Part shown: positions 1-64,000 of the stretch, in pieces
Position numbering within the stretch: the stretch's first letter is position 1
Layout: each line of letters begins with the position of its first letter
Made by a program: the position numbers and the translations under genes
The notes under the pieces: generated by a model
What the model was told of the DNA's origin: nothing
The model's input: only the letters and a program-made list of their open reading frames with translations
The model's database searches: none
Assembly (NCBI GenBank): GCA_050173015.1
Contig: JBFXLE010000001.1
Location: 160,001 to 224,000 of the forward strand
DNA length: 64,000 bases
Direction of reading: 5' to 3'
Source: Calditrichaceae bacterium
GTDB lineage: Bacteria > Calditrichota > Calditrichia > Calditrichales > JBFXGD01

Positions 1-36
1 CCTTTTGTTGCAAGAGTGATAAATTAATTTCTGGTT

Positions 37-480
37 TTAGAAGGGAAGATCATCCGATTCATGTCCATCGTCCGCGGACGGTTTCTCTGAAACCTTGCTG
101 TCATCCGAAGCAGGTTCATCCTGATATGTGGATTCACTATCACCTTTTGAGCCCAGAAGCTGCAGGTTAAGGGCAATAATCTCGGTTTTGTACTTTTTTT
201 GGCCTTGCTGGTCTTCCCAACTGCTTGTTTGCAGGCGCCCTTCCAGATAAACTAATTTACCCTTTTTTAAATACTCACCGACAAATTCAGCCGTTTTCCC
301 AAAAGTAACGATGTTGTGCCATTCGGTTTTATCCGTCCATGAACCTTCGGCATCCTTTTGGCCGTGATTTGTGGCAACAGAAAAGCTCGCGATTGCAGTT
401 CCGCCGGGCGAATACCGCATATCAGGGTCTTGGCCAAGGCGACCGATGATAATCGCTTTGTTCACAGTTCCTCGTGACAT
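37..480 (-). CDS. ssb: Single-stranded DNA-binding protein
   Basis: VNKAIIIGRLGQDP OB-fold start, TEWHNIV, acidic C-terminal tail DDLPF; GGAGG RBS. Confidence 0.97.
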   Translation of the reverse strand: MSRGTVNKAIIIGRLGQDPDMRYSPGGTAIASFSVATNHGQKDAEGSWTDKTEWHNIVTFGKTAEFVGEYLKKGKLVYLEGRLQTSSWEDQQGQKKYKTEIIALNLQLLGSKGDSESTYQDEPASDDSKVSEKPSADDGHESDDLPF

Positions 481-524
481 GAGTCCTCCAATGTTGGTTT
501 AAATTTGATAGATAGGTTATTTAG

Positions 525-567
525 AAAAATAGCCTCAGAACAGAATAAGACAAGTTCAGAGGCTATT
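525..567 (-). terminator. Intrinsic terminator-like hairpin downstream of the peptide array
   Basis: Minus strand AATAGCCTC-TGAAC...GTTC-TGAGGCTATT followed by TTT; lies between the last peptide gene and ssb. Confidence 0.65.
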
Positions 568-632
568 AAAGTTAAAAAAATTATCAAAAAATACAAGTTA
601 AAATATTTTAATTGACATTTACTTTCCGATCC

Positions 633-788
633 TTAAGGTTTCGGGCGCGGAGGCGGAGGTAAAGGAACAATAGTGGCGAATTCAGCGCCGGATCTTGGGC
701 TTGCATCCGTAGTTGCCGTACTCAGTATGGTCATAAAAATGGCCGCTGCGAAAACGAAGGTTACTATTATTGCTGCAATCTTTTTCAT
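633..788 (-). CDS. 51-aa signal-peptide-bearing, C-terminally proline-rich peptide, copy 1
   Basis: AGGAG-N7-ATG; MKK + hydrophobic core, ends VPLPPPPRPKP-stop; differs from copy 2 only by synonymous changes. Confidence 0.85.
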   Translation of the reverse strand: MKKIAAIIVTFVFAAAIFMTILSTATTDASPRSGAEFATIVPLPPPPRPKP

Positions 789-840
789 GTGATAACTCCT
801 TAAGACAGTGTTGTTGTAATTCATTCAATAAACCGTTTGA

Positions 841-996
841 TTATGGTTTTGGGCGCGGAGGCGGAGGTAAAGGAACAATAGTGGCAAATTCAGCGCCGGA
901 TCTTGGGCTTGCATCCGTAGTTGCTGTACTCAGTATGGTCATAAAAATGGCCGCTGCGAAAACAAAGGTTACTATAATTGCTGCAATCTTTTTCAT
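841..996 (-). CDS. 51-aa proline-rich peptide, copy 2 (protein identical to copy 1)
   Basis: Same AGGAG RBS; 6 nucleotide differences from copy 1, all at third codon positions. Confidence 0.85.
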   Translation of the reverse strand: MKKIAAIIVTFVFAAAIFMTILSTATTDASPRSGAEFATIVPLPPPPRPKP

Positions 997-1048
997 GTGA
1001 TAACTCCTTAATACAGTGTTGTTGTAATTCATTCAATGAACCGTTTGA

Positions 1049-1204
1049 TTATGGTTTTGGGCGCGGAGGCGGAGGTAAAGGAACAATAGTGGCGAATTCA
1101 GCGCCGGATTTTGGGCTTCCGTTTGTTGATGCTACGTCCACAACCGTGAAAACGATTGCTGCCGCAAATACCAATGCGACAATGAGGGAGGCCAACTTTT
1201 TCAT
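1049..1204 (-). CDS. 51-aa proline-rich peptide, copy 3 (diverged N-terminus)
   Basis: AGGAG RBS; MKKLASLIVALVFAAAIVFTVVDVASTNG-SPKSGAEFATIVPLPPPPRPKP. Confidence 0.85.
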   Translation of the reverse strand: MKKLASLIVALVFAAAIVFTVVDVASTNGSPKSGAEFATIVPLPPPPRPKP

Positions 1205-1300
1205 GTGATAACTCCTTTGTTGGGGGTGTGATTTGTATTTATGAAAAGAAAAGTAATTCCGTGAATAGGGGGCTGATAAACAGAAATAGTATGTCATGGA

Positions 1301-1660
1301 TCAGATCTTTCTTACAGCAATTTTGTAATTAAAAGATCCATCTAAAAATTGGGGGCTTCCGTGCGGGTAACAGGTTTAATTGAATAAATTAACTGTTATT
1401 TGAATCATCTCTGAATATTATCAGATCTTCCATACAGCAGTTCTGTAATTTAAAGATCCATCTAAAAATTGGGGGCTTCCGTGCGGGTAACAGGTTTAAT
1501 TGAATAAATTACCTGTTATTAGAATCGTCTCTGATTATTATCAGATCTTCCATACAGCAGTTCTGTAATTTAAAGATCCATCTAAAATTTTAAGGCTTCC
1601 GTGCGGTGAACAGGTTTAATTGAATAATTTACCTGTTAATTGAATCGTCGCTGATTATTA
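1301..1660. repeat. Three tandem 120-bp non-coding repeats, each with two inverted repeats
   Basis: Units 1301-1420, 1421-1540 and 1541-1660 align directly; each has GATCTT..AAGATC and AACAGGT-N15-ACCTGTT dyads (one mismatch in the first unit). Confidence 0.95.
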
Positions 1661-1847
1661 AATGAGTAGGACTAACCGGGATAATACTGCAAATCCAGGT
1701 TCTGTTGTCATGAAATTCAATGATACTGTATCTTTCAGGAAATTGGTTCTGAAGAATTTGGCGGATATCTGAGACGCATGAAAATGTCTGAACGATCAGA
1801 AAAAAAAGTGATATGGCAAATATAATAGGTTTTAGCAGTTCCCGCAT
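1629..1847 (-). CDS. Small hypothetical exported or lipoprotein-like protein (72 aa)
   Basis: GGAG RBS 6 nt before ATG; hydrophobic N-terminus ending TFSC; 3' end runs into the 120-bp repeat. Confidence 0.5.
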   Translation of the reverse strand: MRELLKPIIFAISLFFLIVQTFSCVSDIRQILQNQFPERYSIIEFHDNRTWICSIIPVSPTHLIISDDSINR

Positions 1848-1963
1848 CCCTGTCTCCAGTTGCTTAACGAGAACCTTCCGTGGTTGGATTTGACTTCCCT
1901 GGTGAGCTCAATATGAGCAGTAAAAGTCGAACAGTACGTGAGTCGACATAAATGATTTATAAG

Positions 1964-1991
1964 AATATAATTAATACATGTGAAAATGCAA
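1964..1991 (-). promoter_or_regulatory. Putative sigma70 promoter for the peptide unit
   Basis: Minus strand TTGCAT-N16-TATATT in an AT-rich intergenic region. Confidence 0.45.
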
Positions 1992-2130
1992 TAATTAATA
2001 TCTATATTATTGACATTTTAGTCACTTCCCATAAGCGCATTTAATTTAATTTTTTTATACCGCGGTTAAAACTTTGTTATAAAATTAATATTTTGCTAAA
2101 TTTAAGTCTTTGATCGGATACTACAGGAAA

Positions 2131-2631
2131 ATGGATCTATCTGTGAAAAATAATGAGAATATCTTGGCACAAAGGATTTTAATCACAGGTTTTACGCTGT
2201 TGTCGGTCTGGATGCTCATGTTATCTTTTGCCCCGATGTTAATGAACAGCGGTTCTTATGCGGCGCAGTACGCGGCGACCATCGTATATTTTATGACGGA
2301 TCCTGTTTGTCATCAGCTGCCGGAACGAAGTCTGTTTATTTCAGGAATACCCATGCCCGTGTGCGCGCGTTGCTATTTTATATATCTGGGTGGGTGGACG
2401 ACATTCCTGATCCCTGTTTTTAGCGGGAAAATCAATTTTTGGCGTTACAGAGTATATTTGATCATGGGGATAATTATTTTAGCGGAATTTGTATCTGAAA
2501 AAACCGGTCTTTACCAAAATTTGGCCGGGATACGGATGATCGCGGGATTCTTATTGGGAATACTGATATTCAGATTAATTATTGAAGCATTAAATTTGAA
2601 TGAACAAAGAGGGACAGAGGAAAATGGATAA
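2131..2631 (+). CDS. DUF2085-type membrane protein
   Basis: VCHQLPERSL...PVCARC motif with several TM segments; start approximate. Confidence 0.8.
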   Translation: MDLSVKNNENILAQRILITGFTLLSVWMLMLSFAPMLMNSGSYAAQYAATIVYFMTDPVCHQLPERSLFISGIPMPVCARCYFIYLGGWTTFLIPVFSGKINFWRYRVYLIMGIIILAEFVSEKTGLYQNLAGIRMIAGFLLGILIFRLIIEALNLNEQRGTEENG

Positions 2632-3118
2632 CAGGATTCTATACCAGGGAGCGGTGCTTGGCGGTACCGTGGCGGCTCTGACCGACGCTTTGCCGCTGCT
2701 AAATATTATTAATTGTCTTTGTTGTTTGGGAATTATATCAGGCGGGGTGGTGGCAGTCCTTTTTTACCGTAAAACGGCAGAACCCGAATACAGGGATCTC
2801 AATACGCCTTCCACGGTGCAGCTTGGGTTGATGGCCGGTCTGTTCGGCGCATTTATCTCCTTTGGACTGCAATATATCGTGTTTAAAATAATGGGAAACT
2901 GGCAGATAGAATTGCTGACAAATATGTTTGAAAATTTGGATGAAGTACCGGCTTTATGGGAAAATCTATATGAAGAAATTCAGAAGGAAGAATACCAGGG
3001 TTTTGCGGGAATGGCCATACTCATCCGCTCACTGATTATATTTCCTGTATTTTCTCTGATAGGCGCACTGATTACAAAGCGTTTTATGGGAAGAAAACAG
3101 GAGTCATCGGGTAGTTAA
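2624..3118 (+). CDS. Hypothetical membrane protein with a CLCC motif
   Basis: About 4 hydrophobic segments; overlaps the upstream stop (coupled); GAGG RBS. Confidence 0.75.
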   Translation: MDNRILYQGAVLGGTVAALTDALPLLNIINCLCCLGIISGGVVAVLFYRKTAEPEYRDLNTPSTVQLGLMAGLFGAFISFGLQYIVFKIMGNWQIELLTNMFENLDEVPALWENLYEEIQKEEYQGFAGMAILIRSLIIFPVFSLIGALITKRFMGRKQESSGS

Positions 3119-3126
3119 GAAAGTTT

Positions 3127-4203
3127 CTATTTTTCTGTCGCGACCTCTTCCAGGCGTTCAGAATGATAGGCAAGCCTTAATCCTTCAATCAACTCGTAGA
3201 TCTCACCTTCCATTACCCGGTCCAGCTTGTATAAAGTTAAACCGATGCGGTGGTCAGTAACGCGACCCTGAGGAAAATTGTAGGTTCTGATTTTAGCGCT
3301 TCTGTCACCTGAGCCTACCATGGATTTTCTTTGCGCGGCAATGGTACTGTTATGTTCGGAGATTGCTTGATCCAGTAAGCGGCTGCGAAGCACTTTAAGA
3401 GCTTTTGTTTTGTTTTTTAACTGAGATTTCTCGTCCTGGCAGGAAACCACAATTCCCGTAGGAACATGGGTGATGCGTACGGCGGAATCGGTAGTGTTGA
3501 CACTTTGTCCGCCCGGCCCGCTTGATCTGAAAACATCAATTCTCAGTTCATTGGGGTCAATTTCAATGTCAACTTCCTCCGCCTCGGGCAAAACAACAAC
3601 CGAAACAGCGGATGTATGAACCCGGCCCTGGGTTTCTGTGTCCGGAACACGTTGCACCCGATGCACACCGCTTTCAAACTTGAGTGTCCCATAGGTGCTG
3701 TCTCCCTCAATCGAGAAAATGATTTCCTTAAATCCGCCTCTTTCTGAAGGATTGGAATTCATAATTTCAATTTTCAGTCCATTGGCTTCACAAAATTTAC
3801 TATACATTCGGTAAAGATCGCCGGCAAATATAGCGGCTTCATCGCCACCGGTGCCGGCCCTGATTTCCATAATGGCATTTTTGTGGTCATCAGGATCCTT
3901 TGGAATAAGAAGCATTTTTAATTTTTCTTCGAATTGCTCAATTTGTTCAGACAAATCTTCGAGCTCCGCCTCCGCGAGCTCAATGAGTTCCGGGTCGCTT
4001 TCGCCGGAAATAATACTCTGATTGCCTTCATAATTGTTGAGAACAATTAAGTATGGATCACCGACATCCAGAATTTTTGTAAGTTCCCGATGTTCTCTGG
4101 CGAGCTCTTTGTACCGCGTTTGATCATTATGGATATCAGGATCAGAAAGCTGAATATTCAGCTTTTCGAATCTTTCTTTTATTTTAAGAATTTTATCTTT
4201 CAT
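3127..4203 (-). CDS. prfA: Peptide chain release factor 1
   Basis: GGQ motif (SGPGGQSVN), RVQRVPDTE with the PxT tripeptide of RF1. Confidence 0.97.
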
Positions 4204-4213
4204 GTTGTTACCC

Positions 4214-5224
4214 TTAAAGAGAAGCCGCGATAACTGTTGAACGGATCACAGGATCATTCACCAGGTCACTCTTATAGTCATCCCCGAGCGCGGCCTGCAA
4301 TGCGGCTATGGCTACTTCAAGCTGCTCGTCATCCGGTGGACTGGTTGTGATGCGCTGTAAGCCCAATACCGGAGCGATAAGCGCCTGTACAACAGGATGA
4401 TTTGTATTGTTGGCAGAAGCCTTTAACGCTTCGTAACTCAATCCCCCTACAAAAGGGATCAGGGGCAGATGGGTCAGTATTCTGATCAAAAAATTTATAT
4501 CCCCGTACCACATCATGACCATCGTATCTACAAAAGCAAAAAACAACAGGCTGACAAGCATGACGATGACCAGAAAACTGGTCCCGCAGCGGGGGTGAAA
4601 TGTGGTGTATTTTTGAGCGTTTTCAGGAGAAAGAGTGACTTTGTCCTCAAAGGCAAAAATGGTTTTGTGCTCCGCGCCGTGGTACTGGAATAGTCTTTTT
4701 ATATCCGGCATAAACGAAATGCCCCAGACATATAAAAGAAAAAACAAAATTCTTATCGCACCGGCGGTAAAATTGAAGGTGATGGCCTGTTTCTCGATAT
4801 TGAAGACCACTGTAGTAATATAGAGCGGAAGAACAAAAAAGACGGCCGTTCCAATGAGCAGGGCGATAGAAACCGAAAAAATAGCGCTTAAAGTAGACAT
4901 CCCTTTTTTACCGTTTTTCTTCGTCTTTTTACCTTCTTTTTCTTCTCTCTCATTTATATCTTCCATGGCCTTGTCCGCGGACCATTGAAGTGTTTTGATT
5001 CCCAGAATCATCACCTCAATGAGCATAATCGCGCCCCGGATAATCGGAATATTAAGAATTTTTTTACGCTGCACCAATGACTGATATTCATTGACAAGAA
5101 TTTCAATATTGCCGTTTGCTCTGCGAATCGCTGTGGCGATGCGTTTTGGTGACCGCATCATGACACCTTCAATGACTGCCTGACCACCGACGGGCATTAT
5201 TTTTTCTTCTGACGCCTGATTCAT
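4214..5224 (-). CDS. DUF1385 (YqhQ-like) membrane protein
   Basis: [19 protein letters not shown] and HPRCGTSF motifs; usual rpmE-prfA context. Confidence 0.9.
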
Positions 5225-5250
5225 AAAAATTACACCTTGAAAATTAAACC

Positions 5251-5294
5251 AAAAAAAAACGGAATGATATGGAACTCCATTGCATCCCGTTTTT
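5251..5294 (-). terminator. Intrinsic terminator after rpmE
   Basis: Minus strand ACGGGATG...CATTCCGT followed by a T9 run. Confidence 0.7.
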
Positions 5295-5326
5295 AAATTT
5301 CATATACAACCCTTTGCAGGGGACGA

Positions 5327-5530
5327 TTATTTGCGATTGTATTTCTTCATAAATTTTTCAACACGACCTGCAGAGTCAACCAGCTTTTGTTTGCCGGTAT
5401 AAAACGGATGACAATTTGAACAAATTTCCACTTTCAAATCGCCAACGACTGAGCGTGTTTCAAATGTGTTTCCACAAGCGCAACTCACCGTACCTACTTT
5501 ATAATCCGGATGGATATCTTTTTTCATCAT
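5327..5530 (-). CDS. rpmE: 50S ribosomal protein L31, zinc-binding type
   Basis: [26 protein letters not shown]. Confidence 0.97.
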
Positions 5531-5604
5531 ACACCTCCTAGAGCCCTTGAAATTGAATCTCGTAATATAATATGATTTTTTTGGAATTTCAAGCTCTATT
5601 CATA

Positions 5605-6855
5605 TCAGGAACTCATAGAACGTAAAAATTCTTTATTGTTTTTTGTGTCACGCATCTTGTCAAGCAGGAATTCCATGCCTTCGATGATATTCATTTCATT
5701 GAGAAGTTTTCTCAATATCCAGATACGCGCCAGCTCTTCACGGCTGAGAAGGAGTTCTTCTTTTCTGGTACCCGATTTATTAATATCAATTGATGGGAAG
5801 AATCTTCTATCAGACAGACGGCGGTCGAGAACCAATTCCATATTGCCTGTTCCTTTGAATTCTTCAAAGATAACCTCATCCATTCTGGAGCCGGTGTCGA
5901 TCAAAGCGGTGGCAATGATAGTAAGGCTGCCGCCTTCTTCGACATTACGGGCAGATCCGAAGAAACGTTTTGGTTTTTGTAGCGCATTGGAATCAACACC
6001 ACCGGAGAGAATCTTGCCGCTATGCGGGACAACCGTATTATGAGCGCGGGCCAGACGGGTTATACTGTCTAACAGAATCACAACGTCTTTTTTGTATTCT
6101 ACAAGACGCTTGGCCTTCTCAAGCACCATATCCGCAACCTGAACGTGGCGCTCCGCGGGCTCGTCAAAGGTAGAACTAACAACTTCTGCGTTTACTGATC
6201 TTTCCATGTCGGTAACTTCTTCAGGACGCTCATCGATGAGCAGTACCATTAATTCGACTTCCGGCTGATTTTTAGTAATGGCGTTGGCGATTTTCTGCAG
6301 AAGAATAGTTTTACCGGTTCTCGGCTGGGCGACAATCAGTCCGCGCTGACCTTTGCCGATGGGGGTTAATAAATTCATTATTCGTGTGGAGTAGTCACTG
6401 CGGTCGGTCTCGAGTTCGATTCGCTGCAGAGGATAGAGCGGTGTAAGTGTGTCGAAAAGGTTGCGTGATCTGGCTTTATCCGGGCTTTCAAAATTAACGG
6501 CCTCCACGCGCAATAGCGCGAAGAAACGTTCATTATCCTTGGGGGGGCGAATCTGTCCGCTTACGGTATCTCCGGTTCTTAGCCCAAACCGTTTGATCTG
6601 AGATGGAGATATATAGATATCGTCGGGACCGGGGAGATAACTATAATTTTGTGAACGAAGGAATCCGTAGCCGTCCGGCAAAATTTCCAGCACACCCTTC
6701 GAAAAAATTAATCCTTCCTGAGCTGTCTGCTCTTCTAAAATGCGAAATATCAATTCCGCTTTTTTTAGACCGGAGAATCCGGTTATATTCATATCTTGAG
6801 CAATCTTTGTCAGCTCAGTGATTTTTTTGTCTTTTAATTCTTCAATGTCTAACAT
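5605..6855 (-). CDS. rho: Transcription termination factor Rho
   Basis: [45 protein letters not shown]. Confidence 0.98.
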
Positions 6856-6999
6856 CAGGTGAACCTTTCAATTTTGATAAAAATAAATTGATTTCTGATT
6901 TCAATTCCAGTCTAATCTGATACTTTCTATGTACGGGAAAGAGTTATTAAATCAAGGTTTTAAAATAGAAATGATCCTAAATTTAGTTTCTGTTTGAAA

Positions 7000-8289
7000 T
7001 TAAGTCAAATTGAATTTATTTAAATATGGTCCTATTAAATAATGACTTCCGGCAACAAGCAGAACATCATCTTCATTTTGCTGTTTTTTTGAGAATTCGA
7101 ACGCTTTGTGCAAATCTTTAATAAAATGTGTATTTTGATTGTTTTGTGTGAATAAATTGTGCAAAACATCGCCATCCATTTTTCTCTCTGTATCCGGTTC
7201 CGTGATGACAATTAACCGCGCTTTTCCGGAAAGGTACTTTACGATATCCTCAAATTGTTTATCCCGGACCAGACCGAGCAAAAGAATAAATTTTTCAGGA
7301 GCAACCAAAGTCAGCATAAAATCAACTGTTCTTCTGATACCGTCCCTGTTATGGCTTACGTCAAAAATGATGCGCGGTTGCTTTTGCATAACCTGCAATC
7401 TACCTTCCCATGTGGCTGACGTCAAAGTATCCCTGAATTTTTTTTCTGAAAATTTAATGTTCTTTGAACTGAGAAAATGTCGGCAAACAAGGTAAGCCAG
7501 TGCGATATTGTTTAATTGAAAATTTCCAACCTGCCGGGTATATAAATTCCCGATCGTCTCCTGATTAAGTTTATCTTTCAAATCAAAATTTGTTCCGTCC
7601 AGCGAAATATCATTGATCTCGCAGGTCACCCAGTCTCTCAGAGCATAAAGCTTGTTCGATGACTTTAGTCTTTCTTCTATATAATGAAATGTTTCTTCAT
7701 GTTGTTCCGCGGAAAATACAAATGCTCCATCTTTTATAATTCCGGTTTTTTCAAAAACGATCTCTTTTAACGTATAACCCAATTGAATCTCATGATCAAA
7801 ATCGATAGGAGTGAGAACAGCAGTTTCCGAATTGACAATATTTGTTGAATCAAGCCGGCCGCCAAGTCCGGTTTCGATAACGGCGACGTCAATTTGATTG
7901 ACCCTGAAATACTCAAACGCGAGAGCGGTAGTAGTGTCAAAGAAAGTCGCCTGTCTTTGCAACACAAGTTCCTTAGTTTTATCCCAAAAATCAATAATAA
8001 ATTTTTTATCGATTTTAATTCCGTTGACCCTGATTCTTTCTCTGAAATCCACTAAATGCGGGCTGGTGAACAAACCAACTTTTAAGCCCATCGCCTGTAA
8101 GAAAGATGCCGTAAAATAGGATGTTGATCCCTTTCCGTTCGTTCCGGCAACGTGAATTACCGGATAGCCAAGGTGCGGATTGGATAAAAATTCGCAAAGG
8201 GCTTTTATATTTGCCAATCCTAATTTGATCGCGAATTTTTGCAGATCATATAATTCTTTAATTGTAGTTGAATAAGGTGTTTTGTTCAC
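7000..8289 (-). CDS. folC: Folylpolyglutamate synthase / dihydrofolate synthase
   Basis: IHVAGTNGKGS, FTSPHL, ETGLGGRLDSTN. Confidence 0.95.
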   Translation of the reverse strand: MNKTPYSTTIKELYDLQKFAIKLGLANIKALCEFLSNPHLGYPVIHVAGTNGKGSTSYFTASFLQAMGLKVGLFTSPHLVDFRERIRVNGIKIDKKFIIDFWDKTKELVLQRQATFFDTTTALAFEYFRVNQIDVAVIETGLGGRLDSTNIVNSETAVLTPIDFDHEIQLGYTLKEIVFEKTGIIKDGAFVFSAEQHEETFHYIEERLKSSNKLYALRDWVTCEINDISLDGTNFDLKDKLNQETIGNLYTRQVGNFQLNNIALAYLVCRHFLSSKNIKFSEKKFRDTLTSATWEGRLQVMQKQPRIIFDVSHNRDGIRRTVDFMLTLVAPEKFILLLGLVRDKQFEDIVKYLSGKARLIVITEPDTERKMDGDVLHNLFTQNNQNTHFIKDLHKAFEFSKKQQNEDDVLLVAGSHYLIGPYLNKFNLT

Positions 8290-8292
8290 AGA

Positions 8293-8715
8293 CTAAATGA
8301 TTTTCCCAAGAATATATCCAATAACTATTCCAAATAACAGAACCACCGTCAGTATGCGGTAATTTACAACTTCGGATGTGTATCCCCGTTTAATGGCGAT
8401 GATAGATGCAAAATAACCAAGCGCATTGATCAGCCAGAACAACGGAAGCGCAAGGATTTTGGCAACTATAGGGCCGAAGATTGGGATAAGTCCGATGATG
8501 TTTAAAAGGCCGACAAATGCCTGCGAAATGATTCCAAAAATTACAACAGCGCTTCCAATTACCGTCTTATCTACATTATAATGAATGGAAACTACTACAA
8601 ACGTAACAATTATTATCCATGTTACGATGGTTTTCCAGAACGCTTTGAAGAAGAGTTTGAAAGTAATGGTATAATGCTTGATCTGCTTTAGGTTTTTTTT
8701 AGATTTCTTCAACAT
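8293..8715 (-). CDS. Hypothetical membrane protein
   Basis: About 4 TM helices; coupled to uppS and folC. Confidence 0.75.
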   Translation of the reverse strand: MLKKSKKNLKQIKHYTITFKLFFKAFWKTIVTWIIIVTFVVVSIHYNVDKTVIGSAVVIFGIISQAFVGLLNIIGLIPIFGPIVAKILALPLFWLINALGYFASIIAIKRGYTSEVVNYRILTVVLLFGIVIGYILGKII

Positions 8716-9509
8716 TATACATTTTGTATGGCCACTTTTGACTGAACTTGTTCACTGATCATTCCATAGCGGCGCTCGCGGTGTATGTAATCCCAAATAG
8801 CGTCGACCAGCTCAGGTTTCCTGAATTCGGGCCAGGATTTTGTGGTTATGTAAATTTCAGAATACGCAATCTGCCAAAGCAGAAAATTGCTGATCCGATT
8901 TTCCCCGCCTGTCCGGATGATTAAATCAGGATCCGGCTGACCTGCCGTGTTGAGATGGCTGCTGAATAAAGCCGTATCGATCACATCGGGATCAATTTCA
9001 CCTTTTTTCGCGCTATCCGCCAATTGCCTGCAGACATCCACGATCTCCTGGCGTCCTCCGTAACTCAAAGCGACATTTAACACAAGACCTGTATTATTCT
9101 TTGTCTGCTCAACAGCCGATTCCATGCTTTGTCGGGTAATATCCGGCAATTTTTCAAGATGACCTATTGTGCGAATCTGGACATTTTGTTCATTGAGCCG
9201 CTTAATTTTTTTATTGATAGTGGAAACCAATAATTGCATCAGGGCGGCCACTTCCCAGCTCGGTCGTTTCCAGTTTTCTTCGGAAAAAGTATAGATGGTC
9301 AAATATTTAACACCTAATTCAGCGCAGCCTTCCACTATAGACTCAACTGAATTCACTCCTTCATTATGACCTGCAATCCGAGGAAGATTTTGTTTTTTTG
9401 CCCATCTGCCATTGCCGTCCATAATGATCCCTACATGACGGGGCAGATCGGTATTTTGTTTTATTTGTTCTACTTTTTCAGAATAATCCGTTATTTTTCG
9501 ATTTATCAC
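8715..9509 (-). CDS. uppS: Undecaprenyl diphosphate synthase (cis-prenyltransferase)
   Basis: HVGIIMDGNGRWA, FSEENWKR, DLIIRTGGE.RISNFLLWQ. Confidence 0.96.
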   Translation of the reverse strand: MINRKITDYSEKVEQIKQNTDLPRHVGIIMDGNGRWAKKQNLPRIAGHNEGVNSVESIVEGCAELGVKYLTIYTFSEENWKRPSWEVAALMQLLVSTINKKIKRLNEQNVQIRTIGHLEKLPDITRQSMESAVEQTKNNTGLVLNVALSYGGRQEIVDVCRQLADSAKKGEIDPDVIDTALFSSHLNTAGQPDPDLIIRTGGENRISNFLLWQIAYSEIYITTKSWPEFRKPELVDAIWDYIHRERRYGMISEQVQSKVAIQNV

Positions 9510-10017
9510 GTATAAACTATTCCTTCAATATTTTGAAATATCGTTTTAATTTAAAGTTAATTCGCTTAAAGTCAAGCGTAAAAACAATCGACAAAAACTG
9601 TATAAGCTTGAATTAATTTACAGATTTATTTATTGACATCCAGGGCAGAAATCTATTTTTAATAGATCATATCCGCCGGATACTACTTAGATTATGATGA
9701 AAAGATTTAGATACTCTCCCGACATTTAAATTAGCATGCAGGTAAAATTAAAGTTACAAACATTATTCGCCTCCGGCAATATATGTTTGCGAAATACTTA
9801 AATTTTCATAATAAACGGCTATATTTCATTATTATTGTCGGGAAGAACAGCGATTAAAAAGCAGTTATCTGATGAAAAAATACACTATCTCAGACAGGAG
9901 AAATCCATCAAAACCACAAATATTTTCATGAAGGAAGTTCAGGTATACTCATTATTGCATTTAACTCGCGCTTTGATTAATTTTAAAGGCTAAAGACAAA
10001 TAAATTAAAAGGAATAC

Positions 10018-11823
10018 ATGTATCAGGATTTAATTAGAAATTTTTGCATTATCGCGCATATTGACCACGGAAAATCAACCCTTGCCGACCGGCTGCTTGA
10101 GTTTACACAGACTATTTCGCTTCGGGATCTGAAAGCACAGGTGCTGGACAGCATGGATCTTGAACGTGAACGGGGAATAACCATAAAATCTCATGCCATC
10201 CGCATGAAATATAAGGCAAAAGATAAACTGGAATATACATTCAATTTAATTGACACACCCGGTCATGTCGATTTTAGTTATGAAGTTTCCAGAAGTTTGG
10301 CGGCTTGCGAAGGTGCGTTGTTGGTCGTTGACGCGGCCCAGGGTGTTGAAGCTCAGACCATAAGCAATCTATATCTTGCAATCGAAAATGATCTTCAGAT
10401 CATACCGGTGATCAATAAAGTTGATTTACCGGGCGCTCAGGTGGAAACGGTAAAGAATCAGATTATAGAACTTATTGGCTGCGAAGAAGAAGAAATACTC
10501 CTGACCAGCGCGAAAAGCGGTCTCGGGGTCGAAACAATCCTGGAAACCATCATAAAAGTGATACCCTCGCCCAAAGGCGACCCGGATGAAAAACTTCAGG
10601 CGTTGATTTTTGATTCGATGTTTGACAGTTACCGCGGCGCGGTTGCCTACATTCGGGTGTTCAACGGGACACTTAAGACCAATGACGCCATAAAATTTTT
10701 CCGCCATCATCATCTCTTTAACGCGGATGAAATAGGTATTCTCAAACTAACCCGCGAACCAGTAAAGGAGCTGCGGGCCGGGGAAGTCGGTTATCTGATC
10801 TCCGGCGCGAAAGATGTTAAAGACACCAAGGTGGGAGATACTGTCACTTTAGCCAAAGATCCCGCTTCAAAGCCGCTCTCGGGGTACAAAGAAGTGAAAC
10901 CGATGGTGTTTTCAGGTATCTATCCTATCATAAGTGAAGATTTTGAGGATCTCAGGGACGCATTGGATAAACTGACGCTAAATGATTCCGCTCTTGTTTA
11001 TGTACCGGAAACATCCAAGGCTCTGGGATTTGGCTTCCGTTGCGGATTTTTGGGATTGCTCCACATGGAAATTGTTCAGGAACGTTTAGAACGTGAATAC
11101 AATTTATCAATTATCAACACCGTCCCGAACGTTGTTTACAAGGTCTATCTGACCAATGGAACCGTTAAAGAAATAGATAATCCCACCGAGATGCCAAATC
11201 AGGGCACGATCGAATATATAGAGGAACCTTATATTTCCGCGCAGATACTGACTCCGCCTGAATATATCGGTAATATTATGAAATTAGGTCAGGAAAAAAG
11301 AGCTATATTTAAGAATACAACCTATCTGGATCCCAGCCGCGCGGATATGCATTTTATGTTTCCGCTCTCGGAAGTCATCTTTGATTTCTATGATAAACTC
11401 AAGTCTCATACACGCGGTTACGCGTCGCTCGATTATGAATTAGACGAATACATGGAAGGGAAACTGGTCAAGCTTGATATCCTTATAAACGGCGAACCTC
11501 TGGATGCTTTGTCAACGATCGTGCATACTGATAAGGCATACGATTGGGGGCGGCGTCTTTGCCGTCATCTGAAAGACCTGATTCCAAGACAAATGTTCGA
11601 AGTGATCATTCAGGCGGCCATAGGGAGCAAAATTATCGCGCGAGACACCGTTAAACCGCTCAGAAAAAATGTGTTGGCTAAATGTTACGGCGGGGATGTC
11701 AGCCGGAAGCGTAAGCTGCTTGAGAAACAAAAAGAAGGAAAGAAACGTATGAAGCAGGTGGGACGCGTTGAAATTCCGCAGGAAGCGTTTCTCGCTGTGT
11801 TATCAATGAACACGGATAAGTAA
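10018..11823 (+). CDS. lepA: Elongation factor 4 (LepA)
   Basis: [38 protein letters not shown]. Confidence 0.98.
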
Positions 11824-11857
11824 AATATTTTCAGGAAACGAGGGTTAAGGAGGCATT

Positions 11858-12574
11858 TTGAGCGAATCCAAAGCAACTCCTAAAAATAGGTTCAGGGATG
11901 TTACAGAGGGTCTTGTTGTAGCGTTGCTGGCGGCTTTGATCATCAGACAATTTATCGTTCAGGCATATACCATTCCGACGTCATCCATGGAAGATACGCT
12001 CCTGGTAGGAGATTTTCTATTGGTGAATAAATTTAATTATGGAATGCGTTCGCCTGACTGGATCGGAATACCATACACCGATATCGGTTTTGATATGCCC
12101 TGGTTTCGCTTGCCCGCGATCAGGCAACCGGAACCTTATGATGTGGTCGTATTCAGATACCCGGAAAATCCCAGTTTGGATTATATAAAGAGATGTATCG
12201 CGAAAAGCGGGCAGGTCGTAAAGGTGAAGGATAAAATTGTCTATGTGGATGACCAGGAGTTCAGAAGACCGCCATTTTCCAAGTATATTGACCCGCATAT
12301 TTATCAGCGAAATCAGGGCGCCTATATTTTCCCTACGTTTATGAGTTTGGGGAGCAGGGATAATTATGGTCCTCTTTTAATCCCTGAAGATTCATTCTGG
12401 ATGATGGGCGATAATCGCGATAACAGCTCTGACAGCCGACAGTGGGGATTTGTCACATACGATCATATCGTGGGCGAGGCTTTAATTATTTATTTTTCAT
12501 GGAATTCGAGACTGCCCTGGACACAATTTTTCAATAAAATACGTTTTGACCGAATAGGTACCGTTATCAGATAA
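11858..12574 (+). CDS. lepB: Signal peptidase I
   Basis: IPTSSMEDTL (Ser), YIKRC (Lys), MGDNRDNSSDSR. Confidence 0.96.
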   Translation: MSESKATPKNRFRDVTEGLVVALLAALIIRQFIVQAYTIPTSSMEDTLLVGDFLLVNKFNYGMRSPDWIGIPYTDIGFDMPWFRLPAIRQPEPYDVVVFRYPENPSLDYIKRCIAKSGQVVKVKDKIVYVDDQEFRRPPFSKYIDPHIYQRNQGAYIFPTFMSLGSRDNYGPLLIPEDSFWMMGDNRDNSSDSRQWGFVTYDHIVGEALIIYFSWNSRLPWTQFFNKIRFDRIGTVIR

Positions 12575-12636
12575 TAATTTTGCAATAATCTATTACGGTC
12601 AACCCGGAATAATCCATCTTTTAGATGCGCTTAAAT

Positions 12637-13794
12637 ATGAAAAAAAATATCAGCCCTTTTCCGGGTATTTATATACATATTCCATATTGTGATACCAAAT
12701 GCGGATATTGCGATTTTTATTCGGTGACCAATCACTCGGGCAGGAAACATTTCATACCTTCTCTGATAAAAGAGATGGAGAGTAAGGCCGGGGAAATCCC
12801 GGAAGAAACCGTCTTTGATACTATCTATCTCGGTGGCGGCACCCCTTCGTTACTAACACGGGATGAACTTGAACCCTTGTTCGAATCCCTTCATAAAAAT
12901 CTCCATTTTGCTGAAAACACCGAAATCACTATAGAAGCGAACCCGGGCACAATTAGCAAAGAGAGTTTTCGTCTCTACAGGTCGCTGGGGATAAACCGGC
13001 TGAGTATCGGTATACAGAGCTTTTCAGATAAAGAACTAAAATTTCTGGGGAGAATTCACACCGCGGAACAGGCAATCAAAACTGTTGATCTGGCCAGAGA
13101 AGAAGATATTCGGAATATAAGCATCGATTTGATTTTCGCGTTACCGGGACAAACCCTGATTCAATGGAAACAAAATCTTGAGACGGCAATGGGCCTGAAT
13201 CCGGAGCATATATCCGCCTATAATCTGATATTCGAGGAAGGAACTCCCTTTTATTCATCCATGTTAAAGGGTAATATCATTCCCAAAAAGGATGAGGATG
13301 AAAGCCGTTTTTTTGCGGAGACCATTCAGTTTTTGGCGGGAAAAAATTATGTTCATTATGAAGTTTCAAATTTCGCTCGGGACGAATCTCTTTTCTCGCG
13401 TCATAACTATAAATACTGGGATCACACTAATTACCTGGGATTTGGTCCGTCGGCTCATTCATTCTGGGGGCAGAAAAGATGGTCCAATGTCCGTTCCGTT
13501 GCGCAATATGTGAGTAAAATACAGACAGGCAAAAGCCCTGAGGCGTTCTCCGAAATTCTGAATACGGAAACAAGGATTTTTGAAAGTATATTTTTGGGTC
13601 TGAGAACTTTGTCGGGTATTGATTTGAAACGGTTTGAGTCTCTTTATCAAAAATCGTTCCTTGATTTATATAAACAAAAAGTTCAGGATTTGATTGCTGA
13701 CGAATTCGCCGAGATCACGGATTCACATTTTCGGCTGACCAAAAAAGGATTATTTATTTGTGATGAAATATTACCTGCGTTTGCTCCTAATTAG
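12637..13794 (+). CDS. hemW: Radical SAM heme chaperone HemW (HemN-like)
   Basis: YIHIPYCDTKCGYCDF, GGGTPS, YEVSNFA, HNYKYW (HNxxYW). Confidence 0.9.
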   Translation: MKKNISPFPGIYIHIPYCDTKCGYCDFYSVTNHSGRKHFIPSLIKEMESKAGEIPEETVFDTIYLGGGTPSLLTRDELEPLFESLHKNLHFAENTEITIEANPGTISKESFRLYRSLGINRLSIGIQSFSDKELKFLGRIHTAEQAIKTVDLAREEDIRNISIDLIFALPGQTLIQWKQNLETAMGLNPEHISAYNLIFEEGTPFYSSMLKGNIIPKKDEDESRFFAETIQFLAGKNYVHYEVSNFARDESLFSRHNYKYWDHTNYLGFGPSAHSFWGQKRWSNVRSVAQYVSKIQTGKSPEAFSEILNTETRIFESIFLGLRTLSGIDLKRFESLYQKSFLDLYKQKVQDLIADEFAEITDSHFRLTKKGLFICDEILPAFAPN

Positions 13795-15592
13795 CCTTTT
13801 GCTGATTTCCGCGGGCATTACAGAGAGCGCTCTTTACGCTCAGGCCGGAAACCGTCTGCAAATTGCTAAAGTACTTGAAAAAGCCGGTCAGTATAAGGAC
13901 GCGCTCCAGATATATTTGCCCATGTACCGTTCGGGTGACCGGTCTGTTCAGGTAATTTCGGGAATTGAGAACTCGTACAGAGAGCTGTCGCAGTATGATG
14001 AACTTATTGAATTTCTATCCGGTCTGACGCGTGAATATCCGGAAAACATAAGTTATCAAATAAATCTCGGATCAGCCCGGTATCTGAATAACCAGAAGGA
14101 CAAAGCTCTTCAAATCTGGCAGGCGGTGTATAACACAGAACCGCAGAATATTATGAATTACCGGTTGATCGCATCCGCGATGATCCAGTTAAGATTGTAT
14201 GATCAGGCTATTGATGTTTATAAACAGGCGATGCGGCGGATAAAAAACCAGGAAATATTGTACAGGGAGATCGGGAATCTTTACAGAGCGCAATTAAATT
14301 ATGAACGCGCGGTGGATAATTTTCTTCATTATTATCGCTATGACACAAAACAGTTTAACTATGTAAACATCCAGATAATAACAATGTCGAAAGATGACGA
14401 AGCCGTCGGCAGAATCATCGACGCGATTACCGATCACACAAACCAATTCGGGAGTGATCCCTTAATTGATGAACTTCTGGCCGGAATGTATATAAGGAAA
14501 AAGGAATTCGGAAACGCTTTTAAAATTTACCGGCAGCTGGATCAGCAGGACAAAAACCGCAATTATTTGATTCTTTTTGGAAAAGAAGCCGAAAAAAATT
14601 GGGCCTTCGAATATGCCATTCAGGCTTATAAATTAATGCTTAATGACAGCGGAGATGAAAGAAACAAGGAGCAGGTTCAGTTAAGTCTCGCAAAATGTAC
14701 CTATGACTTCGGCGAAGAACTGAGCAAAAAGGGAGATCAGCTGAAAGCGGGGCAGCGGGTGGAAGAATCCATCAGGATGCTTGAATCCATCCAAAAGCAG
14801 GTGACCAGACAGGATGTAAAAAGAGATGCCCTTGAACTTCAGGGTGACATACATCTTGAATTCTATAATGACACGGATAAAGCGATTGATTTATATTCAC
14901 AACTGCTAAAGGAAAATTTACCTGTTCACATTGCCGGAAGAGTCAAAATCAAGCTTGGTCAGTCTTTCCTGATAAAAAATGATCTGAATACGGCATTAAA
15001 AATATTTCGTTCGGTTAACAACGGACAGTACGCGAACCGGGCCTCATACTATCTGGCGGAAATCAGTTTTTACAACGGGCAGTTTAGCAGCGCGCGGTCA
15101 GGGTTTGAGCATTTGATTTCACGCGCGGGGATGAGCGATACGCTTGCCAACAACGCGCTGGAGAGAATATTTTTAATTGATCAGTATGCCGCCGATTCGA
15201 CCGGACTTGCTGAATTTTCCGCGGCGGAATTGCTTCTGGCGCGGGAGAAACGATCGGAAGCGGCTAAGAAATACAATGAACTTTTTTTGAAAAAAAAACA
15301 AATCAGTCCGATGGCCGGGTTAAAGGCGGCATCCGTTTACAAAAGTCTTGAGATGTCAGATGAAGGCATGGCTGTCCTGGAAAGTTTTATTTCAGCCTAT
15401 CCGGATGATCCGGAAATCGATAAGGCTTTTTTCTCACTGGCCGGAATATATGAGCGACAATCTGACTTTGTGAAGGCGATTGCCTGTTACCAGCAAATAT
15501 TACAAAATTATCCCGGAAGTTTTTATCTCGATGAGGCCAGGAACAACATACGCGAAATAACGCCAATTTTGGAAAGTCTTAAAAAACAATGA
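13760..15592 (+). CDS. Exported tetratricopeptide-repeat protein
   Basis: Signal peptide plus many TPR-like helices, ending YPGS. Confidence 0.85.
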   Translation: MMKYYLRLLLISLLLISAGITESALYAQAGNRLQIAKVLEKAGQYKDALQIYLPMYRSGDRSVQVISGIENSYRELSQYDELIEFLSGLTREYPENISYQINLGSARYLNNQKDKALQIWQAVYNTEPQNIMNYRLIASAMIQLRLYDQAIDVYKQAMRRIKNQEILYREIGNLYRAQLNYERAVDNFLHYYRYDTKQFNYVNIQIITMSKDDEAVGRIIDAITDHTNQFGSDPLIDELLAGMYIRKKEFGNAFKIYRQLDQQDKNRNYLILFGKEAEKNWAFEYAIQAYKLMLNDSGDERNKEQVQLSLAKCTYDFGEELSKKGDQLKAGQRVEESIRMLESIQKQVTRQDVKRDALELQGDIHLEFYNDTDKAIDLYSQLLKENLPVHIAGRVKIKLGQSFLIKNDLNTALKIFRSVNNGQYANRASYYLAEISFYNGQFSSARSGFEHLISRAGMSDTLANNALERIFLIDQYAADSTGLAEFSAAELLLAREKRSEAAKKYNELFLKKKQISPMAGLKAASVYKSLEMSDEGMAVLESFISAYPDDPEIDKAFFSLAGIYERQSDFVKAIACYQQILQNYPGSFYLDEARNNIREITPILESLKKQ

Positions 15593-16848
15593 AAAAAATC
15601 ATCTTTTATATGCTGATTTTATTTATGGGTAAATTGTCTTTCGCCCAGTTTATATTGGTTCCGATGGATTTGTCGCAAACCAATCACCTAAAAGCCTATG
15701 GTGTCGCCTATTGGGTTTTAAAACATGATGTTACCATCGAATGGCTTCTGAACTACAGAGGCGGATCTTTCCTCTTTACCGGAAGCACGGGTTTTGAGAA
15801 TGAATGCCGCGTCAGAGGAGTGAAGTTTGAATCTGTTACTTCAGGTGATGTAAGCCGGATCTATTCGGAGCTTGAAGAAAATAATATGGAAAAAATCCTG
15901 CTTGAAAAAGCGCCAAAAATAGCCGTTTATACACCACCCGGATTTCAACCCTGGGATGACGCGGTCACGCTGGCCATGGTTTATGCGGAAATTGATTATG
16001 ATAAAATTTATGATAAAGATGTGCTGAGCGGTGTACTCAATCAATACGACTGGCTGCATCTTCATCATGAAGATTTTACGGGGCAATACGGAAAATTCTG
16101 GAGTAGTTTCAGGAATGAAACCTGGTATATTAAACAACAACTGGAAGCAGAAAAATTAGCGGCGGAACTCGGATATGTTAAGGTAAGCAAGGAAAAAGGA
16201 GCCGTCGCGAGAGAAATCAGGCGGTATGTGGGAGAGGGAGGATTTCTTTTTGCCATGTGCTCGGCGACCGATGCCATGGATATCGCGCTCTCCGCCGAAT
16301 CTACCGATATTTGCGCGTCCGTCTTTGACGGTGATCCGGTTGATCCGAATTTTGAGCAAAAACTCGATTTTACAAAAACCCTGGCATTTGAAAATTTTAA
16401 ATTAATCTCTGACCCCGCGATTTATGAATTCTCGGATATTGATATTCCGTCAAGCAATATGCCGCGGGTCCGCGATCCGGAAACGGATTATTTTTCTTTA
16501 TTTGAATTTTCGGCGAAATATGATCCTGTGCCAACCATGCTGACTCAGAATCATGTCAATGTTGTAAAGGGCTTTATGGGACAAACAACCATGTTCAGAG
16601 AGGAAAAGATTAAACCATCGGTGACGATCATGGGTAAAATCGATGGCACAAATGAGATTAAGTATTTACATGGTAATTTCGGTAAAGGGACCTTTACATT
16701 TTACGGAGGCCACGATCCTGAAGACTACACGCATCAGGTGGGTGACCCGCCAACGGATCTCTCGCTGCATAAAAATTCTCCGGGGTACCGTCTAATCCTG
16801 AATAATATCCTTTTCCCGGCGGCGAAAAAGAAAAAGCTTAAGACATAA
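15589..16848 (+). CDS. Conserved exported protein of FCB bacteria (often auto-labelled 'asparagine synthetase B'; GATase-like fold)
   Basis: QTNHLKAYG, PWDDAVT, WLHLHHEDFTGQYGKF, FAMCSATD; signal peptide. Confidence 0.75.
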   Translation: MKKIIFYMLILFMGKLSFAQFILVPMDLSQTNHLKAYGVAYWVLKHDVTIEWLLNYRGGSFLFTGSTGFENECRVRGVKFESVTSGDVSRIYSELEENNMEKILLEKAPKIAVYTPPGFQPWDDAVTLAMVYAEIDYDKIYDKDVLSGVLNQYDWLHLHHEDFTGQYGKFWSSFRNETWYIKQQLEAEKLAAELGYVKVSKEKGAVAREIRRYVGEGGFLFAMCSATDAMDIALSAESTDICASVFDGDPVDPNFEQKLDFTKTLAFENFKLISDPAIYEFSDIDIPSSNMPRVRDPETDYFSLFEFSAKYDPVPTMLTQNHVNVVKGFMGQTTMFREEKIKPSVTIMGKIDGTNEIKYLHGNFGKGTFTFYGGHDPEDYTHQVGDPPTDLSLHKNSPGYRLILNNILFPAAKKKKLKT

Positions 16849-16857
16849 GGAGAATCT

Positions 16858-17256
16858 TTGAATATAATTTCTATCAGGACAGAAAACCGGACAGGCTTTA
16901 TCGATATTACCGGAAAAATTCGACAGATCATACAGGAAAACAACATGAAAAGCGGAATTGTATCCATTTTCATTCCGCACACAACAGCGGCGGTAACGAT
17001 AAATGAGAACGCGGATCCTGATGTCCAAAGAGATATGCTTTATGAGATAAATAAAATTGTTCCTTTTGACGACGGATATCATCACGGTGAAGGGAATTCC
17101 GCGGCGCACATTAAATCGTCAATGTTTGGAGCATCGGAAACGATCATTGTTGAGAACGGGCAATTACAACTTGGGACATGGCAGGGGATCTATTTTTGTG
17201 AATTTGACGGCCCGCGAAATCGAAAAATATGGGTAAAACTTATAAAAAGTGAATGA
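16858..17256 (+). CDS. yjbQ: YjbQ/UPF0047 family protein
   Basis: PHTTAAVTINENADPDV, NSAAHIKS, LGTWQGIYFCEFDGPR. Confidence 0.92.
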   Translation: MNIISIRTENRTGFIDITGKIRQIIQENNMKSGIVSIFIPHTTAAVTINENADPDVQRDMLYEINKIVPFDDGYHHGEGNSAAHIKSSMFGASETIIVENGQLQLGTWQGIYFCEFDGPRNRKIWVKLIKSE

Positions 17257-17357
17257 ATCTCGTTTTTTTTGATGTTGTATTTAAATAAAACTTGCCCGAT
17301 TCCTGAAATCATGATATTTTACACATTCTCGCAGGTTTATCATAAAGGAGCTGATGA

Positions 17358-18686
17358 ATGCTGGACCAAACTGTTGAAATATTTATTGAACGGTTAAAAA
17401 AAATTGTTCTGACCGATCAAAAGATGACTTCGATTCCGCTTGCTTATTTAAAAACACTGGATCTTCCGGAATCAATTAAACATTTTTTTGATCAGGAAGT
17501 TGAACTCTGGATTCGTGAGGAAGAGGAAAAATTTACCACTACCGAACGCTTTGATTATGATATGCCCGAAGTCCGAATGTTGATTGATCAGATTTTCGAC
17601 TATCTTAAGCAGAACGCGTATTTCCATGTGAATAAATTTAATCAATTGCTTGAGCGGGCAGTGAAACTCGAAATGAACTATCTCATTGAACCACACAGGA
17701 CATTGAGTCAGTTTCTTTTCCGAAACAGCCCGATTGTCTCCACGATAGAGGTTTATGACACCCTCAAATATTTTTTCAGATATGAATATTATAAAAACGC
17801 TATTTCGGATTACTTTAATATGAAATATCTGCGGGAGATTTCGGAGGATCAGTTTGTTGAATTGGTTGACCAGATAGATGAGAAGGCATTCGCAGAAAAT
17901 CGAGTCGACACAACCCTTAAAACTCTTAAGACCATTGTATCGTTTATTGGCGAAGCCCGTCAGGAACAATTGGAAACACTGTCCATCGATGTGCTCTCCG
18001 CCGCTCTGAAAGACCGTAATCTGAAGGATTTTGAAAGCCTGGTGGATCGTGTCAGGACTGAAACAGAATTATCAGAACTTACTTTTAATGAAATCGAAAG
18101 TCTGCTGCGCGACGGGACCATTCCCGGTACTGAAAAAGAACAAGAAGAAGCGACCGAAGTAATCGGGTATGATCAGGTTGAAGATATCGAAACGAGCAAA
18201 CCCGAAATCGCGGTCGATGGTATTGAAGTACATGAAATGCAGATGGATAAGGTAAAACTGGAAGAGGAAGCGGAAGAGGAAGATGAGGAAGAGGATGAAG
18301 TTCCGGAAACAGCCGCGCCGGCACCGGTGCCTGAATCGGGTTCAAAGGGCAAAGTAGCAGATGATCTGGCAGCGCATGTCGCCCGTCAAATCATGTCCGA
18401 TACTCCGCTTGAAGATCTGAACACAATGATAAAGGGTCGTGCCAGGCGAAAAATTCTCAAAAAACTATTCAGTAAGAAAGAAAATGAATTTCTGGGCTTT
18501 TTAAAAACGATCAACGAACTCTCCACATGGAAAGATGCTTCGCATGTGATTGATGATGAATTTTATAATCGCAGTATAAATCCTTACTCAAAGGAAGCCA
18601 TTGCTTTGAGTGATATCATTTATATGCGCTTTTTCCCGAAAGATAAATATGTCGGTGAAAAAAGCGATGACATGGCTTTTGATTAA
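17358..18686 (+). CDS. Hypothetical acidic cytoplasmic protein
   Basis: 442-aa ORF with AAGGAG RBS; Glu-rich linker; no family recognised. Confidence 0.8.
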   Translation: MLDQTVEIFIERLKKIVLTDQKMTSIPLAYLKTLDLPESIKHFFDQEVELWIREEEEKFTTTERFDYDMPEVRMLIDQIFDYLKQNAYFHVNKFNQLLERAVKLEMNYLIEPHRTLSQFLFRNSPIVSTIEVYDTLKYFFRYEYYKNAISDYFNMKYLREISEDQFVELVDQIDEKAFAENRVDTTLKTLKTIVSFIGEARQEQLETLSIDVLSAALKDRNLKDFESLVDRVRTETELSELTFNEIESLLRDGTIPGTEKEQEEATEVIGYDQVEDIETSKPEIAVDGIEVHEMQMDKVKLEEEAEEEDEEEDEVPETAAPAPVPESGSKGKVADDLAAHVARQIMSDTPLEDLNTMIKGRARRKILKKLFSKKENEFLGFLKTINELSTWKDASHVIDDEFYNRSINPYSKEAIALSDIIYMRFFPKDKYVGEKSDDMAFD

Positions 18687-18761
18687 TCCCGTATAATTTT
18701 GTAAATATCAAGAGATCACATAGTGGTCTCTTTTTTTTTATTTAAATGGGTATTCACTGAC

Positions 18762-19601
18762 ATGAAAAATATTCTGATACTGGGAGCCGGAAAAGTCGGC
18801 ACATCACTAAATATCGCGTTAAGATCGACAGGATACAGCAATGTCGCGATGAAAGGCCGACAGGGTGAAAAGGCTTCCGAAGCCGGCGCTGATTATCTTG
18901 ACGAATTATCCGATGAATTGTTGACGCGGGTGGACTTAATCTTCATCTGCGTCCAGGATTCAAAAATCACAGATACCGTAAAGGAGCTGCGACGGTTTAA
19001 TCTATCCGGGAAAAGAATCGTCCATACTTCCGGCGCTTATGATTCACAGATTCTCGCTTCTCTGCGGACAAAAGGAGCAAAAACCGGCAGCTTTCATCCC
19101 ATCCAGACCTTTCCGGATAAATCTCTCCCTCTAAAAATTTGGAACAGGATTGTATGTACTTATGAAGGTGATGAAGAAAACAGGCAAATGTTGTCAGAAA
19201 TTTGTTCGCGGTTTGGCGCGCGGTTGCTGCCGGTCACGCCCGACCAAAAAACAGCTCTGCATCTGGCTGCCGTCGTGTCGGCCAATTATATGATCGCCCT
19301 GTTTTCCTGGGCTGAAAATATAATCAGTGACGCGGGTATAAATGAACTGCCGGCGAATGAACTTCTTGGTAATATCATAGAACAGGTTGCAGGAAATTAT
19401 AAGAATCAATCTTCTGAAAAAATACTTACCGGTCCTTTGGCCAGGGGAGATTGGGAAACAATTGAAAAGCATTTGGAATATTTAAAGAATTATCCGGCCA
19501 AGTATTCCCTTATATATAAAAAGTTGGCGGAACTGTTGTTGGATGACCGGAAATTTAATATTCCAAACAGGGACAAACTGGAAAAGATATTATTAACATG
19601 A
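18762..19601 (+). CDS. Rossmann-like/DUF2520 oxidoreductase (PanG-like)
   Basis: GAGKVG, VHTSGA, FHPIQTF, LHLAAV, LTGPLARGD. Confidence 0.85.
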   Translation: MKNILILGAGKVGTSLNIALRSTGYSNVAMKGRQGEKASEAGADYLDELSDELLTRVDLIFICVQDSKITDTVKELRRFNLSGKRIVHTSGAYDSQILASLRTKGAKTGSFHPIQTFPDKSLPLKIWNRIVCTYEGDEENRQMLSEICSRFGARLLPVTPDQKTALHLAAVVSANYMIALFSWAENIISDAGINELPANELLGNIIEQVAGNYKNQSSEKILTGPLARGDWETIEKHLEYLKNYPAKYSLIYKKLAELLLDDRKFNIPNRDKLEKILLT

Positions 19602-20389
19602 AGAAATCTGATTATCATATTCATACCAAATTATGTAAACACGCAGAAGGTGAAATGGAGGCTTATGTTGAGCGGGCCATTGAAAAGGGGCTGGGTGAAA
19701 TTGCTTTTACGGACCACATACCCCTGCCGGATCAATTCGACATCGCGCATCGCATGGAGCTTCATGAACTTGATGGGTATCTCGAAAAAATTTTTAAATT
19801 AAAAAAACAGTATCCGGATATCAACATTAAAGCGGGAATTGAGGCGGACTATTACGAAGGATTTGAACCATTTCTCGACAAACTATTATCATCCCGGCCG
19901 TTCGACATTGTAATTATGTCCGTTCATTTTATAAAGGGATGGGACAACGGGAACTGGGCGTTTAAATATGATTTTCCGGGAAAAAGTATTAAGCAAATCT
20001 ATTCAGAATATCTGAGTGCCGTGATGAAAGGTATTAAAACAGGGCTGTTTAATGTAGTAGGCCATCTGGATTTGATCAAATCATTTGGACATCCTTTGCT
20101 TGAGACAAATACAAATGAAGTTGAAATGATTTTTAAACTTGTAAATAAGATGAATATGGCGGTTGAACTGAACACATCGGGTCTGCGGAAAAAAATCGGA
20201 GAAGTCTATCCCAATCTCTCCTTTATTCCTCTCCTGGAGGCCAATAATATTCCTGTTACCCTGGGGTCTGATGCGCATAAGCCGGAAGATACGGGATTTT
20301 ATTTTGATGAGATCCTTGTTAAACTTTCTGAATTCCGGAATATCAGATTTGCGTCCTTTGATAAGAGAAAAATGTTCACGAATAAATAA
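19598..20389 (+). CDS. PHP-family histidinol-phosphatase (HisJ type)
   Basis: DYHIHT, FTDH, GHLD, GSDAH. Confidence 0.88.
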   Translation: MKKSDYHIHTKLCKHAEGEMEAYVERAIEKGLGEIAFTDHIPLPDQFDIAHRMELHELDGYLEKIFKLKKQYPDINIKAGIEADYYEGFEPFLDKLLSSRPFDIVIMSVHFIKGWDNGNWAFKYDFPGKSIKQIYSEYLSAVMKGIKTGLFNVVGHLDLIKSFGHPLLETNTNEVEMIFKLVNKMNMAVELNTSGLRKKIGEVYPNLSFIPLLEANNIPVTLGSDAHKPEDTGFYFDEILVKLSEFRNIRFASFDKRKMFTNK

Positions 20390-20412
20390 TCATAAAGATG
20401 TAAGGGAGTAAA

Positions 20413-20829
20413 ATGAGTTCATTATGGACAAAAGTAAACAGGAATATTCCTGAGATACTTAAGCGCTACCGTCATATAGCTGTGATCGGGCTCTCCAATA
20501 AAACCCACCGCCCAAGCTACCAGGTTTCAGAATATATGAAGGCGAATGGGTACACCATTTATCCCGTGAATCCGAACTGTGATGAAGTTCTGGGTATAAA
20601 ATGTGTGGGAAGTCTAAAAGAAATTGAACAAAAAATAGAGATTGTCGATATTTTCCGCCGTTCGGAAGAAGTATTACCCATAGTGGAAGAAGCGATCGCT
20701 ATAAATGCCCGTGTAATCTGGATGCAGCTTGGGGTGATCAATGAAGATGCTGCCCAAATGGCTCTGGATGCCGGACTTGATGTTGTCATGGATCGTTGTA
20801 TCAAGATCGAGTATGGCGCCAATGATTAG
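20413..20829 (+). CDS. CoA-binding protein (YccU-like)
   Basis: IAVIGLS, YPVNP, VDIFRRSE, WMQLG, VVMDRC. Confidence 0.92.
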   Translation: MSSLWTKVNRNIPEILKRYRHIAVIGLSNKTHRPSYQVSEYMKANGYTIYPVNPNCDEVLGIKCVGSLKEIEQKIEIVDIFRRSEEVLPIVEEAIAINARVIWMQLGVINEDAAQMALDAGLDVVMDRCIKIEYGAND

Positions 20830-20877
20830 GTCATCGCTTTTTACCTCCTTTTATGAAATTAACTCCCGTCCTTGATT

Positions 20878-20915
20878 AACCGGAGCCCGGGAACGGGAAG
20901 CCGTCCGGTTTTTTT
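20878..20915 (+). terminator. Intrinsic terminator-like hairpin
   Basis: AACCGGA...TCCGGTT followed by a T run. Confidence 0.55.
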
Positions 20916-21007
20916 GAATATTTTAACTGAACTTAGCAGGAATATTTATTCCGCCTCCTGATTTATAACTATCATATCATCATGACAAAAAGAGGGAAGA
21001 ACCAATT

Positions 21008-23020
21008 ATGCGTTATTTAACGGTCCTTGTCCTGGTTTTTTTAATGCAACAGGAAGTGTTATCGCAAATGACATCCATTCAAAATATAGAAGAAGTTGAA
21101 AAACAGGTATATAATAAAATTTTAGAGGTCAGGCAGAAGCAAAACATTCATGCGCCCGATTTTCCTAAAGGATTTATCTGGCTCAATGCCGGACGAGATC
21201 TTTCTCTTGAAGAATTAAGGGGGAAAATAGTACTGCTTGATTTCTGGACTTATTGCTGTATAAACTGCATGCATATTATTCCGGAATTAAAATATCTGGA
21301 GGATAAATACGCGGATGAGCCATTCGTCGTGATCGGTGTCCATTCCGCTAAATTTGAGAATGAAAAGGATGATTTCAATATCCGTCAGGCAATCATGAGA
21401 TATAAGGTGGAACATCCGGTCATTGTTGATCAGGATTTTGAGATTTGGCAATCCTATGGGGCGCGGGGATGGCCGACTCTGGTGCTGATAGATCCGGAAG
21501 GATATGTTATCGCTCACACTTCCGGAGAAGGTCAGCGGGATATACTCGATATTTATATTCAACAGGCGCTTAAAATTTATGGCCCAAAAAATATACTAAA
21601 CCGCGCGCCGCTTAATCTTCAAAAAGAAACGCCGGTTGTAACGGATTCTCCGCTTCTTTACCCCGGAAAAATTGTCACCGATCCGGCGGAAGAAAAACTT
21701 TATATCGCAGACTCGAATCATAACCGGATTATCGTGTCTGACCTGAATGGTCAGATAATTGATGTAATAGGCAATGGAGAGGTGGGACTGGCCGATGGTG
21801 ATTTTGAGCGCGCAAGATTTAATCAGCCGCAGGGACTGGCCTTTTTTGATAATAAACTTTTAGTAGCGGATACAGAAAATCATGCTATCCGGTTAGCGGA
21901 TTTTAATGACCGTACGGTTAAAACCATTGCCGGAACCGGATTTCAAAGCAGAACACGCGTTGACAAGGGTCCGGGTCTTAAAACAGCATTAAATTCACCC
22001 TGGGATATCCTGGTTGTCGGGGAATACGCCTATATTGCCATGGCCGGACCTCATCAGATCTGGCGGATGAATTTGAATAATAATGTGGTTGAGCGCTACG
22101 CGGGAAACGGCCGGGAGGGACGGGGAGACGGCGAACGGCTAAAAGAAGCGTATTTTGCCCAGCCCAGCGGGATTACCTATGACGGGAGATACTTATATGT
22201 CGCCGATTCGGAGATCAGTTCAATCCGCCGTCTTGATTTAAAGAACGATGGCCGTGTCCGGACCGTCGCGGGAGGAGATTTATTTGATTTCGGGGATATT
22301 GACGGGAAGGGAGATCAGGTGCGGCTCCAGCATCCTCTTGGCGTGTATCGCCATGAAGATAAAATATATATCGCTGATACCTACAATCATAAACTCAAGT
22401 ATTATCATCTAAAAACAGGAAGAGTTGAAAGTTGGGCGGGAAGCGGCGTTCGCGGAAAGGTGGATGGCATATCCGCGCGATTTTATGAACCATCGGGAAT
22501 GACTGTTGCAAAGGGCAAGATGTACATCACGGATACGAATAATCACTCAATCCGCGTAGTCGATATTAAGACAAAGGAGACATCCACACTCCGATTTAAA
22601 ATTCAGAAGATAAAAAGAGAAATCACATCACTGGCAATGAAGTCCGCACCGGAAATTGTTTTACCGCTTCAAAAAATCAGGCCATCGGCAAAGGGCTATC
22701 TGAATTTTGAAATTGAACTTCCCGCGGAGCATCATTTTAATGAGGGAACGCCACTGCAGTACCTGATAAAAAGCGCGGATGGTATTCTAAGTTTTGAAGG
22801 ATTGAACCAAATTATTACGGATGATGATCCGAAAAGAAAATTTTCTGTGGAATTTAAGAGTGAAAGCGCGGGTAAAACGGAGATCCGTGCGGAGCTGCTC
22901 TATTATTATTGCAGCGATTTCGACGGAATTTGTAAAATCAAATCGGTTAAATACACGATTCCTGTCCTCATTAGCGCCGATGGCGGGAATAATATCGCTC
23001 TACATGAAGCCGCCGAATGA
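21008..23020 (+). CDS. Thioredoxin-like + NHL-repeat protein (NHLRC2/SOQ1-like)
   Basis: LDFWTYCCINC, GVHSAKF, repeated YIADxxNH NHL units. Confidence 0.9.
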   Translation: MRYLTVLVLVFLMQQEVLSQMTSIQNIEEVEKQVYNKILEVRQKQNIHAPDFPKGFIWLNAGRDLSLEELRGKIVLLDFWTYCCINCMHIIPELKYLEDKYADEPFVVIGVHSAKFENEKDDFNIRQAIMRYKVEHPVIVDQDFEIWQSYGARGWPTLVLIDPEGYVIAHTSGEGQRDILDIYIQQALKIYGPKNILNRAPLNLQKETPVVTDSPLLYPGKIVTDPAEEKLYIADSNHNRIIVSDLNGQIIDVIGNGEVGLADGDFERARFNQPQGLAFFDNKLLVADTENHAIRLADFNDRTVKTIAGTGFQSRTRVDKGPGLKTALNSPWDILVVGEYAYIAMAGPHQIWRMNLNNNVVERYAGNGREGRGDGERLKEAYFAQPSGITYDGRYLYVADSEISSIRRLDLKNDGRVRTVAGGDLFDFGDIDGKGDQVRLQHPLGVYRHEDKIYIADTYNHKLKYYHLKTGRVESWAGSGVRGKVDGISARFYEPSGMTVAKGKMYITDTNNHSIRVVDIKTKETSTLRFKIQKIKREITSLAMKSAPEIVLPLQKIRPSAKGYLNFEIELPAEHHFNEGTPLQYLIKSADGILSFEGLNQIITDDDPKRKFSVEFKSESAGKTEIRAELLYYYCSDFDGICKIKSVKYTIPVLISADGGNNIALHEAAE

Positions 23021-23047
23021 AACGGATAGAAAATACAGAATAATTGC

Positions 23048-23599
23048 TTAAGCGTTTAAACCAAGATTCGAAGCGACCCCGCTGAGCGCGTGGATAACAA
23101 ATTCAACGTGCGCGGTGAACTCGACACCCAATTCTTCCGCACCGCGCGTAATTTCTTCGCGATTCACTTTCGCGGCGAAACTTTTATCCTTTAGTTTTTT
23201 CTTTACCGATTTAAATTGAACTTCACTCAGGGCGCGGCTTGGCCGGACCAAGGTCACCGCCGTTATAAATCCGCATAGTTCATCTACCGCGTATAGAGTT
23301 TTAGCCATTAAAGTTTCTCTTGGGACTCCGCTGAAATCGGCATGACCCAGGATGGCTGTTCGGATATCCTCAGGAATATTTTTCTCACTAAGTATTTCCG
23401 AACCTTTACGCGGATGTTCATCAGGGTATTTTTCGTAGTCAAAGTCATGCAATAGTCCCACTATACCCCATTTTTCAACATCCTCGTTAAATTTTTCAGC
23501 ATAGGCGCGCATGGCCGCCTCAACAGCGTAGGCGTGTTTTAATAAGCTGTCAGTTTTAGTGTATTCTTTCAGAATATTTAATGCTTCCTGACGATCCAT
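23048..23599 (-). CDS. HD-domain (HDIG) hydrolase
   Basis: LLKH, GLLHDFDYE, AVDEL, KDKSFAA. Confidence 0.88.
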   Translation of the reverse strand: MDRQEALNILKEYTKTDSLLKHAYAVEAAMRAYAEKFNEDVEKWGIVGLLHDFDYEKYPDEHPRKGSEILSEKNIPEDIRTAILGHADFSGVPRETLMAKTLYAVDELCGFITAVTLVRPSRALSEVQFKSVKKKLKDKSFAAKVNREEITRGAEELGVEFTAHVEFVIHALSGVASNLGLNA

Positions 23600-23636
23600 T
23601 TTCTTTTTCCCGTGATAAGTTCCGGTGGTTGTTTGA

Positions 23637-24392
23637 TTATCCGCACATCAGGTGACCGGCGTTTACGCTTAAAACGGCACCTGTAATGGCCCGCGCCAAA
23701 TCGGAGGCCAGAAAAGCGACAGGTCCCGAAAGATCATCCGGTCCGGGGATAAATCCAAGCGGTATTGTAGAGAGGATATGGTCATAATCTTCACGGATGG
23801 CTTCAGCTGACATATCTGTTTCCACCCAGCCGGGAGCAACGCAATTGACGCGTATTTTATCGGGCCCGAGTTCAGATGCCAAAGCTTTGGTAAAACTTAT
23901 AATCGCGCCTTTCGAAGCGGCGTAGTGAGAATGAAAGGCTTCACCGCGCTGACCGGCGGCGGATGATATATTTATAATGCATCCTTTGATTTCATTTTCT
24001 TTCATGTGTTTAACAATATAGTGGGAAAAATAAAATACACTGTCGAGATTAACCTGCATGGTTTTACGCCAGTTCTCAACACTCATTTCTTCAAGTTTAC
24101 CGTATTCCCAAATACCGGCATTATTGACTAGGATATCAATGTGATTGAATTTATCAATAACTTTATTTATAAAACCCTGAACTTCCTGATAATCGCTGAT
24201 ATCACATTCGCTAAAAAAAATTTCGCCTTCAAATTTCTGGCAATCCTTTGATACGGATTCCGCGGCCCGGTAATTTTTATTATAGTTAAAGGCGACATTC
24301 GCTCCCAACGACATAAATAATTTTACAGTGGCGGCTCCTATACCTCTGCTGCCACCCGTAACGATCACATTCTTTCCTTTAAAGTCGAACAT
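23637..24392 (-). CDS. SDR oxidoreductase (FabG-like)
   Basis: TGGSRGIG, NNAG, YAASK. Confidence 0.92.
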   Translation of the reverse strand: MFDFKGKNVIVTGGSRGIGAATVKLFMSLGANVAFNYNKNYRAAESVSKDCQKFEGEIFFSECDISDYQEVQGFINKVIDKFNHIDILVNNAGIWEYGKLEEMSVENWRKTMQVNLDSVFYFSHYIVKHMKENEIKGCIINISSAAGQRGEAFHSHYAASKGAIISFTKALASELGPDKIRVNCVAPGWVETDMSAEAIREDYDHILSTIPLGFIPGPDDLSGPVAFLASDLARAITGAVLSVNAGHLMCG

Positions 24393-24608
24393 TTAAAGCC
24401 TCCTGTCTATAACCGCGATCTATAGTCATTAACACATTTACAATAAATCTTAATTCCGCATAAAAAAAGAAGAACCGAATAAGTAAAAACACATGAAGAA
24501 TAAATCTGCTGAAAATACCTGAGAAATATACTTATAGTTTGTTTAATATGAAAATTTTCTATAATTTATTTTTATAATAACAGTCAAATAAAACTTACGG
24601 AGTGAGGA

Positions 24609-25097
24609 ATGAAAAATTTTTTCTCTTTGATTATAGTATCATTAATGATATTTTCAATTTTTAGCTGCAGTGGTGAAAATAAAGAAGTGAAAGAAGAAAA
24701 ATCACTAAAATCAGAAACAAAGAAGGAAACAATTATGCCAATTTCAATTCCGGATGACGCCATAACCACCAATTCAGGTTTAAAATATGTTGAGATTAAA
24801 GAGGGTGACGGCGCGCAGCCTCAGAAGGGTAATACAGTTGTTGTCCACTATACGGGCTGGCTGCTTGACGGCAAAAAATTTGACAGTTCGGTGGACAGGA
24901 ACCAGAAGTTTGAGTTCGTTTATGGTGTCGGGCAGGTGATCAGGGGCTGGGACGAAGGTCTTTCAACCATGAAAGTCGGCGGGAAACGTAAACTCTTCAT
25001 ACCTTCCGAACTCGGTTATGGACCAAGAGGCGCCGGCGGCGTTATTCCACCAAACGCCACACTGGTCTTTGATGTTGAATTATTTGATATCAAATAA
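24609..25097 (+). CDS. FKBP-type peptidyl-prolyl isomerase, probable lipoprotein
   Basis: VHYTGWL, FDSS, VIRGWDEG, LGYG..GAGGVIPPNATL; IFSC lipobox-like. Confidence 0.95.
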   Translation: MKNFFSLIIVSLMIFSIFSCSGENKEVKEEKSLKSETKKETIMPISIPDDAITTNSGLKYVEIKEGDGAQPQKGNTVVVHYTGWLLDGKKFDSSVDRNQKFEFVYGVGQVIRGWDEGLSTMKVGGKRKLFIPSELGYGPRGAGGVIPPNATLVFDVELFDIK

Positions 25098-25103
25098 AAA
25101 TTG

Positions 25104-25131
25104 GCTCACCGCTTCGGTGAGCTTTTTTTTT
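25104..25131 (+). terminator. Intrinsic terminator between the convergent FKBP and recQ genes
   Basis: GCTCACCG-CTT-CGGTGAGC + T9. Confidence 0.9.
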
Positions 25132-25134
25132 AGT

Positions 25135-27141
25135 TCACTTTTTACCATCGGATTTGAATAAATGACGGTATCCGAGCTCAGTCAGCTCGAGAACGGGGTA
25201 ATTCCCGGCGCTTTTGGCCAAAAAACCTTTCTGCAGAGCTGAATAAATCAATTTAATAATCGTTTTTTCATTCTTTTCCATCAGGGCGCCGAAAAACGGG
25301 CTGCGATCTATCTTTTTATCTCTAAACCGGTCTTCGTCTATACCTTTTAATATACTGCTAAAAGTTGTTACACCGAATTTACCGTCGAACTCCTCGATAC
25401 ACCCCAATATGAGTGAAAAATCATTGTGATCATGTCGTGATTTATCCACGGATTCAGATTCAGGAGACTGCCAGTCGAGACAATAATCACAGCCGCCGCA
25501 CTTATCATTTTGATATTCTTCGCCAAAATAACCAAGAATATATTTTCTGCGGCAATGAAATCCATGGACATAAGATTCCACATCATTGATCCGGTCTAAT
25601 TGCCGGGTTCTTTGTGTATCATAGGCAGCAAAATCGATTGCTATTTTGGACCATGGAGTTTTACTTGACGTTAACTCAATTCCCCGTCCCCGGAATGGAG
25701 GAATATATAATAGTATATTTTTTGAAGCCAGTTCTCTCATGGTGTGGGAAAACTGATCCGCTGTGATATCCAGTTCGCTGAGAGGATCTTGCAATGGTGT
25801 GTAATCATCGCTTCTGTTCGAAAGCCATTCAAGAACCTTTTTTTGAAGTGGAGCTCTCTTTATCTTTTTTGAGGCAGTTTGATAATCCTCCAGTATTTCA
25901 AACCGAAAATGAAGAACTTGCCTGGCCATACGTTTCAGTATTCCATGACGTTCAAATAACAGAACAGCTGAACCGATCTGCAGGTCGTTGCATTTGATTG
26001 CCGACCCGATTTCAGTATATGTCAGCAAAATCTGTTTTTTATCTAAACTGAATAAGTAATCGTATATTTTTTTAAGTACCTCTTCAGAAGGGAAGCCGTT
26101 ATTAATTAAAAACTCCTGAATCTTTCTGTCCTTATAACTATAAAACAGAAGGCAGTATGAAGTCTTGCCGTCTCTTCCGGCCCTGCCGGCTTCCTGGTAA
26201 TACGCTTCCATGGATCCGGGCATATTATAATGGATAACAAACCGCACATCAGCTTTATCAATACCCATTCCGAAGGCGTTGGTGGCAACAATAACGCGGG
26301 TTTGACCGCTTAACCACTGATTCTGAGCTGAATCCCTTGATTTTTTCTCCATTCCTCCGTGATATCCCGCGCATGAGATGTGATTTTCTTTCAACAGGAG
26401 ACTAACTTCCTGTACACCTTTTTTGGTTGAGACATAAACAATTCCTGATCCCTTTACGGACAAAGCGATTCGGATCAATTCGCGTTTTTTCTGGTCTTCG
26501 GACATATCAATAGCAAAATATTTAAGATTCGGACGGTCAAATCCGGTAATGTAAACATGAGGATTCATCAGTCCGAGTTGCGACAAAATATCCTTCTGAA
26601 CATCCACTGTTGCTGTCGCTGTAAGGGCAATTACGGTGGGATTTCCCAGAGACTCGATTACTTTGCGGAGTTTGAGATAAGAAGGTCTGAAATCATGTCC
26701 CCACTGAGAGATACAATGCGCTTCATCAACCGCTACAAGAGAAACTTCAATCTGACTGATAAGCTTGCTGAAAGACGAGACATGAAATCTTTCAGGCGCA
26801 ATATAAATCAGCTTATATTTTCCGTCGCGTACATCCCGGATGCGGGATTCGGTCTCATGGTAACTGAGAGTGCTGTTTATAAATGTCGCTGAGATGGCCA
26901 GTTTCTCAAGACTTTCAACCTGATCCTTCATAAGAGCGATAAGTGGGGAAACAACCAGTGTAACTCCGGGCAGCATCAGCGCGGGAACCTGGTAACACAA
27001 CGATTTACCGCTTCCGGTCGGCATGACCACCAGCGTATCTTTTCGCGATACTACGGAATTAATAATATCTTTTTGCGAAGGACGGAAATCAGAAAAATTA
27101 AAATGTTTTTTCAGAATTTCCCGGGCGTTTTTCAGACTCAT
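25135..27141 (-). CDS. recQ: RecQ-family DNA helicase
   Basis: MPTGSGKSLCYQ, VDEAHCISQWGHDFRP, QEAGRAGRDG, zinc-binding CRR..CGGCDYC, RQC-like end. Confidence 0.93.
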   Translation of the reverse strand: MSLKNAREILKKHFNFSDFRPSQKDIINSVVSRKDTLVVMPTGSGKSLCYQVPALMLPGVTLVVSPLIALMKDQVESLEKLAISATFINSTLSYHETESRIRDVRDGKYKLIYIAPERFHVSSFSKLISQIEVSLVAVDEAHCISQWGHDFRPSYLKLRKVIESLGNPTVIALTATATVDVQKDILSQLGLMNPHVYITGFDRPNLKYFAIDMSEDQKKRELIRIALSVKGSGIVYVSTKKGVQEVSLLLKENHISCAGYHGGMEKKSRDSAQNQWLSGQTRVIVATNAFGMGIDKADVRFVIHYNMPGSMEAYYQEAGRAGRDGKTSYCLLFYSYKDRKIQEFLINNGFPSEEVLKKIYDYLFSLDKKQILLTYTEIGSAIKCNDLQIGSAVLLFERHGILKRMARQVLHFRFEILEDYQTASKKIKRAPLQKKVLEWLSNRSDDYTPLQDPLSELDITADQFSHTMRELASKNILLYIPPFRGRGIELTSSKTPWSKIAIDFAAYDTQRTRQLDRINDVESYVHGFHCRRKYILGYFGEEYQNDKCGGCDYCLDWQSPESESVDKSRHDHNDFSLILGCIEEFDGKFGVTTFSSILKGIDEDRFRDKKIDRSPFFGALMEKNEKTIIKLIYSALQKGFLAKSAGNYPVLELTELGYRHLFKSDGKK

Positions 27142-27181
27142 TCAACAGGCTCAAATATAATAATTGAAAATTCGATTTAGT

Positions 27182-28390
27182 TTAGGCGTTGTCTTTTTCA
27201 ATAGAATCGATCAACATCTCATAAAAATCCGGAATAGCGGAGTTGATCCGGTTCCAGCTCGGAATGGCCGGGAGTTCCATGGGATTGGCCAGGAACTGAT
27301 CCCCCGCGATAATAATGCTTCTTAGAAAAACTTCAATGGATTTTTCTTCCGCGTGCCGGTCATACAGCAGGCCGTTTATAGCGGCATCATGCGAATATTT
27401 TTCGACAAAGTCGAGGGCTGTTCTCAGATAAGTCGCCTTGATGGTCCGGAACAACTGATCAGAAAAAACGACACCCATGCTGGCAAGAACCCGGTAGAAC
27501 GATTTCGCAATGTCTATCGTCATTTTTGCAAGCCCGGAGTTCGGATTGTCTTCCGATAATTTTTGATGTTTATGATCGTATTGATCGGCAATATCCACCT
27601 GGCACATCTGATTCTTGGCGTAATTACGGTAAATTTCATTTAATGTGCCAATTTCGAGCCCCCAATCCGTGGGCAGACGCAGTGTCTGCGCCACATCATT
27701 TAATACAGCGACTTCTCCGGACAGAGGATAACGAAATGAATCAATATAATCAAGGTAATCTATCGGGCCTAATATCCGTTTAAGCGTTCTGATTAAGGGT
27801 GTGATGAATAATCGGGACACCCGTCCGTTAAGACGCTCGGATACACGACTGTAATAGCCTTTGCAAAATCTGAAATTCATGGTTGGTGAAGCCATAGGAA
27901 ATACAAGCCACGCCAGGAGAGAGCGTTCATAGGTTATAATATCGCAATCGTGAATCGCGAAGACCCGGGCGTCCCCGACGGCCAATAGATAGCCAAAGCT
28001 CATCCATACATTTCTCCCTTTCCCTTCATCCCCGGCCGGCAGATTTTGCTCTTTAAGCAGTTTGTAAAGTTCCTGCATTCGTTTTCCGCGGTGCCAGATT
28101 ATCCGGTGTTTCTGCGGGAGGGCAGAAAAAAAAGAATGCGCGTGGTTAAATTCCTTTTCATCGGCGCGATCGAGACCAATCACGATTTCATTCAAATAGG
28201 GGACTTTTTTCAGCTCGTCCACAATCCGGGGAAGAGCAACACCCCGCAGTTCGCTGTACAAAGACGGCAGAACAAGGGCGATGGGGCGTTTTTTGGCAAA
28301 CTGGCAGAGTTTCTCTTCAATTTCCTGAAGAGGGTGATCGGTCAGATGATGCAGCGTGGTAATTGCGCCATTCTGGAAAAAATCCGACAT
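27182..28390 (-). CDS. gpgS: Glucosyl-3-phosphoglycerate synthase-type glycosyltransferase
   Basis: MSDFFQNG.ITTLH, GKGRNVW, HDCDI, RYPLSGE, DWGLEIG, YDHKHQ; paired with a HAD phosphatase. Confidence 0.85.
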   Translation of the reverse strand: MSDFFQNGAITTLHHLTDHPLQEIEEKLCQFAKKRPIALVLPSLYSELRGVALPRIVDELKKVPYLNEIVIGLDRADEKEFNHAHSFFSALPQKHRIIWHRGKRMQELYKLLKEQNLPAGDEGKGRNVWMSFGYLLAVGDARVFAIHDCDIITYERSLLAWLVFPMASPTMNFRFCKGYYSRVSERLNGRVSRLFITPLIRTLKRILGPIDYLDYIDSFRYPLSGEVAVLNDVAQTLRLPTDWGLEIGTLNEIYRNYAKNQMCQVDIADQYDHKHQKLSEDNPNSGLAKMTIDIAKSFYRVLASMGVVFSDQLFRTIKATYLRTALDFVEKYSHDAAINGLLYDRHAEEKSIEVFLRSIIIAGDQFLANPMELPAIPSWNRINSAIPDFYEMLIDSIEKDNA

Positions 28391-28413
28391 GTAAATCTCC
28401 TTTATTTTAGGGA

Positions 28414-29247
28414 TTAGTCATGCGGAGACAATTTTATAAGCTTAATTATGGCCTCATTCCATCCTGCCGGTCCGATGCTGTTTGTCAGAAGCAGATTTTT
28501 ATGATGGATACCGGTTTGGTGAACACCGGTTTTCTTCTTAACCAGCACAGCAAAATCGGTCGCAAGAAGCAATTCGCGATCATTCAGGCTGTCGCCGATA
28601 CCGATCGTCGAAAAAATTTCATCACTATATTGATGACGGTAAAGACTAATTAATTTCTTAACTGCAATACCTTTATCTGTGTTCCCGATCAGGTGATAAA
28701 ATCGATTGCCGCGCAACAGCCGGAATCCACGAGTCCTTGCAAAATCATTGATATCTTCAAGGTTTCCGGGACTCTTTAAAAACACAAAGGGTTCACTGTA
28801 CAAACGGGTTTTAGCCATTTCCGAATCAGCTTTTGAAAAGCCGGTATAATGAGCGATTTCATCCGTTGTCATCTCATGAAAACCTTTCAGGGTCAATCCA
28901 AACCGCTGTTTGATTTTGTCCAAAAACTTGATAATCGATTCATAAGATTTTCCAAGTTCAAGAACATCGTACTCATCATTAAATGATGTTCCTCCTGTTT
29001 CAATATTAAAGTAGTCTTTCCTAAAAAAAACAGCGCTTCCGTTTTCAACAATCAGCGGTCCGGAAAGACCGCATTTTTTAGAGATTTCCAATACTTCCGT
29101 ATAGGTCTTACTCGTACACGGAATGACCGGAATATCCCTGTTTTTAAGATACTGCAGGGATTCCCTGGCAAGGTCAAATGAGTAAGTGTCGACATCCAGA
29201 AGGGTGCCGTCCAAATCTGTAAAAACGAACCAGTAGATATTAGCCAT
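28414..29247 (-). CDS. Mannosyl/glucosyl-3-phosphoglycerate phosphatase (HAD-IIB, YedP-like)
   Basis: FTDLDGTLL, CTSKT, ENG, RLYSEP, GDSLND; start approximate. Confidence 0.88.
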   Translation of the reverse strand: MANIYWFVFTDLDGTLLDVDTYSFDLARESLQYLKNRDIPVIPCTSKTYTEVLEISKKCGLSGPLIVENGSAVFFRKDYFNIETGGTSFNDEYDVLELGKSYESIIKFLDKIKQRFGLTLKGFHEMTTDEIAHYTGFSKADSEMAKTRLYSEPFVFLKSPGNLEDINDFARTRGFRLLRGNRFYHLIGNTDKGIAVKKLISLYRHQYSDEIFSTIGIGDSLNDRELLLATDFAVLVKKKTGVHQTGIHHKNLLLTNSIGPAGWNEAIIKLIKLSPHD

Positions 29248-29461
29248 CCTTATCATGTTACGTGAACTGTTTCCGGTCATCCTGAAGAAATAAATTTTTG
29301 AAAAAGCCGTCTTCCTATTATATTAAAGATACTCCGGTAAATAAAGTGTCAAATAATATATTTTATACTATCTGTTTTAATTAGTCACTGCCTGAACCGA
29401 TTAACCTATTTTGAGCGCAATTCTGTTATCAAGTCATTGAGTTTTGCGCGGAGATGTTTAA

Positions 29462-31192
29462 ATGACCAAAAAAGAAATCGTTGCCATATTGGAAGAAATA
29501 GGAACGATTCTCGATCTCAAAGGCGAGAATCCTTTTAAATCACGGGCCTATTTTACCGCGGCGAGAGCCATAGAAACACAGGTTGATGATATTGTCGCGA
29601 TGGTGGAGAGTGGCGAAATATCGGCCATAAAAGGAATTGGCAAAGCCATCTCAGAGAAGCTGACGATATTGATTCAAACCGGCCGGCTTCCATATTATGA
29701 TGATTTAAAAAACAGTATTCCCGATGGATTACTTGACATGCTTGAGATACCCGGCATGGGTCCAAAGAAAGTAAAGGCGGTGTATGAAAAATTACAAGTT
29801 GCAAGTGTCGGAGAGTTGGAATATGCATGCACTGAAAACCGCCTGCGGGATCTGGAAGGATTCGGTCAAAAGAGTCAGGACAAAATTCTTGAAGGCATTC
29901 AGCTTCGGAAAAAATACAGGGAGCGATTTCATTTTCATATCGCGAGAATGGAAGCGGAGACTGTCGGGGAATATCTAAGAAAGAATTCTAAGATCAATCG
30001 AATGGAGTTTGCCGGCAGTCTGCGCCGTAAAAAAGAGACCATAAAAGATATCGATTTCGTGGCTTCATGCCGGGACGAGGACCGTAAAACAATCATGGAT
30101 TACTTTGTGGACTATCCCGGAAAAGTGACTGTGACCGGTCATGGTGAAACAAAATCGGCAATGGTGCTTAGCAGTGGGATGGTGTGTGAATTACGCCTGG
30201 TATCGGATGACCAGTATCCCTTCCTGCTCCATCATTCCACCGGCAGCAAAGAACATAATACATCTTTGAGGCAGCGAGCCAAAAAAATGAATCTGACGAT
30301 GAACGAGTACGGACTCTTTAACATTGGAAGTGATCAAAGTATCCTTTGCGACGATGAAAAGGCCATCTTCAGCAAATTAAATCTAAATTACATACCACCT
30401 GAACTCAGGGAAAACAATGGTGAGATTGAATCCGCTGAACAGGGAGAAATCCCGGAACTGGTGATGCCGGATCAGCTCCGGGGAATCTTTCATGTGCATA
30501 CAACTCACAGCGACGGCGCCGCATCTGTTAAAGAAATGGCCACGGCTTGTAAAAAACTCGGACTGACATATATAGGGATAACAGATCACAGTAAATCGGC
30601 CTTTTACGCGAATGGCTTGACGGAAGACAGAGTTAAAAAACAGCATGATGAAATTGATTCGCTCAATGATGAGCTGAAAGATTTTACTATTTTCAAAGGC
30701 ATTGAGGCCGATATTCTGCCCGACGGAAGGATGGATTTTGATGATACGGTTCTTGCCTCATTTGATTTTGTTATCGCCTCAGTGCACTCAAGTTTTAACA
30801 TGAGCGAAGAGGATATGACTCAAAGAATCTGCCGCGCGCTTGAAAATCGTTTTGTTACAATGCTGGGACATCCAACGGGAAGACTGCTGCTTGGTCGCGA
30901 AGCTTATCCGGTGGATATGAAAAAGGTTATAGAAACGGCGGCAAAGTTTAACAAAATAATTGAGATAAACGCGAATCCGTATCGCCTTGACCTTGATTGG
31001 CGCTGGGGGCGTTTCGCAAATGAGCTTGAAGTGAAAACTTCCATAAATCCGGACGCGCATTCGGTTGAAGGGTTAAAAGACATCGAGATCGGTATTGGAA
31101 TCGCCCGAAAAGGTTGGTTTAATGCCGGATCCGTTTTTAATACATATCCGGTTGAAAAGATAAAAAGCGAATTGATCAGGATGCGTGAATAA
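29462..31192 (+). CDS. polX: DNA polymerase X / PHP 3'-5' exonuclease
   Basis: GENPFK, HhH motifs, AGSLRR..TIKDID, TGSKEHN, PHP HVHT/TDHS/HPTGR/DAH. Confidence 0.95.
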   Translation: MTKKEIVAILEEIGTILDLKGENPFKSRAYFTAARAIETQVDDIVAMVESGEISAIKGIGKAISEKLTILIQTGRLPYYDDLKNSIPDGLLDMLEIPGMGPKKVKAVYEKLQVASVGELEYACTENRLRDLEGFGQKSQDKILEGIQLRKKYRERFHFHIARMEAETVGEYLRKNSKINRMEFAGSLRRKKETIKDIDFVASCRDEDRKTIMDYFVDYPGKVTVTGHGETKSAMVLSSGMVCELRLVSDDQYPFLLHHSTGSKEHNTSLRQRAKKMNLTMNEYGLFNIGSDQSILCDDEKAIFSKLNLNYIPPELRENNGEIESAEQGEIPELVMPDQLRGIFHVHTTHSDGAASVKEMATACKKLGLTYIGITDHSKSAFYANGLTEDRVKKQHDEIDSLNDELKDFTIFKGIEADILPDGRMDFDDTVLASFDFVIASVHSSFNMSEEDMTQRICRALENRFVTMLGHPTGRLLLGREAYPVDMKKVIETAAKFNKIIEINANPYRLDLDWRWGRFANELEVKTSINPDAHSVEGLKDIEIGIGIARKGWFNAGSVFNTYPVEKIKSELIRMRE

Positions 31193-31281
31193 CCGGAAGA
31201 ATTGACTTTGGTTTAGATGGCCTATAGCATTTAAGAAAAAACTTACTTATTTTTATAATCTGAGTTTAATCTGCTGGAGGA

Positions 31282-32334
31282 GTGATGGCATACAGAATAG
31301 CTGTGGACGCGATGGGTGGTGATCACGCGCCGGAGGAAATCGTAAAAGGCGTGATTGACGCGATGGAGTCGGATAAGTCTATCGAGGCGATACTGGTTGG
31401 TGATGAAGACGCTATAAAAAAAGAACTAGACAAATATCAGGCGAAAAGAGGAATCGAGATCGTGCATACGGATCAATGGGTCGGAATGGATGAATCTCCT
31501 AAAAAAGCTCTGGAAAGCAAACCGAGAGCCAGTATCAATCTGGCCGCGAGACTGGTTAATGATAACCTCGCGGACGCGCTTTTGAGCGCGGGCAATACCG
31601 GCGCAACCGTTTTGGCGGCCGCGCAAAACCTGCCGATCATACCGGGGATCGAACGCACCGCGCTGGCGGCTATTTATCCGACAGCCAAGTTTGTAAAGGG
31701 CAGCCACGGGTTCGCTCTGATGCTGGATGTAGGGGCAACCATCAAATGCACGCCAAAGCAGCTGGTACATTTTGCGTTTATGGGAAATTATTATGTCTCG
31801 CACATTCTGGGTATTCCGCAACCGAGAGTGGCATTGCTGAATATCGGCGAGGAAGCGACAAAGGGCGGCGAAGTATTGACAAAAACCTATGAATATCTGC
31901 AGGCCGCTGAAGGTATTCATTTCATAGGTAATGTAGAAGGCAAGGATATCCCTAAAGGCGCGGCGGATGTGATAGTAACAGAGGGTTTTGTCGGTAATGT
32001 GGTCCTGAAATTGCTGGAAGGCGTTGCCGATGTTGTAAAAGAAACCGGAAAGTACGCGTTCAAAAAGAAACTAACCTGGAAGCTTGGAATGGTCATGCTT
32101 TCCGAAGGCGTAAAGAGGCTTAAAATTAAAACGGATTATTCTGAGTATGGCGGAGCGCCTGTTCTCGGATTCAAAAAACTCGTGATAAAATCACACGGAC
32201 GGTCAAACGCAAAGGCTATTTCAAACGCTATGCAAGTGGCTGTGCGTTCTGTGAAAGAAGATGTCTGCTCGCATATTGGAGAATCGATAGCGGAATTTAA
32301 TGCCCGTCATCGATTGGACTTTATTGAAATATAA
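31282..32334 (+). CDS. plsX: Phosphate acyltransferase
   Basis: IAVDAMGGDHAP, SAGNTGA, LLNIGEEATKG, GNVEG, KSHGRS. Confidence 0.94.
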   Translation: MMAYRIAVDAMGGDHAPEEIVKGVIDAMESDKSIEAILVGDEDAIKKELDKYQAKRGIEIVHTDQWVGMDESPKKALESKPRASINLAARLVNDNLADALLSAGNTGATVLAAAQNLPIIPGIERTALAAIYPTAKFVKGSHGFALMLDVGATIKCTPKQLVHFAFMGNYYVSHILGIPQPRVALLNIGEEATKGGEVLTKTYEYLQAAEGIHFIGNVEGKDIPKGAADVIVTEGFVGNVVLKLLEGVADVVKETGKYAFKKKLTWKLGMVMLSEGVKRLKIKTDYSEYGGAPVLGFKKLVIKSHGRSNAKAISNAMQVAVRSVKEDVCSHIGESIAEFNARHRLDFIEI

Positions 32335-32345
32335 TGAGATCGTGG

Positions 32346-32379
32346 AACGGGTACATTTTGATAGTGTGCCCGTTTTTTT
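32346..32379 (+). terminator. Intrinsic terminator after plsX
   Basis: AACGGGTACA...TGTGCCCGTT + T run. Confidence 0.75.
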
Positions 32380-33112
32380 ATCTGATCTGACGCCCGCCGT
32401 CCACGGGAATAACCGCTCCTGTAATATAATCAGATCCTTCCAGTAAAAACCGCACCGTTTTGGCGATATCCGAAGCAGAGCCCTCCTTTTTTAAAAGAGT
32501 CTGATCAAGCGCTTTCTGCCGTTCCGCCTTAGGCATCTCTTTGGGAATCATCACCGGCCCGGGATTGACACAATTGACCTGAATATATGGAGCCAGAGCT
32601 TTCGCGAGGCCGATCGTCATGGCGATAATTCCCGCCTTGCTTATGGAGTAAGGAAGATAGGAAGGCCAGGGAGACAGAGCGCCCGCGTCACCAATATTTA
32701 TAATCTTGCCTGAATGCTGCTTAAGCATTTCGTTTCCTGCCGCCTGGGCCAGAAAGAAGGCGCTTTTTAGATTCAGGTTGTGGAAGGTATCCCAGTCTTT
32801 TTCGGTAATCTTTCCAAACTGGGTTTTATAGAATACGGCGGAATTATTGATGAGAATATCAATGCGGCCGAATTTCCTGATGACTTCAGATATTAATTCT
32901 TTATGTACTCCGGAAGCTGAAAGATCGCATTGATGGATATGAATTTCGCCGCCTGATGACTGAATCTCTTTTTGCAGGCTGACCGCGTCTTCGCGGCTTG
33001 AATGATAGTGGCAAAATATATTCGCGCCCGCCGATGAAAGTTCTTTTGAGATCGCGCGGCCGATACGGATTGCTCCGCCGGTAATGAGGACGGTTTTTTT
33101 TGATAAATCCAC
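32378..33112 (-). CDS. SDR, pteridine reductase/FolM-like
   Basis: TGGAIRIG, HYHSS, NNSA, YSISK. Confidence 0.85.
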   Translation of the reverse strand: MDLSKKTVLITGGAIRIGRAISKELSSAGANIFCHYHSSREDAVSLQKEIQSSGGEIHIHQCDLSASGVHKELISEVIRKFGRIDILINNSAVFYKTQFGKITEKDWDTFHNLNLKSAFFLAQAAGNEMLKQHSGKIINIGDAGALSPWPSYLPYSISKAGIIAMTIGLAKALAPYIQVNCVNPGPVMIPKEMPKAERQKALDQTLLKKEGSASDIAKTVRFLLEGSDYITGAVIPVDGGRQIR

Positions 33113-33170
33113 ATCGACTCCGGGATTTATTATGAAAATTATTGTTCTAAAGAATGGTCTGAAGTGATTT

Positions 33171-33803
33171 TCAGAGATAATCCTGATTCAGAAAAGGATT
33201 ATGCTCTTTTTCATAACCGATCGTTGTTGTCGGACCGTGACCCGGATATACAATCGTACTATCCGGCAGCGTGAACAGACGGTTTTTGATCGAATCAATG
33301 AGCTGATTGTAATTGCCGCCATAGAGATCCGTCCGGCCGATAGAGTCCTTGAACAAGACATCCCCCACAAAGACATGCCCGTTAAAGAGCAGACAAATAC
33401 TGCCGGGGCTGTGTCCGGGTGTTTGTAAAATTTTAAAGGTACCGTCACCGATGCTAAATTCATCGCCATCCTTGACAAAGCGGATATTTTCGGGGACCGC
33501 AGAGACATCGATGCCGAACATCATACTCTGTCTTGGAAGTGATTCCAGTAACGGAAGATCATCTTCACATAAATGTATCGGAATATCATATTTATTCTGG
33601 ACATCATTTACCCGGCGGACATGGTCTATATGAGAATGGGTGTTAAAAATATAGACAGGATTTAATTTGTTTTGATTGATATAATCAAAAATCTGATTTA
33701 TTTCATCGCCCGGATCGATGAGAATACAATCGCTGCCGTTATCGGCATGTACAACAAAACAATTCATCTCAAATGGTCCGACGGGAATTCTCTCAACTTT
33801 CAT
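33171..33803 (-). CDS. MBL-fold hydrolase (glyoxalase II/YcbL-like)
   Basis: THSHIDH, TPGHSPG, GD.LF..SIGRTDL, PGHG. Confidence 0.92.
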   Translation of the reverse strand: MKVERIPVGPFEMNCFVVHADNGSDCILIDPGDEINQIFDYINQNKLNPVYIFNTHSHIDHVRRVNDVQNKYDIPIHLCEDDLPLLESLPRQSMMFGIDVSAVPENIRFVKDGDEFSIGDGTFKILQTPGHSPGSICLLFNGHVFVGDVLFKDSIGRTDLYGGNYNQLIDSIKNRLFTLPDSTIVYPGHGPTTTIGYEKEHNPFLNQDYL

Positions 33804-33942
33804 TTTTGCCTCTGAAATTGGACAACCAATGAGAAATATATTAAACAGAAAACTAAAATAAAATATTTCATTCACTTATTGTTATGAGTTTAAGGAATTT
33901 TATGTAAAAAGTCATCATTTTTAGACGAGAAAGCCGGCCTTG

Positions 33943-34782
33943 TCAGAAGATTTTGTACCAGACATTCATACTTTCAATGCTTCCCGAGATATCCGTGTTG
34001 TTAATCAAGGTCCCCGCGAATTGATATCTCATTTTTGAAAAAGTAATATTCATGCCCGGAGAAACGGCTCTGGCTATGGTATAAAATGTCCTGATTTTTC
34101 TTTTTGTCATTTCCGCTTCCATTTCCTTCAAAAGCAGTAATGATAAACTTTTTCCCCTGTAATCGGGTAGCGTGGCGAAGTCAGTCATTTCAACATTCCC
34201 GGATATGACATCCATTTCAGCCGAAGACGCGGCAACCAATTTCCCTTCATCAAAAGCGCCGAAGTAAACAATGTTCTCATTCATGGTTTTAATGATATAC
34301 TCACTGTTATGAATCGGAAAAGGGTAAGATTCGAAAACGACATCGTATAGTTCTATTAACTGCCCGGCGTCATTTGCATCAAGTATCCTGAGTTTATATC
34401 CATGATCCGGCGAGATTGTGACCGGTTGGTTCTGTTTAGATTTCGCAAGATGTATGATGTTTTCGATTTGTTCTTTTTCGTTTTGCTCTAAATTGGCGCG
34501 ATCCGAATCAAGAAATTTTGAAACAAAATACACGTCTGCTTCTTCACTATAAAATTTCGGAATCGACGCGCGTTCCTGATAACCCTGGCTAACAAACGCT
34601 TCGCGCGCCCATTCGGGAATTTTGGCAAAAATTTTTGTGTATTTTTTCTCACGGGCTACATTGTCCAGCTTATTTATTATTTGAGGAAAATCTTCTTTAG
34701 AGAGTTTCATAAGATAAATGCGATTATTCTGATTTCCATGCTGGATCAATGATTGACCAAGAGTTTCGACTTTGTCAAACAT
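33943..34782 (-). CDS. ablB: Beta-lysine N-epsilon-acetyltransferase
   Basis: [47 protein letters not shown]; same operon as the aminomutase. Confidence 0.9.
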
Positions 34783-36205
34783 TTACTTTCCTTTCTGATA
34801 TATCTGTTTTTTTGAACACGGTTATGCCGGCAAATACTACAAATGCTATAAGAATTCCATAAATGCTGGCATCAAGTCCCAACGGCAGCTTTATTTTACT
34901 GAATATCAATATGAGCGTTGATCCACCGCCAAAGATCATCGATAACAGGGCCGCGTTGGAATCCCTTTTTTTAAGAAAATACGCGCCGAGCGTCGGTATG
35001 AACAATCCTGCTACCATAAAAGAGTATGCGTGCAATATAATTTCAAGTACCGTCTGAAAAGAGCTTGCGATGATCAGGGTCAGAGCGCCAATAATTAATG
35101 TTACAAATTGGGAGAGTCTCATAATGGTCTTATCAGAGGCGTCCGGAAAGAAGTATCTTTCGATGATATCATTTACAAAATTGCCGGAGGACGCGATAAG
35201 GCAGCTGTCCGCCGTTGACATGATTGCTGAAAAATAGGCGGCGATGACAATTCCGGTAACACCTATGGGAAGAACATCTCTAAGGAGTAATGGTAATCCC
35301 ATTTCCGCTTCCACATCCGGGAAAAATAACCGGGATATCATTCCCAAAAATACCCCGAGAAATGACATGACAGGATATTCAAGTAATCCGGCGATGTAAA
35401 AGGCCTTTTTTGCTTCCTTCTCGGTCCGCACCGCGTAGATTCTTTGATACAGAGTCATGGCGATGAACCAGATGGGGACAATTGTAAAAAACCAGTTGGT
35501 AAACTGAACAAAACTGATATTTCCTAACGAGAAAAATTCCGGCGGAAGATTCGCCTGTAGAGCGTTCCATCCACCGGCGGAGAAGTAGGCAAAAGGAACG
35601 CCAAAAAACATCAGACCGCATAAGAGGACAATCCATTGGATGGTGTCGGTATAAATGACAGCTTTTAAGCCTCCCAGTACGGTGTAAAACAGAACGATCC
35701 CCGCCATGATGTAGAGCGAAATATTCAACGGGTCCATCCAGGTGATTCCTGAAAAAACACTTCCCGCCGCCAGTTTAGCGCCGGCCAGAATTTGCGCTCC
35801 GGTGAAACCGAGATAACCGATCCCGGAAATGAGAGCGGCAACCAGCGCCACACGGTCGTTGTATTTATATCTCAAAAAATCAGGGAAGGTAAACATCCCC
35901 ATTTTCGAATCAACCCTTTTGATCCGGGGGATAATTAGTATGGCGGCAAGCCACGCCCCTACTAACCCGGTGAATAAGAGCCAGCTTCCCGAAAGCCCCA
36001 TGGCAAATCCGAGACCGCCGAGTCCGATAGAAAAACCTCCGCCGACATCGGTGGCCACAATTGATAACCCCACGTGTCCGGCTGAAAGCGAACGGCCGCC
36101 GACATAATAGTCTTCTTTACTTTCATTTTTTCTGTAGAAATAGAAGCCGACATACAGAATTAACGCGAAATAGATTACAAAAATGATATAATCAATGAGA
36201 TGCAT
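34775..36205 (-). CDS. Sodium:solute symporter (SSS family)
   Basis: [30 protein letters not shown]; many TM helices. Confidence 0.92.
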
Positions 36206-37524
36206 TATTCTTCGCCACCGTTTCTGCGGTTAATCCGATCAGTGTTATCAGGAATCAAAGAAATCGTGTCACCGTAATCAGATAGTAATTCAGCGATACC
36301 GGTTGCTTTGTATTCATCGGCATCTTCCAGATTCAACTGAAGAGAACAGTTGTCGCAATTCCTGTCACAAAATACCTGCTCGTAAGAATCAGGTTCCTTA
36401 TATGTGGAAATCACACCTTCATAGTTCCGAAGAACAACCTTATTGGTTGACCAGGAGATCAGATAATTCGGCATGACAGGTATTTTTCCACCGCCGCCCG
36501 GCGCGTCAATCACATAGGTTGGAACCGCGAAACCGCTGGTATGACCGATTAAACTTTCAATAATTTCGATTCCTTTGCCGACCGGTGTTCTGAAATGGGA
36601 TAAGCCCTCGGAAAGATCACACTGGTAAAGATAGTAAGGACGAACACGATTTTGAACCAGCTTATGGACCAGAGACTTCATAATTCGGGGGCAGTCATTG
36701 ACTCCGGCAAGAAGAACCGATTGATTTCCCAGGGGAATTCCGGCGTCAGCCAGTTTTCTAAGCGCTTCCTTTGATGAAGTTGTAATTTCCCTTGGATGGT
36801 TGAAGTGGGTGTTGATCCACAGAGGATGGTGCTTTTTGAGCATATTAACAAGATCGTCCGTGATACGGTAAGGAAGAACCACCGGCATTCGTGTTCCGAT
36901 CCGGATCACTTCCACATGCGGGATGGCCCGCAATTCCGTCAGCACCCAGTCGAGATAAGAATCCGATAACATCAGGGGATCACCGCCGGAGAGCAGTACA
37001 TCACGAACCTGAGGGGTTTCTTTGATGTAATCGATTCCCATTTGAACGATCCGTTTGTTCGGGATAGAATCCACATCGCCGACTTTTCGTTTTCTGGTGC
37101 AGTGTCTGCAGTACATGGAACAGATATTACTGATATGAAACAGAACCCGGTCCGGGTAACGATGTGTAAGGTTCGGCACCGGACTGTCTTTATCTTCAGC
37201 CAGGGGATCCTTCATGTCATGTTCATTGATGATCAGTTCGGAAGAATGAGGAAACGCCTGTTTGTAAACCGGATCGTTGGCGTAATCGTTTTCGTCAATC
37301 AGAGAAACATAGTATGGAGGAACGGAAAGAGGAAATTTTTGCATCGTTTTTTCAAGAACGGCTCTGTCTTCTCCCTTAAATTTTATTCCCAGCGCTTGTT
37401 CAAATGTGTCGATGTCTTTAATAGCATGCTTAAGCTGCCATTTCCAATCCTTCCAATTGGATAGCGCTACATGATTATCAATTCTGTGAGCGAGATCCTG
37501 TTGTCTTTCGTTATATATGGACAT
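36205..37524 (-). CDS. ablA: Lysine 2,3-aminomutase (radical SAM, KamA family)
   Basis: [44 protein letters not shown]. Confidence 0.95.
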
Positions 37525-37922
37525 ATAGATTCCTTGTGATTTATAAATAAAAAATTCCAAATGTTGTCGGAAGAATCATTGACATTAACTTATTGGACAA
37601 GGTCAGATGATTTGCCGATAACAAAAGGAAAATGTTTTGAAATTAGAGTATTCTCATAATAGAATATGATGAATTGGGGAAATATCAGTAAAAATAAAAG
37701 GTGTAGATTTTTTTGAATAAATGCAGATGATTTTTTAGATCAAATAATGTAATCATGATATTATCTGGTTTTGTTTGACATAAATGGTGTCTAAGTTAAG
37801 ACATTAACCAGGGTAATGAAAATTTTTTTATTAATTATGAAACCGGAATCGGTTATTATCTTATTTATAGTAGAATAAAGGGAGATAAGATATTATTTTT
37901 CCGTATAAACAGATGGACAAGT

Positions 37923-38900
37923 ATGCAAAGTTATAAATTTATGAAAAAAAAAATAATGTTTTATTTACTGATTTTCCTTGTCGCGGTTTTTGCCATAATT
38001 GTTGTTTTTACGGCATGGCTGATTTTCGATGAAAATTTAAGGAATCCGGTAAAGGTACTTCAGCGTGAATATGAGGTCAAGGAAGTTGCCGCGGCTGATG
38101 AATATATCATCCGGATCGGAAATATTGAACGACTTTATAAAGATATGATGATGACGGCCGGTGATGAGGATAGCATCCGGTTTACGATCAGCATGCCAAA
38201 AGTAATGACTGAAGAATCCATTCCGCTTGTTTTTATCATGGGCGGACTGGAAATCGGCAGAAACAGCCTTAAATACATTCCTGAGCACGGGAATAACATA
38301 TTAATCGCCTATGAATATCCGTATAGCCCGAAATATTGGTATGACGGCATGGCAATAGAACAAATCCCGCTGATCAGGAACGCGGTTCTTAGCGCGCCCG
38401 CGCAGATGGCCGCGGTGATTACCTGGGCCGCAAAACAGAAGTGGGCCGATCCTGACAGAATTAATCTTTTGGGATATAGTTTTGGCGCCCTGTTTGTCCC
38501 TTCGGTTCATCATTTGACTCAGGAAAAAGGACTCAAGATCCATTCAACCATTCTTGCCTACGGAGGGACGAATATTAATCAATTATTAAACAATAATTTA
38601 AAAATGAAACCGGAATGGGTAAAATCAATAACGGCATATTTCGCGTCAAAAGCGATCTGGCCCGTTGACCCGGCGTGGCATCTGCCGAAACTACAGGGAC
38701 AGTTTTTAGTTATTAACGGCGACCACGATCATCAAATTCCGAAATTATCTTCCGAAAATATGCGGAAATTGACACCAGAGCCCAAGACGATCATCACGCT
38801 AAACGAAGGGCATATGCATCCAGATAAGCCCGAATTGACCGCCAAAATTATTGATATCAGCCGTAAATGGCTGTCGGAAATGAAAACGGTAAATCCCTGA
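37923..38900 (+). CDS. Membrane-anchored alpha/beta hydrolase
   Basis: N-terminal TM, GYSFG nucleophile elbow, NGDHD, GHMH. Confidence 0.8.
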   Translation: MQSYKFMKKKIMFYLLIFLVAVFAIIVVFTAWLIFDENLRNPVKVLQREYEVKEVAAADEYIIRIGNIERLYKDMMMTAGDEDSIRFTISMPKVMTEESIPLVFIMGGLEIGRNSLKYIPEHGNNILIAYEYPYSPKYWYDGMAIEQIPLIRNAVLSAPAQMAAVITWAAKQKWADPDRINLLGYSFGALFVPSVHHLTQEKGLKIHSTILAYGGTNINQLLNNNLKMKPEWVKSITAYFASKAIWPVDPAWHLPKLQGQFLVINGDHDHQIPKLSSENMRKLTPEPKTIITLNEGHMHPDKPELTAKIIDISRKWLSEMKTVNP

Positions 38901-38926
38901 GAAATAAGACGACTCCAATCTCACGT

Positions 38927-39964
38927 TCACAGAAGATTCCATTCCGCCGCGATCAGAGTTAATCCGAATGACAGGCCCAGAGAAATCAGCGGCGCGATGA
39001 TCCAAATGGTAACAAGTTTTTTTACCGATGTCTGAACAATGACTTTTTTCCACCCGAATTTGGAGATTCCCAGACCGATAATGGCGGCAATGTTCATCTG
39101 AACCAGTGATGTCGGTATGCCCTTTGTGACGGAAGCCAGAAGAAGCAACGTGGCCGTTATGAAGGAAATCAATGAGGCGCCAAGCGGACCGAATTCAACG
39201 ATCTGTTTTCCGGTGGTTTCAAGTACGCGGTGTCCGAAAAGCGAACTGCCTATGCCAAAGCAGGGGGCAATTACCAGCGTCGCCGCGATCATAATCAGAT
39301 TAAAGTTTCCGCTTTCAACCGGTATTCCGAGATCGTTTGACATCATGGACGCAAGCGGCCCCGCGGCATTGGCAACATTATTTGATCCAATGGAGAAGGC
39401 CACATATAGAGCGGTCATAATGACCACATATTTTAAGCCCTTATGAGAAGAAATTTGATCAAAATTGATCAATCCCCGGCTTTTTACAGGGTTGTAGATA
39501 TATTTACCAATCATATAAGTGATGATAAACGCGATGACCGGAAGAATAAACCAGGTGGGGATGATTTCAAAAAAAAGTTTTTCTGTTTGAAGGATATCGA
39601 GATAAACAGCCGGGCCGATCAGCGCGGCGATTGTTGACTGACTGGTGGATTGAGGGATTTTTAGTAAATTGGCCAGGAGCAATGACAGAGAGACAGACAG
39701 AAGAATAATGGTGGTCAGAACCAAAGTCATGTTATCGGCAGGCAGAATCCCTTTCCCAATGGTCAGAACTACTTTCTTGCCGGCGATCAGCGCTCCGATG
39801 AAAACAAATATACCGAAGAGCCCCGGTATCATGTCCTTACGAATAATATTGGCTCCATAGGCTGCCGAAAACGCTGGCGCTGTTCCGCTTCCGCCCATAT
39901 TTATGGCCAGAAACATGGAAATAATGAATGGAATCAGGAGGATAGATAGCATAGGAGAAAACAT
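38927..39964 (-). CDS. PiT-family anion permease (CysP-like)
   Basis: FLAINMGGSG...AAYG, PQSTSQ, GSNNVANA, GIPTSLVQ. Confidence 0.85.
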   Translation of the reverse strand: MFSPMLSILLIPFIISMFLAINMGGSGTAPAFSAAYGANIIRKDMIPGLFGIFVFIGALIAGKKVVLTIGKGILPADNMTLVLTTIILLSVSLSLLLANLLKIPQSTSQSTIAALIGPAVYLDILQTEKLFFEIIPTWFILPVIAFIITYMIGKYIYNPVKSRGLINFDQISSHKGLKYVVIMTALYVAFSIGSNNVANAAGPLASMMSNDLGIPVESGNFNLIMIAATLVIAPCFGIGSSLFGHRVLETTGKQIVEFGPLGASLISFITATLLLLASVTKGIPTSLVQMNIAAIIGLGISKFGWKKVIVQTSVKKLVTIWIIAPLISLGLSFGLTLIAAEWNLL

Positions 39965-40075
39965 TTCAGAATTCCTTTTTGCGATGTGTAATTCGAACAG
40001 TAATGTGAAAAGATCCAATCAAAATAATCACAAAAAAAAAGAATCAATCAATATAAAATTCCAGATAAAGTATTA

Positions 40076-41041
40076 TTACCAAACCGGATTAAGCGCGGCT
40101 TTGTTTTCCAGCACGGCAATAACATTGTTGGCGGCCATACGCGCCATTTCTGTTCGTGTTTCCGGTGTGGCGCTTCCCACATGAGGCAGCAGTATCACAT
40201 TATTCAGTTTTAAGAGACTTGTGGTGATCTCAGGTTCAAATTCATACACATCCAGACCGGCGCCTCCGATTTGGCTGTTTTCAAGAGCTTCGGCGAGCGC
40301 GGATTCATCCACGACAGGTCCCCTGGAAGTATTGATGAATATGACGGTTTTTTTCATGAGACTAAAGGCGTGTTTATCTATCAGGTGCCGGGTTTCATCG
40401 GTCAGGGGGCAATGAAGAGAAATGATATCCGAGCGGCTTAACAGCATCTCAAGATCAACCCTCATCGCCCCGGTGGCTTGTTCAAATTCCTGTTTTTTCT
40501 GATTGCTCGTATAGAGAACGGACATTTCAAATCCCGCGGCTCTTCTACCGACCGCCTGTCCGATTCGACCGGCGCCGATAATTCCGATCACTTTCCCAGT
40601 AATCTCGGCTCCAAGCATCAGAAGCGGTCCCCAGCCGCTGAATTTGCCATCGCGAACAAACCGGTCACCTTCAGTTACGCGTTTTGCAACCGAAAGAATC
40701 AAAGCCCAGGTCAGGTCTGCGGTGGCATTGGTAAGGACATCGGGGGTATTGGTGACGACAATGCCTTTTGAGCGCGCGTAGTCAATATCAATATTATTAT
40801 AGCCCGCCGCGTAATTGGCAATTATCCTGAGATTGGGCGCCTGATCGATGACTTCCTTGCCTATCGGGTCTGAAAGAAGGGGAATCAACGCATCTGAGCT
40901 ATTTAGATTACTTTTCAGAAATTCTTCCAGAGTTTCCCTTTCTTCATCCCGGATGAGGACATCGTACCCTTTACCCGTCAGAATTTCACGCGCGGCTTCG
41001 GGGAGTTTACGTGTGATAAGAACCTTAGACTTTTTCATCAT
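40076..41041 (-). CDS. D-2-hydroxyacid dehydrogenase (glyoxylate reductase/D-glycerate dehydrogenase)
   Basis: TNTPDVLT.ATAD, GAGRIG, INTSRG, LDVYEFEP, PHVGSAT. Confidence 0.93.
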   Translation of the reverse strand: MMKKSKVLITRKLPEAAREILTGKGYDVLIRDEERETLEEFLKSNLNSSDALIPLLSDPIGKEVIDQAPNLRIIANYAAGYNNIDIDYARSKGIVVTNTPDVLTNATADLTWALILSVAKRVTEGDRFVRDGKFSGWGPLLMLGAEITGKVIGIIGAGRIGQAVGRRAAGFEMSVLYTSNQKKQEFEQATGAMRVDLEMLLSRSDIISLHCPLTDETRHLIDKHAFSLMKKTVIFINTSRGPVVDESALAEALENSQIGGAGLDVYEFEPEITTSLLKLNNVILLPHVGSATPETRTEMARMAANNVIAVLENKAALNPVW

Positions 41042-41494
41042 GATTTCTCATTTTTAATTTAAACCAAAAATGCTTTGTGGGGTGATCACCCAAACTTAAC
41101 AAATTCAAATTAAATAAAAAACAGTAAAGGAATCTTTTTGATGATGGTCTGCTTTTTATGCCCGGGTCAAATAAGTAAATATCCTTCAAGCCATGCCCGG
41201 CTCCTGCATGCGGGATGACTGGTATGGGTGCGATATCAGGTATCTCTAATATTCATCTTGTTAGTTTGAATGTGCTTTCCAGGTGAACATAGATTCATCC
41301 TATTTTTTTTCAAAATAATCAAGACAGCATCTTTTCTCATATGATCAGGTTCAAAAAATTCCTATTCTTATTAGTTGAAATAGTTCTCTGTGTTTCATAA
41401 TATCTTTGTAGTTGTGAATAAGTTTAGCATTCATTTGAGACTGTTTTAAAGGCTGAAAATATCCTATGTATATATAATAAATGAGTTAATATAT

Positions 41495-42361
41495 ATGAAA
41501 TGTTTGCAAAGCATGAGCTCTCCTATTATCGTAATTGGCGCACATCGATCGGGTACAAGTTTGATTAGCAGGGTACTTGAATCGGCAGGAGTATTTATGG
41601 GAAGAAAAAAAGATATCAATAACGAATCTTTATTCTTTCAGAATCTAAATCAGTGGCTTCTGGCACAGAGCAGCGCAACGTGGGATAATCCGGATTACAT
41701 AGAGTACTTAATTCAAAATGAAGAGATTTTAAGTTTAAATGTTGAATATTTGGAAAGTCTTCTTCATTCACCTCACATGATAAATTATTTAGGATTAATG
41801 AAATATTTAAGAAGTTTTAATGGCAAAAATTTGAAATTTACCTGGGGGTGGAAAGATCCTAGAAATACATTCACATTACCTGTATGGCTAAATATTTTCC
41901 CAGACGCAAAAATAATTCACGTATATCGGCATGGGGTGGATGTGGCGAACAGTCTGACCATCAGGGAAGCGAAGATTTTTTCGGAATCGAAAAGACTGCA
42001 TTATAACAGACACTCACTTTATAAAATACAAAAGAAAAAAGGCTATTTTACATATAGTATCTATTTAAGCAGATTAAATAACGCCTTCGATTTATGGCTA
42101 AAGTACATGAAAGCTGCAAAAAGATACCAAGGATCTTTGGGTGAAAATTATTTTGAATTAAGCTATGAAAACTTTTTACTCGAACCAGAAAGACATCTGC
42201 CGCGACTACTTAATTTTATCGATCAGGAATATCAGGTTAATCATTTAGAAAATATCAAGGGGATGTTAAGAAAAGACAGAGTTTATGCGTATAAAAATGA
42301 TGAAAAATTACTAGCTTTTTCAAAAACCGTTGAAGATAAAATTAGGTCTTATTATGAATAG
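41495..42361 (+). CDS. Sulfotransferase family protein
   Basis: IGAHRSGTS 5'-PSB loop, WGWKDPR, HVYRHGVDVANS, YENF..EP. Confidence 0.88.
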   Translation: MKCLQSMSSPIIVIGAHRSGTSLISRVLESAGVFMGRKKDINNESLFFQNLNQWLLAQSSATWDNPDYIEYLIQNEEILSLNVEYLESLLHSPHMINYLGLMKYLRSFNGKNLKFTWGWKDPRNTFTLPVWLNIFPDAKIIHVYRHGVDVANSLTIREAKIFSESKRLHYNRHSLYKIQKKKGYFTYSIYLSRLNNAFDLWLKYMKAAKRYQGSLGENYFELSYENFLLEPERHLPRLLNFIDQEYQVNHLENIKGMLRKDRVYAYKNDEKLLAFSKTVEDKIRSYYE

Positions 42362-42369
42362 TGATTGCT

Positions 42370-42720
42370 TTTTTCTTCTCCTTCTTACTTCCTGCTTCCT
42401 ACTTCTAACTTAGGGCACGAGCCTCGTGCCCCTACTCATAACTCATAACTCTTTTCACTTAACGCTCTTTAATTCTTACTTCCTACTTCTTACTTCCAAC
42501 TTTTCTTCCTCCCTACTTTTTGAATGGCCAAAAAGTAGCAAAAAGCCCTGGCGAATTTTAACTCGTGATCATTATTTCTATTTTTCTCATTCATCTACTC
42601 GAACAGAAAATTCGCCCCAAAGAATCCGGCACCACAATAGTTGAATCTGAAACTCTTTTCTCTTTTCTCTTTTTTCTTTTATCTTTTTTCTTACTTCCTA
42701 CTTCCTACTTCTTTTGCTTC
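42370..42720. repeat. Pyrimidine-rich degenerate heptamer repeats (CTTCTTA/CTTCCTA)
   Basis: e.g. cttcttacttcctgcttcctacttctaact and ttcttacttcctacttcttacttcc, in three clusters. Confidence 0.7.
42411..42435 (-). repeat. GTAG-type REP-like palindrome
   Basis: Minus strand GTAG-GGGCACGAG-G-CTCGTGCCC-TA. Confidence 0.65.
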
Positions 42721-42859
42721 TCCGTTCATCTTCCAGCCAATGAATCACGAAAGAGTTTCGTAAAAAGCCTAAATTTAGTACATTTAACGAATTATATGTT
42801 AAACTTCGGTAGTTAAAAGGTAGTAAGTGTGTCGAAATATCAAACAGGAGTCAGATACA

Positions 42860-43333
42860 ATGCGGAAATTGATATATTTAATGGTTATTCAATCAATTTT
42901 TATTTTAAACGTTTTCGCGTCAGAAGATAAGGCGGCGGATTTTACACTGAAGGATCTTTCAGGGAAAGAATTTTCACTAAGTGATTACAAAGGGAAGGTT
43001 ATACTTATAAATTTCTGGGCGACCTGGTGCGGTCCTTGTCTTAAAGAGATGCCCGATCTTGAAAAATTATATCAGAATTATAAAGCCAAAGATTTTCAGA
43101 TTCTGGGTATCGCGGTAGCATCCAAGGAGAAGGATATTCCTAAAAAGGTGCAGAGTACCGGAGTGACCTATCCCATTTTGCTTGGGAACAATCAGACGGT
43201 TTCGGATTATGGTAGCTTCAGTTCTATCCCACAGTCTTTTATCATTGACCGGGACGGTTCAATCGTCATGCAGATTACGGGTAGCTGGCACTATGAGCAA
43301 TTTGAAGAGGCAGTTAAGGATCTGCTTGAATGA
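42860..43333 (+). CDS. TlpA/ResA-like thiol-disulfide oxidoreductase
   Basis: NFWATWCGPC, signal peptide, SIPQSFIIDRDG; AGGAG RBS. Confidence 0.93.
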   Translation: MRKLIYLMVIQSIFILNVFASEDKAADFTLKDLSGKEFSLSDYKGKVILINFWATWCGPCLKEMPDLEKLYQNYKAKDFQILGIAVASKEKDIPKKVQSTGVTYPILLGNNQTVSDYGSFSSIPQSFIIDRDGSIVMQITGSWHYEQFEEAVKDLLE

Positions 43334-43414
43334 CGCAAAAAATCGGCGGGAATATTTGAGACGGAGTTTTATCTGATTATCATAAATTTTAGTCGGCAAA
43401 TTGAAATAATCAAC

Positions 43415-43861
43415 ATGTCCGGAACCGGTGACACAAAGCAGGAACTTCTCGCGAAATCGGATCCGGGTATGGATGTCATCGATGAACTCATGTTCCGGCT
43501 TTATCATCGTCCGGATGGTGACAGTGGAAAAATCGCCGGACTGGGAAAACTGTCGAAAACAGTCTGGAAGGTTCTGCAAGCTTGTTATGAGAACGGCGCT
43601 AACGAATCTGAACCCGTCATCAGGATTTTAAAAACCGCTTTCCGCCGGAGAATCGCCGAACCTGATATCATGTATACGGCGACCGGGTATATTGCCTATT
43701 CCGCTTATCAGCAGTACAAAAAAATTAAATACAACTCACCGCCGGCTGAATTTATTGCCGTAAGCGGCGCCGCGGTGACGAATTTATTTCTTCTAAAAAA
43801 AATTAAAACTCTTTTTTATCCAGTGTCTGTTAAAATTATAAACGATTTAATAATCATTTAA
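43415..43861 (+). CDS. Hypothetical protein
   Basis: 148-aa ORF; no clear RBS or family. Confidence 0.35.
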   Translation: MSGTGDTKQELLAKSDPGMDVIDELMFRLYHRPDGDSGKIAGLGKLSKTVWKVLQACYENGANESEPVIRILKTAFRRRIAEPDIMYTATGYIAYSAYQQYKKIKYNSPPAEFIAVSGAAVTNLFLLKKIKTLFYPVSVKIINDLIII

Positions 43862-43923
43862 GCCACATTATATTCCTTTTTGAATGTCATAATCAATTTT
43901 TTCTGAAATTACCATAAAAAACA

Positions 43924-43952
43924 TTGAAATATATTTTAAAATTGGTTAATAT
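43924..43952 (+). promoter_or_regulatory. Putative sigma70 promoter of the polysaccharide locus
   Basis: TTGAAA-N17-TAATAT; dyad GTT(A)AGTG-AG-CACTAAC just downstream (~43963-43979). Confidence 0.55.
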
Positions 43953-44358
43953 CCATCTCTTTGTTAAGTGAGCACTAACTTAGTTGTAGAGGATTAAAGG
44001 CGGCAATGAAGTTTAATCCAATTTTTATATTCTATTTAACTCAACTTTTTTTTCAAAGCGCCGATAACTCATAGTCTCATAATTATTTAGCATAATGAGA
44101 ATATTTACAGGTGCTTATTCTCATACGCAGGTTTAAAAGCTTATTTTTTAAGTCTTTAACGATGGTGATCCATTGTTTAGATTTCAGATTCATTTTTAAT
44201 CACAAGTTCTGGGGAGGGGAAATGCATTGGCATTCTGCATCCAAAATGACGCGCGCCGTTTTTTTTTGAGATGTAAGTGACGTGGCGGAGCTGTGCCCGG
44301 CCCTCTTTATAGATTTTGTAAAAATTATTTAACATCTAAAAAAATTAAAGGTTTTGTG

Positions 44359-46632
44359 ATGAAGTATAGCCTATGTATTCTGTTTACTGCATTCATATTT
44401 ACGGCGACTTTACAGGCTCAAACACTAGACGATCTTAGGCAGATAGAAAATCTAAAGAGACAATTGGAGAAAGCGGGGGACATACCAACTAAAACTATTC
44501 CTGAATCCACGACGGTACGTTCGCTTGAGGTGTTTCAGGATTCGGTTTCCGTGATCCCCAAACCTGATCAGGCGGAGGGCGACAGCGGTAAGGTTGAAAA
44601 AGATAAAACTGAAGTCGCGGAAAATCCATTCTCTGAGCTACCTGTGTTTGGGTTTGATCTGTTCAAAAACGCGAATTTAAATTTCAATCCGGAGGTTTAC
44701 GGACCGGTGGATGCGGATTATCCCATCGGCGCCGGTGATCAAATCATTATCTCATTATGGGGTGAAGTTGAGTTAAGGCATGATCTGACGGTGGACAGGA
44801 ATGGTCAGATTTTTATACCGGATGTGGGTCTTGTAAAGGCAAGCGGTTTTACTCTCGGTGATTTGAAGAAGAAGCTGGTTCAGGTAATGGGCCGCTCCTA
44901 TTCTTCTCTCCTGAAAAATAAAGCGTATCTCGATGTTTCGCTTGGTAAACTTAGATCAATTCGATTGTTTGTTGTCGGCGATGTTAATAAGCCGGGAGTG
45001 TTTACGGTGCCGGCTCTAACTTCAGCTTTTAATATGTTTTTCTATGCGGCGGGCATAAAAGAAACCGGTTCACTCAGGAGAATCTCGTTAGTTCGAAATG
45101 ATGAGGAGGTTGAAATACTGGATATATATGATTTTCTCAATCATGGAAAACAATTCTCAAGCATCCGGCTGCAGCAAAATGATGTCATTGTCGTCCCTAC
45201 CGCGGTTAAGCATGTTTATCTCGCCGGCGCTGCAAATAAAAAAGCCATTTTTGAATTGAAAGATGACGAGGGCTTATTAGAGCTTATCAAATTTGCAGGA
45301 GGTTTTAAAGATAACGCGTACATGGAACAGATACAGATTGAACGGTACTCGGCAAATAAGGATCGAAAATTAATAGACGTGAACTATAAACATTTAATTT
45401 CAGACAACAGAAATTTTACTCTTGAAAACGGTGATCGAGTTCTAGTTAATAAATTAAATCGAGATATTGAAAATTTTGTTACGATCGATGGTCCTATCTA
45501 CGGTCCGAAGAAATTTGAATATATGCCGGGAATGACCGTAGGCGAATTGTTTGCGAAGGTAGATAGTGTACGCGGGGACGCGTTTCTGGAGCGAATTCAT
45601 ATCACACGAACCTTGCCGGACAGAAAGAAGCAGGTATTTTCCATAAATTTAAAGATGATTCTGGAAAAAGCGCAGAACGACTTTGACCTGGCGGCTCAGG
45701 ATCACATCAGTATCAAATCAAAATCAGATCTTTTTCCACCCGATTCGGTTTCGATATACGGCGCTGTAAATAGCCCGGGGAAATATTTGTTAAAGAAAAG
45801 TATGACTTTGAGAGATCTGGTTTTTGATGCAGGCGGCTTCAGAAAGGACGCCAAAATAATGGAGACGGAGATTTCCAGGGTTGACCCGCAGAATTCAATG
45901 AGTGACAGTTTGGCGACCATTCTGTATGTGGCGGTTGATACCAATTATGTCAAGGAAAAATTGACAGACGATCAGGCGTTTTATTTGCAGGCGTATGACA
46001 ATGTGTTTGTGCGCGCGAACAGCGATTGGGAATTGCAGCGCAATGTGATGGTCAAAGGTGAAGTCAATCTGCCCGGAACTTATACGCTGCGCAGCAAGAA
46101 TGAGCGCATCACCGATATTGTTAAAAGAGCAGGCGGTTTAAAGCCGACCTCCTATTTGAAGGGCGCCACCCTCGTAAGGAATCAGGATAACGCCGGTAAA
46201 ATAGGGCTTGATTTTGAAAGGATTTTTAAAAATCCAAAGGATGAAGATAATATTTATCTGATTGACGGCGATGTAATCACCATACCGGAGCAACTGCATA
46301 CCGTCAAAGTTGCCGGGGGCGTCAATTTTCCGAGCAGTGTTTTGTTTGAAAAGGGTAAGGGAGCGGGGTATTATATCAATTCCGCCGGTGGTTTTTCAGA
46401 GCTGGCCAATGAGAAGAATGTATCCGTACGCCTGGCAAATGGCCGTGTGTTTAAACAAAAACGGTTCCTGTTCTGGAAATACTGGCCAAAGGATATCACC
46501 GCCGGGAGTACCATTTATGTGCCGACCTTCGCGGAAAAACCGCGAACGGACTGGTCCGGCGCCATTCGCGACGCCGCGGCCATTCTGAGCAGCGTGGCCA
46601 CGACGATTCTGATTATTAATGAGGTAAAGTAG
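44359..46632 (+). CDS. Polysaccharide export protein with multiple SLBB domains (Wza/KpsD-like)
   Basis: FGFDLF, YPIGAGD, VDRNGQIFIPDVG Poly_export domain, repeated G.V..PG SLBB units. Confidence 0.92.
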   Translation: MKYSLCILFTAFIFTATLQAQTLDDLRQIENLKRQLEKAGDIPTKTIPESTTVRSLEVFQDSVSVIPKPDQAEGDSGKVEKDKTEVAENPFSELPVFGFDLFKNANLNFNPEVYGPVDADYPIGAGDQIIISLWGEVELRHDLTVDRNGQIFIPDVGLVKASGFTLGDLKKKLVQVMGRSYSSLLKNKAYLDVSLGKLRSIRLFVVGDVNKPGVFTVPALTSAFNMFFYAAGIKETGSLRRISLVRNDEEVEILDIYDFLNHGKQFSSIRLQQNDVIVVPTAVKHVYLAGAANKKAIFELKDDEGLLELIKFAGGFKDNAYMEQIQIERYSANKDRKLIDVNYKHLISDNRNFTLENGDRVLVNKLNRDIENFVTIDGPIYGPKKFEYMPGMTVGELFAKVDSVRGDAFLERIHITRTLPDRKKQVFSINLKMILEKAQNDFDLAAQDHISIKSKSDLFPPDSVSIYGAVNSPGKYLLKKSMTLRDLVFDAGGFRKDAKIMETEISRVDPQNSMSDSLATILYVAVDTNYVKEKLTDDQAFYLQAYDNVFVRANSDWELQRNVMVKGEVNLPGTYTLRSKNERITDIVKRAGGLKPTSYLKGATLVRNQDNAGKIGLDFERIFKNPKDEDNIYLIDGDVITIPEQLHTVKVAGGVNFPSSVLFEKGKGAGYYINSAGGFSELANEKNVSVRLANGRVFKQKRFLFWKYWPKDITAGSTIYVPTFAEKPRTDWSGAIRDAAAILSSVATTILIINEVK

Positions 46633-46729
46633 CGTTCCGGGATTACCTGTTTCGTATTGCACACAACAGGGTAAAACTTTCTTAATATACCGAATGCATA
46701 AAACAGTATTTTGATTACAGGATTATCAA

Positions 46730-47767
46730 ATGATTGACAAAGATTCCGAAAAAAAGGACATTGAAGTTAAGGAGGCCGCGGCAGCGGGTTCGGGTGACGA
46801 GATCGATTTAATGGAGCTGATCGCGGTGCTCTGGCAAGGCCGCAAAAAAATCATATATATCACTTCCGCGTTTACGATTATCGGAATATTATACGCCTTT
46901 TTGGCCACACCCTGGTATGAAGCCACGGTAAAAATTATGCCCGGCAGCAAATCCGGAAACAGTATGTTGAGTCAATATGCCGGTTTGGCGGCGATGGCGG
47001 GAATCAGTCTGCCTTCATCTGGCGGTAATGAACAGTTATATCCTGAAATCATAAAATCAAATTTTGTACTGGATCGCGTATTGGAGCATAAATTCCAAAC
47101 GGCCACATACGAAAAGCCGGTCACATTGTTTGACTTTTGGGAAACCGAACTAGATTCGAGTGAAAAAGATTGGCAACATGTTCTTTTTGAAAATTCAAAG
47201 AGAACCTTGCGGGATAACTATATCGATATAAGCGTTGATAAAATGACGAATTTGCTGACGATGAAAGTTTCTGCTCCGGATGATCCGGTGTTAGCCGCGA
47301 GTCTCGCTAACTTTATGGCGGAGCAATTAGATCTCTATAACCGGAAATTTAGAAAGAATAAAGCCTCCGAACAGCGTCAATTTATTGAGAAAAGCCTTTA
47401 TGAAAATAAATCCAAATTTACAGAGGCGGAGAATAATCTAAGAAGATTCCGGGAAGAAAACCGTGATTTGGGGTCACCGGATAAACAGCTTCTGCATGAA
47501 AGGCTTCAAACTGAATTGGAAGTCCAGAGAAATCTCTACATCGAACTAACAAAACAGTTGGAAATCGCAAAGATTGAAGAGTTTAAAGAGATGGAAACGG
47601 TGGATATTTTGGAAAAGGCTGAAGTACCGGTGTACCGAATAAAACCTAAAAGAAAATTGCTTGTGCTTATGATGTTTGTTCTTGGGGCAATAAGTTCTAT
47701 TTTTTATGTTTTTGGATTAAGGTTATGGGATTCTAATTATAATAAATTCTGGAAAATTTATGTATAA
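46730..47767 (+). CDS. wzz: Wzz-type chain-length determinant
   Basis: DEIDLMELIAVLW, two TMs, coiled coil, KPKR before the C-terminal TM. Confidence 0.88.
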   Translation: MIDKDSEKKDIEVKEAAAAGSGDEIDLMELIAVLWQGRKKIIYITSAFTIIGILYAFLATPWYEATVKIMPGSKSGNSMLSQYAGLAAMAGISLPSSGGNEQLYPEIIKSNFVLDRVLEHKFQTATYEKPVTLFDFWETELDSSEKDWQHVLFENSKRTLRDNYIDISVDKMTNLLTMKVSAPDDPVLAASLANFMAEQLDLYNRKFRKNKASEQRQFIEKSLYENKSKFTEAENNLRRFREENRDLGSPDKQLLHERLQTELEVQRNLYIELTKQLEIAKIEEFKEMETVDILEKAEVPVYRIKPKRKLLVLMMFVLGAISSIFYVFGLRLWDSNYNKFWKIYV

Positions 47768-48058
47768 GGAATTAGCCTCTCTTTTTATACCATAAAATTA
47801 TCTATGTATGTTTTCTATATTTCTTATGTTATTTTTTCCGAATTTGATGATCGTACTGATAAGTAAATTTAATATTAAAAAACAATGCTGTTTGAGAGTT
47901 AGTCAAAAGTTTAATTATAAACAACAATTTAAAAATATTAATTAATATCAATTTTAGAATAAGATACTTAATAAATTATCACCATAAAAAAATATTTCAA
48001 ATCTCTAAAAAGTCAATTAGAAATGCTGAACCATACATTGAATAAAGTTTGAGGAAAT

Positions 48059-49177
48059 ATGAAAATTACGCATTCTAAAATCGAAAGTGAACGATTTAAA
48101 ATCAATGTCCACCGAGGATCATTTGAAAATTTTAGACCGAGTGAGTTGAAAAAGTATATAATAGAGAATACTGTTGATTTGTTAATATTGCGTTTACCGA
48201 GTAAAAATAAAGTTTACCAGGAGAAATTAGAGAAACTGGGATTTGATTCTATCCATGCAGATAGTCTGGTGTATTATTCAAAAGATTTGACTAAATCGGA
48301 TATACAGAAACCACAAAATCAATTGGATTTTGAAGTTGTAACGCAAGACAATCAGAGATTTTTTGATGAGATTATTCCTGTAATTTTTAAAGATTATCAA
48401 AATCATTATTTCTCAAATCCATTCTTAAATCCAACCGACATTAATGATGGGTATGTAGAATGGGCAAAAAATTATGTTGCCAATGATAATAATCGAATCG
48501 CCTGGTATGTTAAATCTGAAGATAGGATTGCAGGTTTTGCAACTTGTTCGTTTGACCCTCTAATCATGGAATGCGAGGGTGTTCTTTATGGAGTTATGCC
48601 TGGTTTCGAAGGAAAGGGAATTTATTCTGATATCATGAGATTTACACAAGATTATTTTAAAAAACTTGGATACAAGAAAATGCTTGTATCTACTCAAATT
48701 CAAAATTATGCTGTCCAGAAAGTTTGGGTTCGCGAAAATTTTTTTCTGACTCACTCATTTGAAACTTATCATATTAATTCAATGCTGGAATATTCAGTGA
48801 ATGAAAAAAAAGTATTTAAAATAGAAATTACTAAAAAAGAACTGAACGAATTTGCTGAATACTCTGGTGATTATAACAGCGTCCATTTTGATGCTGAATA
48901 TGCTAGAAGTTTAGGATTTGAAGATCGTATAGTGCATGGGATGATTATTCAGGCAAAATTATCAAAAATTTTTGGAACAGACTACCCTGGGCAAGGGACC
49001 CTGTTCATGTCCAATAAAAATTTATTTATAAAACCAATGTATCTTGGCGTTGAGTATTCAATAATTATTTCTACTACAAAAATTGACCAAAATGGAGTAA
49101 TTCAGGTTTTGGCGAAAATTCTTGATAGCAGTAGTAACCTCTGCCTTCTGTCATATAATTATTTGGTGAAACGATGA
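48059..49177 (+). CDS. WecD-like GNAT acyltransferase fused to a MaoC-like (R)-enoyl-CoA hydratase
   Basis: GVMPGFEGKGIY and VSTQIQNYA (GNAT); FAEYSGDYNSVH..RIVHGM..PGQGT (MaoC). Confidence 0.82.
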   Translation: MKITHSKIESERFKINVHRGSFENFRPSELKKYIIENTVDLLILRLPSKNKVYQEKLEKLGFDSIHADSLVYYSKDLTKSDIQKPQNQLDFEVVTQDNQRFFDEIIPVIFKDYQNHYFSNPFLNPTDINDGYVEWAKNYVANDNNRIAWYVKSEDRIAGFATCSFDPLIMECEGVLYGVMPGFEGKGIYSDIMRFTQDYFKKLGYKKMLVSTQIQNYAVQKVWVRENFFLTHSFETYHINSMLEYSVNEKKVFKIEITKKELNEFAEYSGDYNSVHFDAEYARSLGFEDRIVHGMIIQAKLSKIFGTDYPGQGTLFMSNKNLFIKPMYLGVEYSIIISTTKIDQNGVIQVLAKILDSSSNLCLLSYNYLVKR

Positions 49178-50307
49178 CCACTTTTATACCGTACAATAAG
49201 CCATACCTCACCGGTAAAGAGATGCATTATATATATCAAGCAGTTTACTCTGGGAAAATATCCGGTAATGGTATATTTACTAAAAAATGCAATGAGTTTT
49301 TTGAAACTAAATATGGTTTCAAAAAAGCCTTGCTAACTACATCCTGTACTGATGCTTTGGAAATGAGTGCCATGCTGACAGATATACAACCTGGAGACGA
49401 GGTCATTATACCCTCTTACACATTTGTATCAACCGCTTTGGCATTTGTAAGGCAAGGTGCAAAGATCATTTTTGCAGATAGCCGGAAAGATCACCCGGGG
49501 ATTGATGAAGACAAAATAGAAGAACTTATTACGCCTAAAACTAAAGTAATTGTCCCGGTACATTATGCTGGTGTTGCCTGTGATATGGATAAAATAATGG
49601 CAATTGCTAATAAATATAATTTATTGGTCATTGAGGATGCAGCACAAGCAATAGATTCCTTTTATAAGGGTAGACCGCTAGGTAGCATTGGGCACATGAG
49701 TACGTTTTCATTCCATGAGACAAAGAACATTAATGCTGGGGAAGGAGGCCTGTTAGTAATTAATGATGACCGATTTATTCACCGTGCTGAAATAATATGG
49801 GAAAAAGGAACTAATCGTGCTGAGTTCTTTCGGGGAGAAATAAATAAATACGGATGGATTGATTTAGGATCGTCGTTTCTCCCATCAGAAATTATTGCAG
49901 CTTATTTGTGGGCTCAATTGGAAAATTTGGAGGAAATACAAAGCAGGCGTAAAAAAATATGGGAAAAATATTATGATGATCTAAAAGGGTGGGCAAATAA
50001 ACAAGAAATTGGTTTACCTTTTATCCCAGAATATGCAACCAACAATGGTCATATTTTTTATCTGGTATGCAATAGCCAAAAACAAAGAGAGTACATAATT
50101 AATTATTTAAGAAATAATAATATTCATGCAGTTTTTCATTATTTAAGTCTTCACAAAAGTGCGTTCATCAAAAAGCTGTATTCAGAATTACAAGAATTAT
50201 ATTATTCGGATCTTTATTCTGAAAATTTAATAAGACTCCCATTGTTTTTTGAACTTACGAGTGAAGAACAACAACAGATAATTAAAATACTGAAAAAGAT
50301 TATATAA
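49174..50307 (+). CDS. wecE: dTDP-4-amino-4,6-dideoxygalactose transaminase
   Basis: LLTTSCTDALEM, SFHETKN, EKGTNRAEFFRG, GSSFLPSE, AVFHY. Confidence 0.92.
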   Translation: MTTFIPYNKPYLTGKEMHYIYQAVYSGKISGNGIFTKKCNEFFETKYGFKKALLTTSCTDALEMSAMLTDIQPGDEVIIPSYTFVSTALAFVRQGAKIIFADSRKDHPGIDEDKIEELITPKTKVIVPVHYAGVACDMDKIMAIANKYNLLVIEDAAQAIDSFYKGRPLGSIGHMSTFSFHETKNINAGEGGLLVINDDRFIHRAEIIWEKGTNRAEFFRGEINKYGWIDLGSSFLPSEIIAAYLWAQLENLEEIQSRRKKIWEKYYDDLKGWANKQEIGLPFIPEYATNNGHIFYLVCNSQKQREYIINYLRNNNIHAVFHYLSLHKSAFIKKLYSELQELYYSDLYSENLIRLPLFFELTSEEQQQIIKILKKII

Positions 50308-51482
50308 TGATTTTACATTTTGTTAAAGATGAAAAAGTTGTTGATCAAATAATTGAAAATTTTAGTCGTGTTTATGATCAAAATATTTTTCTAGTTTTCT
50401 GTAGAGATGTGGATGGACATTTGTTTAGACATATTAAACACACAGAGAAAGTTCAATGTTTTGATCCGATTGATAATAATATTAATAATGTAATAGCCAA
50501 GAATAAAGTAAGATCAATCCTGGTGCATGGATTATTTGTAGAATTTATAGAAACTATATTAAAAATAGAAAAAGAATTACGTATTGGTTGGTATGTATGG
50601 GGATTTGATCTTTATGGCTTACCGAAAATAAGGCCTGAGATATACGCTCCAATTACGGATCAGTTTTTAATGAAAAATACTAAATTATTGAGACTTAGGC
50701 GAGTGCTGAGAAAGAATAGAATTGCCAGAAAATTTTACTATCAAATTTTGGTGAATAAAGTTGATCCGTTGGAATTCAGGTTTAAAGCATTGGTGAAAAT
50801 GCAATTTTTTATTTCTTATCTAAAAGAAGATTATGATTATTTTGGCCGATATTATAAAAATAATTTAACATTTATAGATACTCCCTTTAGTACCATTGAC
50901 CAATACCTAGCCGGAAATCGAGGGGAAAAATTAGATTCCAATGCAAAAAATATACTTATTGGGAATTCAAATTCTCCTGAATCTAATCATCTGGATGTAC
51001 TTCTTATGCTAAAAAATACTTTGTCGAAAAGTGAGTTAGCAAATATCGACATTTATGTGCCATTGAGTTATGGCGAGAATGATAAATATAAAGATGAAAT
51101 AATAGGAACCGGTAAATCATTTTTCAGAGATATTTTTAAACCAATGTTAACTTTTATGGATAGAGATTCCTACATGAATGTGCTTTTGTCTTGTTCTATT
51201 GGCATATTTTTTCACTATAGACAACAGGCGATGGGAAACATAATTGCAATGCTGTGGTTTGGCTCCAGAATCTATTTATCAAAAAAAAATCCTGCATATT
51301 ATTTTTTCAAAAGAAAGAATATGCATGTTTTTGATCTTGAAAGTGAATTTTCGATATATAAACTCGCACCTTTAGATGATAATCAAATTAAGGAGAATAG
51401 AACACAATTGAATAATATGTTTTCTGGTGATAATATAGATAATGGATTGAAAGTGCTTATACAAGTATTATTAGATGAATAA
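50307..51482 (+). CDS. TDP-Fuc4N-acyl transferase (WecF-like, GT56)
   Basis: WGFDLY, ILIGNS....NH, VPLSYG, RQQAMGN. Confidence 0.82.
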   Translation: MILHFVKDEKVVDQIIENFSRVYDQNIFLVFCRDVDGHLFRHIKHTEKVQCFDPIDNNINNVIAKNKVRSILVHGLFVEFIETILKIEKELRIGWYVWGFDLYGLPKIRPEIYAPITDQFLMKNTKLLRLRRVLRKNRIARKFYYQILVNKVDPLEFRFKALVKMQFFISYLKEDYDYFGRYYKNNLTFIDTPFSTIDQYLAGNRGEKLDSNAKNILIGNSNSPESNHLDVLLMLKNTLSKSELANIDIYVPLSYGENDKYKDEIIGTGKSFFRDIFKPMLTFMDRDSYMNVLLSCSIGIFFHYRQQAMGNIIAMLWFGSRIYLSKKNPAYYFFKRKNMHVFDLESEFSIYKLAPLDDNQIKENRTQLNNMFSGDNIDNGLKVLIQVLLDE

Positions 51483-52914
51483 TGATAACCTAAAAGATAA
51501 AACGATAAATGGCGTAAAATGGACTACGATATCAACTATCGTCCTTGCCATTGCGGGATTGTTAAAAATATCAGTTTTGGCGCGTTTTTTAGAACCATCT
51601 GATTTTGGGCTCATGGCCCTAATTACTTTTGTCTTAGGTTTTTTAAATTTATTTATGGATATGGGCTTAACTTCTGCCATTCTGCATAAACAAGATATTT
51701 CAAAATCTGAATATTCGAGTTTATTTTTTTTAAATATAATTTTTAGTTTAATTTTGTTTTGCTTGATCGTTCTGGTAAGCCCTATATTTGCAAGTTTTTA
51801 CAAAGAGACTGAGCTCGCTGTGTTAATACCTTTAATGTCTATAAGCATAATAATCTCTGCTCTTGGAGGACAATTCAAAACAGTAGAGCAAAAAAATCTA
51901 AATTTTAAATTTATTTCAAGCATAGATATTCCAAGTGCATTTGCGGGATTGATTAGTGGAGTTGTTCTCGCGTATTTTAATTTTGGTGTTTATGCATTGG
52001 TATATAGTGCGCTCATCCAATATGCATTATCAAATATGACTTACTTCATAAAAGGAGTATCTAAAAAAAGGATAGTGTTCCATTTTAACTTTAGAGAAAC
52101 GAAACGTTTCTTAAAAATTGGTATTTACCAGGTTGGTGGTCAATTTATCAATTATATGAATCGGGATCTTGACGTGTTAATTATCGGAAAGTTTTTTGGA
52201 GCGGATGTCTTGGGTGGATATAGTTTAGCAAAGCAATTGGTTAGAAGACCTCTGCAAATTATAAATCCCATAGTTACGAAAGTTGGAATTTCAGTATTAC
52301 CTCGATTTCAAAATGATAATAAATTGCTTAGAAGATTTTTCTTAAAATTATTTAATGGTCTTGGTTCAATTAACGCATTTGTATATGGATTTGCAGCTAT
52401 CATGGCGAATTATCTTGTATTGCTCTTTTATGGGGAAGAGTTTTTGAAAATTACCAAATTAGTTCAGTGGTTCGCGATCCTTATATTTTTAAGATCGATG
52501 GGTAATCTTGTAGGTTTGCTTGTGATTACTAAAGGGCGAACCGACTATGAATTTTATTGGAATATTATGGTATCATTGCTAATGCCGGCTTCGATAATAA
52601 TTGGCGTAATGTATTCAGTAGAAGTAGTCATCATTTTGATGGCGATTGTTCAAATACTATTAGTGATACCAAGCTGGTTTATATTCTATAAAAGATTGAT
52701 TAATTTAAATTTGTTTGCATTTATCAAAGTCAATTTTTCATATTTAATTATTGCTGCTCTGTTTGTTCTTCTTAGCCAGGCAATATTTATTAATAGCATT
52801 ATATGGAAATTCACTACTTTGATCTTGATGGGAGTGATTTTATGCATCAACCTGTTCAGAGAATTAGAAGAGTTCCGATATTTAATAAGAAAAATAAAAA
52901 TGCGCTTAGTTTAG
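51475..52914 (+). CDS. wzx: Wzx flippase (WzxC-like)
   Basis: LARFLEPSDFGLMA, DMGL, GVYALV; many TMs. Confidence 0.9.
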   Translation: MNNDNLKDKTINGVKWTTISTIVLAIAGLLKISVLARFLEPSDFGLMALITFVLGFLNLFMDMGLTSAILHKQDISKSEYSSLFFLNIIFSLILFCLIVLVSPIFASFYKETELAVLIPLMSISIIISALGGQFKTVEQKNLNFKFISSIDIPSAFAGLISGVVLAYFNFGVYALVYSALIQYALSNMTYFIKGVSKKRIVFHFNFRETKRFLKIGIYQVGGQFINYMNRDLDVLIIGKFFGADVLGGYSLAKQLVRRPLQIINPIVTKVGISVLPRFQNDNKLLRRFFLKLFNGLGSINAFVYGFAAIMANYLVLLFYGEEFLKITKLVQWFAILIFLRSMGNLVGLLVITKGRTDYEFYWNIMVSLLMPASIIIGVMYSVEVVIILMAIVQILLVIPSWFIFYKRLINLNLFAFIKVNFSYLIIAALFVLLSQAIFINSIIWKFTTLILMGVILCINLFRELEEFRYLIRKIKMRLV

Positions 52915-53006
52915 ATACTTAATTTGTTAAACATGTGCGATATAGATCAATCCTAATAATTAAAATGCTAAATTCTTAATATATAAATGAGATAAAAAGC
53001 TAAAAA

Positions 53007-54299
53007 ATGAAGAATTTGAAAAAAGTTGTAATTATCGCCCCTTATTTTAATAATGATAGCCATGTTGGAGTATATAGAATAAAAAGATTTATAAAGTGGC
53101 TAAAATTGAAAGATTATGAAATTGTTTTAGTAAGCGCAGGTAGCAGTGATAACTTGCTAAGACATAAGGACACAATTGAAATTACTATAAAAGATCCTTT
53201 GGGATTAAATATTAATTCGAAAGATCAAAAAGTATCACTAAATGTCAAAAAACGTAAACCAAACGCGCTTAGGAGGAAAATTGTCTATTGGCTTTTTACA
53301 CCTGATCCAACCATAGTCTGGTCCAGAAGGGTTATGAAATCCAAACTAGTCCTTAAATATATTGCAGATGCATCATTTGTTCTATCTTCAAGTCCTCCCG
53401 AATCAGTACATTTAGCAGCAGCAAAACTAGCAAAAAAAATTAAGGCATCTTTTATTATGGATATGCGTGATGGGTGGATAGACGAACCCTTAAAGCCAAT
53501 TTTGAAAAAATCAGGAATAAGAAATTGGCTGGAAACAAAGATGGAGAAGAAATTATTGAAGCAGGCTAAGATAATTTTTGTCTCATCGGATAATTGGCGT
53601 GATAGTTTATTAACACGAGTAAAATGCACACATAAAAAAGTTATTACACTTACGAATGCTTATCCTGAAGCATATCTACATCTATTCGATTCTAAAACAT
53701 CCAAAAAGATATCAGATAAAAGGGAAAAGCATATCACTCTTTTGCACGCTGGCAAATTTACTGAGTCGCGGGGGACGCAAAAACCTGAATTATTATTGAT
53801 ACCTTTATTGGAAGGAATTAAGACAGAAAACAACCTATCTGGGACCTTGATATTAATGGGTTATTTAAATGAAAGTGATAAGAAAACGATTGGGGCATTT
53901 TCAGAAAATTTCAAGAAAAGCGGGTGGTCTATCGAGATCTGGGATTCTGTGCCGAGAGAAAAAATGATGTTGTTATTAAAAAAAGCAGACGGCTTATTGC
54001 TTCTTTCAGTCTCTGAAGCAGCGATACCAAGTAAATTATTTGAATATTTGATGGCCAAAAAACCAATTTTGGCGGTAACTCCGCAAAACAGTTCTGTATG
54101 GAATATTTGCAAACCATTGCCTCAAATATCTGTCATAGATTCGAATTTTTCAAAAGATGATTCGCTTAAAAATGAGCTCATAAAGTATTTTTACTCATGT
54201 AAAAATGGATGTTATAATTTTATTGTTCCTCAAGAATTCACGGAAGGATATTTGGGGCAGAAATATTTAAGAGCTTTATCAGAAATATCAAGCACGTAA
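53007..54299 (+). CDS. Glycosyltransferase (GT4-like)
   Basis: SSSPP, DMRDGW, TNAY, IPSKLFEY...KPIL. Confidence 0.85.
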   Translation: MKNLKKVVIIAPYFNNDSHVGVYRIKRFIKWLKLKDYEIVLVSAGSSDNLLRHKDTIEITIKDPLGLNINSKDQKVSLNVKKRKPNALRRKIVYWLFTPDPTIVWSRRVMKSKLVLKYIADASFVLSSSPPESVHLAAAKLAKKIKASFIMDMRDGWIDEPLKPILKKSGIRNWLETKMEKKLLKQAKIIFVSSDNWRDSLLTRVKCTHKKVITLTNAYPEAYLHLFDSKTSKKISDKREKHITLLHAGKFTESRGTQKPELLLIPLLEGIKTENNLSGTLILMGYLNESDKKTIGAFSENFKKSGWSIEIWDSVPREKMMLLLKKADGLLLLSVSEAAIPSKLFEYLMAKKPILAVTPQNSSVWNICKPLPQISVIDSNFSKDDSLKNELIKYFYSCKNGCYNFIVPQEFTEGYLGQKYLRALSEISST

Positions 54300-54412
54300 G
54301 ATAAACTATCCACCGTTTATACTTATTTAGGAGTTTAATAGAAAATCTTGTTTATAGACCTTCGGTAATGAATAATAAAACATATTCAATTATTTAAATA
54401 TTAGTTTATAGA

Positions 54413-55690
54413 ATGAATCTTAATCCAGTTAATAAAAAATATACAACAAGACTTCCCAATATTGATGATTTAATCATTAATATTTTGTTTCTATTGGGAG
54501 CCATACCATTCGGGCAGATATTTAAGCTCTCACTTGGTGGAATTATTCTAAATTCATTTGAGCTACTATATTTAAGTTTGATATTTTTATTGTTGATCAG
54601 ACTCTTAATAAAAGGAAGACTCTATAAATTTTATAGTTTTTTTTTATTTATAGGTCTGGTAATAGTTTATGTTATCGGTTCAAATTATTTCCGAGATATA
54701 ACATATCACAAATCTTTAATACAACTTCGATTTTATCTTCCATTCTTTTTAGCTGGCCTCATACTGATAGTTGGTACTGAAATTGAGCGTATACGATATT
54801 TGAGAGTAATATTGTATGCAAGTATTATCAGTAGCGCGACATCCTTGATTATACATTATATTTACCCGGAAATTTTTGTGAAAAGCTTTTCTGCCTCTGA
54901 AGAGTTGATAGAAATCTATACTATTCATGGAAGGTTATATTGGAAAAACGTGCTATTGTTGTTCTTCGTGATCTATATAAAATTTGGAGGTGTTGAAAAT
55001 CTGTCAATCAAGCCTTTTGTAATCAATTCAGCGGTTGTTCTCAATTTGCTTGCAGCATTCAGTACTTTAAACAGAACACTAATGATAGGGGTTGTAATTT
55101 TCGTTTTATTTACAATATATAATTCAGACACATCGAGAGCGATGCTCATAAAGTCATGGGAATATTTTCGCTGGAGTCTTGGAATACTTATATCAATAAT
55201 GCTGGTAGCAAATATCGATAAGCGATTGTACCATTTAATTGAATTGAGACTGTTTGGGGATGGTCACGGATTGGAGAAGGTATATGAAAATGCTGTACTT
55301 CTGGGTAGAGTGAACAATTATGAACAATATGTTGCGAGCATTAGTAATTACTTCCCATTTGGACAAGGTTTGGGACAGTGCTTTTCAATTAATGCAAATT
55401 TAGTAGATATCTACACGTCCGATATATCATTAATTTCCTTCCTTTTGCCATTTGGGATATTCGGGATAATTATTTTAGTAATATTCATAAGGAGATTGTT
55501 TCATCTAATTAATGATATTCGATTCCCCTTAAACCGGAAAGAGAGGTACTCTTTAAATTTACTTTTAATTGTATCATTACTAATGTCATTGAACATTGAT
55601 TTATTCTCAAGAGACAATTTTATAATATTTTTTTCTTTTTTAGTCATGACATTAAAGAATTCTCAAAAATCGTTGTTTAATTTACATTGA
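54413..55690 (+). CDS. wzy: Probable O-antigen polymerase Wzy
   Basis: About 11 TM segments, periplasmic loop with R..Y and PFGQGLG; located inside the locus. Confidence 0.7.
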   Translation: MNLNPVNKKYTTRLPNIDDLIINILFLLGAIPFGQIFKLSLGGIILNSFELLYLSLIFLLLIRLLIKGRLYKFYSFFLFIGLVIVYVIGSNYFRDITYHKSLIQLRFYLPFFLAGLILIVGTEIERIRYLRVILYASIISSATSLIIHYIYPEIFVKSFSASEELIEIYTIHGRLYWKNVLLLFFVIYIKFGGVENLSIKPFVINSAVVLNLLAAFSTLNRTLMIGVVIFVLFTIYNSDTSRAMLIKSWEYFRWSLGILISIMLVANIDKRLYHLIELRLFGDGHGLEKVYENAVLLGRVNNYEQYVASISNYFPFGQGLGQCFSINANLVDIYTSDISLISFLLPFGIFGIIILVIFIRRLFHLINDIRFPLNRKERYSLNLLLIVSLLMSLNIDLFSRDNFIIFFSFLVMTLKNSQKSLFNLH

Positions 55691-56008
55691 AATCAACTAA
55701 ATTCGTTTATAAAAGCGTTAGGAAGTGTTGGGATTTCTTCAAGAGCTTTAATAATATTATAAGATATTTGTAATCAGGTGAAGCAATATCAAATAATTGT
55801 GTAAAATGCAAAAGTAAAGATATGAGTAGAATATAATTATTCTTAAAGTTAATCCATTAGGTATATAATTAAGTTTGATTTTGCAATAGCCGGTTTAAGC
55901 GATCCAAATTTCAAATCAAATACAATTCGACTTCCTTGTAAATTCGAGTGAGTCGGGGCAGGTATAAAAGGGGAGTTTTCTATCATTCTTTTACCAGTTA
56001 AAAATGTT

Positions 56009-56953
56009 ATGAACAAATTGGATATAATAATAGTAAATTGGAATTCCGGTAGACAATTAAAGAGTTGTCTGGAATCTGTCGCTAAAACGAAAAAAGATGG
56101 GTTCCAGTTAAATCATGTCTTTATAGTGGATAATGCGTCCAGGGATGATTCTCTGGAAGGAATTCTGGAATCGAAGTTACCCATCACAATAAAGCAGAAC
56201 AAAGAGAATTTTGGATTCGCAACTGCTTGTAATCAGGGTGCACGAGAAAGTAATGCGGATCTTTTGTTGTTCTTAAATCCGGATACAATCCTTTTTGAGA
56301 ACTCATTAGATAAAACAATTGCATTTATGCAAGATTCGATTAACTCAAAAGTTGGAATATGTGGCATACAGTTAGTTAATGATAAAGGAGAAATAACACG
56401 CACATGTGCAAGATTTCCAAAACTTTCAATCTTTATCACAAAAATACTGGGTCTAAATTTAATTTTTCCAATAAATTTCAAAAGCCATTTTATGACAGAC
56501 TGGGATCATACGCAAACCAGAGATGTTGATCAAGTGATGGGTGCCTTTTTTATGATAAGACGCCCTTTATTTGAAGATTTGAAAGGGTTCGATGAGAGAT
56601 TCTTTGTATATTTTGAGGAGGTTGATCTATCAGTCAGAGCTAAAAATATGGGATGGAGAAGTATTTATTACTCAGAAGTTCAGGCATATCATTATGGTGG
56701 CGGTACATCAGAACAGATAAAAGCGCGGAGACTTTTTTATAGCCTTAGAAGCAGAATTTTATACGGATATAAACATTTCAATTTTATTTCAGCTTCTATT
56801 TTATTGATTGTTACTCTATTTATTGAGCCATTCACCAGGATTATGTTTTCAATTGTACAAAGATCATACAGCCAGGTTCAAGAAACTATTGGGGGGTATT
56901 TTTTAGTTTGGAAAGATATTAAAAACATTATATTAAAAATCAGGCAGCCTTGA
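56009..56953 (+). CDS. Glycosyltransferase family 2
   Basis: IIIVNWNS, VDNAS, NFGFATACNQG, LNPD, GFDERFFVYFEEVD. Confidence 0.92.
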   Translation: MNKLDIIIVNWNSGRQLKSCLESVAKTKKDGFQLNHVFIVDNASRDDSLEGILESKLPITIKQNKENFGFATACNQGARESNADLLLFLNPDTILFENSLDKTIAFMQDSINSKVGICGIQLVNDKGEITRTCARFPKLSIFITKILGLNLIFPINFKSHFMTDWDHTQTRDVDQVMGAFFMIRRPLFEDLKGFDERFFVYFEEVDLSVRAKNMGWRSIYYSEVQAYHYGGGTSEQIKARRLFYSLRSRILYGYKHFNFISASILLIVTLFIEPFTRIMFSIVQRSYSQVQETIGGYFLVWKDIKNIILKIRQP

Positions 56954-58023
56954 TTTTGAGAGTATTAGTGTTAACGAGATACAGTAAATTGGGTGCAAGC
57001 AGCAGATTAAGAATATACCAGTATATTCCTTTTTTAGAAGTGGAGAAAATACAATTTGATATCTCTTCATTCTTTGATGACGATTACCTTAAACGACTCT
57101 ATAGCAACCAGAAAGCTTCAAAATTTAAGATTCTTATATATTATCTGAAACGAATAAAACAAATTTATAAAAGTAAAAATTATGATTTGGTTTGGTTTGA
57201 TAAAGAACTATTACCTTATTTCCCTGCAATTGGTGAATGGTTTCTAAAGATGATGGGAGTACATTATATAGTAGATTTTGATGATGCCGTTTTTCATAAC
57301 TATGATTTACACAAAAATTTATTGGTTCGAAAAATGCTGGGAAAAAAAATTGATCATGTTATGAAGCTCGCATCTGCAGTCGTTGTTGGTAATCAATATC
57401 TCTTAGAGAGGGCAAAAATCGCAGGGGCCAAAAACATAAATATTGTTCCAACAGTAGTGGATATAAAAAAATATAAAATTACAAAAAATAAAGGTAAATC
57501 AAAAGTGTTTACAATCGGCTGGATTGGTACACCTATCACAGCAAGATACCTTGATATTATTAATTCAGTGTTAACTGATCTGTATAAAAATTATGTTTTT
57601 AAATTTTCAGTCATTGGTTTATCCGGAATGGTTTTTAAAGAAGAATACTATAATGTAATCCCTTGGTCAGAATCAACTGAAGTGGAAGAGATTCAAAAAT
57701 TTGATGTAGGAATTATGCCGTTGTTCAATACTCCATGGGAGCAAGGAAAATGCGGATATAAGTTAATCCAGTATATGGCCTGTGGTATTCCGGTCATCGC
57801 ATCACCGATAGGTATTAATCAAAGTTTAGTTGAAAACGGTAAAAATGGCTTCATTGCCTCGACAGAGGAGGAATGGCTTAACTCATTAAAGATTCTAATC
57901 GAAAACAAAAATATGGCTCGTGAAATGGGTTTGTATGGCCGTTACCTAGTTGAACAAAAATATTCAATTCAATCAACAATAAATTACTTGACGAATATCT
58001 TAAAATTGAACACGGGAATATAG
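56950..58023 (+). CDS. Glycosyltransferase family 4
   Basis: ASSRLR, DFDDA, GWIGT, KCGYKLIQYMACGIPV. Confidence 0.92.
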   Translation: MILRVLVLTRYSKLGASSRLRIYQYIPFLEVEKIQFDISSFFDDDYLKRLYSNQKASKFKILIYYLKRIKQIYKSKNYDLVWFDKELLPYFPAIGEWFLKMMGVHYIVDFDDAVFHNYDLHKNLLVRKMLGKKIDHVMKLASAVVVGNQYLLERAKIAGAKNINIVPTVVDIKKYKITKNKGKSKVFTIGWIGTPITARYLDIINSVLTDLYKNYVFKFSVIGLSGMVFKEEYYNVIPWSESTEVEEIQKFDVGIMPLFNTPWEQGKCGYKLIQYMACGIPVIASPIGINQSLVENGKNGFIASTEEEWLNSLKILIENKNMAREMGLYGRYLVEQKYSIQSTINYLTNILKLNTGI

Positions 58024-58163
58024 TAAATTCTCAGTAAAGCAGGTCTAATAAATTTTAATTTCCCTGATCATAAAAAAATTAAAGATACTCTTAATTATAA
58101 TGGACATGATGAACAATCATATTTTGAAGTTAAAAATAAATTATTTTGGCAACTAACTGAATT

Positions 58164-59297
58164 ATGAAAAAACGAACAATTATCTTTGTAGCTAACAGGG
58201 GATTTGCATTATATAATTCCAGATTAATGTTGATGCGTCATTTTTTAAGAAATGGGTGGAATGTGATTGCAATCACCGGTTTAGATAGATATACGGATAT
58301 GCTAAAAAATGAAGGCATTTCTATAGAACCAATTCATGTAATGAGAGGAAATATTTCTATCATTAATGATTTAAAATTATATTTGAGATTAAAAAAAATA
58401 TATAAACAATATGATCCGACCCTGATCCATCATTTTCATTCAAAGCCAGTTATTTTAGGAACACTCGCGGGTAGAAAAAGGAGAAAATTTGGAACAAGAA
58501 TTGTCAATACCATAACTGGAATTGGTAACGCAATAAATACTGAAGGAAAAAAGAAAATACCTGCCGGATTAGGATATAAATTGGCAATTTCTAAAAATGA
58601 TAGAGTGGTTTTCCAAAATGCTGATGATTTAGATTGTTTTCATAAATCAGGCTGGGTACAAAATAACAGTGAGAGACTAATTGTGAGTTCAGGAGTGGAT
58701 ATTCATCGATTTTCTTCAATACGAAACAGAAATGATAGAAAAAACATCAAAATTTTAATGATTAGTAGATTGTTATGGCAAAAAGGTGTGGGCGAATTCC
58801 TAGAAGCGGCTCGATTGGTTAAGAAGCAGTTGCCGAATGTTGAATTTTTATTAGCAGGTGAATTTGATTCAAAACATCCTGATGCAGTTTCTGAGAGTGC
58901 ATTAAAAAAATACACTGAGAGCAATATTGTTAAGTTCTTGGGGTATATTGATAAACCCGAAAATCTATATCATGAGGTAGACCTTTTTGTATTCCCTTCC
59001 TATTATCGGGAAGGGGTACCAAGAGTTGTACTTGAAGCAGCCGCCTGTAATTTACCTGTCATTGGGTGTGATGTCCCCGGAACACGAGAGGCCATTATTG
59101 ATGGAAAAACAGGATATTTAGTGAATCCGAAGAATATTATTCAATTAGCAAAAAAAATAACTGAGCTGGCAAATGATCATGATAAAAGAGTTAAAATGGG
59201 CGATGCAGCACATGAATTCATGAAATCTGAATTCGATATTAATATTATTACCGAAAAATATCTTGATATTTACCGTGAAGTAGGAATTGAAATTTAG
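58164..59297 (+). CDS. Glycosyltransferase family 4 (CapM/PglA-like)
   Basis: FQNADD, SGVD, RLLWQKGVGEF, PSYYREGVPRVVLEA. Confidence 0.92.
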   Translation: MKKRTIIFVANRGFALYNSRLMLMRHFLRNGWNVIAITGLDRYTDMLKNEGISIEPIHVMRGNISIINDLKLYLRLKKIYKQYDPTLIHHFHSKPVILGTLAGRKRRKFGTRIVNTITGIGNAINTEGKKKIPAGLGYKLAISKNDRVVFQNADDLDCFHKSGWVQNNSERLIVSSGVDIHRFSSIRNRNDRKNIKILMISRLLWQKGVGEFLEAARLVKKQLPNVEFLLAGEFDSKHPDAVSESALKKYTESNIVKFLGYIDKPENLYHEVDLFVFPSYYREGVPRVVLEAAACNLPVIGCDVPGTREAIIDGKTGYLVNPKNIIQLAKKITELANDHDKRVKMGDAAHEFMKSEFDINIITEKYLDIYREVGIEI

Positions 59298-59305
59298 AGT
59301 AATAT

Positions 59306-60163
59306 ATGAATAAAACATACAAACCAGTTATAATAATAGGTGCGCCGCGTTCAGGAACAAACATATTAAGGGATGTTCTAACAAGTCTCTCCGGTGTTGG
59401 TACCTGGCCTTGTGATGAAATAAATTATATTTGGCGTCATGGAAATGTCAAATATCCGTCGGATGAATTTCCTCCGGATTTGGCGAACCTGAAAGTCAAA
59501 GAATTTATAAATGGGCAATTCAGAAAGTTGGCAATCCAATATGATTTAGATTATATAGTTGAAAAAACGTGTGCGAATTCTTTGAGAGTCGGATTTGTAA
59601 ATGAAGTGATGCCAAATGCAAAATATATTTTTATTATTCGGAATGGTATAGATGTGACAGCATCAGCAATAAAAAGATGGAAAGCAGATTTAGATTTGAA
59701 ATATGTTCTAAGAAAGGCAAGATATATTCCTGCGTCCGATATACCATATTATTCGACAAAATATATCTGGAATCGATTATATAAGCTCATGAATTCTGAC
59801 AAACGATTAGCATTCTGGGGTCCTAAGCTAAATGAAATGAATGATCTGTCAAATCAATATTCTATTCATGAAATCGCGGCATTACAATGGCAGAAATGTG
59901 TAATCAATGCAGAAAATGATTTTAAGCATATTAACGAAACTAGGATACATCGATTAAAATATGAAAATTTTGTCCTGAATCCTGAAAATGAATTAGCTGA
60001 GATTTGTGACTTTATGGAAGTTCCAATACCAAATAATTTAAATTTAATTTCAAAACAAGTTTCAAAATCTAGTATTGGAAAGGGAACCGGTAGCTTAAAT
60101 CCTGATATCCTTAACAAAATTGTGCCTTTAATAAAAAACACATTACAAGAGTATAATTATTAA
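59306..60163 (+). CDS. Sulfotransferase family protein
   Basis: IGAPRSGTN, VEKT, IIRNGIDVTAS, YENFV.NP. Confidence 0.88.
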   Translation: MNKTYKPVIIIGAPRSGTNILRDVLTSLSGVGTWPCDEINYIWRHGNVKYPSDEFPPDLANLKVKEFINGQFRKLAIQYDLDYIVEKTCANSLRVGFVNEVMPNAKYIFIIRNGIDVTASAIKRWKADLDLKYVLRKARYIPASDIPYYSTKYIWNRLYKLMNSDKRLAFWGPKLNEMNDLSNQYSIHEIAALQWQKCVINAENDFKHINETRIHRLKYENFVLNPENELAEICDFMEVPIPNNLNLISKQVSKSSIGKGTGSLNPDILNKIVPLIKNTLQEYNY

Positions 60164-60172
60164 GTATTTTTT

Positions 60173-60769
60173 ATGTCAAAAAGAAATAAAATTATTAAAC
60201 GGATATTTGATGTTTTGTTTTCATTCATCGGTCTAATCTTATTTAGCTGGCTAATCTTTATTGCTTTTGTCCTGGCATCAATAACCACAAAATCGAGTGG
60301 TTTTTTTATACAGGAACGAATTGGTAGGAATGGGCGGAAATTTAAGATTATAAAAATTAAAACTATGATTAGTAACCCCCAAATAAGTAGCTGTGTCACT
60401 ACCGAGAATGATCCTAGAATTACGCGATTGGGCAAAATATTTAGAAAAACAAAAATTGATGAATTGCCACAGCTTTTGAATGTGCTAATTGGAGATATGA
60501 GTTTTGTAGGTCCTCGTCCAGACGTAGAATCTTATTATGTAAATTTGTCGGAAAATGATAAAATCATCCTTACTGTTAGACCGGGTATCACTGGTCCGGC
60601 CACGTTAAAATATCGCAATGAAGAAAAAATATTATCCATGCAAGAAAACCCCGAACAATATAGTCGCAATATAATTTTTCCCAACAAAATAGCCTTAAAC
60701 AAGGATTACATTAAAAATTATGGTCTAAATAAAGATTTTTACTATATCTTTAAAACCATTTTTAAATGA
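60173..60769 (+). CDS. Initiating sugar-phosphate transferase (PglC-like)
   Basis: KRIFD, DPRIT, KIDELPQL.NVL.GDMSFVGPRP, RPGITG. Confidence 0.94.
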   Translation: MSKRNKIIKRIFDVLFSFIGLILFSWLIFIAFVLASITTKSSGFFIQERIGRNGRKFKIIKIKTMISNPQISSCVTTENDPRITRLGKIFRKTKIDELPQLLNVLIGDMSFVGPRPDVESYYVNLSENDKIILTVRPGITGPATLKYRNEEKILSMQENPEQYSRNIIFPNKIALNKDYIKNYGLNKDFYYIFKTIFK

Positions 60770-60818
60770 ATTATAAATTTAGAAATAAATACATTCTATT
60801 TAACTTTTATTATTTCAA

Positions 60819-61961
60819 ATGGATTTTATGAACTTAAAAAAAATCTGGCTTTCTTCCCCGCACATGAGCGGGGAAGAGCTTAAATACATTCAGGAAGCAT
60901 TTGACACAAACTGGATCGCGCCGCTTGGCCCTCATGTGGACGCTTTCGAAAATGAAGTCGCCAATTTTGTTGGCGTAAAACACGCGGCGGCGCTCATGTC
61001 CGGTACGGCGGCTATTCATCTTGCTTTAGTAATGCTTGGAGTCGGTTCGGGAGATGAAGTCATTTGTCAGTCCTTCACCTTCTCCGCCAGCGCGAATCCA
61101 ATTATATATCAACACGCGACACCTGTTTTTGTGGACAGTGAGACCGATACCTGGAATATGGATCCCAATTTACTGGAAGAAGCCATAAAGGACCGAATTC
61201 TTAAGGGAAGAAAACCAAAAGCAGTCATCCTGGTACATCTTTACGGACAGCCCGCTAAACTGGATGAGATTATACAAATTTGCAATCGATACGAAATACC
61301 GCTGATTGAAGACGCGGCGGAAGCCCTCGGAAGCGAGTATAAAGCGAAAAAAGCAGGTAGTTTTGGAAAATTTGGCATACTCTCCTTCAACGGCAATAAA
61401 ATTATTACGACTTCCGGCGGTGGAATGCTGATCTCAAATGACGAAGATATAATTCAAAAAGCGCGATTTCTCTCCACCCAGGCCAGAGATGACGCGCCGC
61501 ATTATGAACATACGCATATTGGATATAATTACCGGATGAGCAATGTGCTGGCGGCCATCGGACGCGGCCAGATGTCCGTTCTTCGGAAACGGATTGAACA
61601 GCGCAGATCAGTATTTGAGCATTATAAAACCGTGTTGAGTGATTTACCCGGAATACACTTTCAGCCGGAATATAAGGGAACTCTTTCCAACAGATGGCTA
61701 ACCGCGCTTACGATTGATCCTAAGCTCTCAAAAGTTGACCGGGAAAAAGTTCGCCTGGAGCTTGCCCAAAAAAATATAGAATCACGGCCATTATGGAAAC
61801 CGATGCATCTTCAGCCGGTATTTAAAAATGCTCCGGCTTATATAAATGGGAATTCTGAACTTTTATTCCTAAGCGGTTTATGCCTCCCATCTGGGAGTAA
61901 TCTGGAAAAGAATGATTTAATAATGATTGCTGATACGGTTAAAAATATTATCATTAGTTAA
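60819..61961 (+). CDS. DegT/DnrJ aminotransferase (PglE-like)
   Basis: LSSPHM, NWIAPLGP, EDAAEALG, SFNGNKIITTSGGG, ESRPLWKPMH. Confidence 0.93.
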   Translation: MDFMNLKKIWLSSPHMSGEELKYIQEAFDTNWIAPLGPHVDAFENEVANFVGVKHAAALMSGTAAIHLALVMLGVGSGDEVICQSFTFSASANPIIYQHATPVFVDSETDTWNMDPNLLEEAIKDRILKGRKPKAVILVHLYGQPAKLDEIIQICNRYEIPLIEDAAEALGSEYKAKKAGSFGKFGILSFNGNKIITTSGGGMLISNDEDIIQKARFLSTQARDDAPHYEHTHIGYNYRMSNVLAAIGRGQMSVLRKRIEQRRSVFEHYKTVLSDLPGIHFQPEYKGTLSNRWLTALTIDPKLSKVDREKVRLELAQKNIESRPLWKPMHLQPVFKNAPAYINGNSELLFLSGLCLPSGSNLEKNDLIMIADTVKNIIIS

Positions 61962-62058
61962 ACATTCATCGCTAAGATTATATAGTCACTAATATTCAGA
62001 AATAATCAATATTACTTTTTTTTGGATATAATTTAACAGGTGCTAATTATTAGAATTA

Positions 62059-63102
62059 ATGGGAACATCTGGGTTGAAAAAATTAAATATTGAACGGATA
62101 TTGATTACAGGAGCAGCAGGTTTTATCGGATTTCACCTTGCAAAGCAACTTTTAGATGCTGGATATGAGATTTCGGGTATTGATAATCTAAATAATTACT
62201 ATGATGTCAGTCTAAAAAATGCCAGGCTGAATATATTGAAGAAATATGATAATTTTACTTTTGATAAAGTTGAACTTGCTGATAGAACAGAGATAGATAA
62301 AATATTTACGACAAAATCACCGGATGTTGTTGTTAATCTAGCCGCACAGGCCGGAGTAAGATATTCCATTGAGAATCCCTATGCATACCTGGATAGTAAT
62401 CTAAGCGGATTCCTGAATATATTGGAAGGATGTCGGAATTATAATGTGAAACATCTGGTATATGCATCTTCCAGCTCCGTTTATGGCGCGAATACCCGGA
62501 TGCCTTTTTCCACACACCAGACAGTGGACCATCCACTTAGTCTGTACGCGGCTACAAAAAAATCAAATGAATTAATGGCTCACACATATAGTAATTTATA
62601 TGATATTCCGACTACCGGTCTCAGATTTTTTACCGTTTACGGACCATGGGGCAGACCGGATATGGCTATGTTTTTATTCACGAAAGCAATATTATCAAAC
62701 CAACCCATCGATGTATTTAATCACGGAGACATGGAAAGAGATTTCACCTATATAGATGATATAGTGAATGGCATTGAAAAAATATTGTTCAGAATTCCTG
62801 AGGCAAATCCCGGATGGTCAGGAAACGCTCCGGATCCGGCTTCAAGTTTTTCCCGTTATAAAATATACAATATCGGTAATAACAAGCCGGAAAAGCTATC
62901 CTATTTAATTATGCTTCTGGAAAAATATCTCGGTAAAAAAGCCATAATAAATTATCTGCCCATGCAGCCCGGAGATGTAAAAGCAACTTTCGCAGATATA
63001 GATGATTTGGTTAATGATGCCGGGTTCAGACCTTCAACCGCGTTAGAAGAAGGTGTAAAAAAATTTGTAGATTGGTATAAAAAATTTTATAAAATAAATT
63101 AA
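62059..63102 (+). CDS. NAD-dependent epimerase (UDP-glucuronate 4-epimerase-like)
   Basis: [40 protein letters not shown]. Confidence 0.93.
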
Positions 63103-63322
63103 GATTATCAGTTTATATCATTTAATTATCCCCTTTAATCCCATACGATTTCTCTAATTGTTGAATTTGATTTTTCGGCGTAGTGAGTCTACCTAAAATC
63201 AATTAAAGTGAAAAATCATATCCCATTATTAAGTCTTTCGATTTGGCCACGTATGATATCATTTAGAATAATTTTTGTGCTTGATTAAAAGCTTCTGCTA
63301 TATATTTACGGAGGTTATCACC

Positions 63323-64000
63323 ATGAAAAACGGCTATAATAATGCCGGTTCATCCAAAAACAGTGTTTATGATGCTCTGCCGCAAAAAAAGGTTCTCAAG
63401 TTTATAATCGATACGGCGACACTGTTTTTTGCCTACGCGCTTGCTTCGCTGCTGCGATTTGACTTCCGACCTACACCGGTACAAATATTAAACGTTCAAA
63501 ATTCCCTTCTGCTGGCGGTTTTTATCCCGACGGTGGTCATTTACGCGCTTAGAGTGAATCACGGAAAATGGCGCTATTCGAGTCTCGCGGATTTGATGAA
63601 TCTGTTTGGGGCGTTTACCGCCGGATGGGCGGGATTTGTTTTTGTACTCTATTTCCTGGATTCCGTGTTCGTGCCAAGAACCGTTCTGCTCATGTACTGG
63701 GTGCTGGGTATGTTTTCACTGAGTGTCACAAGAGCTATGCCCAGAATTTTGACCAAACTGAGAATGTATATGCTCCCTGATAAACGACGCACAATGGTTA
63801 TCGGCGCGGGAGACGCGGGGGAAATGATTATTCGTCAAATGAAAAACAATCCAGAACTGGGCTATTATCCCGTTGCGATCGTGGATGATTCAAAGAAAAA
63901 AATAAATACTAAAATACACGGCGTTAAAGTCTATGGCGGTATCTCTAAATTAACGGAAATCGCCCGGATAAACAAAATAGATGAGATTATTATCGCCACA
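63323..64000 (+). CDS. Membrane-anchored nucleotide-sugar 4,6-dehydratase (PglF/CapD-like), truncated by the window end
   Basis: Not in the ORF track (no stop). GGAGG RBS, ATG at 63323; reads ..LLRFD..WRYSSLADL..PRTV..IGAGDAGE..VDD. Confidence 0.88.
   Translation, partial: MKNGYNNAGSSKNSVYDALPQKKVLKFIIDTATLFFAYALASLLRFDFRPTPVQILNVQNSLLLAVFIPTVVIYALRVNHGKWRYSSLADLMNLFGAFTAGWAGFVFVLYFLDSVFVPRTVLLMYWVLGMFSLSVTRAMPRILTKLRMYMLPDKRRTMVIGAGDAGEMIIRQMKNNPELGYYPVAIVDDSKKKINTKIHGVKVYGGISKLTEIARINKIDEIIIAT

Follow-up and report, generated by a model that had tools for sequence, protein, structure and literature searches.

Two tandem triplications of different period lie side by side in the 64,000-nt stretch of Calditrichaceae bacterium DNA analysed here (the window), within a short unit of small genes. 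Do they form one functionally coupled module of RNA and peptide, as an earlier note on this DNA proposed, and if they do not, what is each of them?

A compact minus-strand unit with two triplications

The minus-strand unit at 525–1991 comprises a promoter, a 72-aa ORF, three 120-nt repeats, three 208-nt repeats and a terminator. Its features, in the order in which they would be transcribed, are:

1964–1991, minus strand: putative promoter TTGCAT-N16-TATATT, read from the sequence
1848–1963, minus strand: predicted leader (5′ UTR) of ~116 nt with four GGA, their first G at 1898, 1879, 1857 and 1849
1872–1885, minus strand: predicted leader hairpin, loop ACGGAA (6 nt) on the stem AACC/GGTT (4 bp); its partner GGA (1898–1896) lies 19 nt upstream
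1629–1847, minus strand: small 72-aa ORF (ORF call), its product with a hydrophobic helix at the N-terminus, ending 30 nt inside the first 120-nt unit
1540–1659, minus strand: 120-nt unit R1 (86% identity), which shares its first 30 nt with the 3′ end of the small ORF, stop codon included
1420–1539, minus strand: 120-nt unit R2 (93%), non-coding
1300–1419, minus strand: 120-nt unit R3, non-coding, with the third GGA motif lost
1205–1299, minus strand: spacer before peptide gene 1, with a conserved ACGGAA (1262–1257) and the ribosome-binding site AAAGGAG
1049–1256, minus strand: 208-nt copy (67% identity) with peptide gene 1 (1049–1204), 51 aa, the divergent copy
841–1048, minus strand: 208-nt copy (96%) with peptide gene 2 (841–996), 51 aa, whose product is identical to that of peptide gene 3
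633–840, minus strand: 208-nt copy with peptide gene 3 (633–788), 51 aa
525–567, minus strand: predicted intrinsic terminator with a stem of 9 + 4 pairs, a 12-nt loop and a T-run

The copies of both repeats were delimited by identity comparison, with which Tandem Repeats Finder agrees, and neither repeat type occurs anywhere else in the 4.34-Mb genome. Every element that the earlier note had described is thereby recovered, on the minus strand and where it had been placed: a co-oriented unit with a promoter and terminator of its own, containing only small genes and repeats amid housekeeping surroundings, and two neighbouring triplications whose periods of 120 and 208 nt are confirmed by the repeat coordinates. 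The note had also judged an assembly artefact unlikely, and we concur. Contigs from independent public runs bridge the unit junction at 1419/1420 (X1) and that at 1539/1540 (X2 and X5), while none of the contigs from these runs spans the whole array; an artefact is unlikely because independently assembled relatives carry two and four units.

A generic promoter scan had missed TTGCAT-N16-TATATT because just three of the six positions in the first hexamer agree with the consensus. The pattern TTGC[ATC]T-N15–19-TA.A[TA]T nevertheless precedes homologous genes in 10 distinct leaders of relatives, and also in L012 and L082, and the promoter is nearly invariant among the window's genome (G000), its congener G001 and L082. 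The terminator at 525–567 escaped the corresponding scan because its loop is 12 nt long; the hairpin (528–567) with its T-run has a folding energy of −26.7 kcal/mol (z = −4.05), which none of 200 shuffles equals. The G001 terminator is nearly identical, and an analogous GC-rich hairpin with a T-run lies 3′ of the last peptide gene in eight of nine loci examined. Together, these comparisons show that the operon has a predicted promoter and intrinsic terminator of its own, both conserved, and we infer that it is transcribed as a single transcript.

A small-protein family amplified in tandem

Each 208-nt copy contains a 51-aa ORF, starting at 788, 996 and 1204, respectively, behind an AAGGAG ribosome-binding site. 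The peptide family to which these ORFs belong was found in 17 of 86 genomes of the phylum Calditrichota, where its members measure 51–62 aa and are encoded by one to four tandem genes; arrays elsewhere comprise four copies in G002, about three in G013, at least two in G017, at least three in G049 and three in G048. These data show that the 208-nt triplication arose when the peptide gene was amplified in tandem. Alignment of the family revealed a common layout: a well-conserved MKK and hydrophobic N-terminus, a variable linker, a conserved Y/F-A-T-I-x-P-x-P-P-P motif with a nearly invariant PPP/PPPP run, and frequently a tail rich in lysine. In most members, an A-x-A-like site near residue 20 can be read by eye from the alignment; it is degenerate in the window's genus.

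Similarity searches place these peptides outside described families. Pfam returned no family at E ≤ 1 for the two peptides or the two small ORFs scanned; among five family members, PF25184 appeared below threshold in one (28.1 bits against a cut-off of 40) and at 14.7 bits in a second. The best ESM Atlas feature scores for peptide and small ORF (0.80 and 0.78) were at chance level, and no family was named. The family numbers 38 proteins in a set of 5.8 billion and 32 representatives in a set of 1.84 billion, and the four of the 38 for which a source name was shown are all annotated as 'hypothetical protein' of Calditrichota. The peptides constitute a previously undescribed small-protein family of ~30–40 sequence clusters restricted to Calditrichia, with a conserved operon position and genes that annotation pipelines label 'hypothetical' or miss.

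The other protein product of the operon is a small protein of ~70 aa with one hydrophobic helix. Small ORFs of the same position and architecture occur in L011, L012, L013 and L062; genus g5 and L014 lack one. Between G000 and G001 it differs at 39 nucleotides, distributed 4/9/26 over codon positions 1/2/3. Peptide gene 1 differs between the two genomes at 15 nucleotides (11 synonymous and 3 non-synonymous codons) and peptide gene 3 at 16, all of them synonymous. As judged from these substitution patterns, the data show that the small ORF and the peptide genes are real genes under purifying selection.

The gene order prfA, peptide gene(s), ssb is found at L007–L012, L014, L015 and L045–L048, and the order peptide, ssb at L006, L049, L061, L071 and L074; the G048 array lies in another genomic context. 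Promoter, GGA-hairpin leader, small ORF, one to four peptide genes and terminator recur in Calditrichota relatives, and their conservation spans several Calditrichia families. On comparative grounds, then, this is a lineage-specific small-gene operon of Calditrichia, located mostly between prfA and ssb.

The 120-nt units are a lineage-specific addition

Comparison of relatives separates this conserved core from a lineage-specific addition, and in doing so divides the earlier interpretation in two: the unit of promoter, leader, small ORF, peptide genes and terminator holds across relatives, and the coupling of the 120-nt repeat with the peptides does not. Among 40 relatives, the 120-nt unit was found only in G001, that is, within the window's genus, and one near-identical metagenome contig carried it among 41 pattern matches. 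The earlier note had proposed comparing relatives for co-occurrence and had named independent distribution as a refutation of its RNA-plus-peptide module; with units in one genus only and the peptide family in 17 of 86 genomes, the two repeat types are indeed distributed independently. Because it was found only in the window's genus, the 120-nt unit is not a general partner of the peptides. For genome scanning, the locus carries a caution: adjacent tandem repeats need not be functionally coupled.

The units number two in G001, three in G000 and four in L082, and they lie in the gap that separates the small ORF from peptide gene 1, a gap of ~20–85 nt in other genera. A length of 120 nt (40 codons) would permit a coding repeat, a possibility that we considered and rejected: the units are not coding because one L082 unit (unit 2) is 119 nt long, and the ATG of a 14-codon mini-ORF is unconserved. 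Stops in the frame of the small ORF occur once each in R2 and R3 and twice in R1 of G000. Local alignment of the unit with the small ORF, leader, spacer, peptide genes and downstream region detected no relationship (z = −0.3 to 1.9), and a 10-mer apparently common to the unit and peptide gene 1 proved not significant. The 120-nt triplication thereby shows itself as a non-coding stretch, variable in copy number, that lies ahead of peptide gene 1 and behind the small ORF.

The units carry few marks of a structured RNA. Their fold z-scores are −1.8 in sense and −2.0 in antisense orientation, none of 29 predicted base pairs shows a compensatory change, and Rfam covariance models run over 1–4000 gave only chance-level matches (best 16.6–19.9 bits against gathering scores of 39.8–75). 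On the minus strand of 1300–1659, a consensus scan found neither promoter-like nor terminator-like sites. Unit 2 of G001 is 87.5–95.8% identical to the G000 units, above the 64–76% identity at third codon positions of six flanking genes, so that in each array at least one unit changes more slowly than silent sites do; unit 1 of G001, at 78.5–79.3%, is near third-position identity. This most diverged unit keeps all three A-N-GGA motifs, with changes at N.

A leader with the features of a CsrA target

The GGA motifs of the leader are candidate sites for the translational regulator CsrA. As described in excerpts of PMC7652899, CsrA sites present GGA in 6-nt loops on stems of at most 4 bp, and dual sites lie 10–63 nt apart with an optimum of ~18. 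The leader agrees with these criteria, having a GGA in a hairpin loop and a second GGA within 10–63 nt. In G001, leader positions 1907 to 1848 are conserved, and the portion before 1907 carries a 10-nt indel. Across relatives, a perfect 4-bp stem with the loop A[C/T]GGA[A/C] is present in eight of 10 leaders (three of four pairs form in G001 and two of four in G021), and all 10 have an upstream GGA 18–21 nt from the hairpin; the f4 leader likewise has two GGA motifs, 19 nt apart. The stem reads CTGA/TCAG in family f2 and AACC/GGTT in the window's genus, so that all four pairs differ; with stems in only two forms, this amounts to one compensatory event. The remaining leader GGA, at 1857 and 1849, lie where the small ORF has its ribosome-binding site and start codon.

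The hexamer of the hairpin loop recurs along the operon. ACGGAA occurs six times in sense and never in antisense orientation in 525–1991, where 0.52 copies are expected, a count to which the triplication itself contributes three; six per 1467 nt are reached at only three loci of the genome. The composite of hairpin and twin GGA is not very specific: the genome contains 18 occurrences, and a reversed-sequence control 7. G000 has a csrA gene (PF02599, 86.5 bits), as do 77 of 86 phylum genomes. Being nearly universal, csrA is uninformative about leader type, and with the peptide family in 17 of the 86 its presence does not discriminate; G002 has csrA and lacks a twin-GGA leader. Searches for FliW and flagellin found neither.

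Together, these features suggest that translation of the operon mRNA is probably controlled in the CsrA manner. The sites bound by CsrA would be the leader hairpin, the GGA 18–21 nt upstream and the ribosome-binding sites that contain GGA. Each 120-nt unit adds three A-N-GGA motifs, including ACGGAA; the units would not be a separate RNA gene, and their most likely role would be to adjust this control or transcript stability. Should CsrA indeed bind the GGA modules, variation in unit number between strains would provide a simple natural tuning of the regulator's grip. CsrA-repressed leaders such as that of E. coli glgC, as presented in excerpts of PMC7652899, are alike in their loop GGA, bridging second GGA and ribosome-binding-site GGA. 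Unlike in glgC-type leaders, the candidate sites here would regulate tiny peptide genes, and in the window's genus a tandem array within the operon repeats the hexamer. Among the papers listed by literature searches, none dealt with small RNAs, CsrA or small proteins in Caldithrix/Calditrichaeota, and the operon offers a concrete candidate CsrA target in a phylum not known to have been studied for post-transcriptional control.

Alternative readings of the repeats and peptides

On balance, we regard the locus as probably an operon of Sec-targeted or membrane peptides of Calditrichia, tandem-amplified and probably under CsrA-type translational control. The peptides would be Sec-exported, abundant peptides of the envelope or secreted ones, and the number of peptide genes would set their dose. 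The 120-nt array could instead be a neutral minisatellite, produced by slippage or unequal crossover of the small-ORF 3′ end and spacer, its GGA motifs being incidental. We hold this to be possible though doubtful. It accommodates copy numbers of two, three and four among close relatives of a single genus, the lack of an Rfam match, the 29 pairs devoid of compensatory change, the weak fold scores on both strands and the first unit's beginning inside the small ORF, and the adjoining peptide genes show that the locus duplicates readily; it sits poorly with G001 unit 2, more conserved than third codon positions, and with the three A-N-GGA motifs retained in the most diverged unit. Far less probable is that the 120-nt repeats are RNA genes acting with the peptides, as a type I toxin-antitoxin-like pair or signalling cassette, even though both repeat types share one co-oriented unit and the peptides are small, hydrophobic and tandem. 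Several type I toxin loci, for instance the Ldr and Ibs arrays, encode small hydrophobic peptides in tandem, and the likeness extends to short single-helix peptides in direct repeats of a few hundred bases. Here, unlike at Ldr and Ibs, no antisense RNA gene is seen, and the peptides have a conserved proline motif, a housekeeping neighbourhood and the mark of purifying selection. Moreover, the peptides are unaccompanied by the units in every other genus examined, the units have neither a promoter-like or terminator-like site of their own nor significant similarity or complementarity to the peptide genes, leader or spacer (z = −0.3 to 1.9), and the peptide genes, with their strong ribosome-binding sites and a housekeeping position conserved across families, have been amplified and not lost. 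A consensus scan of 633–1299 found no promoter-like site on the antisense (plus) strand. The toxin/antitoxin-like reading offered in the earlier note thus fits poorly with the conserved position, the purifying selection and the absence of an antisense promoter-like site from that scan.

Two further alternatives concern the peptides themselves. That they are Sec-exported, proline-rich and bacteriocin-like, with variable cores, present in tandem, acting as antimicrobials and the small ORF encoding a membrane immunity protein, seems to us improbable, although the N-terminus is more conserved than the region that follows, the tail is often cationic, tandem arrays occur in several lineages and a small membrane ORF lies directly upstream. 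The sub-threshold hit to PF25184, 'YxzE-like putative bacteriocin', points the same way, and PF25184 and Sec-dependent class II bacteriocins resemble the peptides in size, in their MKK and hydrophobic N-terminus and in a short polar tail. Set against these likenesses, that score is below the cut-off and obtained in few members, no Pfam match reaches its cut-off, the loci read contain no transporter or processing genes nearby, and export or immunity genes recognisable by homology are lacking; a prfA–ssb position fixed across families would be unusual for accessory bacteriocin loci, genus g5 keeps the peptide without the small ORF, and the proline motif is conserved and not diversifying. We find it scarcely credible that the peptide ORFs are regulatory, their poly-proline stalling ribosomes (in EF-P or export sensing) to control ssb or the operon, with unimportant products. 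In its favour are the nearly invariant PPP/PPPP run, the location directly upstream of ssb and the ending of the ORF, in the window's genus, with a proline two residues past the run. Arrest peptides of the SecM/MifM/VemP type are encoded by one ORF that immediately precedes a gene for a Sec or YidC component and is translationally coupled to it, whereas here as many as four copies, all with strong ribosome-binding sites, are followed by a terminator and then ssb. That terminator is strong and separates peptides from ssb in eight of nine loci; protein-level conservation extends over the whole N-terminal helix, the changes being purely or mostly synonymous; and the G048 array lies away from this context altogether. 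The hydrophobic segment, finally, ends ~22–25 residues before the proline run, so close that, judged by arrest peptides, it would still be inside the ribosome tunnel when the run is reached.

The preferred reading, an exported or membrane peptide operon under probable CsrA-type control, can be extended to a dual-function mRNA, in which leader, spacer and 120-nt units together form a CsrA platform and unit number tunes gating or titration, in a non-flagellated phylum without FliW. We consider this extension unlikely. The array repeats A-N-GGA, as CsrB/RsmZ-type sponge RNAs do, and contains eight ANGGA in sense and none in antisense orientation over its 360 nt. Unlike CsrB/RsmZ, it has no promoter or terminator of its own, its motif density is unexceptional and it is confined to one genus; predicted folds place most of its GGA motifs outside hairpin loops. 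As to ANGGA density as a sponge signature, the locus is not exceptional: 126 other 400-nt windows of the genome reach at least eight, most of the top ones coding. As a separate observation, the same genome contains much stronger sponge candidates, in the form of 21-nt GGA arrays elsewhere.

A small-peptide operon conserved in several families of Calditrichota

The stretch 525–1991 holds a genuine small-peptide operon, not described before, whose core is conserved. Every element described in the earlier note is present on the minus strand:

525–1991, minus strand: whole operon (sequence reading)
1991–1964, minus strand: promoter-like site TTGCAT-N16-TATATT (sequence reading)
downstream of the promoter and upstream of the small ORF, minus strand: leader, ~116 nt
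1847–1629, minus strand: small ORF, 72 aa
1659–1300, minus strand: three 120-nt direct repeats (Tandem Repeats Finder agrees)
between the 120-nt and 208-nt arrays, minus strand: spacer, 95 nt
ORF starts at 1204, 996 and 788, minus strand: 208-nt repeat in three copies, every copy carrying a 51-aa ORF behind an AAGGAG ribosome-binding site (Tandem Repeats Finder agrees)
567–525, minus strand: hairpin and T-run

A generic scan listed neither end of the operon: the promoter at 1991–1964 was missed because its first hexamer matches at only three of six positions, and the hairpin at 567–525 went unlisted as a terminator because its loop is 12 nt; folding gave this hairpin −26.7 kcal/mol (z = −4.05). 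Both repeats are confined to this locus in the 4.34-Mb genome. In independent public runs, the unit junction at 1419/1420 is bridged by a contig of sequencing run X1 and that at 1539/1540 by contigs of runs X2 and X5; no contig spans the whole 120-nt array. Independently assembled relatives carry two and four units. We consider the arrangement confirmed. One X1 contig of lower depth (12.5 vs ~42) that differs at 21 letters runs straight from 1217 to 1420; its source is a related strain or species present in that sample, whose spacer and units are arranged differently.

Profile searches found the peptide in 17 of the 86 genomes of the phylum, distributed over families f1 (1/1, plus the window's own genome), f4 (1/1), f2 (9/10) and f6 (5/10), and did not find it in f3 (0/26), f5 (0/17), f7 (0/4) or f8 (0/16). 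A set of 5.8 billion proteins held 38 matches, and the four with source names shown were all "hypothetical protein" of Calditrichota; when 1.84 billion representatives were searched exhaustively with the profile, 32 belonged to the family. The family had no Pfam match at cut-offs, and the ESM Atlas returned only chance-level rows.

Using the window's proteins in tblastn, we recovered the order prfA, peptide gene(s), ssb at relatives' loci L007–L012, L014, L015 and L045–L048, and the order peptide, ssb at L006, L049, L061, L071 and L074. In other genera prfA stands immediately ahead of the operon promoter; in the window's genus it is separated from the operon by DUF2085 and DUF4199 membrane-protein genes on the opposite strand (2110–3118, plus), an arrangement seen only in the window's genome, its congener G001 and L082, a near-identical metagenome contig. 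The same promoter form occurs in 10 distinct leaders, also in L012 and L082, and 8 of 9 loci have a GC-rich hairpin with a T-run behind the last peptide gene, the exception being L006, with just a 34-nt gap. In L011, L012, L013 and L062 the peptides are preceded by an ORF of ~47–73 aa that has a hydrophobic helix at its N-terminus and the common motif F/Y-P-x-x-Y; this ORF is absent from genus g5 and L014. The operon was not found in f3, where genome G010 has prfA, 370 nt without a gene, and ssb, and genome G003 has a different neighbourhood.

The peptide triplication is a gene amplification. Genus g5 and genomes G004 and G007 have one copy, the window's genome three, G002 four, G013 about three, G017 at least two, G049 at least three and G048 three. 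The copies are also in tandem in the distant f6 members G049 (L062, 1–620), whose peptides end in K-G-C, and G048 (L064, 1276–1919), whose array stands in a different genomic context, flanked by genes for a GTPase and a sensor kinase.

A T-T-T-G-T-A-T-T-T box (575–600, minus strand) is conserved in the same place in L005, L011, L012, L014 and L015, 20–40 nt upstream of the terminator hairpin and before ssb; G010, without peptide genes, has a similar box ahead of ssb. The box may act as a promoter or operator of ssb; the hairpin would then double as the start of the ssb mRNA.

Selection and peptide architecture

The peptide genes and the small ORF are real genes. Between the window's genome and G001, all 16 nucleotide differences in peptide gene 3 are synonymous, codon changes in peptide gene 1 are 11 synonymous and 3 non-synonymous, and the 39 differences in the small ORF fall 4/9/26 over codon positions. 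In an alignment of 35 members the N-terminus is best conserved (MKK, ~20 hydrophobic residues and an invariant Phe), with an A-x-A-like triplet near residue 18–20 in most members; there follow a variable linker of 10–14 residues, Y/F-A-T/S-I-x-P-x-P-P-P and a variable, frequently lysine-rich tail. Read by eye, this suggests that a short peptide with the proline motif comes after a Sec signal or membrane anchor.

The 120-nt units and competing readings

The RNA-like triplication is an addition specific to this genus; its role is uncertain and may be regulatory. Among 40 relatives, blastn matched the unit only in G001, which has two (remaining rows ≤36 nt, E ≥0.009), and of 41 stretches from a pattern scan of metagenome contigs, full units lay solely in L082 (n=4); in other genera only ~20–85 nt separate the small ORF from the first peptide gene. 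The unit is thus not the general partner of the peptides that the earlier note envisaged, and a toxin-antitoxin or coupled RNA-plus-peptide module is not supported. Nine unit copies showed no compensatory change in 29 predicted pairs, with fold z-scores of −1.8 (sense) and −2.0 (antisense). The generic scan placed no promoter-like or terminator-like site inside the units, and the unit showed no significant resemblance to other parts of the locus. Coding sequence was ruled out because one L082 unit is 119 nt.

We favour a reading in which the peptides would be abundant, exported or membrane-located, and under CsrA-type control. Rival readings take the peptides as bacteriocin-like, with an immunity protein, or as leader peptides that stall ribosomes; a further one concerns just the 120-nt units and sees them as a neutral minisatellite. 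On this last point, G001 unit 2 is 87.5–95.8% identical to the units of the window's genome and unit 1 78.5–79.3%, compared with 64–76% across the third codon positions in six genes of this locus; the array, which is copy-number-variable and lineage-specific, looks at least partly constrained.

GGA motifs and possible CsrA control

According to the review PMC7652899, CsrA sites have a SELEX consensus, their GGA lies in loops, mostly of 6 nt, closed by stems of ≤4 bp, CsrA bridges two sites 10–63 nt apart (optimum near 18), and glgC pairs a hairpin site with a second site at the ribosome-binding sequence. Eight of 10 leaders have a perfect 4-bp stem around a 6-nt loop A[C/T]GGA[A/C]; G001 has one stem mismatch and G021 two. 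All four pairs differ between f2, whose stem is CTGA/TCAG, and the window's genus, with AACC/GGTT. A further GGA lies 18–21 nt upstream in 10/10 leaders. In the f4 leader 19 nt separate two GGA motifs, and L062 (f6) has GGA-rich leader sequence and a hairpin with a GGA loop ahead of the first peptide gene. The loop hexamer ACGGAA occurs six times in sense and never in antisense within 525–1991 (expected 0.52), once each in the leader, every unit, the spacer and peptide gene 1; just three loci genome-wide reach six per 1467 nt.

Against this, however, the triplication itself supplies three of the six copies, the hairpin-plus-twin composite occurs 18 times genome-wide vs 7 in a reversed control, ANGGA density is unexceptional, and G002 has csrA without a twin-GGA leader. 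The window's genome encodes CsrA, but this is uninformative because csrA is in 77/86 genomes of the phylum. On balance, CsrA control of the operon would be close to an even call.

Outside the window, the same genome carries non-coding tandem arrays of ~9–13 units of 21 nt, each with GAAGGA or GAAGGGA between short complementary flanks: on contig C11 (118–517, minus strand; locus L079, 278–519), ending in a small hairpin and T-run, and at C18:68048–68237, C1:259922–260100, C31:231–395, C25:609–796 and C42:333–395, with three further places in G001. They have no Rfam match, and several copies lie at contig ends. These arrays are better candidates than the 120-nt units for a CsrB/RsmZ-type CsrA sponge RNA, in a genome that has csrA and in which neither FliW nor flagellin was found; or else the arrays represent a dispersed satellite repeat. 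At C20:17740–17800 (plus strand), in the 5' region of a TonB-dependent-receptor-like gene, a stretch of 15 nt is shared with the operon leader's first GGA site, and behind it comes a hairpin of 4 bp whose loop is AAGGAG; this gene may belong to the same regulon or resemble it by chance.

Follow-up and report, generated by a model that had tools for sequence, protein, structure and literature searches.

What purpose is served by three 51-codon genes in tandem is the question raised by a locus close to the start of the 64,000-nucleotide stretch of Calditrichaceae bacterium DNA that was analysed here (the window). An initial annotation had described a dosage-amplified exported peptide, and suggested that it could be a Phr/PapR-like signal, a proline-rich antimicrobial-like peptide with a PRP motif, or a precursor modified by enzymes encoded elsewhere. 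The tandem amplification and the signal-like N-terminus of that proposal survive our analysis, but the Phr/PapR analogy and the PRP motif do not. We favour, with a probability of roughly 40%, the explanation that these are dosage-amplified mini-proteins, either Sec-exported or membrane-anchored, which would display a strand-plus-polyproline docking motif in the cell envelope. Readings as Phr-like signals, RiPP precursors, antimicrobials, arrest peptides or type I toxins each appear weaker than this one.

The array and its expression signals

Both the ORF listing and a reading of the strand place three 51-codon ORFs on the minus strand with their proximal ATG starts exactly 208 bp apart, and Tandem Repeats Finder reported a repeat array at 633-1118 (period 208, 2.3 copies, 96% matches). 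Three such genes at this period, each with its own ribosome-binding site, had been noted before and are confirmed, and the tail DNA does read as four consecutive prolines, as previously stated. The features of the locus are as follows.

523-566, minus strand: intrinsic-terminator-like hairpin (529-566) and U-tract (523-528), between copy 1 and ssb
633-788, minus strand: copy 1, type A; 51 codons plus stop, last in the array, profile E 1e-19
841-996, minus strand: copy 2, type A; protein identical to copy 1, six synonymous differences
1049-1204, minus strand: copy 3, type B; hydrophobic N-half diverged, core and tail near-identical
796-801, 1004-1009 and 1212-1217, minus strand: AAGGAG ribosome-binding sites of copies 1, 2 and 3, respectively, 7 nt before each ATG
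1300-1660, strand not assigned: 120-bp repeat in three tandem units (92% matches), immediately upstream of the array
1629-1847, minus strand: 72-aa ORF upstream of the array and on the same strand, conserved in the same-genus genome G001 with dN/dS 0.21
2110-3118, plus strand: overlapping DUF2085 and DUF4199 membrane-protein genes

The hairpin behind copy 1 has 13 pairs, and its region folds with a minimum free energy of -26.2 kcal/mol (z -4.27), which none of 200 shuffles equalled; given this strong terminator hairpin, the array looks like a single transcription unit whose end precedes ssb (37-480). The start regions of the three copies fold worse than shuffles (z +2.1, +1.9 and +1.3), which is consistent with efficient translation of each cistron. 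A SecM-like hairpin in which the CCUCC-rich proline codons occlude the Shine-Dalgarno (SD) sequence was not found, the RNA between the ORFs being unusually unstructured, and neither a promoter-like site on the opposite strand within 633-1204 nor an Rfam match in window positions 1-6000 at E<=1 was detected. The source genome (4.34 Mb, 54 contigs) contains only these three copies: a genome-wide search of 73,718 six-frame ORFs with the family profile returned three matches at E < 1e-17, the next best having E 0.24.

Logan contigs from three runs of one study are broken at every repeat and none spans the array, and they neither confirm nor refute the copy number. In the same runs the A-type unit (window 640-1110) is represented by one 217-nt contig at single-copy depth, and a 51-nt contig of the shared tail has a depth about 2-3 times that of the flanks; those samples may carry a different number of copies from the assembly, which has three.

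Each of the 120-bp repeats upstream of the array holds two hairpins, and a single repeat folds with z between -0.8 and -2.0. The repeat has no Rfam match and is absent elsewhere in its own genome, while the corresponding position in G001 has two copies, so that the copy number varies within the genus; the repeats are possibly a leader or regulatory element. The 3′ end of the 72-aa ORF overlaps the last repeat. This ORF has a hydrophobic N-terminus and an SIIPVSP stretch and is the best non-family match of the family profile in the window, yet with E 0.22 the match is not significant; it may be a degenerate fourth paralogue.

Hok, Ldr and Ibs are type I toxin membrane peptides, and in type I toxin-antitoxin systems the toxin ORF is translated poorly and is repressed by an antisense RNA that overlaps it or lies close by. 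The array could thus encode toxin-like membrane peptides that are checked by small RNAs, possibly from the 120-bp repeats: the proteins have about 50 residues and one strongly hydrophobic helix, they are encoded in chromosomal tandem copies, and an unexplained structured repeat array adjoins them. However, the SD sequences are strong and the start regions open, the opposite strand of 633-1204 offers no promoter-like site, and no reverse-complementary word of 9 nt or more is common to the repeats and the array. Moreover, the conserved hydrophilic proline core, the soluble three-core relatives and the long-lived synteny described below do not fit such a toxin, and we hold this reading to be highly improbable.

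Selection on the three copies

Comparison of codons confirmed that all six coding differences between copies 1 and 2 are synonymous, an outcome with a probability of about 2.6e-4 under random change; the spacer differs at 2 of 52 positions. It likewise confirmed that copies 1 and 3 agree at 15 of 29 positions of the leader and at 21 of 22 positions of the tail. The initial annotation had taken these patterns as a sign of purifying selection. For the tail of copy 3 this argument does not hold, as its DNA has just 3 differences in 66 nt (dS 0.12) whereas the leader is saturated at silent sites, so that tail conservation within the window reflects homogenisation or recent shared ancestry rather than selection itself.

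Purifying selection is proven instead by the orthologues in G001 and by the family alignment. Between the source genome (G000) and G001, the type A genes show 16 synonymous and 0 non-synonymous changes (copy 1) and 22 and 0 (copy 2), far from the dN/dS near 1 that would speak against selection, and type B shows 12 synonymous and 3 non-synonymous changes. For the neighbouring ssb and prfA genes, dN/dS between the same genomes is ~0.03 and ~0.05, and the dominance of synonymous changes thus implies that the whole peptide, including its hydrophobic N-half, is as constrained as housekeeping genes. These comparisons indicate that the three genes are real, translated and under purifying selection.

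The array of G001 itself is split over two contig ends (L037 9189-9297 and L043 1-260) and seemingly has at least four copies, in one of which Gln replaces the second of the four prolines.

A lineage-specific family in a stable neighbourhood

The proteins have no significant match in Pfam or NCBIfam, only weak N-terminal matches in PHROGs (E 0.002-0.09) and none in PADLOC, which bears out the earlier remark that no family could be recognised. Profile searches recovered 66 proteins at E<=0.01 from 5.8 billion clusters and 62 at E<=1e-3 from 1.84 billion representatives, and the members, where named, are solely 'hypothetical protein' from Calditrichaeota or Calditrichaceae. The best scores in the ESM Atlas (0.79-0.80) are at chance level; a search for longer fused forms of 145-2000 aa, which is weak evidence, found none; and a literature search of article texts returned no paper on these proteins and no described family. 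Two candidate relatives, P0073 (704 aa, 12 stretches) and P0116 (273 aa), were dropped, as they look like unrelated eukaryotic-type repeat proteins.

Of 86 Calditrichota genomes searched for homologues and their neighbours, as the initial annotation had proposed, 20 carry the family at E<=1e-3 with its core conserved, and the remaining 66 lack it. Tandem amplification extends to these relatives, 11 of the 20 carriers having 2-4 adjacent copies. In the complete genome G002 there are four. The carriers are distributed as follows.

Family f1: 1 of 1 genomes, plus the source genome
Family f4: 1 of 1
Family f2: 9 of 10
Family f6: 8 of 10
Family f3 (same order as the source): 0 of 26
Family f7: 0 of 4
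Family f8: 0 of 16
Family f5: 0 of 17

Absence from 66 of 86 genomes of the phylum, including all 26 of f3, indicates that these proteins are not essential envelope equipment.

In f1, f2 and f4 the genes lie directly upstream of ssb and on the same strand in all ten long loci, and downstream of prfA in nine of the ten; further along the same strand, loci of this type carry cdd, udk, tdk, a nucleoside transporter gene and sppA. The neighbours in the window are ssb, DUF2085, DUF4199, prfA, DUF1385, rpmE and rho, the opposite-strand DUF2085-DUF4199 pair separating prfA from the array as an insertion in the window and likewise in G001. This pair also adjoins prfA in G016, a genome without the peptide family. 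In the f3 genome G010, ssb and prfA are still adjacent and the gap between them has no such ORF. In f6, a gene for an HflX-type GTPase adjoins the family genes at 6/6 loci, mostly convergently, and at two of these six a gene for a PAS-HisKA-HATPase-REC hybrid kinase lies directly upstream of the array. The statement that no receptor, transporter or modifying enzyme is adjacent holds for the window and also for the annotated recurrent neighbours at 21 loci; none of the conserved neighbours is an envelope protein, and the analysis yielded no partner. This stable place among housekeeping genes argues for vertical inheritance and for a physiological role rather than a weapon.

The wider window (10018-11823 on the plus strand, 5327-5530 and 5605-6855 on the minus strand) includes genes for a LepA-type factor, ribosomal protein L31, Rho and RF1, a density of translation and RNA genes that is probably ordinary housekeeping synteny.

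Protein architecture and the core motif

Alignment of 41 members revealed a common layout of MKK, about 19 hydrophobic residues, a variable polar linker, a conserved core and a charged, variable tail, so that the signal-like N-terminus and the conserved proline-rich C-terminal module seen in the window are borne out by the family and by its hydropathy. At the N-terminus, M1 and K3 are present in 41/41 members, K2 in 40 and F13 in 37, and an Asn stands at the boundary of the hydrophobic segment in 26. The linker columns carry 0.7-1.7 bits each. The core, of about 10 residues, reads (Y/F)-A-(S/T)-I-(I/V)-P-x-P-P-P, or more narrowly with I or L at x, and F-A-T-I-V-P-L-P-P-P in the window; its initial aromatic residue is found in all 41 members, the following A in 33, and the prolines P42, P44, P45 and P46 in 39, 35, 37 and 33, respectively. 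The tails are often rich in Lys and Asp, and many are acidic or of mixed charge. A second, divergent subfamily, termed 'NLA-tail', occurs at 6/6 f6 loci (L029, L031, L035, L044, L045 and L046) and has a Gly-containing signal end, the motif Y-A-S-T-x-x-P-x-P and a tail with N-L-A; its PPP is reduced to P-x-P, with variants P-x-P-P-S, P-V-P-K and P-M-P-D.

With regard to export, the best 19-residue Kyte-Doolittle mean ranges from 2.0 to 3.0 (mean 2.55) in 99 single-core members, and the MKK of the window proteins is followed by a 19-residue stretch with a mean of 2.77-2.87. On this measure the hydrophobic segment of single-core members is transmembrane-grade, and the proteins may stay anchored in the membrane. 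A PDB profile search, in turn, matched positions 1-18 of the family profile to the bacterial export leader on recombinant Fab chains, which we take to be a classic cleavable Sec signal. Candidate -3/-1 cleavage sites are present, for instance after TDA in copy 1; the SPase I site proposed there earlier is therefore a possible one, but the pattern is not conserved across the members and the segment before it is of transmembrane grade. The topology of the proteins, and whether they are cleaved or anchored, we infer from such sequence features. Another PDB match, to the designed repeat protein 8fjf ('GFASISVPV' repeats), was taken as coincidence. Braun-type lipoproteins carry an invariant Cys in a lipobox that follows the signal peptide; Cys is absent from all three window proteins, which are therefore not of this type.

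The alignment also bears on a secreted antimicrobial, either like a proline-rich antimicrobial peptide or a Sec-dependent bacteriocin. The tail of the window proteins is proline-rich and mildly cationic, the genes lie beside the gene for release factor 1, on which the proposal also draws, and multi-gene or multi-core precursors recall the pre-pro-polyproteins of insect apidaecins (PMC11549390). Proline-rich antimicrobial peptides are Arg/Pro-rich and cationic with conserved PRP-type repeats (PMC11678341). Such Arg/Pro repeats are not conserved here, the R48 column of the supposed PRP motif holding P in 13, V in 6, F in 4 and R in 3 of 41 members, and the many acidic or mixed tails also speak against this reading. 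There is also no immunity or transporter gene next to the array, which occupies a stable syntenic place among housekeeping genes and not a variable island, and purifying selection is strong with the leader included. We place the antimicrobial among the very improbable explanations, somewhat above the toxin.

Could the core act within the ribosome?

The synthetic arrest peptide FXXYXIWPPP stalls ribosomes with little relief by EF-P (PMC7897499, PMC11669330). The window core matches it in length, in the aromatic residue at -9 and in the terminal PPP, and might thus act in the ribosome tunnel, stalling translation at its prolines either in order to regulate or to hold the ribosome while the hydrophobic segment is captured for targeting to the membrane. 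An N-terminal topogenic signal combined with a conserved C-terminal sequence represents two of the four features of monitoring substrates (PMC7897499), and several neighbours of the family are translation genes (prfA, rpmE and those for the LepA-type factor and the HflX-type GTPase). Because the aromatic residue nine positions before the third proline resembles the synthetic motif, conservation of the core could be explained without any binding partner.

Several observations speak against arrest. The genes are not upstream of sec or yidC, the next gene being ssb in f1, f2 and f4 and a convergent gene in f6, and they have no hairpin sequestering the SD sequence. The prolines lie only about 20-27 residues beyond the hydrophobic segment, compared with at least 40 in the known cases, and the family proteins have 51-70 aa compared with 80-200 aa for the known monitoring substrates (PMC7897499). 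In the 51-aa window proteins about 22 residues follow the hydrophobic stretch, where a monitoring substrate has a hydrophilic domain of 40 or more. PPP is not family-wide, being KPPR in the three-core proteins and lost in the 'NLA-tail' subfamily, and the Y at -6, I at -4 and W at -3 of FXXYXIWPPP are replaced by I, P and I/L. We therefore regard arrest as decidedly unlikely.

Less probable again is the specific form in which the core would be a natural EF-P-resistant pause signal related to FXXYXIWPPP, in a mini-protein too short for co-translational targeting. A halt about 22-27 residues past the segment, which we estimate to be roughly one tunnel length, would find the segment just emerged and capturable before release. 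If this were true, a site beside release-factor and ribosome-rescue genes would be no coincidence, and a motif that selection experiments alone have so far yielded would have a counterpart in nature.

Relatives with three cores

Two metagenomic relatives, P0109 (121 aa) and P0112 (120 aa), which were found at E ~4e-4 and are 47% identical to each other, have an ordinary, weakly hydrophobic signal peptide (best 19-residue Kyte-Doolittle mean 0.9-1.2) followed by three cores each. SIFPTKPPR is identical in 6/6 core instances of the two proteins, while the spacers have diverged. The presence of three cores behind one signal peptide identifies the core as the working module, and these two metagenomic proteins, the only basis for the point, indicate that it acts beyond the membrane and needs no anchor itself. 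P0112 is the sole relative of P0109, whose cluster is encoded on a 10.7-kb contig; a search of the phylum's 86 genomes did not recover P0109, and scans of genome and metagenome contigs gave no confirmed match.

Concerted evolution of the core half

Within the arrays, the two halves of the genes have different histories. When paralogues of one genome are compared, dS is saturated in the 5′ half but 0.12, 0.10 and 0.07 in the 3′ half (core plus tail) in G000, G013 and G048, respectively; in G017 the values are 1.3 and 0.375, and in G002 they are 0.5 and 0. Old 5′ halves joined to almost identical 3′ halves are thus found in five independent arrays. Divergence of the 5′ halves at silent sites, set against near-identity of the 3′ halves, points to gene conversion as the main source of the tail identity between copies. 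As a result of this homogenisation within a genome, every copy delivers the same core.

In pheromone and RiPP families it is the product that diversifies. Identity of the core among paralogues is the opposite pattern, and would be expected of a dosage-amplified ligand for a single partner. This bears on the possibility of a RiPP precursor whose modifying enzymes are encoded elsewhere in the genome, which could be imagined from the tandem precursor-like genes and the multi-core relatives, and from the conserved Tyr/Phe that could be cross-linked. Typical RiPPs have a conserved leader and a diverging core, whereas here the core is conserved and the leader diverges; the leader is moreover a Sec-type hydrophobic signal, and no modifying enzyme or dedicated transporter is found among the annotated recurrent neighbours at 21 loci. 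A RiPP is the most improbable of the explanations that we weighed.

The same pattern bears on a released signal, in which the leader would be removed and a proline-rich peptide would leave the cell to be sensed, as in quorum or pheromone systems, by a receptor encoded elsewhere. The layout of leader plus core with tandem amplification would suit such a signal, as would the basic residues that follow each core in the multi-core precursors P0109 and P0112, the weak match of copy 3 to Phr_nterm (E 0.069), and the hybrid histidine-kinase gene directly upstream at two of six f6 loci. However, the match of copy 3 to NCBIfam TIGR04429 (Phr_nterm) scores 13.7 bits against a cut-off of 25, and copies 1 and 2 do not match. 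Phr genes are paired with an adjacent Rap/TPR receptor gene, whereas no TPR/RNPP receptor or exporter adjoins any of the examined loci, and the f6 kinase (PAS, HisKA, HATPase, REC) has no match to an extracytoplasmic sensor domain. Conservation of the core extends across four families, and its paralogous copies are identical instead of being diversified into pherotypes, and the hydrophobic segment of single-core members is transmembrane-grade. Finally, Calditrichota cells are presumably diderm, in which case a Sec product would land in the periplasm, which also argues against release. The sub-threshold score, the missing TPR receptor gene and the identical C-terminal halves together undo the Phr/PapR analogy drawn earlier, and a released signal is unlikely, if the least improbable of the alternatives.

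A proposed docking motif in the envelope

The envelope-docking explanation, which we prefer, would operate as follows. MKK and the ~19 hydrophobic residues would direct the chain to the Sec/YidC pathway, so that the 22-35 C-terminal residues would end up on the periplasmic side, where they would either be anchored by the uncleaved segment (N-in, C-out) or be freed by signal-peptidase cleavage. The ~10-residue core would form a short hydrophobic strand running into a polyproline-II helix, and we infer that it docks onto a putative conserved envelope partner. Tandem genes, or three cores per chain in the two relatives, would raise the dose or valency of this single motif, and through gene conversion every copy within a genome would retain the same core half.

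Small exported and membrane proteins are under-annotated, and the present case is a clean, strongly constrained, lineage-specific family from a barely studied phylum. Its functional module of ~10 residues is unusually clear and has been amplified in two independent ways, as tandem genes and as tandem cores per chain. Conversion of the core half together with divergence of the export half in five arrays makes the family well suited to studying how the dosage of a short peptide motif is adjusted in bacteria, and a partner, if found, would define a new polyproline-ligand interaction in the envelope.

Comparison with known systems

In MgrB-like small bitopic inner-membrane proteins, of about 50 aa, a single N-terminal helix is followed by a short tail in the periplasm, through which a larger partner is bound. 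The window proteins resemble them in size, in the single N-terminal helix and in the short tail; MgrB-like proteins, however, are usually single-copy and have no polyproline core, whereas the present family has arrays with gene conversion and soluble multi-core relatives. The Phr/PapR peptides of Firmicutes are similar in being encoded by small ORFs with a Sec-type N-terminus and a short functional C-terminal part, some in multiple copies. They differ from the present proteins, which belong to another phylum and have no adjacent Rap/RNPP receptor, a conserved and homogenised C-terminal part and a transmembrane-grade segment.

The Sec/YidC monitoring substrates SecM, MifM, VemP, ApcA, ApdA and ApdP share with the family an N-terminal topogenic signal and a conserved Pro-rich C-terminal motif, and the synthetic WPPP arrest peptide shares the aromatic residue nine positions before the third proline (41/41 members here). 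The window genes differ in encoding much shorter proteins with too short a linker, in not preceding sec or yidC and in having no structure that occludes the SD sequence, and PPP is not kept in every subfamily. Insect apidaecin precursors (PMC11549390) likewise make the same short proline-rich unit many times, in repeated units or genes; the proteins described here are by contrast bacterial and not Arg-rich, and conservation falls on Y/F-A-S/T-I and P-x-P-P. Small exported peptides with tandem amplification are a known general kind; what is new is this family, together with its core motif and the way in which it has evolved.

Follow-up and report, generated by a model that had tools for sequence, protein, structure and literature searches.

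A tandemly repeated 120-nt module in a small-protein operon of a Calditrichaceae bacterium: conservation, pairing, and candidate CsrA sites

The operon and its intercistronic array

The window considered in this work, that is, the whole stretch of 64,000 nucleotides that was analyzed, belongs to the genome (hereinafter G000) of an uncultured bacterium, 4.34 Mb in size and 97.5%-complete. The genes and elements on which the analysis is focused lie between prfA and ssb and are the following (coordinates are those of the window):

4203-3127, minus strand: prfA, on the far side, before the operon
Between prfA and the promoter-like element, opposite strand: genes for the membrane proteins DUF2085 and DUF4199
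1964-1991, minus strand: promoter-like element TTGCAT-N16-TATATT
1885-1872, minus strand: leader hairpin AACC-ACGGAA-GGUU, containing a CACGGAAG leader site
1629-1847, minus strand: gene of 72 codons for a small membrane protein, its last 32 nt overlapping the beginning of unit A
1541-1660, minus strand: unit A, the promoter-proximal copy
1421-1540, minus strand: unit B, delimited by Tandem Repeats Finder and by the unit alignment
1301-1420, minus strand: unit C, the most diverged copy of this genome, in which the third GGA is lost
1205-1300, minus strand: spacer of 96 nt separating the array from the first peptide gene
1204-1049, 996-841, and 788-633, minus strand: three tandem genes for 51-aa proteins
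523-567, minus strand: intrinsic-terminator-like hairpin followed by a run of U, in the interval from the last peptide gene to ssb
480-37, minus strand: ssb, beyond the terminator-like hairpin

The promoter-like element is found at the same place in 12 out of 13 homologous loci and is separated from the 72-codon ORF by a leader of roughly 110 nt. The ORF belongs to a family with no Pfam or NCBIfam name and exhibits a dN/dS of 0.22 when compared with the sister species (G001) and of 0.08 when compared with a closer relative known from a metagenome; judged on these values, it is a real gene. The three proteins encoded downstream possess a hydrophobic N-terminal segment followed by ...EFATIVPLPPPPRPKP, are proline-rich, and belong to a family whose consensus after the hydrophobic N-terminus is [YF]A[ST]I[VI]P[LI]PPPP and for which no name was found in Pfam, NCBIfam, or Atlas. 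This family is present in 12 of the 39 genomes examined from the order (families f1, f2, and f4), with one to four genes in tandem; the genes adjoin ssb in the loci examined and, in every case where the retrieved sequence is long enough to show it, have prfA on their opposite side. The tandem duplication of the peptide genes has occurred independently in several lineages.

Read in the sense of the minus strand, positions 1301-1660 consist of three 120-bp units arranged head-to-tail. Tandem Repeats Finder delimits the repeat at 1300-1660 (period 120, 3.0 copies, 92% matches, score 596), and the units can be aligned without gaps, with a mean column identity of 95% and with unit C sharing 86-92% identity with the other two. 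Both approaches agree with the first-pass annotation of this DNA, which had described three near-identical 120-bp units and had set a CRISPR array aside; the units do abut head-to-tail, with a period of 120 and no variable spacers. The two dyads that it had reported for each unit, together with a conserved segment, lie exactly where it had placed them, as follows for unit B:

1488-1518, minus strand: dyad/hairpin H1, UAACAGGU-N15-ACCUGUUA, spanning the position of the stop codon of the ORF frame; in DNA letters, TAACAGGT (1488-1495) pairs with ACCTGTTA (1511-1518)
1423-1459, minus strand: dyad/hairpin H2, outer stem GGAUCUUU/GAAGAUCU and inner stem UACAG/CUGUA; in DNA letters, GATCTT (1424-1429), TACAG (1433-1437), CTGTA (1443-1447), and AAGATC (1453-1458)

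The conserved segment between the two dyads is, in all the units, CCGCACGGAAGCC (minus sense).

Over the 360 nt of the array, stop codons occur 11, 11, and 5 times in the three minus-strand frames, all of which had already been said to contain stops, and 14, 10, and 6 times in the plus-strand ones. A coding array was discarded, as stops close all six frames and a 14-codon AUG frame running across the unit junctions is missing in four of the nine known units. The array had been presented as non-coding and as placed directly upstream of the peptide genes, and each of these statements holds in part. The closure of the six frames agrees with the former, but the array is not wholly non-coding, since unit A opens with 32 nt (1660-1629) that still encode the end of the 72-codon ORF, stop codon included; this also implies that the segment that was duplicated began inside the gene. 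As for the latter, the array does precede the peptide genes, but the 96-nt spacer intervenes.

A consensus scan, which covered sigma-70-type promoters only, revealed neither promoter-like nor terminator-like sites inside 1301-1660 on either strand. Visual inspection of the plus strand for a sigma-54 promoter (TGG-N9-TGC) also led to its rejection, the GG element being missing in the units with CCTTAAAA. Since a conserved promoter lies upstream and no terminator-like site is found between the array and the peptide genes, which share its strand, the natural reading, in agreement with the co-transcription proposed by the first-pass annotation, is that the array is transcribed from the upstream promoter together with them. 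In such a transcript, the untranslated RNA between the stop codon of the ORF and the first peptide gene would measure about 425 nt (1628-1205).

Distribution, copy number, and conservation of the units

A blastn search of 61 genomes retrieved the units, beyond G000, in G001 only; by all the searches made, they are confined to the genus to which the window belongs. The sister species harbors two units, of 119 and 120 nt, and a metagenome contig approximately 95% identical to the window, retrieved from the scan of one metagenome, harbors four; three close relatives thus carry 2, 3, or 4 copies, as counted in the assemblies, with the short-read contigs of three runs breaking inside the repeats. 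No further units were detected by nhmmer on 21 peptide loci. A covariance model run on 101 genomes retrieved the three units of G000, the two of G001, and three other matches with E values of 0.25-0.86, and Tandem Repeats Finder, applied to 20 loci, disclosed non-coding 120-nt arrays in this lineage only. In 10 other genomes of the order, the peptide arrays have no adjacent units; hence, the module is a genus-specific addition rather than a part of the conserved operon. The absence of the units next to homologous peptide arrays had been named beforehand as a finding that would refute the proposed module; this is borne out in part, the absence being observed across the order, while within the genus the units are present.

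In G000 itself, blastn finds the array alone as a significant match, the other 22 matches having E values of at least 0.7. The array is, thus, unique in its own genome, and a MITE or a REP-type dispersed repeat, the former of which had been envisaged as a possible refutation, was rejected. No match to the units was found in phage and plasmid collections. A derivation of the units from the peptide genes was also rejected, since the score of the local alignment (20) was equalled by 88 of 300 shuffles.

The comparison between G000 and G001 revealed a strong contrast between the units and their surroundings. Unit 2 of G001 shares 96% identity with unit A of G000 and 97% with one unit of the metagenome relative, whereas the identity between the two species is 70% in the promoter and leader, 69% in the spacer, 83% in the small ORF, and 90% in the peptide gene, and the synonymous divergence between the relatives is 0.38-0.64. 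In other words, 4-5 differences are observed, against about 36 expected at the rate of the flanks. This difference indicates strong purifying selection on the units, which are clearly functional, and, on these comparisons, at least one unit per array is under a constraint as strong as that acting on conserved protein positions. The terminal units are freer to vary, unit 1 of G001 being approximately 80% identical to all the others. Nearly the entire 120 nt are conserved, including the loops of both hairpins. The “repeated module” of the first-pass annotation is confirmed in its three-copy form, and the comparative evidence identifies it as a real, selected, lineage-specific non-coding module.

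This conservation has to be weighed against the possibility that the array is a neutral, VNTR-like duplication of the 3' end of the ORF and of the downstream spacer at a recombination-prone locus. Different observations agree with such an origin: the boundary of the unit falls inside the ORF and looks accidental, the copy number differs (2, 3, or 4) among close relatives, the neighboring peptide genes are themselves duplicated, and the terminal units are the more diverged ones (approximately 80% identity for unit 1 of G001 and 86-93% for unit C of G000). However, the divergence expected of a neutral repeat is that of the flanks (70% identity) or of the synonymous sites (0.38-0.64), and the 96-97% identity of one unit is at odds with this expectation, which makes a neutral origin very unlikely.

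According to a different idea, which had been put forward in the first-pass annotation, the units might be independent tandem sRNA genes or an RNA antitoxin array directed against hydrophobic peptides, following the logic of type I or type III systems. The genes located downstream do code for small hydrophobic proteins, and a precedent exists in NsiR1 of heterocystous cyanobacteria, where near-identical non-coding units in variable copy number are arranged in tandem beside a functionally linked gene, nsiR1 being present in 12 copies in the case described (PMC4030482). There, according to the passages of the same paper dealing with the locus, each repeat possesses its own promoter and gives a 60-nt sRNA (PMC4030482), whereas the 120-bp units of the window have no promoter-like or terminator-like site on either strand, which does not favor independent sRNA genes. 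Concerning an antitoxin-like RNA, the energies of the duplexes between the units and the start regions of the peptide genes were equalled by 27-110 of 200 shuffles, and such a role is not supported, given that no significant complementarity exists. Moreover, the copy numbers of units and peptide genes are not tied to each other, and the conservation of the peptide family across an order, beside housekeeping genes, is not what typical type I toxins show.

In the ToxI system, non-coding tandem repeats of approximately 36 nt lie upstream of, and are co-transcribed with, the gene of an endoribonuclease toxin that cuts the repeats. The units analyzed here are 120 nt long and precede 51-aa proteins devoid of a nuclease domain and of a Pfam or NCBIfam family, and no gene for a ToxN-like endoribonuclease is found downstream; a type III (ToxIN-like) toxin-antitoxin system was accordingly rejected, and the whole idea of sRNA genes or antitoxins appears highly improbable. 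The only low count in the duplex analysis (5 of 200 shuffles) concerned the opposite strand and the leader of the small ORF, and probably reflects the CACGGAAG word that they share.

Base pairing in the units and in the leader

The pairing was evaluated on nine units from three genome or contig sources, using a model with two hairpins and 28 pairs. In these units 91.6% of the cells pair, compared with 31-51% when the partners are slid and with 91.5% in the shuffle control. The number of pairs changed on both sides is zero out of 28, although the units are 79-98% identical to each other and the power of the covariation test is accordingly low; the covariation term of RNAalifold (+0.21) also agrees with the lack of compensatory changes. 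The first-pass annotation had stated that several differences between copies keep the pairing. This is true of three pairs (G-C to G-U, U-G to U-A, and A-U to G-U), all changed on one side only and including the U-G to U-A change that it had cited in the second stem of unit 1301-1420 (column pair 89-111); other differences break pairs, and six of the 28 pairs depart solely by unpaired cells, with breaks that include U-C, C-A, and A-C. The one-sided changes that give G-U on the mRNA strand would give A-C on the other one, a weak hint in favor of the mRNA strand.

Both H1 and H2 are present in the centroid structures of all three units, and the z-scores of the fold energies lie between -0.7 and -2.1 when the units are folded one by one, on either strand, that of the whole array being -0.77. 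No match to Rfam families was obtained for positions 1-6000 of the window at E<=10, apart from chance-level ones, and the same is true of 10 related loci at E<=1. The first-pass annotation had likewise matched the units to no riboswitch or ribozyme. Its description of the units as structured has no statistical support, given the lack of compensatory changes in the nine units and the fold energies, and the tandem aptamers that it had listed among the possible roles receive no backing: a riboswitch was rejected on the basis of the zero double changes in 28 pairs, the RNAalifold term, and the empty Rfam search, at the low power imposed by units so similar to each other.

The dyads might also work at the DNA level. 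In this case, the array would be a set of operators in which the imperfect palindromes bind a dimeric protein that blocks or loops the operon. Each unit does contain two dyads with arms of 6-8 bp and two GATC sites within the outer dyad, and a conservation extending over the whole unit would fit several contacts with proteins. However, the array is found within the transcribed region, at about 300-650 bp from the conserved promoter on its downstream side, and no regulator gene is adjacent to it, the neighbors being those of DUF2085, DUF4199, prfA, and ssb. Furthermore, ACAGGT-N15-ACCTGT has no match and TACAG-N5-CTGTA has two matches elsewhere in the genome, i.e., a chance level, and several stem positions are G-T, with one-sided changes that break the symmetry of the dyads. 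We consider it unlikely that the units are operators.

A further possibility is that the units act in cis as an RNA module in which CsrA has no part, such as an intercistronic processing or stability element, an RNA binding a ligand or a protein, or a zone of conditional Rho termination within the untranslated RNA of about 425 nt. A processing or stability element would uncouple the level of the membrane-protein cistron from that of the peptide cistrons. The position of the array inside a polycistronic mRNA, the conservation of nearly the whole unit and of both hairpin loops, the recovery of H1 and H2 in all the centroid structures, and the excess of pairing over the slid partners are all in agreement with this idea. 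On the other hand, the shuffle control equals the observed pairing with no compensatory change, the fold energies are close to those of shuffled sequences, and the module matches no Rfam family and is not found by the covariance model outside the genus in 101 genomes. A module of this kind is possible, even if doubtful.

The scenario emerging from the leader is different. In 11 loci from across the order, corresponding to eight distinct sequences, the leader hairpin is made up of 4 bp and a hexaloop A-N-G-G-A-N, the stem being AACC/GGUU in the genus of the window and CUGA/UCAG in family f2. Each of the four stem pairs differs at its two positions between loci, with A, G, G, and A of the loop invariant. 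In the alignment, which consists of 14-mers cut by hand around the motif, 84% of the cells pair versus 47.5% in shuffles, with none of 500 shuffles reaching this value, and the covariation score is 0.857 versus 0.286; the sequences fall into essentially two clades, so that this covariation corresponds to few independent events. With the strict pattern A.GGA, 7 of the 11 leaders possess two sites at a distance of 19-21 nt; by eye, three more leaders have CAGGA or UAGGA 18-19 nt upstream, and the remaining one (G002) has none.

Candidate CsrA sites and the possible role of the array

The sequence CANGGANG, when exposed in a hexaloop, is a high-affinity target of CsrA/RsmE (PMC4894983), and the SELEX consensus of CsrA is RUACARGGAUGU (PMC7652899). 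The first-pass annotation had left the core of CCGCACGGAAGCC without a name; this core corresponds to a CANGGANG site of the CsrA type. The candidate sites are the following:

1476-1483, minus strand: site 1 of unit B, CACGGAAG, a perfect CANGGANG (unit A, 1596-1603; unit C, 1356-1363)
1456-1461, minus strand: site 2 of unit B, AUGGAU (ANGGAN) (unit A, 1576-1581; unit C, 1336-1341)
1845-1901, minus strand: CANGGANG sites of the leader, i.e., CAGGGAAG (1901-1894), CACGGAAG (1882-1875), and CAGGGAUG (1852-1845)

In unit B, the GGA of site 2 is 21 nt downstream of that of site 1, and all nine known units contain CA[C/A]GGAAG followed, 20-21 nt downstream, by A[U/A]GGAU. Of the leader sites, CAGGGAAG and CACGGAAG are spaced by 19 nt and CAGGGAUG extends over the start codon of the 72-aa ORF. 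The spacer contains CACGGAAU (1263-1256); its GGA precedes by 45 nt the GGA of AAGGAG (1217-1212), the Shine-Dalgarno sequence of the first peptide gene. For comparison, one CsrA dimer is able to bridge sites 10-63 nt apart, with an optimum of approximately 18 nt and a distance of 21 nt in the flaA leader (PMC7652899, PMC4894983).

Matches to CANGGANG number 1723 in the whole genome (0.2 per kb per strand), and their densest same-strand cluster in G000 is at this locus, with six in 540 nt, all of them on the mRNA strand, a count that is inflated by the fact that three are copies of the repeat. The second-best cluster (four matches, contig C51) is located in a coding region and was set aside. 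In a comparison of the orthologous sites among G000, G001, and the metagenome relative, five of the seven substitutions affect the two N positions and none affects A, G, G, and A (binomial P=0.013, with substitutions read by hand from the alignments). Site 1 of the units is flanked by two complementary bases on each side (GC/GC), as against the 4-bp stem of the leader. Its GGA has a predicted unpaired probability of 0.40-0.47, the regional mean being 0.49; the corresponding values are 0.03-0.17 for the GGA of site 2 and 0.03-0.34 for sites 2 and 3 together, which are mostly predicted to be paired.

A csrA gene is present in G000 (PF02599, 86.5 bits, contig C2, 236584-236739); it is not adjacent to flagellar genes, and its product has L4 and R44, which are RNA-binding residues of CsrA (PMC7652899). 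The gene was found in 52 of the 61 genomes of the class sample, and being nearly universal in the class, its presence is not discriminating. Neither FliW nor flagellin was found in this 97.5%-complete genome. CsrB has no match in it, and none of CsrB, RsmY, and RsmZ exceeds the cut-off, the best matches to RsmZ (25.9 bits vs. 44) and RsmY (14.5 bits vs. 57) both lying elsewhere in the genome; the RsmZ-like one, on contig C6, was rejected as the 3' end of a gene with its terminator.

On these grounds, we suggest as the likeliest reading, with a probability of about 40%, that the units represent a genus-specific, tandemly amplified cis-RNA module of the operon mRNA that binds CsrA; the binding and any regulatory outcome, like transcription from the upstream promoter, are inferred. 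According to this model, the operon is already a likely target of CsrA through its leader, with the conserved ANGGAN hexaloop hairpin and the GGA sites near the start codon. In this genus, duplication of a 120-nt segment with two sites would have yielded two to four copies of it downstream of the first cistron and ahead of the peptide ones, each of them binding one dimer. With the two GGA sites of each unit 21 nt apart, a geometry that one CsrA dimer can bridge, the array would add two to four dimer-binding modules to an untranslated stretch. This might tune the translation or the stability of the downstream peptide cistrons under CsrA or, alternatively, might turn an abundant operon mRNA into a sink that titrates CsrA. 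In the latter case, the array would be a CsrA sponge born by tandem duplication inside an mRNA, with the expression of the operon setting the amount of free CsrA and the copy number tuning it, a rather doubtful scenario at present.

Some observations do not favor the binding of CsrA. The same peptide operon occurs without the units in relatives; the closing stem of site 1 has 2 bp only, and the predicted exposure is average at site 1 and low at sites 2 and 3. In addition, nearly the whole 120 nt are conserved, and the CsrA sites alone do not explain this constraint.

Among known systems, the CsrA-binding mRNA leaders, such as the 5'UTR of Campylobacter flaA and the leader of Salmonella fim, are those to which the array would be most similar in its way of working, having in common ANGGA/CANGGANG sites approximately 20 nt apart on the mRNA (PMC4894983). 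The passages of the same source on polycistrons report CsrA binding between their genes, and those on flaA indicate that the leader of the target mRNA can itself titrate CsrA (PMC4894983). In those leaders the sites belong to one short 5'UTR, whereas here a 120-nt module is present in two to four copies between cistrons; moreover, unlike in the flaA system, FliW and flagellin were not found in G000 by the searches made, and the CsrA sites of the array are candidate ones. In its logic, the array would resemble the sponge sRNAs CsrB, CsrC, RsmX, RsmY, and RsmZ, which are repetitive, carry many GGA in loops or in the linkers between hairpins, and bind CsrA dimers (PMC7652899). It differs from them in forming part of an mRNA, with no promoter or terminator of its own, and in lying outside the CsrB/Rsm families RF00018, RF00166, and RF00195: positions 1-6000 of the window gave no match to them at E<=10, and nothing in the genome exceeds their cut-offs. 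The density of GGA in the array is about 1 per 40 nt. The GGA sites of CsrB are denser than this.

CsrA is widespread, and its RNA partners are known almost exclusively from Proteobacteria, with their sponge sRNAs, and from flagellated bacteria, with FliW and flagellin (PMC7652899, PMC9029176). For the Calditrichaeota, a single annotated sRNA is listed in Table 1 of a review (PMC9029176), and a limited literature search found no published treatment of CsrA in this group or of the module. The operon between prfA and ssb is now defined as a conserved, unannotated one, with a promoter and a covarying hexaloop hairpin in its leader. A module with perfect consensus sites would give a testable handle on the wiring of CsrA in this lineage. 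If the array does act as a sponge, it would represent a case of CsrA antagonism in a Calditrichota genome where FliW and the known sponges were not found, and it would show that repetitive CsrA-binding RNAs can arise via tandem duplication.

Operon surroundings and the small-protein family

The operon carrying the tandem 120-bp units and the three genes for 51-aa proteins is preceded by a promoter-like element, which was found in 12 of the 13 loci analyzed. The features of this region are the following:

Window 1964-1991, minus strand: promoter-like element TTGCAT-N16-TATATT, at the matching place in the fetched loci L009, L016-L022, L024, L030 and L034
Window 2110-3118, plus strand: genes for DUF2085 and DUF4199 membrane proteins
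Window 633-1204, minus strand: small-protein genes, also in the relatives' loci L015-L031

Only in the window's genus do the DUF2085 and DUF4199 genes separate prfA from the operon promoter; in the other families, the promoter region is directly abutted by prfA. The small-protein genes adjoin ssb, with prfA on the opposite side wherever the fetched locus extends that far, and were retrieved from 12 of the 39 genomes of the order, in one to four tandem copies, as well as, more weakly, from some genomes of the class. The family, which is unannotated and has no name in Pfam, NCBIfam or Atlas, exhibits a hydrophobic N-terminus, a conserved [YF]A[ST]I[VI]P[LI]PPPP motif and a tail that is often Lys-rich. 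The C-terminal 22 residues of the window paralogues vary at one position only (R or K), the N-terminal parts being far more divergent.

Variation and growth of the unit array

In unit C, two of the three runs have contigs that differ at four letters within window 1392-1415 (1392 A>C, 1401 T>A, 1407 A>G and 1415 A>T). Together these changes turn unit C into the unit-B state, and the first of them restores the stem of the H1 hairpin. Their source is either variation between strains or an additional unit that was collapsed during assembly.

L034 426-905: four units in the contig of a metagenome relative

In this longer array two subtypes alternate, with GCCUUAAAA versus GCCCC(C)AAU after the core, and the super-period is 239 bp (96% matches). 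Such an alternation and periodicity indicate that the array grew through the duplication of a two-unit block.

The csrA gene and the leader hairpin

L033 1501-1740 (G000:C2:236584-236739): stand-alone csrA of the window's own genome

It is flanked by genes resembling an enoyl-CoA hydratase and an EamA-like transporter, both named by eye from ORF translations. Searches of the same genome recovered no FliW, no flagellin and no known sponge RNA.

Window 1872-1885, minus strand: leader hairpin with hexaloop A-N-G-G-A-N, also at L016 1750-1763, L020 1898-1911, L024 1315-1328 and in others
L020 ~1880-1915 and L022 ~675-710 (the G007/G017 pair), minus strand: second hairpin CUCAGG-UAAC-CCUGAG, recognized by eye

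In the relatives G007 and G017, inspection by eye revealed that the second hairpin shares UCAG, the 3' arm, with the leader hairpin and covers the small ORF's Shine-Dalgarno sequence (GAGGAG). The two predicted hairpins exclude one another, which suggests a switch in these leaders. All four pairs of the leader hairpin stem are changed on both sides between clades, and the hairpin can be regarded as a candidate for a novel cis-regulatory RNA motif in this family of operons.
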